Source: Eledone cirrhosa
Taxonomy: Eukaryota
DNA length: 64,000 nt
NCBI GenBank assembly: GCA_964016885.1
Contig: OZ024765.1
Span: forward strand, 8,246,001-8,310,000
Direction of reading: 5' to 3'
In this document: in pieces, positions 1 to 64,000 of the stretch
Position numbering within the stretch: the stretch's first letter is position 1
How the letters are laid out: each line of letters opens with the position of its first letter
Program-made: the position numbers and the translations under genes
The notes under the pieces: generated by a model
Databases searched by the model: none
The model's input: only the letters and a program-made list of their open reading frames with translations
Told to the model about the DNA's origin: nothing

Positions 1-14285: not shown

Positions 14286-14976
14286 CAAAGCATAAATGAA
14301 CTAAGTGAAAAATTGGGAATAAGAGGGATCAGATGCTGTTTACTTGAGAGAAGACTACGTTGGTATGGTCACATGATGCGCATGAAAGACAACAGCTGCA
14401 TAAAAAAGTGCAGGGCGATCAAAATTGATGGTAGCTATGGAGTAGGCAGACCCAGAAAAACCTGGGACGATCTGATAAATTCCGACCTTACACACTTGCA
14501 CCTCTCCAAGACAATGTCACTGGACCGAGATCTTTGGCGCTACACAGTAATACAGAAGACCCGCCTTGCCTATGTACAAAGCGAAACCTACAGTCAGTAG
14601 GCACCTCTTAACCAAAATACACCCATGTCCCACTAACCCTACCCCACCGCCATTTACACCACTCGTTTCGATGTAAAGCTATGTTGGTACCACAACATCC
14701 AGTCCTAAATAAATGAGGTCGTGTAGGTGTCACGACAAAAAACACAGTCCACGCTGTAATGTGGCCGTGTAGGTAACACGGTAAAAACCTCCCAGTCCAC
14801 ACTGTAAATGTGGTTGGTGTTAGGAAGGGCATCCAGCCGTAGAAAACCTGCCAGATAGTCCTATATGAGCGAGACACGGTCACCCGACCAACCTTGCCTC
14901 AAGTGGGACAACTCCTGTCTAACCCATGCTAGCGTGGAAGATGGATGTTAAACGAAGATGATGATGATGATGATGA
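14286..14976 (+). mobile_element. 5'-truncated RTE LINE
   Basis: RRLRWYGHMMRM...GRPRKTWDD followed by 3' UTR and (GAT)n. Confidence 0.9.
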
Positions 14977-14988
14977 TATATATACACA

Positions 14989-15050
<62 letters not shown>

Positions 15051-15239
15051 TTAGTCAATAAAAAGTAGAGAAATGTAATGCTGGCGATGAGGAGTAGGAG
15101 AAGGGGAGGAAGGGGGAGTATAAGGGGGAGGAGGGTGTGAAGTACTGTCGTCCTTTGCAATCCTTCCACAGAAAAATGGTGGTGCCTGGTTTATATAGAC
15201 ATGGTTTACTGCCAGCTCAATAACTGCAATGCAGGCACA

Positions 15240-15280
15240 TGTATACATACACACACACACACATATATATATATATAATG

Positions 15281-15336
<56 letters not shown>

Positions 15337-15463
15337 AATATATATATATATATATATACACACAAATATATATATATATATATATATAATGTATATATAT
15401 ATATACACACGCACAAATATATATATATATATATATACGCACACAAATATATATATATTATAT

Positions 15464-15512
<49 letters not shown>

Positions 15513-15528
15513 AATATATATATATTAT

Positions 15529-15563
<35 letters not shown>

Positions 15564-15566
15564 ATG

Positions 15567-15644
<78 letters not shown>

Positions 15645-15670
15645 AATATATATATATTATATACACACAC

Positions 15671-15711
<41 letters not shown>

Positions 15712-15733
15712 AATATATATATATATATTATAT

Positions 15734-15790
<57 letters not shown>

Positions 15791-16021
15791 TATATATATA
15801 CACACATACGAGATTAAATATATACATACAATATATACACACATATATTTATATACACACACACACAAATATATATATATATACACCCATGCTAGCATGG
15901 AAGATGGACGTTAAACCATGATGATGATGATGATGATATATATATACACACACACATATATACACACACAGATGCACAAATCTATATATATATATATACA
16001 TATATATACACACACAGATGC

Positions 16022-16086
<65 letters not shown>

Positions 16087-16269
16087 CATATATATACATA
16101 CGTATATATACATATATATATATACATATATATATATACATATATATACATATATATATATACATATATATACATACATATATATACATATATATATATA
16201 TATATACATATATATACATATATATATATATACATATATATACATATATATATATATACATATATATAC

Positions 16270-16302
<33 letters not shown>

Positions 16303-16313
16303 CATATATATAC

Positions 16314-16364
<51 letters not shown>

Positions 16365-16370
16365 GATATA
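15240..16370. repeat. (TA)n/(CA)n microsatellites
   Basis: Direct inspection. Confidence 0.9.
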
Positions 16371-16556
16371 TACATGAGTGTCATTATGTGTGCAGGCAAT
16401 ATTTACTAGAATGCTGTTGTATACATTTTTGGGGGACAGCCTGTGTATATATATATACACACACAGGCTGTCCCAGTTGAGGTATGTCATCCCAGTACTG
16501 CCAAGACTGGAATTGAACCATCAGCACAGTTGAGGTATGTCAGACATCAATTCATG

Positions 16557-16622
16557 TATTTTATCTGACGAGGACGTACTGAAAAAACAGCACAGTACCT
16601 CCGAAATATATATAATAAAATA
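16557..16622 (+). ncRNA. Minimal type I hammerhead ribozyme (PLE-type)
   Basis: tattttat-CTGACGA-gga.gtactg(loop)cagtac.tcc-GAAA-tatata-TA-ataaaata: intact core, 8 bp stem I, palindromic stem III. Confidence 0.75.
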
Positions 16623-16664
16623 TATATTTTGATTATGTGAATGTCTTCATTTATTAATATTCTG

Positions 16665-16701
<37 letters not shown>

Positions 16702-17075
16702 AAATATTAAAAAAATAATGAATAAAACAATGAAACAGTTCCTTATATTAAACAAAAAAAGTTCATTATTTAACGATCGTTTCTAGGACATATATGTGTT
16801 AGAATTGGCATGCATATTCAAAAGATCTATGTACAAAATTATACAAACTATCAAAGAGAATATACATACCATCACATATATATGCTGTCTTATATATATA
16901 TATATTGATATGTTGAATTAAAACTGCACTATCCACAAATGTTTTTAACCTTCATATCATGTCCTCCTATTTTATCTGATGAAAACACAAATGTTATTGC
17001 ATGATGATATTTGTTTTTAAAATGCGCATAATAAAATACATGGAACTCATTTAACCATCTTTTGATCTTATAAAT

Positions 17076-17149
<74 letters not shown>

Positions 17150-17257
17150 AGAAGGATCAGGGGCTGTATAGTTGCTGGATAAGACTTATATATAAGAGGA
17201 AAACAAGAGTTTCAGATACACCTGGTATCTTATCACACTTTCTTTGGTATATATATA

Positions 17258-17606
17258 TCATCATCATCATCATCATCATTTCATTTTACGTCCCCTTTTC
17301 CCTGCTTGCAAGGGTGGGACGGGAACTGATTCTGGCTTGATTTCTACAGCTGGATGCCCTTCCTAACACCAACCTCATTTACAGTGAGTGCTGGGTGCTT
17401 TTATGCCGTGGTACCTCCACGACCACTTTGCAGTGGAATGATAGGGACCCCAGTCCCTATCTTCTCATTTCTACAGCTGAGTAAACTGGAGCAATGTGAA
17501 ATAAAGTCTCTTGCTCAAGGAAACAACACATCACCCAATCTGGGAATTGAACTCACAACCTTTCGATTGCAAGGCCAATGCTCTAACCACTAAGCCATGT
17601 GCCTCC
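17258..17606 (-). mobile_element. Full-length tRNA-derived SINE with RTE-type tail
   Basis: A box TGGCTTAGTGG and B box GTTCAATTC on the minus strand; Nin/Deu-like ccttgagcaag core; (GAT)n tail. Confidence 0.9.
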
Positions 17607-17647
17607 ATATATATAGGTATATATATATGTAGAAGTTGTATATGTTG

Positions 17648-18043
17648 GAAGTCCGACAAACATAAATGTTTATAACTGATTTAGAGGACTCAACAAGTTA
17701 CTGGAGTAAATATTTAATGATATTAAATAAATGGAAACTATATTTATAAAGCCATATTTATTTTATTATATATATTTCAAGGGCGACCAAGCGAACCTCT
17801 CCAGTGAATTTCCAACCGATAAGGTAGGATTTTCATGGGTACGTCTTTATTTATAAAACAAACTTTGTATTTTATCTGATGAAAGCGCACCAATGTTGTC
17901 TAGGTTACCCTTGAAATATAGATAATAAAATAAATATGGTTTTATAAATATAGTTTCCATTTATTTAATATCATGGAATATTTACTCCAGTGATCTGTTG
18001 AGTGCTCTAAATCAGTTATAAACATTTATGTTTGTCGGACTTC
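17648..18043. mobile_element. Penelope-like inverted terminal repeat pair with hammerhead (17868-17932)
   Basis: Arms ~17648-17790 and ~17905-18043 are reverse complements; CTGATGA...GAAA core of the same family as 16557. Confidence 0.7.
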
Positions 18044-18179
18044 TAGAGAGAAAGAGAGAGGGGGGGGAGAAGACTTGAAGAGGTGCAACAAGAAAACCTG
18101 AAATATTTAAGAAAATATTTTAAGACACACCACAAACAAGAAAAAAGCACAAAAAGCAGAAAAAATTACACCCCTACAT

Positions 18180-19850
18180 ACACATACAAAAACACACATA
18201 CACTCAAACACCACATACACATACACAGGACTAAAAACACACACACACACAACACCACACACTCATGCACACAAAACACACATATACACAACAAAACACA
18301 CACACAAACACAAACAACAAAACACACACACACACAAACACACACACAAAAACACACACACACACACACAACAAAACATACACACACAAACACACAAACA
18401 CAACAAAACACACACACACACACACAACAAAACACACACAACAAACCACACACACACAACAAAACACGCACACAACAAAACACACAACAAACCACACAAC
18501 AAAACACACACAACAAAACACACACACAACAAACCACACAACAAAACACACACAAAAAAACACACACACAACAAACCACACAACAAAACACACACACAAC
18601 AAACCACACAACAAAACACACACAACAAAACACACACACAACAAACCACACAACAAAACACACAACAAAACACACCACAAAATAATGTCAGAAGTTGTTA
18701 AATCTTCATAAAACTGTTACAAACCTGTTCCTTCATATTTCTGTCTTGGTTTAGAGTTGTTATATAACTGTTATATATAGTGTGTTGTATATATTACTGT
18801 GTATATAGTGTGGTGTATATATTACTGTGTATATAGTGTGGTGTATATATTACTGTGTATATAATTCTGTCCTGTTTTTAGAGTCGTTCTGGTGTAATTC
18901 TTGTTGAATAAATAATATAAGTGTTGTATACACTGCTGTGTGTATACACTTGCGTGTGTATAATGGTGTATATACTGCTGAGTGTATAGTTCTGTATGTA
19001 TGCTATGTATATGTAGGCTATAAGTGTTGTATAGTGGTGTGTGTATGTGTGACACGCATCTGTGTGTATGTGGGTACGTATGTATGTATATGGTGTATAT
19101 ACTGTGTGTATGTGGGTACGTATGTATGTATATGGTGTTGTATGTGTGTGTATATGTTGTATATACTGTAGGTATGTGTACGTATGTATGTATATGGTGT
19201 TGTATGTGTACTTGTGTAATGTATATGTGTGTATATATCTATATATGTGTGTGTGTATATATATATATGTGTGTATATATATATATGTGTGTGTGTATAC
19301 TATAGGTATGTATAAGTGTGTATGTATAGTGTATGTGTATATAGGCGTATGTATATAATGGTAACAGCCTTCAGAAAGTTGTGTATACACCACAAACCAA
19401 CACCCCACTTCCGCCACTACACCTCCTCCACCACACACACACACACCCTCTCACACATAGACAGACAGTCACACACACACACGCACAGAGTTACACACAC
19501 AAACACACCCTTGCACACACACACATACAGGGACAGACAGTCAAACACACACACATAGACAGACAGTCACACGCACAAACACACACATACATATATACAT
19601 GTCGTAGCATACATATACGCATAGATAGACACAGGCACAGATAGTTAGACACAAACACGCATTCACTCACACACACATAGATATCTCTCTCTACATATAT
19701 ATACACACACAAACACACCCTCGCATACACACACACATAGAGAGACAAACATAGAGACACACACATATAAAGAGAGACACACACATATTTCGACACACAT
19801 ATTTACACACATATTTACATACACATGTTTACGCACACACACACACACTG
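18180..19850. repeat. (CA/CAA)n and (TG/TA)n low-complexity repeats
   Basis: Direct inspection. Confidence 0.85.
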
Positions 19851-19899
19851 GATTTGACATATTTTATTAACAAATGTTCCAGTGAACTTCTGGTATTTA

Positions 19900-19925
19900 A
19901 TGTTGTAGTAGTAGGGGTGGTGGTT

Positions 19926-19957
<32 letters not shown>

Positions 19958-20003
19958 GGGGGTGGTAGTGGGGGTGGTAGTAGTGGGGGTAGTAGTAGTG
20001 GTG

Positions 20004-20062
<59 letters not shown>

Positions 20063-20072
20063 GGTGGTGGTG

Positions 20073-20125
<53 letters not shown>

Positions 20126-20243
20126 GGTGGTGGTGGTGGTAGTGGTGGTAGTAGTAGTGGGGGTAGTAGTGGGGGTAGTAGTAGTAGTAGTAATAGTAGT
20201 AGTAGTAGTGGTGGTAGTAGTAGTGGAGGTAGTAGTGGGAGTG

Positions 20244-20298
<55 letters not shown>

Positions 20299-20345
20299 CG
20301 GTTGTAGTAGTAGTAGTAGCGGTTGTAGTAGTAGTAGTAGTGATG

Positions 20346-20380
<35 letters not shown>

Positions 20381-20972
20381 GGTGGTAGTAGTAGTGGTGG
20401 TGGTAGTGGTAGTAGTAGTGGTAGTGGTGGTGGTGGTAGTAGTGGTGGTGGTGGTGATAGTAGTAGTGGTGGTAGTAGTGGGGGTGGTAGTAGTAGTAGT
20501 GGTGATGGTAGTAGTAGTAGTGGTGGTAGTAGTAGTAGTGGTGGTGGTAATAGTAGTAGCGGTTGTAGTAGTAGTAGTGGTGGTGGTGGTGGTAGTAGTG
20601 GTAGTGGTGGTAGTAGTAGTAGTAGTGGTAGTAGTAGTGGTGGTAGTAGTAGTGGTGGTGGTGGTAGTAGTAGTGGTAGTAGTAGTGGTGGTGGTGATAG
20701 TAGTAGTGGTGGTGGTGGTAGTAGTGGTAGTAGTAGTGATGGTAGTGGTAGTAGTAGTGGTGGTGGTGGTGGTAGTAGTAGTAGTAGTGGTGGTAGTAGT
20801 AGTGGTGCTGGTAGTAGTAGTGGTTGTAGTAGTAGTAGTAGTAGTAGTGGTAGTAGTAGTAGTAGTAGTAGTAGTAGTGATGGTAGTGGTGGTAGTAGTA
20901 GTAGTGGTGGTAGTAGTAGTAGTAGTGGTGGTAGTAGTAGCGGTTGTAGTAGTAGTAGTAGTAGTGATGGTG

Positions 20973-21006
<34 letters not shown>

Positions 21007-21167
21007 CGGTTGTAGTAGTAGTAGTGGTGGTGGTGGTGGTAGTAGTGGTAGTGGTGGTAGTAGTAGTAGTAGTAGTGGTAGTAGTAGTGGTGGTAGTAGT
21101 AGTGGTGGTGGTAGTAGTAGTGGTAGTAGTAGTGGTGGTGGTGATAGTAGTAGTGGTGGTGGTGGTG

Positions 21168-21205
<38 letters not shown>

Positions 21206-21422
21206 GGTGCTGGTAGTAGTAGTGGTTGTAGTAGTAGTAGTAGTAGTAGTGGTAGTAGTAGTAGTAGTAGTAGTGATGGTAGTAGTAGTGGTGGTGGTGG
21301 TGGTGGTGGTGGTGGTGGTAGTGGTGGTAGTAGTAGTGGGGGTAGTAGTGGGGGTAGTAGTAGTAGTAGTAATAGTAGTAGTAGTAGTGGTGGTAGTAGT
21401 AGTGGAGGTAGTAGTGGGAGTG

Positions 21423-21477
<55 letters not shown>

Positions 21478-21524
21478 CGGTTGTAGTAGTAGTAGTAGCG
21501 GTTGTAGTAGTAGTAGTAGTGATG

Positions 21525-21559
<35 letters not shown>

Positions 21560-22151
21560 GGTGGTAGTAGTAGTGGTGGTGGTAGTGGTAGTAGTAGTGG
21601 TAGTGGTGGTGGTGGTAGTAGTGGTGGTGGTGGTGATAGTAGTAGTGGTGGTAGTAGTGGGGGTGGTAGTAGTAGTAGTGGTGATGGTAGTAGTAGTAGT
21701 GGTGGTAGTAGTAGTAGTGGTGGTGGTAATAGTAGTAGCGGTTGTAGTAGTAGTAGTGGTGGTGGTGGTGGTAGTAGTGGTAGTGGTGGTAGTAGTAGTA
21801 GTAGTGGTAGTAGTAGTGGTGGTAGTAGTAGTGGTGGTGGTGGTAGTAGTAGTGGTAGTAGTAGTGGTGGTGGTGATAGTAGTAGTGGTGGTGGTGGTAG
21901 TAGTGGTAGTAGTAGTGATGGTAGTGGTAGTAGTAGTGGTGGTGGTGGTGGTAGTAGTAGTAGTAGTGGTGGTAGTAGTAGTGGTGCTGGTAGTAGTAGT
22001 GGTTGTAGTAGTAGTAGTAGTAGTAGTGGTAGTAGTAGTAGTAGTAGTAGTAGTAGTGATGGTAGTGGTGGTAGTAGTAGTAGTGGTGGTAGTAGTAGTA
22101 GTAGTGGTGGTAGTAGTAGCGGTTGTAGTAGTAGTAGTAGTAGTGATGGTG

Positions 22152-22185
<34 letters not shown>

Positions 22186-22391
22186 CGGTTGTAGTAGTAG
22201 TAGTGGTGGTGGTGGTGGTAGTAGTGGTAGTGGTGGTAGTAGTAGTAGTAGTAGTGGTAGTAGTAGTGGTGGTAGTAGTAGTGGTGGTGGTAGTAGTAGT
22301 GGTAGTAGTAGTGGTGGTGGTGATAGTAGTGGTGGTAGTGGTGGTGGTGGTGGTGGTTGTAGTAGTAGTGGTGGTGGTAGTAGTACTGGTG

Positions 22392-22423
<32 letters not shown>

Positions 22424-22916
22424 GATAGTAGTAGTGGTGGTAGTAGTAGTGGTAGTAGTAGTGGTGGCGGTGGTAGTAGTGGTGGTAGTAGTAGTGGTGG
22501 TGGTGATAGTAGTAGTGGTGGTAGTAGTGGTGGTGGTAGTAGTGGTGGTGGTGGTAGTAGTGGTAGTAGTAGTGATGGTAGTGGTAGTAGTAGTGGTGGT
22601 GGTTGTAGTTGTGGTAGTAGTAGTAGTGGTGGTAGTGGTAGTGGTAGTGGTGGTAGTAGTAGTAGTAGTGGTGGTAGTGGTCGTGCTGGTAGTAGTAGTG
22701 GTTGTAGTAGTAGTAGTGATGGTAGTGGTGGCAGTAGTAGTAGTGGTGGTGGTGGTAGTAGTAGTAGTGGTGGTAGTAGTAGTGGTGGTGGTAGTGGTAG
22801 TAGTAGTGGTGGTGGTAGTAGTAGCGGTTGTAGAAGTAGTAGTAGCGGTTGTAATAGTAGTAGTGGTGGTGGTGGTGGTAGTAGTGGTGGTGGTAGTAGT
22901 AGTAGTGGTGGTGGTG

Positions 22917-22948
<32 letters not shown>

Positions 22949-23228
22949 GGTGGTGGTGGTAGTAGTGGTGGTAGTAGTGGTGGTGTAGTGGTGGTAGTAG
23001 TAGCGGTTGTAGTAGTAGTAGTAGTGATGGTGGTAGTAGTAGTAGCGGTGGTAGTGGTAGTAGTAGCGGTTGTAGTAGTAGTAGTGGTGGTGGTTGTAGT
23101 AGTAGTAGTGGTGGTAGTAGTGGTGATAGTAGTAGTGGTGGTGATAGTGGTAGTAGTAGTGGTGGTAGTAGTAGTAGTAGGTGGTGGTGGTAGTAGTAGT
23201 AGTGGTGGTAGTAGTAGTAGTAGTGGTG
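19900..23228. repeat. 3.3 kb (GTA/GTG)n array with ~1.18 kb internal duplication
   Basis: Triplet array; the variant pattern starting at ~20158 recurs at ~21337. Confidence 0.95.
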
Positions 23229-23698
23229 GCTTTACCTCACATATCATTTACATTACTCTATATATACTATTGTATTGTCACAGTAAAGGCTTTACCTCAC
23301 ATATCAAATTTATGAGGTTTTGATATGATTTATTTAGAGAATAATACCTTAACATCAGTATGAGTGGCCAGTTACAGCTGGTTTGAACAAAAAGATGTGA
23401 AAGAATTCTGGCCAGATGCAGCCAATTTAAATGTTAATGAGTTAAAAAACATTATACATAACCATAAAATATTACTAGAAATCCCATGTCATTATATACA
23501 CTATATACACTTTAAGTGGTTTTCTGCTAGCCTGTGTAGTGTGTATATTGATATTATACGCAGATATATATACATGTAGATATGATACATCAAATAAAAT
23601 CCTAATTGACAATATATAATACACAGAAATTGAATGAAGACTGTGTTACACTGTCTTATGTAATCAGTAACGTAATCCATGATACATTAAAAAAGACA

Positions 23699-24037
23699 TG
23701 ATCATCATATAGATCATGTTTATGTCCGCTTTTCCCTGCTTGCAAGGGTGGGACAGGAACTGATTCTGGCTTGATTTCTACAGCTGGATGCCCCTCCTAA
23801 CACCAACCTCATTTACAGTGAGTGCTGGGTGCTTTTTTGCCGTGGCACCTCCACGACCACTTTGCAGTGGAATAAGGACCCCAGTCCCTATCATCTCATT
23901 TCTACAGCTGAGGAAACTGGAGCAATGTGAAATAAAGTGTCTTGCTCAAGGAAACAACACATCACTTGGTCTGAGAATTGAACTCACAACCTTTCGATTG
24001 CAAGGCCAATGCTCTAACCACTAAGCCATGTGCCTCC
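23699..24037 (-). mobile_element. Full-length tRNA-derived SINE with target-site duplication
   Basis: Same family as 17258; flanked by direct repeat attaaaaaagaca. Confidence 0.9.
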
Positions 24038-24864
24038 ATTAAAAAAGACAATATTATATATAAACTGCATTAGGAGAAAATTAGTGACAGAAATATATGA
24101 ATATTTATTTAAGCGATCGCTAACCGGAAGTGTTGAAATTTGAAAATTTTAAAGAAGTGAATCTTAAAAAATAAGCAATAAAATCATTTATAATCAAGAA
24201 TAACGAAATTTAGAAGATAAATTATGTAATATTGAATCATTATTTATTCAAAGTAATCCAACTTATTTTACAAAAAATATATTCTGGCACAGTCCTGTAC
24301 TCCTTACTTTATTATAGTTTAGATAGGATGGGTTGGGATCTCATTATGTAAACTAAACGACTAATTCTGGTTTTTTAAAAAATGAAAGATAACCTAGAAA
24401 AATTACCGATTTTTCACACACATACTATTTGGGACTGGAGAATACACAAAATCGATAAAAATCTAGATTAAATGCTTCTTTATGTAGCCACTGGGGTGTA
24501 TCTAAATTTCTGCTTTATTTTTTATATTTTTGTAGTCAGGCAACCATGACTGGTTTTATCTTTGTTCAGATAGAAAGAGGGAGAAGCTAGCTAGGCTTAG
24601 AGCCAGCTGGCAACACTAGGCAGATACACACAATATAATGAGTATAATTGTGTTATTGTTGTTGGTAAGGTAACTGCTTCAATGAGAAAAGTAATCAGAA
24701 ATACTAACACAAAGATAGTGTTTCACTGTTCACAAGTGTTGAGTGTTCATTTGACATACAGTGGGATTTTAAACACCCACTAGTGTGTGTGTATATATAA
24801 ACAAAATTAGAATTTTATTTCTCGCTCTAGCACAGCTGATACTTAGAAGTAATTATGCATACGT

Positions 24865-25027
24865 ACACGGTAGAGGGAAGATCACGAAAAACATAGGCGG
24901 AGGTGGTGAAAGCAGAGCTCAGGTCACGGTGGAGATGATGAAGGACCGTGACAAGTGGAGAGATGCTGTGCTGAATAATAAGACCCGTCCCACCCTTGCA
25001 AGCAGGCGTATGATGATGATGATGATG
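24865..25027 (+). mobile_element. RTE LINE 3' terminal fragment
   Basis: VEMMKDRDKWRDAVL...TRPTLASR followed by (GAT)n; similar fragment at 44438-44590. Confidence 0.75.
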
Positions 25028-25274
25028 TGTGTACATAGATTGGCAGTTTTTTTATTATCAGTTGTCATAGACTTTGTGTTGGAGATGATGTGTAAGCCAG
25101 CCTCCAGTGGATGTTTGGCCAGTACATTTAGTCTTGCAGATCAGTTCTAGAATAACTCAGGATGGCCAGATTCTCTGCATCACTCTTTAATCCTTTAAAC
25201 CGGCTGTAATTAGCCACTCATACTGATGTTAAGATGTTTTCAAAGTAAATATCATCATCAAAATCACAGATTCG

Positions 25275-25945
25275 ATGTGAGGTAAAGCCTTTACTGTGAC
25301 AATACAATAGTATATATAGAGTAATGTAAATGTTATGTGAGATATTATGTGAGGTAAAGCCTTTACTGTGAAAATACAATAGTATATATAGAGAAATGTA
25401 AATGTTATGTGAGATATTATGTGAGGTAAAGCCTTTACTGTGAAAATACAATAGTATATATAGAGTAATGTAAATGTTATGTGAGATATTATGTGAGGTA
25501 AAGCCTTTACTGTGAAAATACAATAGTATATATAGAGAAATGTAAATGTTATGTGAGATAAAGCCTTTACTGTGAAAATACAATAGTATATATAGAGTAA
25601 TGTAAATGTTATGTGAGGTAAAGCCTTTACTGTGAAAATACAATAGTATATATAGAGTAATGTAAATGTTATGTGAGATATTATGTGAGGTAAAGCCTTT
25701 ACTGTGACAATACAATAGTATATATAGAGTAATGTAAATGTTATGTGAGGTATCATGTGAGGTAAAGCCTTTACCGTGACAATACAATAGTATATATAGT
25801 GTAATGTAGATGTTATGTGAGGTAAAGCCTTTACTGTGAAAATACAATAGTATATATATAGTAATGTAGATGTTATGTGAGGTATTATGTGAGGTAAAGC
25901 CTTTACTGTGACAATTCAATAGTATATATAGAGTAATGTAGATGT
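25275..25945 (-). repeat. 60/72 bp MITE-derived tandem array
   Basis: Same unit family as 6485-7330. Confidence 0.9.
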
Positions 25946-26379
25946 TAAACTCTGCTGTTGGTGATCAAACTTTGTGGAGAAAACTGTCATATTGATGCAG
26001 TCTGCAACTGACAGCCTTTAGTGTCACAAGTGTGTACATATGCATACTTACTTTTACATGTGTATATATATATACATAGTTATACTTAGGGAGGGTCAAG
26101 CTGCCAATAGAAATACATGCACCTGTTGGTTCAACAACCAGAAGGTCGTTTAATGTCAAAGCTTTTAGTCACATTCGGCGACTAGGTTTTTATTGTCTTT
26201 CCAACACCGTCATGTCTTTGCGAGTTGTGTACATCTTCGTAAAATTAGTTGTGTGGCCCTCAGACAACACGCATCACCCATGTGGACCTCGGAGGACCCT
26301 CAGTTTGACATGCCTGGTGTAGGTGATACAACAAAAAGCACCGGGTTTTATGAGCCCCTCGGCTCAAGATAGACTTTAA

Positions 26380-26965
26380 CCATGTAATGGACTGGTGTCC
26401 TGCTCAGGGAAGTCTTGTACCTTCAGTCACATCCCACACCAGAAACCAGCCTCTCCGGGGTCGAGACAGACCTTAACTGTGTGATGAACTGGGGTCCTGC
26501 TCAGGGAAGTCTTGTACCTTCAGTCACATCCCACACCAGAAACCAGCCTCTCCGGGGTCGAGACAGACCTTAACTGTGTGATGAACTGGGGTCCTGCTCA
26601 GGGAAGTCTTGTACCTTCAGTCACTTCCCACACCAGAAACCAGCCTCTCCGGGGGTCGAGACAGACCTTAAATGTGTGATGAACTGGGGTCCTGTCCAGT
26701 GGGAGTCCTGTAAGTTCAGTCACTTCCCACACCAGAAACCAGCCTCTCCGGGGTCAAGACAGACCTTAACTGTGTGATGAACTGGGGTCCTGCTCAGGGA
26801 AGTCTTGTACCTTCAGTCACATCCCACACCAGAAACCAGCCTCTCCGGGGTCGAGACAGACCTTAACTGTGTGATGAACTGGGGTCCTGTCCAGTGGGAG
26901 TCCTGTAAGTTCAGTCACTTCACACACCAGAAACCAGGGATAAGGACCAGCCTCTCCGGGGCCGA
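26380..26965 (+). repeat. 97 bp tandem array (~5.5 copies), probably SINE V-domain-derived
   Basis: Period 97 (26441 to 26538); tgtgatgaactggggtcctgtccag resembles the V-SINE core. Confidence 0.75.
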
Positions 26966-27126
26966 GACAGGTTTTAACCCCGGTGTCCCATTTAGGGATA
27001 AGGACTAGCCTGAAGATCCTCAGTTCAGAGAAAGACTTTAACTTAACCAAAGAAGCACAATAAGAAAACAATAATAAAACAGAAGAAAAGCTGAGATATT
27101 CCGAGGAACAAGTCTTTAATGACCAG

Positions 27127-27141
27127 TTTATTACATTTATT
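27127..27141 (-). terminator. RPS4 polyadenylation signals (two AATAAA)
   Basis: AATAAA at 27141-27136 overlapping the stop codon and at 27132-27127; short 3' UTR typical of ribosomal protein mRNAs. Confidence 0.7.
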
Positions 27142-27263
27142 GTTGTTGTCTAGCTGCAATTCTCTTATCTCTTTCTTCTGAAACAGTTAGTCTCACACCC
27201 TTACCCTTCGGTAGTGACACCCACGGCTTGTTGCCTTTGCCAATGATGAAAACATTTTTAATT
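27137..27263 (-). CDS. RPS4: 40S ribosomal protein S4, exon 7 (last)
   Basis: tttag acceptor; (R)[41 protein letters not shown]; joined CDS is 792 nt. Confidence 0.95.
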
Positions 27264-27351
27264 CTAAAGAAAAAAGAAAAGAAAAAAAAAAAATTATTGC
27301 CAATTACACATTAAACAACACAATATAATTATTTCAATAACAAAGATATCA

Positions 27352-27683
27352 AGAAACATCCAGTTTGTTCTTTAGACAAAACAATTGTGTTTTAGATAAG
27401 TTTTCAAAATTAATATCTATTAAAAATGAAAGTGAGGCCGAGTTAAAATATCTTATAACGGAAAAAATGTATATATACACACATGCATACATCTATATAC
27501 ACTCTTACATAAATATATGTATAGATGCACACATGTAGGTTTATATGTATAGATGCACACATGTAGGTTTATGTGTGTATATATAATTTCTTTTCCGTTA
27601 TAAGATGTTATTTTAACTAATTTTCAATAGATATCAATTCCAAAAACATAATTGTTTTGCCTAACGAACGAGCTGGATGTTTC
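27352..27683. mobile_element. MITE-like imperfect inverted repeat
   Basis: agaaacatccagtttgttc...gaacgagctggatgtttct with ~110 bp imperfect arms. Confidence 0.55.
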
Positions 27684-27869
27684 TGTAAGAATTATCTAGT
27701 TACTCAAATACACACAATAAATGTACATTACTAGAAATCCCACGTTATAACATAAACAGGATGGGTTGAGGTCTCAATATGTAAACTAAACGACTAATTC
27801 TGGTTTTTAAAAAACAAGGTAGGAAAAAATTACCAATTTACTTATTATTTGGGACCCGAGAGAATATAT

Positions 27870-28214
27870 ATCATCATCATTCATCATTTAATTTTACGTC
27901 CGCCTTTCCCTGCTAGCTAGGGTGGGACGGGAACTGATTCTGGCTTGATTTCTACAGCTGGATGCCCTTCCTAACACCAACCTCATTTACAGTGAGTGCT
28001 GGGTGCTTTTTTGCCGTGGCACCTCCACGACCACTTTGCAGTGGAATGATATGGACCCCAGTCCCTATCATCTCATTTCTACAGCTGAGTGAACTGGAGC
28101 AATGTGAAATAAAGTGTCTTGCTCAAGGAAACAACACATCACCCGGTCTGAGAATTGAACTCACAACCTTTCAATTGCAAGTCCATTGCTCTAACCACTA
28201 AGCCATGTGCCTCC
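27870..28214 (-). mobile_element. Full-length tRNA-derived SINE
   Basis: Same family as 17258. Confidence 0.9.
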
Positions 28215-29085
28215 ATATATATATAAAAGACAAACAATTAACCCTTCAGCATTTAAACTGGTCACATCCAGCCAGTATTCTCTCACCTCTTTTTGTTCAA
28301 ACTGGCCATAACCAACTGCTCATATTTATGTTAACCCTTTAGCATTTACATTACTCTATATATACTATTGTATTTTCACAGTAAAGGCTTTACCTCACAT
28401 AGCATTTACATTACTCTATATATACTATTGTATTTTCATGGTAAAGGCTTTTCCTCACATAATATCTAATCTGAGATATTGAAGGTATTTATTTTGAGAA
28501 CAATACCTTAACAACTGTTTGAGTGACCAGTTTCAACAGAAAAGGGTAGAGAATTCTGACCCGTTTGAACATTAAAGGGTTATGGTATAGTTCTCAAAAT
28601 AAATAATATCAAACTCTCGTAGATTCGATGTTATGTGAAATAAAATGTGTTTACAATGAAAATACAATAGTAAATATAGAATAATGTAAATACTGAAGGG
28701 TTCAAAGTTTTCAGAGTTACTTGCCCTTTGAACCTCCTATCTAAATTACTGCCCACCAACACCACAAGTGTTAACCCTTTAACATTTATATTACTCTATT
28801 TTACTAGTGTATTTTTGCAGTAAAGGCTCTACCTCACATAATTATCCCACATAATATTGAATCTACAAGATTTTGATATTTATTTTAAGAACAATACCTT
28901 AACGTCAGTATGAGCAGCAGGTTTGAAAGAAGTGAGAGAATTCTGGCCAGATACGGCCGGTTTAAATGCTAAAGGGTGTAGTAACAAGATTTGTGAAAAA
29001 TAGTCTAAATTGCTTTGAATAAATTGTCAAATTTATGCTTGCTTGCAAAGTGTCACAGCATATTTTTACTAACTGAAAAATGCAC

Positions 29086-29492
29086 CTCCAGGACTCATCA
29101 TGGCACATGAAGTGAAGTAGTGTGTTGCCCCAGGACACATGGAGACATAAGATAAGGACAGCTCATGTTTGCCAGCAACGGGGACTGGAGAGACATGATG
29201 TAGTGAAATACTCCAGGAAAGTATGGCACAGCATTGTGACATGGGTGCCTCATATAAACTGGAGTAACACAGTGAAGTAGTGAAATACTCCAGGACAGTA
29301 TGGCACAGCATTGTGACATGGGTGCCTCATATAAACTGGAGTAACAGTGAAGTAGTGAAATACTCCAGGACAGTATGGCACAGCATTGTGACATGGGTGC
29401 CTCATATAAACTGGAGTAACACAGTGAAGTAGTGAAATACTCCAGGACAGTATGGCACAGCATTGTGATGGGTGCCTCATATAAACTGGAGA
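29086..29492 (-). repeat. 75-77 bp hairpin-forming tandem repeat; possible H/ACA snoRNA at 29120-29266
   Basis: Four near-identical units plus diverged units, each ctccag...ggcac..gtgcc...ctggag; ACATCA and ACA boxes flank the diverged hairpin. Confidence 0.6.
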
Positions 29493-29613
29493 AACATAAA
29501 ATAGAAATATCTAATTAAAGGGAGACAACCTGGTAACAGACAAAAAACAAAATAAATAGGCTACTTTGCCAGTTCCAGTAAAACAGGTATTGTACTGACC
29601 CCTGGTTAATATA

Positions 29614-29652
<39 letters not shown>

Positions 29653-29689
29653 CCTGGTTTAAATAAATAAACTTGTTATTTTTAACACT

Positions 29690-30060
29690 ACTGGCCTTCA
29701 TAATTGTTTCTACGTTTGGCACAAGGCCAGCAATTACCCAGTACATTACTGGTACTTTATTTTATCGACCCCCGTAAGGATGAAAGGAAAAGTTAACCTC
29801 GGTGGGGATTTGAACTCAGACCGTAAAGGGACGTAACTATGTTGGAAAGCAGGGCACTGGACCCTCTACCGAAACTGCCACTTTCGCCTTCATAATAATG
29901 GTTTTTGATTTAGACACACAAGGCAACAATTTTAGGAGTGGGGAAACTCGTTTAAATCAACCCCAGTGCATTACTGGTACTCTATTTTATCGACCCCGTA
30001 AGGATGAAAGGCAAAGTTAACCTCGGCGGGATTTTGAACTCAGAACGTAAAAGGCTGTAA
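29690..30060 (-). mobile_element. Two Meta-domain (OR-like) SINE copies
   Basis: Reverse complement of the gcctttcatccttacggggtcgataaaataaagtaccag core; same family as 56763. Confidence 0.8.
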
Positions 30061-30079
30061 CAAGAGAGAAAGAACATAC

Positions 30080-30209
30080 CTGGTGGCAAAAACGTGTCCG
30101 AGTGTATCTCTAACGTGTACAATGTCAAAGGAACCTGGATGTCTGTCCCTGTGTGTTATTACACCAACACGACCGATGTTGTGACCACCCGTGATCATAC
30201 AGAGATTGC
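30080..30209 (-). CDS. RPS4: 40S ribosomal protein S4, exon 6
   Basis: (G)[42 protein letters not shown](R); ag acceptor and gtatgt donor. Confidence 0.97.
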
Positions 30210-30274
30210 CTGAAAAGAAAATATAACACACTTTAAACACAGAAATCAATATTATTGTTATATATACACACTGA

Positions 30275-30767
30275 CCAGTCCACACTGTAAAGTGGTCTTG
30301 TAGGTGTCACAACAAACAGCACCCAGTCCACACTGTAAAGTGGTCATGTAGGTGTCACAACAAAAAGCACCCGGTCCACACTGTAAAGTGGTCATGTAGG
30401 TGTCACAACAAAAAGCACCCAGTCCACACTGTAAAGTGGTCATGTAGGTGTCACAACAAACAGCACCCAGTCCACACTGTAAAGTGGTCATGTAGGTGTC
30501 ACAACAAAAAGCACCCGGTCCACACTGTAAAGTGGTCATGTAGGTGTCACAACAATAAGCACCCAGTCCACACTGTAAAGTGGTTGTGTAGGTGTCACAA
30601 CAATAAGCACCCAGTCCACACTGTAAAGTGGTTGTGTAGGTGTCACAACAATAAGCACCCAGTCCACACTGTAAAGTGGTCATGTAGGTGTCACAACAAT
30701 AAGCACCCAGTCCACACTGTAAAGTGGTCATGTAGGTGTCACAACAATAAGCACCCAGTCCACACTT
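30275..30767 (+). repeat. 48 bp tandem array derived from SINE/RTE 3' UTR (~10 copies)
   Basis: Unit agtccacactgtaaagtggtcatgtaggtgtcacaacaaaaagcaccc; fills most of RPS4 intron 5. Confidence 0.9.
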
Positions 30768-30793
30768 AGCATTAAAATATAGTTTTAACCCAC

Positions 30794-30965
30794 CTGAATC
30801 GAATTTGATAAATTCTTTGATCTTGCAAGTAGCAATATCTAACAAGACGCTGTCATTGACTTTGATGAGAGGATCAGGGTAACGGATTGTACGGCCATCA
30901 TGTGTAGCTAGAAATGGAATTCCCTTAATACCAGTTTGGACCTTCTTTACACGGCACAGCTTATA
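30794..30965 (-). CDS. RPS4: 40S ribosomal protein S4, exon 5
   Basis: [40 protein letters not shown]...IKFDS; 172 nt, GT-AG boundaries. Confidence 0.97.
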
Positions 30966-31026
30966 CTGAAATAAGGGAACAAAACAATAAACAGTCAACT
31001 TTTATAACAGCCAATGTGTTTATATA

Positions 31027-32682
31027 CAGGGTGAGTCAAAAGTCACTTCCTATTGAAAAAAAAAAAAAACTGGATCTGCCCACTCATACTTATGTTAACC
31101 CTTTAGCATTTACATTATATATACTATTGTATTTTCGCAGTAAAGGCTTTACCTCACATAACATTTACATTAGTATATACAATAGTATATATAGAGTAAT
31201 GTAAAAGTTATGTGAGATGTGAGGTAAAGCCTTGACTGTGACAATACAATAGTATATATAGAGTAATGTAAAGGTTATGTGAGATATGAGGTAAAGCCTT
31301 GACTGTGACAATACAATAGTATATATAGAGTAATGTAAAGGTTATGTGAGATATGAGGTAAGGCCTTGACTGTGACAATACAATAGTATATATAGAGTAA
31401 TGTAAAGGTTATGTGAGATATGAGGTAAGGCCTTGACTGTGACAATACAATAGTATATATAGAGTAATGTAAAGGTTATGTGAGATATGAGGTAAAGCCT
31501 TGACTGTGACAATACAATAGTATATATAGAGTAATGTAAATGTTATGTGAGATATGAGGTAAGGCCTTGACTGTGACAATACAATAGTATATATAGAGTA
31601 ATGTAAAGGTTATGTGAGATATGAGGTAAGGCCTTGACTGTGACAATACAATAGTATATATAGAGTAATGTAAATGTTATGTGAGATATGAGGTAAGGCC
31701 TTGACTGTGACAATACAATAGTATATATAGAGTAATGTAAATGTTATGTGAGATGTGAGGTAAAGCCTTGACTGTGACAATACAATAGTGTATATAGAGT
31801 AATGTAAATGTTATGTGAGATGTGAGGTAAAGCCTTGACTGTGACAATACAATAGTGTATATAGAGTAATGTAAATGTTATGTGAGATGTGAGGTAAAGC
31901 CTTGACTGTGACAATACAATAGTGTATATAGAGTAATGTAAATGTTATGTGAGATGTGAGGTAAAGCCTTGACTGTGACAATACAATAGTGTATATAGAG
32001 TAATGTAAATGTTATGCGAGATGTGAGGTAAGGCCTTGACTGTGACAATACAATAGTGTATATAGAGTAATGTAAAAGTTATGTGAGATGTGAGGTAAAG
32101 CCTTGACTGTGACAATACAATAGTGTATATAGAGTAATGTAAAAGTTATGTGAGATGTGAGGTAAAGCCTTGACTGTGACAATACAATAGTGTATATAGA
32201 GTAATGTAAATGTTATGCGAGATGTGAGGTAAGGCCTTGACTGTGACAATACAATAGTATATATAGAGTAATGTAAAAGTTATGTGAGATGTGAGGTAAG
32301 GCCTTGACTGTGACAATACAATAGTGTATATAGAGTAATGTAAAAGTTATGTGAGATGTGAGGTAAAGCCTTGACTGTGACAATACAATAGTGTATATAG
32401 AGTAATGTAAAAGTTATGTGAGATGTGAGGTAAGGCCTTGACTGTGACAATACAATAGTATATATAGAGTAATGTAAAAGTTATGTGAGATGTGAGGTAA
32501 GGCCTTGACTGTGACAATACAATAGTATATATAGAGTAATGTAAAAGTTATGTGAGATGTGAGGTAAAGCCTTGACTGTGACAATACAATAGTGTATATA
32601 GAGTAATGTAAAAATTAGCTTCGAGTTAATTTGTAATGTTTTATTAATAAAAATAGGTAGAAGTGACTTTTGGGCCACCCTG
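31027..32682. mobile_element. Tc1/mariner-type MITE with nested MITE satellite
   Basis: TA-cagggtgagtcaaaagtcacttc ... gaagtgacttttgggccaccctg-TA. Confidence 0.7.
31171..32610 (-). repeat. 67 bp MITE-derived tandem array (~21 copies)
   Basis: Homogenised 67 bp variant, inverted relative to the seed at 31095-31170. Confidence 0.92.
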
Positions 32683-32792
32683 TATGTTCGTAACACTGAA
32701 AGGGAAATACTCCAGACAATAGAATTACAAAACACACATCTACACATACATTCACTACACGTGTTTGTTTGAATATATTCATACTTATGCAA

Positions 32793-33106
32793 GGCACATG
32801 GCTTAGTGGTTAGAGCATTGGCCTCGCAATCGAAAGGTTGAGAGTTCAATTCTCAGACCAGGTGATGTGTTGTTTCCTTGAGCAAGACACTTTATTTCAC
32901 ATTGCTCCAGTTTACTCAGCTGTAGACTGGGGTCCCTGTCATTCCACTGCAAAGTGGTTGTGGAGGTGCCACGGCAAAAAAGCACCCAGCACTCACTGTA
33001 AATGAGGTTGGTGTTAGGAATGGCATCCAGCTGTAGAAATCAAGCCAGAATCAGTTCCCGTCCCACCCTTGCAAGCAGGGAAAAGTGGATGTAAAATGAT
33101 GATGAT
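32793..33106 (+). mobile_element. tRNA-derived SINE
   Basis: ggcacatggcttagtggttagagc head; (GAT)n tail. Confidence 0.9.
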
Positions 33107-33460
33107 TGATTATGTGAGTGTTTGTGTTTATATTTATAGACTCATACATATGCACACCAAGATCTCTTGGTTATTTATGTTCATTGCAGATAGTTTTCCT
33201 CTGCAACAATCTCACAGGAGGTTTCTTAATAAAGTAGGACCAATACATATATAGGCAAGACCACATTGATCATTCATTTTTATTTCACATTTGTAAAGAG
33301 GGTCATAGACCTGAAACATGTTAAAATATACTGGGAGGTAAAACATTAGTGTTTTCTATTATTTGCCCTTTATATATTTCTATAAGGAAAACAAAGTTTC
33401 ATTTACATGTAGTTAGACATTTCTGAATATGTATCGACCAATTCACTGAATCCCATATAC

Positions 33461-33758
33461 CAGGGGTTCTCAACCTTTTTTTCACTGTGGACCACCAAAA
33501 TAAGTAATTTTTTCCTGTGGACCACCTAAACTTTTAAATCTTTTGTAATAGAACTGCTACTTATAAGCATCAGTAGATGGTTTTTTTCCAATGAATTAGA
33601 AAATGCTATTATCATGTCGCAGTGCCTAAAAATCTACGCAAATAAACAGCTGAAGTCGTACTTATGCGAAGAATAAGAACAGCGCTTTAAGTCAAATGCA
33701 GGGATCAAAAGAGAATTTGCTTTTGAACATTTTCTGTGGACCAGGTTGAGAACCTCTG
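33461..33758. mobile_element. hAT (Charlie-like) MITE
   Basis: TIRs caggggttctcaacct / aggttgagaacctctg; 8 bp TSD ccatatac on both sides. Confidence 0.9.
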
Positions 33759-33904
33759 CCATATACTATATACAAAAGAATAAAGATTCCCTAACTCCTA
33801 GTGGAGCCGTAGAGGCACCGTCATATGGTGTGTCTAGGGCACATTTAAACCTGGCAGAGCCCAACCCTCTCCAGGTCCGAACATAGCCGATTTTTTTCTA
33901 TAGA

Positions 33905-34735
33905 GGAAAAATCAACCCCAGTACTTGACTGGTACTTTATTTTATCGACCTCAAAAGGATAAAAGTCAAAGTTGACCACAACGGGATCTGGACTCAGCGC
34001 ACAATGAGGTGGGACGAATACTGTAAAGCATTCTATCTGACGTCTTAACTGCCATATACTATATACAGTATATATCATCATCATCATCGTTTAATGTACA
34101 TTTTCCACGCTAGCATGGGTTAGACGGGAGTTGTCCCGCTAATATAGGACTATCTGGCAGGTTTTCTACGGTTGGATGCCCTTCCTAACACCAACCACAC
34201 TTACAGTGTGGAACAGGGAACTTTTTACCGTGGACTGTGTTTTTTTCTCGTGACACCTACACGACCTCGATCTCATTTATTTGGACTGGATGTTGTGATA
34301 CCAACTTTATAGAGAGAGGTTGGTGGGAGGATAGGATAGTGGTAGTGGATTGGGGTGTGTATTTGGTTAAGAGGTGCCTACTGACTGTAGGTTTCACTTT
34401 GTACATAGGCAAGGCGGGTCTTATGTATTACTGTGTAGTGCCAAAGATCTTAGTCCAGTGACATTTCATTTCATGTCCGCTTTTCCCTGCTTGCAAGGGT
34501 GGGACAGGAACCGATTCTGGCTTGATTTCTACAGCTGGATGCCCTTCTTCACACCAACCTCACTTACAGTGAGTGCCGGGTGCTTTTTTGCCGTGGCACC
34601 TCCACGACCACTTTACAGTGGAATGATAGGGACACCAGTCCCTATCATCTCATTTCTACAGCTGAGTAAACTGGAGCAATGTGAAATAAAGTGTCTTGCT
34701 CAAGGAAACAACACATCGCCTGGTCTGTGACATTG
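33905..34735 (-). mobile_element. Nested cluster: Meta-SINE, RTE 3' end, and a tRNA SINE inserted in the RTE
   Basis: Homology to other copies in the window; gtgacatt flanks the SINE at ~34458 and ~34727. Confidence 0.75.
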
Positions 34736-34811
34736 TCTTAGATATATATATACACACACACAGATATAGACCAGAGAAAGCTGTGTACCTTTATAGAAAG
34801 ATATTACTTAC

Positions 34812-34909
34812 CTTTGCTTCATCACCTTTAATACGGTGCACAATAAACCTTCCCTTTGCATCATATATCAAACGGAAATATTCATCAGTCTTCTCAATGG
34901 TGATGACAT
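34812..34909 (-). CDS. RPS4: 40S ribosomal protein S4, exon 4
   Basis: (D)[32 protein letters not shown]; 98 nt; ag acceptor and gtaagt donor. Confidence 0.97.
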
Positions 34910-35009
34910 CTACAATGATATATAACATAGATATACACACACAATTAAGCATTTAAGGCCCCAATTTGTCATTAACGGCCATGGTTTTTAACCAGGAAAG
35001 TCCCCCTCC

Positions 35010-35300
35010 GAGGCAGAAGTCCAGGCAAGGTTGTTTGTGGAAGAGCAGCAGTATACCAACCCATGTATACCAGCCTACCCTCTCCACACCACCGATATTG
35101 TCCAAGGGTAAGGTAATGACATTAACAGCTTAGTACCAGTGTTGTCACAACATATATATACTGTGTATATACTATTTATGATGTTCAGAGAAAAGTCAAT
35201 GGCGAACACAGCTTGAAATCAGTTACATTGCAACTCATATCTACAGCTGAGTTAACTGGAGCAACATAAAATAAAATGTCTTGCTCAAGGACACAATGCA
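35010..35300 (+). mobile_element. Degenerate OK-type cephalopod SINE fragments
   Basis: aggcaaggttgtttgtggaag...ccctctccacaccaccgat and ttgctcaaggacacaatgc motifs. Confidence 0.5.
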
Positions 35301-35392
35301 TGTTCTGTGTAAGTCATGGTCATCAGACCTGGCTTGTCTCACAACAGGGCAACTCGTCAAAACTCACGCTATTGAGAAAACTGGACATTAAA

Positions 35393-35606
<214 letters not shown>

Positions 35607-35724
35607 ATACATACATCAACACAGGAGCAAGAATTACAGAGTCATTCTACTTAGAGTAATATGAAAAGATCAAGGACCCTAACAGCTGAGCCCCAGCCGT
35701 TTCGACATCTGTCGGGGTCCTGAA

Positions 35725-36486
35725 TCTTTTCGTATTACCCACTTTAGTATCGAGTACTCTTTTCGTATTACCCACTTTAGTATCGAGTACTCTTTTCGTA
35801 TTACCCACTTTAGTATCGAGTACTCTTTTCGTATTACCCACTTTAGTATCGAGTACTCTTTTCGTATTACCCACTTTAGTATCGAGTACTCTTTTCGTAT
35901 TACCCACTTTAGTATCGAGTACTCTTTTCGTATTACCCACTTTAGTATCGAGTACTCTTTTCATATTACCCACTTTAGTATCGAGTACTCTTTTCGTATT
36001 ACCCACTTTAGTATCGAGTACTCTTTTCATATTACCCACTTTAGTATCGAGTACTCTTTTCATATTACCCACTTTAGTATCGAGTACTCTTTTCATATTA
36101 CCCACTTTAGTATCGAATACTCTTTTCGTATTACCCACTTTAGTATCGAGTACTCTTTTCGTATTACCCACTTTAGTATCGAATACTCTTTTCATATTAC
36201 CCACTTTAGTATCGAGTACTCTTTTCGTATTACCCACTTTAGTATCGAATACTCTTTTCGTATTACCCACTTTAGTATCGAGTACTCTTTTCATATTACC
36301 CACTTTAGTATCGAGTACTCTTTTCGTATTACCCACTTTAGTATCGAGTACTCTTTTCGTATTACCCACTTTAGTATCGAGTACTCTTTTCATATTACCC
36401 ACTTTAGTATCGAGTACTCTTTTCATATTACCCACTTTAGTATCGAGTACTCTTTTCATATTACCCACTTTAGTATCGAGTACTCT
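35725..36486. repeat. 33 bp tandem array (~23 copies) inside the hairpin-ended element
   Basis: Unit ctcttttcgtattacccactttagtatcgagta; flanks are homologous to 3077-3220 and 53457-53567. Confidence 0.92.
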
Positions 36487-36749
36487 GGTGGGTTATGGCC
36501 CACCTGGTATCTTACCACACCTTCTCTGATATATACATATAGACAATATGATTAGAAACCCCTAAATTGGTATATAGATACAAAACTTTAACACAAACAA
36601 GATAACTCCTGTGGTAACAGTAACCAACAATTAGAATATACTTAGTTTCAACCCTTGCTGACTGGGCTGCCAGATTATTTGGGGACACAAACAAAATACA
36701 CATTTTTTTTTGCGACACCCTGTGAGGGAATATAAAAGCAATGTTTAAA

Positions 36750-36881
36750 AGATGTACTAATACTTGGTAATACTACAAGACTATGAGGAGTACAAGTAGT
36801 GACCGAGTAAAAGATTTATTATTGGCAAAATGTAGACCAACATGTCGGTGATTACAACATGTTGCCTTCGAATTATGCCGT
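36750..36881 (-). ncRNA. H/ACA snoRNA, SNORA16/snR46-like, diverged copy 1
   Basis: Hairpin, H box ATAATA, hairpin, ACAtct; sense to the RPS4 host; 5' pocket TCGAAG. Confidence 0.72.
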
Positions 36882-37034
36882 GTAGAAACATGTAAATATT
36901 GAACCCTTCATGTCATGTACCACACATAATCACCACATTAACAAGACATTCTTGAAGTCATCATAATCATTGTCTTTTAATGACTATATATGGATATACC
37001 TGTGTTGATCCCATGTACCCCCTCCCCACACTTT

Positions 37035-37820
37035 AACATTTACATTACTCTATATACACTATTGTATTTTCACAGTAAAGGCTTTACCTCACATAACATT
37101 TACATTACTCTATATATACTATTGTATTTTCACAGTAAAGGCTTTACCTCACATAACATTTACATTACTCTATATATACTATTGTATTTTCACAGTAAAG
37201 GCTTTACCTCACATAATATCTCATAACATTTACATTTCTCTATATATACTATTGTATTGTCACAGTAAAGGCTTTACCTCACATATTTACATTACTCTAT
37301 ATATACTATTGTATTTTCATGGTAAAAGCTTTGCCTCACATAACAATTACATTACTCTATATATACTATTGTATTTTCACAGTAAAGGCTTTACCTCACA
37401 TAACATTTACATTACTCTATATATACTATTGTATTTTCACAGTAAAGGCTTTACCTCACATAACATTTACATTACTCTATATATACTATTGTATTTTCAC
37501 AGTAAAGGCTTTACCTCACATAACATTTACATTTCTCTATATATACTATTTTATTTTCACAGTAAAGGCTTTACCTCACATAATATTTACATTACTCTAT
37601 ATATACTATTGTATTTTCATGGTAAAAGCTTTGCCTCACATAACAATTACATTACTCTATATATACTATTGTATTTTCACAGTAAAGGCTTTACCTCATA
37701 ACATTTACATTACTCTATATATACTAATGTATTTTCATGGTAAAGGCTTTACCTCACATAACAATTACATTACTCTATATATACTATTGTATTTTCATGG
37801 TAAAGGCTTTACCTCACATA
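37035..37820 (+). repeat. ~60 bp MITE-derived tandem array
   Basis: Same unit family as 6485-7330. Confidence 0.9.
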
Positions 37821-38173
37821 TGAAATCTATAAGATTTTGATAATTATTTTGAGAACAATACGTTATCAGTATGAGCAACCAGTTTATAACATGTTTGAAC
37901 AGGAAGGTGAGAGAATTCTGGCCAGATGCTGCCACTCTACTTCAGTATTGAGTACTCAGCCTCAATACTGTGCCCTCAGATGGGCTTTTTAGTTTTAGGA
38001 TGGTTAGAATTTTTTAATTTAATACCTGTATGTATAACTTTTCAATTCCTATTACTTGCACCAAGCTAACAGATATGTAAAATTGGGGGTTTGCTGTGTA
38101 TTCTAAACCCGACTTTGCACACACACATATATATATCAAGATCCCCATCCCTAAACCAGAACTAGTCTCTAAG

Positions 38174-38300
38174 TGATGTCCTCTTACTTGGTGATACTAC
38201 AAGACATAGGGGACCAGTAGTGACCGTGTAAAAGATTTAATGTTGGCACATAATGACCAACTGGTCAGTAATTGGAACAGATGGCTTCGATGTATGCCAG
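38174..38300 (-). ncRNA. H/ACA snoRNA, SNORA16/snR46-like, copy 2
   Basis: ggcata-CATCGAAG-stem-TCA-ttatgtgcc, H box ACATTA, second hairpin, ACAtca; pocket pairs with 28S UGA-[U]C-CUUCGAUG. Confidence 0.8.
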
Positions 38301-39578
38301 AGTCTTATCAAACTCTTGTGGGAGAGAAATAAAGTTAGGGTACTTCGATGGAAGGGATATTTACCAGAGTCTTATATATTTGTTGGAGAGAAATAAAGCT
38401 AGGATACTTTGATGGAAGGGATATTTACCAGAGTCTTATATATTTGTTGGAGAGAAATAAAGCTAGGATACTTCGATGGAAGGGATATTTACCAGTCTTA
38501 TATAACATTTGTTGGAGAGAAATAAAGCTAGGATACTTCGATGGAAGGGATATTTACCAGTCTTATATAACATTTGTTGGAGAGAAATAAAGCTAGGATA
38601 CTTCGATGGAAGGGATATTTACCAGTCTTATATAACATTTGTTGGAGAGAAATAAAGCTAGGATACTTCGATGGAAGGGATATTTACCAGTCTTATATAA
38701 CATTTGTTGGAGAGAAATAAAGCTAGGATACTTTGATGGAAGGGATATTTACCAGAGTCTTATATAACATTTGTTGGAGAGAAATAAAGCTAGGATACTT
38801 CGATGGAAGGGATATTTACCAGTCTTATATAACATTTGTTGGAGAGAAATAAAGCTAGGATACTTCGATGGAAGGGATATTTACCAGTCTTATATAACAT
38901 TTGTTGGAGAGAAATAAAGCTAGGATAGTTCGATGGAAGGGATATTTACCAGTCTTATATAACATTTGTTGGAGAGAAATAAACCTAGGATACTTCGATG
39001 GAAGGGATATTTACCAGAGTCTTATATAACATTTGTTGGAGAGAAATAAAGCTAGGATACTTCGATGGAAGGGATATTTACCAGAGTCTTATATAACATT
39101 TGTTGGAGAGAAATAAAGCTAGGATACTTCGATGGAAGGGATATTTACCAGAGTCTTATATAACATTTGTTGGAGAGAAATAAAGCTAGGATACTTCGAT
39201 GGAAGGGATATTTACCAGAGTCTTATATAACATTTGTTGGAGAGAAATAAAGCTAGGATACTTCGATGGAAGGGATATTTACCAGAGTCTTATATAACAT
39301 TTGTTGGAGAGAAATAAAGCTAGGATACTTCGATGGAAGGGATATTTACCAGTCTTATATAACATTTGTTGGAGAGAAATAAAGCTAGGATACTTCGATG
39401 GAAGGGATATTTACCAGTCTTATAAAACATTTGTTGGAGAGAAATAAAGCTAGGATACTTCGATGGAAGGGATATTTACCAGAGTCTTATAAAACATTTG
39501 TTGGAGAGAAATAAAGCTAGGGTACTTTGATGGAAGGGATATTTACCAGAGTCTTATAACATTTGTTGGAGAGAAATG
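38301..39578. repeat. 65-67 bp minisatellite (~19 copies)
   Basis: Unit gagagaaataaagctaggatacttcgatggaagggatatttaccag(ag)tcttatataacatttgttg. Confidence 0.92.
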
Positions 39579-40087
39579 AAGCAAGTATGAATGAGTGGAA
39601 AGGAAAAACTGATTATCAGGAATGAAATATAGCAAGAGAGAGGAGGCTGCACTTGTATAGACATGTGATGTGTTGGTTTTAAAATTGTCAAGAAATCCCA
39701 GTGGAGGAAGACCAAGATAGGGAGGTGTGACTGCGCTATTATAGTTTGGATGAAGAACCGCCAAGAGTTCCCGGTGGAAGGAAGCTGCAGTAGAGGAAGA
39801 CCAGGGCAGTAATCAGAGAAAGTTAGACACATTACTAAGTCCCTACAAAAATTATTTGAAAATCACAAGCAGCGCCTTTCATTAGAAATATGGTAAGATG
39901 GCTAAATCTTAAACATACCATCCCAGAAAGAAAACAGAATGGACTTCAATTTTTAATCTGATGCAGTCAGAGCTGTTCTCTACTTTTCAAGAGTGTCTTG
40001 CTAATGCGACTTCATGTGGTATAGGACTTCAAGAGTTTAAACACTCGACCGCTACTCTGAAGAGAACAAATGTTGGGTAAGACTTAC

Positions 40088-40170
40088 CCAAGAAACCTGC
40101 AGAGTAGGTGGGGTCTGTTCTCACATGTTCATCAACTTTTATAAATCCCTGCTTCACTTTATCAGAAGTG
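40088..40170 (-). pseudogene. Degenerate partial duplicate of RPS4 exon 3 with intact gtaagt donor
   Basis: VKQGFIKVDEHVRTDPTYSAGFL versus [23 protein letters not shown]; the adjacent intron is also duplicated; no acceptor. Confidence 0.88.
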
Positions 40171-40295
40171 ATGTCCTCTTACTTGGTGATACTACAGAAC
40201 ATAGGGTACCAGTAGTGACCGTGTAAAAGATTTAATGTTGGCATATCATGACCAACTGGTCAGTAATTGGAACAGATGGCTTCGATGTATGCCAG
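40169..40295 (-). ncRNA. H/ACA snoRNA, SNORA16/snR46-like, copy 3
   Basis: Near-identical to copy 2; boxes and pocket intact. Confidence 0.8.
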
Positions 40296-52810: not shown

Positions 52811-53395
52811 GAATAAAGTGGTCCTTCATCAGTGATCTTCCAACCATCATCGGTATTTCTTCACTTTAAAGACCATATACCTCCGGTTGGTGCGAGCAAC
52901 GGCTAAAGAAAGTCATTGGGACATGTAAATAAAGGGAACAGCGAGAGTGTAAACAAACAAAGATGGTAAAGCAACGAAAAGTGAGGAAGAACGAGTCAAG
53001 TCCAAAAATTTCCATGAATATAAGTTCGGTGAAATCGTGAACGAGAGAAAATAAAGACCATCAAACAGGGTTGAAATGTGAGCAAGGAAGGAATTTCGCA
53101 CAGGTCTAACGGGAGAAAGAAGGGGTCTAGTCTGTGAATTCGGTAAACATAAGTTCTGTGAAATCGTAGACGAGAGAGAGAGAAAAAATGCCGACCGGTT
53201 TTGGACTTGACTCGCTCTTCCTCACTTTTCGTTGCTTTACCATCTTTGTTTGTTTACACTCTCACTGTTCCCTTTATTTACATGTGCCAACGACTTTCTT
53301 TAGCCGTTGCTAGCACAAACCGGAGGTATATGGTCTTTAAAGCGAAGAAATACCGATGATGGTTGGAAGATCACTGATGAAGGACCTCTTTATTC
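52811..53395. mobile_element. ~197 bp inverted repeat pair, Penelope-like, with half-hammerhead ends
   Basis: 52811-53007 is the reverse complement of 53199-53395; CTGATGAaggac at 53374. Confidence 0.7.
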
Positions 53396-53569
53396 ATATG
53401 TAACCCATTTGCAACTTCGCAGCACGTTTATTCTCATATTTATATATATATATATATAGGAACGAGTAGAGGTCCTACTCGTTCCTATTACCCACTCTAC
53501 TACCCTATGTATTGAGTACTTTGGTGCGTTATGGTCCACCTGGTTCCTTACCACATTTCTTCCGTTATA

Positions 53570-53684
53570 TATATATAGCATATATATATATATATATCAT
53601 ATATATATAGCATATATATATATATATCATATATATATAGCATATATATATATATATGTATATATATATACATATATATATAGC

Positions 53685-53719
<35 letters not shown>

Positions 53720-54315
53720 TATAGCATATATATATATAGCATATATATATATATATAGCATATATATATATAGCATATATATAGCATATATATATATAGC
53801 ATATATATAGCATATATATATATAGCATATATATATATAGCATATATATATATAGCATATATATATATATATAGCATATATATAGCATATATATATATAT
53901 ATAGCATATATATATATATAGCATATATATATATATATAGCATATATATATATATAGCATATATATATATATAGCATATATATATATATAGCATATATAT
54001 ATATATAGCATATATATATATATAGCATATATATATATATAGCATATATATATATATAGCATATATATATATATAGCATATATATATATACCATATATAT
54101 ATAGCATATATATATATAGCATATATATATATACCATATATATATATAGCATATATATATATATATATATATAGCATATATATATATATATAGCATATAT
54201 ATATATATCATATATATAGAGCATATATATATATATCATATATATAGAGCATATATATATATATCATATATATAGAGCATATATATATAGCATATCATAT
54301 ATATATATATCATAT
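53570..54315. repeat. ((TA)nGCA) microsatellite
   Basis: Direct inspection. Confidence 0.9.
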
Positions 54316-55550
54316 ATTGATTTCAGCAAGGCCTTTGACAGGGTTGATCATAACATTCTACTGAGAAAGCTGTCCAATATTGGTGTCACTGGAAAGCTGC
54401 TGCAGTGGATCAAGAGCTTCCTGTCAAACAGAACCCAACATGTTGTAGTTGAGGGAGTCAAATCAAGCCCAGCCAAAGTCAGTAGTGGAGTCCCACAAGG
54501 CACTGTGTTGGGCCCACTTCTCTTCATCATCTATATTAATGACATCACTGACATCATCAAACACAGCAACATTAAAATTTTCGCTGATGATTCCAAGCTC
54601 CAAAAGGTCATCAATGGCGTGGATGACCGGATAAGCCTTCAGTCAGACCTACTGGCTGTTACCCAATGGGCAGAAAAGAACAACATGTTACTGAACGAAG
54701 ACAAATTCGAACTGATCCACTTTGGAAAAGAGGATGCTCTGAAACTCCCGTACTCCCTTCCCTCCGGGGAAACTCTCGTGGCATCTAACAACATCAGAGA
54801 CTTGGGAGTAACCGTGGACAGCAACATAAGCTGGACCACGCATATAAGCAGCAAAGTTGACATGGCCCGCAGAATGTGTTCCTGGATCCTCAGAACCTTC
54901 CAGTCGAGAGATTCCCGCACCATTATCCTTCTCTTCTCTACTTTCGCCCGACCACACCTTGAATACTGTTGTCCACTGTGGTCTCCCCACACGAAACAAA
55001 GTATCATGAAACTTGAAGCTCCTCAAAGGGCAATCACGAAAAAGATAGATGGCATGTCAGACCTTGACTACTGGGGTCGATTGGAAAACCTGAAACTTTA
55101 CTCACTCCAACGTCGCCGTGAGCGTTATATTATCTGCATGATGTGGAAAATGTTCCATCATCACTGCCCAAATGATGTTGGCATCGCCTTCAAGATACAC
55201 CCAAGGCTTGGGCCCCGTGCTATCCGTCCCATTCAAAAATCTAAATCGCAACTCATAACAACAATACGGCACAATTATTTCACCTCAATCGGCCCTGCTC
55301 TCTTCAACATCACACCAGGACACGTCAAAACAGAAACTGACCACACAAAATTCAAGAAGTCTTTGGACAAATTCCTCCAAGTAATCCCGGACAAACCACC
55401 CACACCCGGATATGTCTCCGCAAACAGTAATTCTCTTCTCGAATGGGCCATGGTGCCCAAATCCTGAATTGAAAGACTTCGCCAGGTGGTGCTATTAAGT
55501 TAGACATGGCCTGGGCCAATACTGGCCAAAACATTTCAAAGTTATTCAAA
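54316..55550 (+). mobile_element. 5'-truncated CR1-group LINE with open RT C-terminal frame
   Basis: DFSKAFDRVDH, GVPQGTVLGPLLF, FADD, RDLGV, RPHLEYC; stop at 55467. Confidence 0.93.
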
Positions 55551-55729
55551 GTTATATATAGAGCATATATATATAGCATATCATATATATATATAGCATA
55601 GCATAGCATATATATATAGCATATCATATATATATAGAGATTATACCATATATATAGAGAGATTTTACATGTATATAGAGATTATACCATATATATATAG
55701 AGATTTTACATATATATATAGAGATTTTG

Positions 55730-56717
55730 CACAGAGGGTTCTATAGAAATAGTGGACAGCTTCCGTTACCTGGGTGACAAAATCAGCAGTGGGGGAGGGT
55801 GCTCTGAAAGTACAGTAGCTAGAGTCAGAACTGGATGGAAAAAGTTCAGAGAGCTTATACCACTATTAGCCGCTAAAGGGTTCTCCCTAAAAATGAAAGG
55901 CAGGCTGTATGATGCCTGCATACGAACAGCAATGTTGCACGGCAGTGAGACCTGGGCATTGTGTGCAGAGGATATACGCAGACTAGAGAGGAACGAAGCT
56001 TGCATGCTCCGCTGGATGTGTAATAGTAATATACGTGAACGGCAAAGCATTAACGAACTAATGGAAAAATTAGAAGTAAGAGGGATCAGATGTTGTTTAC
56101 TCGAGAGAAGGCTACGTTGGTATGGTCATGTGATGCGCATGAAAGACGATAGTTGTATAACAAAGTGCAGGGCAATAAAGATAGATGGTAGCCACGGAGT
56201 AGGCAGACCCAGAAAAACCTGGGACGACTTGATAAATTCCGACCTCACACACTTACACCTCTCCAAGACAATGTCACTGGACCGAGACCTTTGGCGGTAC
56301 TCAGTAATAGAGAAGACCCGCCTTACCTAAATACAAAGTAAAACCTACTACAGTCAGTAGGCGCCTCTAACAAAATATACCCCCGTCCCACTACCCCCAC
56401 CCCATCCATACCGCCCCCTTCTATGTAAAGTTATGTTGGTGACACACCATCCAGGCCGAAACAAATGAAGTCGTGTAGGTGTCACGACAAAAAAACACAC
56501 AGTCCACGCTGTAATGTGGCCGTGTAGGCAACACGGTAAAAACCTCCCAGTTCCACACTGTAAATGTGGTTGGTGTTAGGAAGGGCATCCAGCTGTAGAA
56601 AACCCGCCAGACAGTCCTATGCGAGCAAGACAACCACTGTTGCCTCAAGTGGGAAAACTCCCGTCCAAACCCATGCAAGCATGGAATATGGATGTTAAAC
56701 GATGATGATGATGATGA
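55730..56717 (+). mobile_element. 5'-truncated RTE LINE with 3' UTR
   Basis: FRYLG...MLHGSETW...RRLRWYGHVMRM; (GAT)n tail. Confidence 0.93.
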
Positions 56718-56762
56718 TATATATAGCATTATATATATATAGCATTATATATATATAGCATT

Positions 56763-56950
56763 GGGCGGTGGATTGGCAGTATCGGTAGAGGGTCGGACGC
56801 CATGTTTTCCAGCATAGTTACGTCCCTTTACGATCTGAGTTCAAATCCCGCCGAGGTTGACTTTGCCTTTCATCCTTACGGGGTCGATAAAATAAAGTAC
56901 CAGTAATGCACTGGGCAATTGCTGGCCTTGTGCCAAACGTAGAAACAATT
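56763..56950 (+). mobile_element. Meta-domain (OR-like) tRNA SINE
   Basis: tggcagtatcggtaga A box, gagttcaaatc B box, Meta core. Confidence 0.85.
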
Positions 56951-57559
56951 ATATATATATAGCATTATATATATATAGCATTATATATATATAGCATTAT
57001 ATATATATAGCATTATATATATATATATAGCATATATATATATATATATATAGCATATATATATATATATATATATATATAGCATATATATATATATATA
57101 TACCATATATATATATATATAGCATATATATATATTAAATGGAACAAGACCGTGTAATCCATGCTAACGTGGAAGATGGACATTAAACGATGGTGATTAG
57201 CAAGATACCAATCCATCAGCCTGTGTGGTAGGTCAGTAGCCTCGCTTCAGTCCTGACTTGGTCTTTGTAGGCATGTCCAACCCTTGCTCGCAGAGAAAGC
57301 AGACATTAAACGCTGACTACAATGATGATAATGGTTATAAAATAGCCAGTGTTGTGTTGTTTTAGATGTCTTTCATCTGGGATGGGCTAAACAGCAGCAA
57401 CAACATATTTCTCATAACTTGCCATTTTTTTTTCTCATACTGCTTAAAGAAGTCGATGTAAATGAGAAAAGCAACAGTGGGGACTTTATTTGAAGCAAAA
57501 TATAAACGAGAATAAATAAACCAATGTGTGTGTGTGTTGCTTTGTGGAGTTGGTGCAGG

Positions 57560-57737
57560 TAGTTGTTACATTACACCTAATGTTCCCCCTCCATACACAT
57601 ACACACATGTATACCATGACTCATACTCTATTCACTTCCCCGACATTTGCCTATTATTCTATGTACTATGCATGCACCTTTGACGAGTTGTCGTGCACCT
57701 GAGCACTGTACACAATAATTTCATTATTATTATTATT
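57560..57737 (+). mobile_element. CR1-group LINE 3' tail
   Basis: gtgcacctgagcactgtacacaataatttc(att)n; also at 14130-14285 and 60040-60212 (minus). Confidence 0.75.
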
Positions 57738-57774
57738 GTGTGTGTCTTTCATATTAATAAGGTCCTGCGTTTGA

Positions 57775-58150
57775 TCTCACTGGCATTTACCATGGAATGT
57801 CCCGTGAGGTGTCTTTCACATGTGGCATTTTCCACGGAAGGTTGTGTGAGGTGTCTTGTACATGTGACATTTACCATTGGACATGTGGCATTTACCGCTG
57901 ATGGTCCTGAGTTTGGTTTCACTGTCGGGTGTCTTGCACATGTGGCATTTACCATGGAAAGTCCTGAGAGGTGTCTTGCACATGTGACATTTAACACGGA
58001 AGGTCGTGTGGTGTGTCTTGCACATGTGGCATTTACCGCGGAAGGTCGTGCAGGGTGTCTTGGACATGTGGCATTTACCATTGGACATGTGGCATTTAAC
58101 ACTGGAGGTCCTGTGTTTGATCTCACTGTGGGGTGTTTTGCATATGTGTC
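57775..58150. repeat. Degenerate ~42 bp tandem repeat rich in CATGTG E-boxes
   Basis: gtcttgcacatgtggcatttacc recurs about 9-10 times. Confidence 0.75.
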
Positions 58151-58193
58151 ATTTGAAATAAACTAAAATTAAGAGTTCCTTTGAAGGGTCTTT

Positions 58194-60010
58194 GGAATAA
58201 CATTACTTGAGAGAGTGAATAGCTCGGAGATGAGAGTCACTCCAGTTAGAGCTGCTACTTCTCTGAATTGAGAGATCACAGCTGTGATACTATGGACATG
58301 TGGTTAGAATATCTCAGGAAAGAATCACTGGACAGATTTGTAGCTCGGAGATCAGAGAGTCACTCCAGGTAGAACTGCTACTTCTCTGAATTGAGAGATC
58401 ACAGCTGTGATACTATGGACATGTGGTTAGAATATCTCAGGAAAGAATCACTGGACAGATTTGTAGCTCGGAGATCAGAGAGTCACTCCAGGTAGAACTG
58501 CTACTTCTCTGAATTGAGAGATCACAGCTGTGATACTATGGACATGTGGTTAGAATATCTCAGGAAAGAATCACTGGACAGATTTGTAGCTCAGAGATCA
58601 GAGAGTCACTCCAGGTAGAGCTGCTACTTCTCTGAATTGAGAGATCACAGCTCTGATACTATGGACATGTGGTTAGAATGTCTCAGGAAAGAATCACTGG
58701 AGATATTTGTAGCTCGGAGATCAGAGAGTCACTCCAGCTAGAGCTGGTACTTCTCTGAATTGAGAGATCACAGCTCTGATACTATGGACATGTGGTTAGA
58801 ATGTCTCAGGAAAGAATCACTGGAGATATTTGTAGCTCGGAGATCAGAGAGTCACTCCAGGTAGAGCTGCTACTTCTCTGAATTGAGAGATCACAGCTCT
58901 GATACTATGGACATGTGGTTAGAATGTCTCAGGAAAGAATCACTGGACAGATTTGTAGCTCGGAGATCAGAGAGTCACTCCAGGTAGAGCTGGTACTTCT
59001 CTGAATTGAGAGATCACAGCTCTGATACTATGGACATGTGGTTACAATGTCTCAGGAAAGAATCACTGGACAGATTTGTAGCTCAGAGATGAGAGAGTCA
59101 CTCCAGGTAGAGCTGCTACTTCCCCAAATTAAGAGATCACAGCTCTGATACTATGGACATGTGGTTAGAATGTCTCAGGAAAGAATCACTGGACAGATTT
59201 GTAGCTCAGAGATCAGAGAGTCACTCCAGGTAGAGCTGCTACTTCTCCAAATTAAGAGATCACAGCTCTGATACTATGGACATGTGGTTAGAATGTCTCA
59301 GGAAAGAATCACTGTAGAAATTTGTAGCTCGGAGATCAGAGAGTCACTCCAGGTAGAGCTGCTACTTCTCCAAATTAAGAGATCACAGCTCTGATACTAT
59401 GGACATGTGGTTAGAATGTCTCAGGAAAGAATCACTGGACAGATTTGTAGCTCAGAGATGAGAGAGTCACTCCAGGTAGAGCTGCTACTTCCCCAAATTA
59501 AGAGATCACAGCTCTGATACTATGGACATGTGGTTAGAATGTCTCAGGAAAGAATCACTGGACAGATTTGTAGCTCAGAGATCAGAGAGTCACTCCAGGT
59601 AGAGCTGCTACTTCTCCAAATTAAGAGATCACAGCTCTGATACTATGGACATGTGGTTAGAATGTCTCAGGAAAGAATCACTGGACAGATTTGTAGCTCA
59701 GAGATTGGAGAGTCACTCCAGGTAGAGCTGCTACTTCTCTGAATTGAGAGATCACAGCTCTGATACTATGGACATGTGGTTAGAATGTCTCAGGAAAGAA
59801 TCACTGGACAGATTTTACAGACAAAACCAACCGGCAAGAGACTCGGGCGTAGATCTTCAGTAAGATGGGTAACATCCATGACCTTCGCTGGTCTGGCTTG
59901 GGGATCCAGCTGGATCAGTTGGAGACAGTTGCTTTTGACAGGACCTGCTGGAAGGAGTGTTTGAGGACTCTTCTCCCACGAGCCCCTCGGGGAATAAATG
60001 GACAAAGAAG
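58194..60010 (+). mobile_element. RTE-type LINE fragment with internal 123 bp tandem array (~13 copies, 58221-59815)
   Basis: Unit translates SSEIRESLQVELLLL*IERSQL*YYGHVVRMSQERITGQI; LINE sequence continues on both flanks. Confidence 0.88.
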
Positions 60011-60208
60011 ATGTGGTAGAGGCTGTTAAGAGTTATTAAAATAATAATAATAATAATAATGAAATTATTGTGTAAAGTGCTCAGGTGCACTACAACTCGT
60101 CAATATAGTACATAGAATAATACACAAATGTCAGGGAAGTACATGTGTGTATGTGTTAGCTGTAGTGTTGGCGGATCTCGGGAAGCATGGAGGCCTTAAA
60201 GGATGCAG

Positions 60209-60239
<31 letters not shown>

Positions 60240-60288
60240 GTCTCTCTCTATTTACTTTATCTGATTCATATCTCATCTCTTTCCACAG

Positions 60289-60429
60289 GTACATCCGCAA
60301 CACAATCTCAGAACATCAAATATTGATGCAGATCAACCCTGGAGATAGCCCCATGCCATTGAATCCCACCCATGCCACCCTCACCATTGAAAGACAGGAT
60401 CCACAAACACAAGCGAAAGAAGTGAAACG
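60289..60429 (+). CDS. MTF1: MTF-1 exon preceding the zinc fingers
   Basis: (G)YIRNTISEHQILMQINPGDSPMPLNPTHATLTIERQDPQTQAKEVK(R) aligns with the vertebrate MTF-1 INPGSTPMP...ATLT...KEVKR region; AG/GT boundaries. Confidence 0.93.
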
Positions 60430-60444
60430 GTTAGTTTTAACCCT

Positions 60445-61590
60445 TTACCATTTACATTACTCTATATATACTATTGTATTGTCACAGTAAAGGCTTTACC
60501 TCACATAATATCTCACATAACATTTACATTACTCTATATATACTATTGTATTGTCACAGTAAAGGCTTTACCTCACATAATATCTCACATAACATTTACA
60601 TTACTCTATATATACTATTGTATTGTCACAGTAAAGGCTTTACCTCACATAATATATCACATAACATTTACATTACTCTATATATACTATTGTATTGTCA
60701 CAGTAAAGGCTTTACCTCACATAATATCTCACATAACATTTACATTACTCTATATATACTATTGTATTGTCACAGTAAAGGCTTTACCTCACATAATATC
60801 TCACATAACATTTACATTACTCTATATATACTGTTGTATTGTCACAGTAAAGGCTTTACCTCACATAATATCTCACATAACATTTACATTACTCTATATA
60901 TACTATTGTATTGTCACAGTAAAGGCTTTACCTCACATAATATCTCACATAACATTTACATTACTCTATATATACTATTGTATTGTCACAGTAAAGGCTT
61001 TACCTCACATAATATCTCACATAACATTTACATTACTCTATATATACTATTGTATTGTCACAGTAAAGGCTTTACCTCACATAATATATCACATAACATT
61101 TACATTACTCTATATATACTATTGTATTGTCACAGTAAAGGCTTTACCTCACATAATATCTCACATAACATTTACATTACTCTATATATACTATTGTATT
61201 GTCACAGTAAAGGCTTTACCTCACATAATATCTCACATAACATTTACATTACTCTATATATACTGTTGTATTGTCACAGTAAAGGTTTACCTCACATAAT
61301 ATCTCACATAACATTTACATTACTCTATATATACTATTGTATAGTCACAGTAAAGGCTTTACCTCACATAATATCTCACATAACATTTACATTACTCTAT
61401 ATATACTATTGTATTGTCACAGTAAAGACTTTACCTCACATAATATATCACATAACATTTACATTACTCTATAGATACTATTGTATTTTCACAGTAAAGA
61501 CTTTACCTCACATAATATCTCACATAACATTTACATTTCTCTATATATACTATTGTATTTTCACAGTAAAGGCTTTACCTCACATAATGT
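60445..61590 (+). repeat. 72 bp MITE-derived tandem array (~16 copies)
   Basis: Starts at a taaccctt TIR ~8 nt after the MTF-1 donor and fills the intron. Confidence 0.93.
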
Positions 61591-61659
61591 GATTTAAACA
61601 ATGATGGTGATATATATATATCTATATACACATATATTTATCTTTATTTTTCTTTCCAG

Positions 61660-61739
61660 ATTCCGGTGTACCTTTACTGGTTGTACGCGTACATACAGTA
61701 CTGCGGGTAACTTGAAAACACATCAGAAAACTCATAAGG
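61660..61739 (+). CDS. MTF1: MTF-1 zinc finger 1 exon (gene continues beyond the window)
   Basis: [27 protein letters not shown], diagnostic MTF-1 finger 1; phase-compatible with the previous exon. Confidence 0.96.
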
Positions 61740-61904
61740 GTAGGCGCCTTTTGATCTTGTTCAATTCCCAGGCTGGGCTGTTTGTTGTGTCCTTGAGCAA
61801 GACACTGCATTTCACATTGCTCCACTTCACTCAGATGTAGAAATGAGTTGTAATGTCACTGGTGCCAAGTTGTATCGGTCATTGCATTTCCCTTGGATGT
61901 CATC

Positions 61905-62760
61905 ATATATATTGTATAATGTACATAGTGTACAGTATATATATTGTATATAGTGTATATATAATGTATATAGTCTATATATATTGTATATAGTGTATAT
62001 ATAATGTACATAGTGTACAGTATATATATTGTATATATAATGTATATAGTCTATATATATTGTATATAGTGTATATATAATGTACATAGTGTACAGTATA
62101 TATATTGTATATAGTGTATATATATTGTATATAGTGTATATATATTGTATATAGTGTATATATATTGTATATAGTGTATATATAATGTATATAGTGTATA
62201 TATATTGTATATAGTGTATATATAATGTATATAGTGTATATACATTGTATATAGTGTATATACATTGTATATAGTGTATATATAATGTATATACTGTTTA
62301 TATATTGTATATAGTGTATATATATTGTATATAGTGTATATATAATGTATATAGTGTATATATAATGTATATAGTGTATATATATTGTATATAGTGTATA
62401 TATATTGTATAGAGTGTATATATAATGTATATAGTGTATATATAATGTATATAGTGTATATATATTGTATATAATGTATATAGTGTATATATATTGTATA
62501 TAATGTATATAGTGTATATATATTGTATATAATGTACATAGTATATATATAGTGTATATATAATGTATATATAATGTATATATGTATATACAGTATATTG
62601 TACATAGTATATATATATAGTGTATATAGCATATATATAGTGTATATATTGTACATAGTGTATATAGCATATATATAGTGTATATAGTGTATATATAATG
62701 TACATATAGTGTATATATATCATATATAATTCTCTTGGAAAACTATATATATATATATAT
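61905..62760. repeat. ~20 bp AT-rich minisatellite
   Basis: atattgtatatagtgtatat repeated. Confidence 0.9.
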
Positions 62761-62804
62761 ATAATCATCATCATCATCATCATTTAATGTCCATCTTCTA
62801 TGCT

Positions 62805-63912
62805 TGTAAAGTGATCATGTAGGTGTCACAACAAAAAACTCCCAGTCCACACTCTAAAGTGGTCATGTAGGTGTCGCAACAAAAAGTACCCAGTCCACAC
62901 TGTAAAGTGGTCACGTAGGTGTCACAACAAAAAACTCCCAGTCCACTCTGTAAAGTGGTCATGTAGGTGTCACAACAAAAAACTCCCAGTCCACTCTGTA
63001 AAGTGGTCATGTAGGTGTCACAACAAAAAACTCCCAGTCCACTCTGTAAAGTGGTCATGTAGGTGTCACAACAAAAAACTCCCAGTCCACTCTGTAAAGT
63101 GGTCACGTAGGTGTCACAACAAAAAACTCCCAGTCCACTCTGTAAAGTGGTCATGTAGGTGTCACAACAAAAAACTCCCAGTCCACTCTGTAAAGTGGTC
63201 ATGTAGGTGTCACAACAAAAAACACCCAGTCCACTCTGTAAAGTGGTTGTGTAGGTGTCATGACAAAAAGCACCCAGTCCACTCTGTAAAGTGGTCATGT
63301 AGGTGTCACAACAAAAAACACCCAGTCCACACTGTAAAGTGGTCATGTAGGTGTCACAACAAAAAACTCCCAGTCCACTCTGTAAAGTGGTCATGTAGGT
63401 GTCACAACAAAAAACTCCCAGTCCACTCTGTAAAGTGGTCATGTAGGTGACGCAACAAAAAGCACCCAGTCCTCACTGTAAAGTGGTCATGTAGGTGTCA
63501 CAACAAAAAACACCTAGTCCATTCTGTAAAGTAGTCGTGTAGGTGTCACAATAAAACACAGCCAGTCCACTCTGTAAAGTGGTCATGTAGGTGTCACAAC
63601 AAAAAACACCCAGTCCACTCTGTAAAGTGGTTGTGTAGGTGTCATGACAAAAAGCACCCAGTCCACTCTGTAAAGTGGTCATGTAGGTGTCACAACAAAA
63701 AACACCCAGTCCACACTGTAAAGTGGTCATGTAGGTGTCACAACAAAAAACACCCAGTCCACACTAATGTGGTCATGTAGGTGTCACAACAAAAAACACC
63801 CAGTCCACACTGTAAAGTGGTCATGTAGGTGTCACAACAAAAAACACCCAGTCCACACTGTAAAGTGGTCATGTAGGTGTCACAACAAAAAACACCCAGT
63901 CCACACTGTAAA
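62805..63912 (+). repeat. 48 bp SINE/RTE-UTR-derived tandem array (~23 copies)
   Basis: Same unit as 30275; runs directly into the ggaagggcatccagcc SINE tail. Confidence 0.92.
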
Positions 63913-64000
63913 TGTGTTCGGAAGGGCATCCAGCCATAGAAACCAAGCCAGCATCAGTTCTGTATGAGCAAGATATGGTCATCTAATCTAACCTATCTCA

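Follow-up and report, generated by a model that had tools for sequence, protein, structure and literature searches.

Human 28S Psi4412 and its snoRNA ACA16 are the counterpart of yeast position 2865 and snR46 (PMC3542256, table), and one passage of PMC13507652 describes a fall in Psi4412 upon SNHG12 knockdown. The corresponding Rfam families, SNORA16 (RF00190) and snopsi28S-3327 (RF00544), both belong to clan CL00021. According to the relevant rows of the PMC11028025 supplement, Drosophila Psi28S-3327a and b form an intronic cluster in RpS4 and Psi28S-3327c lies alone in another RpS4 intron, which confirms what the initial annotation said of their host gene, and in one part of the same table intronic clusters make up 62 of 80 Drosophila H/ACA rows; pug28S-3327 is described as nucleolar in a section of PMC3884663. 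In mammals, as sections of two reviews have it (PMC11028025, PMC10557570), two snoRNAs in one intron can yield sno-lncRNAs, most of those known being species-specific in the account of the former, which presents SLERT as human-specific and produced by exon skipping. In Xenopus, duplication of a snoRNA has in known cases been accompanied by a change of target (PMC6984369). Here we describe three H/ACA copies, c1, c2 and c3, in intron 3 of an RPS4 gene, which likely give rise to separate RNAs of ~127 nt and are predicted guides for pseudouridylation at the 28S Psi4412 site, a reading to which we assign a probability of roughly 0.7.

Three snoRNA copies in one RPS4 intron

In the window, the whole 64-kb stretch of DNA that was analysed, RPS4 was recognized on the minus strand by exon 2 (43897..43974; PF08071 match of 45.5 bits, and translation), exon 3 (42304..42484; 181 nt with donor G/GTAAGT, from translation and AG/GT ends) and exon 4 (34812..34909; PF00900 match and translation). 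Between exons 3 and 4, the single intron 3 (34910..42303, minus strand; 7394 nt, ~7.4 kb) hosts c1 (36750..36881), c2 (38174..38300) and c3 (40169..40295), all on the minus strand and sense to RPS4; the three homologous blocks noticed earlier are real. Pairwise identities were 122/127 for c2/c3, 101/132 for c1/c2 and 100/132 for c1/c3. The proposed architecture of hairpin, hinge, hairpin and tail, with ANANNA in the hinge and ACA 3 nt before the end, was present in all three, the H box being AUAAUA at nt 60 in c1 and ACAUUA at nt 58 in c3, and the ACA being at nt 127 and nt 122, respectively (we infer the position of each 3' end); boxes and pockets of c2 were identical to those of c3. Folding z values (MFE) on the minus strand were -4.1, -2.1 and -2.4 for c1, c2 and c3, with 0/200, 6/200 and 2/200 shuffles folding equally well, and on the plus strand they were -2.9, -0.8 and -0.3. 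The initial annotation described three copies and missed a fourth, c4, which is alone in an RPL10 intron and also has ANANNA in the hinge and ACA 3 nt from its proposed 3' end. BLAST of the same genome gave at least 3 matches with c2 and at least 1 with c1, and no further copies were found in the 64-kb window or in 20 kb around c4 with covariance model R1 (filters off).

The cmscan check against Rfam that had been proposed gave 0 matches at the gathering threshold over the whole window, and there was no row for SNORA16 or snopsi28S-3327 at E <=10 on 36500-40500, on c2 alone or on c1 alone; only weak, unrelated matches appeared at E <=10, e.g. SNORA72 (20.7 bits) and SNORA30 (12.6 bits). Since c4 was also below the gathering threshold for the families of clan CL00021, and none of c1-c4 had a match at that level, they are not filed as formal Rfam members. 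Model R1, built from the four copies of this genome only, matched four copies in RPS4 intron 3 of one other animal (L054) and two in that of another (L025), with E-values of 2.5e-12 to 3.2e-8, as well as one copy downstream of RPS4 in L061 (a rough E of 6.5e-4). The L061 copy passed the SNORA16 threshold (48.7 bits, threshold 35), so that the kinship to SNORA16 suggested earlier holds transitively, from R1 through L061 to SNORA16. Scores of the L054 copies on SNORA16 were 25-27 bits (threshold 35) and that of one L025 copy on snopsi28S-3327 was 30.7 bits (threshold 70); in the L054 copies AUA replaces the ACA box. No snoRNA match was seen in 17 of 19 complete RPS4 intron-3 sequences (>=150 nt).

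Among 11 homologues, which represent about four lineages, both sides had changed in 13 of 24 pairs and 92.7% of the cells pair in a structure derived from that very alignment; 0/500 shuffles reached the observed value, and slid controls gave 27-59%. We treat c1-c4 as homologues of SNORA16/snopsi28S-3327, without formal Rfam membership. Boxes, fold, covariation, target fit and homologues bear out the earlier identification as H/ACA snoRNAs, and by these features c1-c3 qualify as genes for box H/ACA snoRNAs of the SNORA16, snR46 and Psi28S-3327 kinship, from which a stable, dyskerin-bound small RNA with guide activity is predicted.

Predicted pairing of the two pockets with 28S rRNA

In c2 and c3 the right strand of the 5' pocket begins 13 nt upstream of the H box, and 12 bp (9+3) are formed with the 28S rRNA of the same genome at the human Psi4412 site. 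The previously described pocket CAUCGAAG/UCA was found in c2 and c3 and not in c1, which has UUCGAAG/UCU and 6+2 pairs. The large-subunit target proposed with it, the site of yeast Psi2865 and thus of human Psi4412, was recovered as the best 5'-pocket site in the rRNA of this genome; its sequence context matches human Psi4412 (PMC6182160, supplement), and the target uridine is position 2874 of 3401 in the Rfam LSU model. The equivalent uridine is also paired by c4, with a full 9+3 pocket. Only 2/60 shuffles reached the 5'-pocket target score of c2, and 0/40 that of the 11-sequence family; the c1 pocket is at chance, its best-site score being reached by 38/60 shuffles. Scans of both pockets used two 28S copies, L021 and L014, whose Psi4502 context is altered by a C-to-T change; this context is intact in 9/11 rDNA loci of this genome, and pairing at the Psi4502 site was examined on one intact 28S copy without the change.

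By sequence comparison c1 is the older, diverged copy, its flanks aligning with those of c2 no better than shuffles despite the 74-77% identity of c1 to the other copies. Its weakened pocket would fit a situation in which a single guide works among the intron copies, or c4 by itself. The remaining copies would then be debris of duplication, c1 being in decay or on its way to another target and c3 having arisen recently as a neutral duplicate. The presence of a full pocket in c4, alone in its intron, points the same way, as does the divergence of c2 and c3: they are 96% identical, compared with 95% in their unique flanks (one 104-nt stretch), and being hardly more alike than these flanks they allow no claim of selection on both after the duplication. 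However, c1 retains both boxes and has the strongest fold while its flanks can no longer be aligned to those of c2, none of the five differences between c2 and c3 falls in a box or pocket, and the shorter, 6-bp left arm is also found in both L025 copies; we regard the debris explanation as quite improbable, and continue to read the copies as predicted guides.

Careful examination of the 3' pocket gave a second, tentative lead, namely that in the SNORA16 family it might be the missing guide for human 28S Psi4502, in the peptidyl transferase centre; we think this rather doubtful at present. The 3' pocket of this family has no listed target in the snoRNA target tables examined. The left strand of this pocket, ACGGUC, is unchanged in 9/11 homologues (c1 and L061 are one base off) and is present in the Rfam consensus lines of both SNORA16 and snopsi28S-3327. 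In 9369 nt of rRNA from this genome, U-N-GACCGU occurs at a single site, which pairs with the 3' pocket and lies exactly 90 nt beyond the first target, that is, at the position of human Psi4502, presumably 4532 in newer numbering. Human Psi4502 is fully modified and had no guide assigned as of 2021 (PMC8522698). A single-copy 3'-pocket scan of rRNA was at chance (30/60 shuffles). Two other sites were set aside as lying, by eye, in variable regions: one in 28S (3+9 bp, spacing 12), and one in 18S that topped the contiguous-pairing family scan (2/40 shuffles reach it) but whose pairing with the copies of this genome is poorer than that with guides from other species. Guidance of Psi4502 by the conserved second pocket becomes a testable question; if true, a single snoRNA would be responsible, across animals, for two pseudouridines in the core of the large subunit.

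Duplication, spacers and proposed processing of the cluster

BLAST and pairwise alignment revealed two related minus-strand units: unit A (40166..42399), with the 3' part of exon 3, its donor, unique intron, 67-bp satellite and c3, and unit B (38171..40171), with a pseudo-exon, a donor copy, a copy of the unique intron, 67-bp satellite and c2. Their unique parts are identical at 351/410 (33 gaps) and 99/104 positions. The pseudo-exon (40088..40171, minus strand) is a copy of the exon-3 3' part with a 12-nt deletion and no acceptor of its own, and its donor GTAAGT is intact at 40087; its region matches exon 3 plus the intron start at 194/225 aligned positions. A shared 6-nt sequence, TCACTT, lies at the duplication breakpoint. 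Local duplication enlarged the cluster: c1 and the lineage of c2 parted in an old event, and afterwards 2 kb was duplicated between TCACTT hexamers located inside exon 3 and at the snoRNA 3' end, which gave rise to c3 and the pseudo-exon. We read the satellite-filled spacers as by-products. The locus illustrates the growth of such a cluster, a snoRNA, half an exon and a donor having been copied in a single duplication whose breakpoint shares 6 nt. An assembly artefact is an unlikely source of the units, which are separated by indels and about 5-7% substitutions. Contigs from three sequencing runs of one sample are identical to the 3' flanks of both units (40048-40195 and 38080-38200), entering the shared A/B part by 30 letters against a bar of 31, and may stem from the assembly's own sample. 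A putative old exon-3 remnant upstream of c1 (58-nt BLAST match, E 0.002) was rejected, as local alignment gave it a score of 26 and shuffles reached up to 39.

The 67-bp satellite (38297..41766, unstranded; TRF, alignment and counts) is arranged in two blocks, with c3 and the pseudo-exon between them, and 20 of the at least 21 matches to it in this genome are at the RPS4 locus. The repeat unit can be aligned with the 5' flank of the snoRNA together with its first 16 nt, and on this alignment the satellite derives from that flank. The guide 8-mer CATCGAAG is present in 15 + 15 copies in the two blocks, on the RNA strand. A 60-bp satellite (37034..37820, unstranded), whose family is scattered through the window, makes up 61% of the c2-c1 spacer, the satellite share of the spacers being 61-67%. 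The initial annotation described the tandem repeats; what it missed was the 2-kb duplication, the exon-3 fragment with donor between c3 and c2, and the origin of the satellite in the snoRNA flank.

The intact donor of the pseudo-exon, if used, could define a 222-nt cassette exon containing c3, running from an AG in a pyrimidine-rich context, 15 nt upstream of c3 (junction 40310), to the donor at 40087. The intron would thereby be split and the decay of RPS4 mRNA coupled to snoRNP assembly, like SNORD86 in NOP56, a precedent given in part of PMC10557570. Such an exon would be in frame with two stop codons, and its candidate acceptor has 12/14 pyrimidines, compared with 10, 8 and 12 in the true acceptors of exons 3-5. 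However, the structure arose recently as an accident of duplication, a good candidate is to be expected among the 17 AGs within 260 nt, no exon copy is found in the L054 or L025 introns, and c2 and c1 would stay joined; use of this donor is accordingly very improbable.

The initial annotation took the layout as a pointer to sno-lncRNAs of about 1.5, 2.1 or 3.5 kb, and its arithmetic was correct (1551, 2122 and 3546 nt). If the debranched intron were trimmed from its ends only, RNAs of 1.55, 2.1 or 3.5 kb with snoRNA caps would persist as stable species, and the c3-c2 spacer would contain, 15 times over, an 8-mer with complementarity to 28S rRNA. The three copies share intron and strand with all boxes intact, the mechanism is established for mammals, SLERT with its H/ACA ends being one case (PMC11028025), and the spacers are long, three of four folded 300-nt spacer windows being without unusual cut-site-like structure (z of +1.5, -1.4 and -1.2, and -2.9 for the 60-bp satellite; mononucleotide shuffles). 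Against this, multi-copy introns are usual in Drosophila (62 of 80 H/ACA rows in the one part of the table) and L054 and L025 have the same layout with spacers of unrelated sequence, so that it does not serve as such a pointer. Spacers in the three genomes range from 94 to 1868 nt, and BLAST at E 1e-3 found no similarity among them, the sole spacer match being a local 84-nt duplicate within L054; a lack of spacer conservation would also be seen in known sno-lncRNAs, which are mostly species-specific. Furthermore, the spacers are largely satellite, the c3-c2 spacer contains an intact donor, and the 8-mer is repeated within the spacer because the snoRNA's own 5' flank was amplified. We consider the formation of sno-lncRNAs here unlikely and regard the locus as an ordinary snoRNA cluster, of a multi-copy layout that has parallels in the fruit fly and in two further animals.

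For the release of separate RNAs, the copies would be transcribed together with RPS4, a dyskerin RNP would assemble on each, and intron 3 would be spliced out and debranched; cutting by a putative separating enzyme, or the start of decay, inside the unprotected spacers may then be followed by exonucleolytic trimming back to each RNP. Among the papers examined there was no account of how animal intronic H/ACA clusters get cut. Release of snoRNAs as monomers in flies was reportedly described by Huang et al. (2005). The kilobase spacers should make intermediates in the cutting of several H/ACA snoRNAs from one animal intron easily visible here.

Comparison with known systems

Like SLERT, with its SNORA5A/5C ends, and the PWS sno-lncRNAs, the locus has at least two same-strand snoRNAs in one intron with a long spacer; what defines a sno-lncRNA, however, is the detection of a stable RNA whose spacer has a function, and such an RNA would be hypothetical here. 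With SNORA16A/B and yeast snR46 the copies have their target in common (28S Psi4412; yeast 2865), although the vertebrate host is SNHG12 and the hosts here are RPS4 and RPL10, and the right strand of the 3' pocket is AAC in the Rfam SNORA16 consensus and AUCACC here. In comparison with Drosophila Psi28S-3327a, b and c, the copies lack an RF00544 match even at E 10, and their spacers are 1.3-1.9 kb and satellite-filled. The host gene is nevertheless RPS4 in both, with a and b likewise in one intron, and the RF00544 consensus has the same pocket strands, UCGAA, UCA and GACGGUC; the RPS4-SNORA16 link now reaches from flies to further animals.

SnoRNA copies in RPS4 intron 3

The three snoRNA copies in intron 3 of RPS4 are SNORA16-type H/ACA snoRNA genes and form an intronic cluster of a recurrent kind. 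In this 3.0-Gb animal genome (G000:C26), the host gene lies on the minus strand, with exon 2 at 43897–43974, exon 3 at 42304–42484, intron 3 at 34910–42303, exon 4 at 34812–34909, exon 5 from 30965 and exon 6 from about 30210; a motif search revealed neither exon 1 nor the last coding exon(s), the latter sought at 30000–30210 and leftwards. The copies c1 (36750–36881), c2 (38174–38300) and c3 (40169–40295) are also on the minus strand, sense to RPS4, and each contains two hairpins, an ANANNA hinge and an ACA box followed by 3 bases, with folding z values for the RNA strand of −4.1, −2.1 and −2.4, respectively. Coordinates, hairpins and boxes thus agreed with the initial annotation, which had described three homologous H/ACA-like blocks in one intron. 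The Rfam search that it had also suggested, with the SNORA16 and snopsi28S-3327 models, left the copies unmatched: the whole window gave no hits at the gathering threshold, and the copies returned no row for either model at E values up to 10. It was also noticed that open frames at 54220–55464 (+), 11425–11862 (+) and 10867–11418 (−) resemble LINE reverse-transcriptase fragments.

Homologues in this and other genomes

A fourth copy, c4, was located elsewhere in the genome (G000:C21:4654438–4654563; L005:1499–1624, minus strand), where it is the only snoRNA in its intron; from the translation, we take the host gene to be RPL10-like. It is 82% identical to c2 and has 12 identical 3′-flank bases in common with c1. 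A covariance model (R1) built from c1–c4 only was run on the best 80 of at least 394 metagenome loci encoding RPS4 exon 3, and matched 4 copies in intron 3 of L054, 2 in intron 3 of L025 and, in L061, a single copy past the stop codon of RPS4. In an Rfam scan of 18 of these 80 loci, the L061 copy passed the SNORA16 threshold (48.7 bits against 35), the L054 copies scored 25–27 bits on the same model, and one L025 copy reached 30.7 bits against the snopsi28S-3327 threshold of 70; the two models belong to Rfam clan CL00021. Alignment of the 11 sequences, which represent about four lineages and from which the structure itself was derived, revealed compensatory changes in 13 of 24 pairs, a number equalled by none of 500 shuffles. 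The same survey of the best 80 loci yielded 37 complete intron-3 sequences, 19 of them at least 150 nt long; two of these 19 carry the snoRNA, in multiple copies in both cases, and the other 17 were unmatched by a wider model (R2), reflecting absence or divergence.

The 4 copies of L054 (4330–7224) are near-identical, with AUA replacing the ACA box in every one. In L061, an RPS4 coding sequence is devoid of introns and SNORA16 (2001–2139) follows its stop codon after about 110 nt; either a spliced transcript extends into the snoRNA or the gene is organised differently. Among the best 80 of the at least 394 loci, 11 of 46 intron-3 donors start with the unusual GTCTGCA (L031–L033, L036–L042 and L055) and another 2 with GTTTGCA (L044 and L046); these shared donors may reflect regulated RPS4 splicing via a conserved weak donor, or close kinship of the loci.

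Predicted rRNA targets of the two pockets

Using rDNA from the same genome, we scanned about 9.2 kb of rRNA for targets. In c2 and c3, the top site for the 5′ pocket was the uridine of UUUGA-U-CCUUCGAUGU in 28S, flanked by 9+3 Watson-Crick pairs; the score of c2 was reached by 2 of 60 Markov shuffles, and that of all 11 homologues together by 0 of 40. This uridine corresponds to Rfam LSU model position 2874, and its context is that of human Psi4412 (PMC6182160 supplement), which has been matched with ACA16 and yeast snR46/2865 (table in PMC3542256). The pocket of c4 also has the full 9+3, whereas that of c1 forms 6+2 pairs and does no better than chance, 38 of 60 shuffles reaching the score of its best site; this weaker pocket of c1 is the one correction to the initial annotation, whose pocket description holds for c2 and c3. 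The rRNA genes of this genome are very long (18S about 2.9 kb, L019:5433–8310; 28S about 6.2–6.3 kb, L015:3125–9458), and rDNA-like copies occur on at least 10 contigs, some being mutated or rearranged (L013, L014, L021 and L022).

Examination of the 3′ pocket revealed that its left strand, ACGGUC, is retained in 9 of 11 homologues, and the Rfam consensus sequences of SNORA16 and snopsi28S-3327 each contain GACGGUC. The motif U-N-GACCGU has a single site in the genome's own rRNA (9369 nt, 2144 uridines), 90 nt 3′ of the first target and corresponding to human 4502, where the PMC6182160 map places m3U4500-U4501-Psi4502 before A-GACCGUC, with 100% modification. In the parts of PMC8522698 consulted, 4502 has no assigned guide, SNORA71 failed a yeast test and SNORA16 is unmentioned; the portions consulted of PMC6984369, PMC8351944, PMC9941101 and PMC13507652 likewise do not name SNORA16 for 4502. 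The left arm forms 5–8 pairs in ten homologues, among them L061 with 6, including one G-U. The right arm here, beginning 16 nt 5′ of the ACA box, is weak, with 1 pair followed by a mismatch facing the counterpart of the human m3U, beyond which up to 4 more pairs form only with a bulged A; the vertebrate and fly consensus, judged by eye, has a clean 3-bp right arm, AAC. By contiguous pairing only, and with a 28S copy mutated at the site, the Psi4502 site ranked fourth, under an 18S site. According to the portion of PMC13507652 consulted, Psi2495 and Psi4412 were the only 28S pseudouridines significantly reduced by knockdown of SNHG12, the SNORA16A host. Guidance of the 4502 pseudouridine by the conserved 3′ pocket is an unlikely candidate function.

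Growth of the cluster and its products

Copies c2 and c3 are 96% identical and each terminates one of two tandem units (38171–40171 and 40166–42399, respectively). The c2 unit starts with a partial duplicate of exon 3, its 3′ portion, which has a 12-nt deletion and no stop, and the duplicated donor GTAAGT is intact at 40087, 81 nt past c3. The hexamer TCACTT at the breakpoint is common to exon 3 and the snoRNA 3′ end, which suggests that the duplication may have been microhomology-mediated. Copy c1, 74–77% identical to the others and with flanks unalignable to those of c2, is older than c2 and c3. A 67-bp satellite (38297–41766) consists of the amplified and altered snoRNA 5′ flank plus the first 16 nt, and the guide 8-mer occurs on the RNA strand 15 times in the c3–c2 spacer, 15 times upstream of c3 and once in the other 59.7 kb counted. 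This satellite is nearly confined to the locus, its 30 8-mers on the transcribed strand being complementary to 28S rRNA. Across this genome, L054 and L025, spacer length varies from 94 to 1868 nt and the spacers have no sequence in common; at this locus they are 61–67% satellite. This pattern is consistent with a guide RNA gene that was repeatedly duplicated in place, the spacers being neutral.

In flies, snoRNA clusters are processed into single snoRNAs. The initial annotation had viewed the layout as a candidate source of a stable sno-lncRNA, a sound logic because two snoRNAs sharing one mammalian intron can yield such a transcript (portion of PMC10557570 consulted), including the H/ACA-ended SLERT (PMC11028025, in part). 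In invertebrates, however, several snoRNAs in one intron do not in themselves point to a sno-lncRNA, and the unrelated, satellite-rich spacers also speak against one. A stable sno-lncRNA from the c1–c3 intron is improbable; snoRNA-capped intermediates may occur. In one part (8 of 118) of the PMC11028025 supplement, intronic clusters account for 62 of 80 fly H/ACA rows and 0 of 12 C/D rows, as tallied by hand. From the sections consulted, pug28S-3327 is regarded as a nucleolar snoRNA (PMC3884663) and a Plasmodium intron carries two snoRNAs (PMC2656528); PMC4383904 and PMC7277114, also in part, provide general background. The supplement also bears out the initial annotation in placing Drosophila Psi28S-3327 in RpS4, with a and b forming an intronic cluster and c single in another RpS4 intron. 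The fly gene hosts a and b in one intron, as intron 3 of RPS4 here hosts c1–c3.
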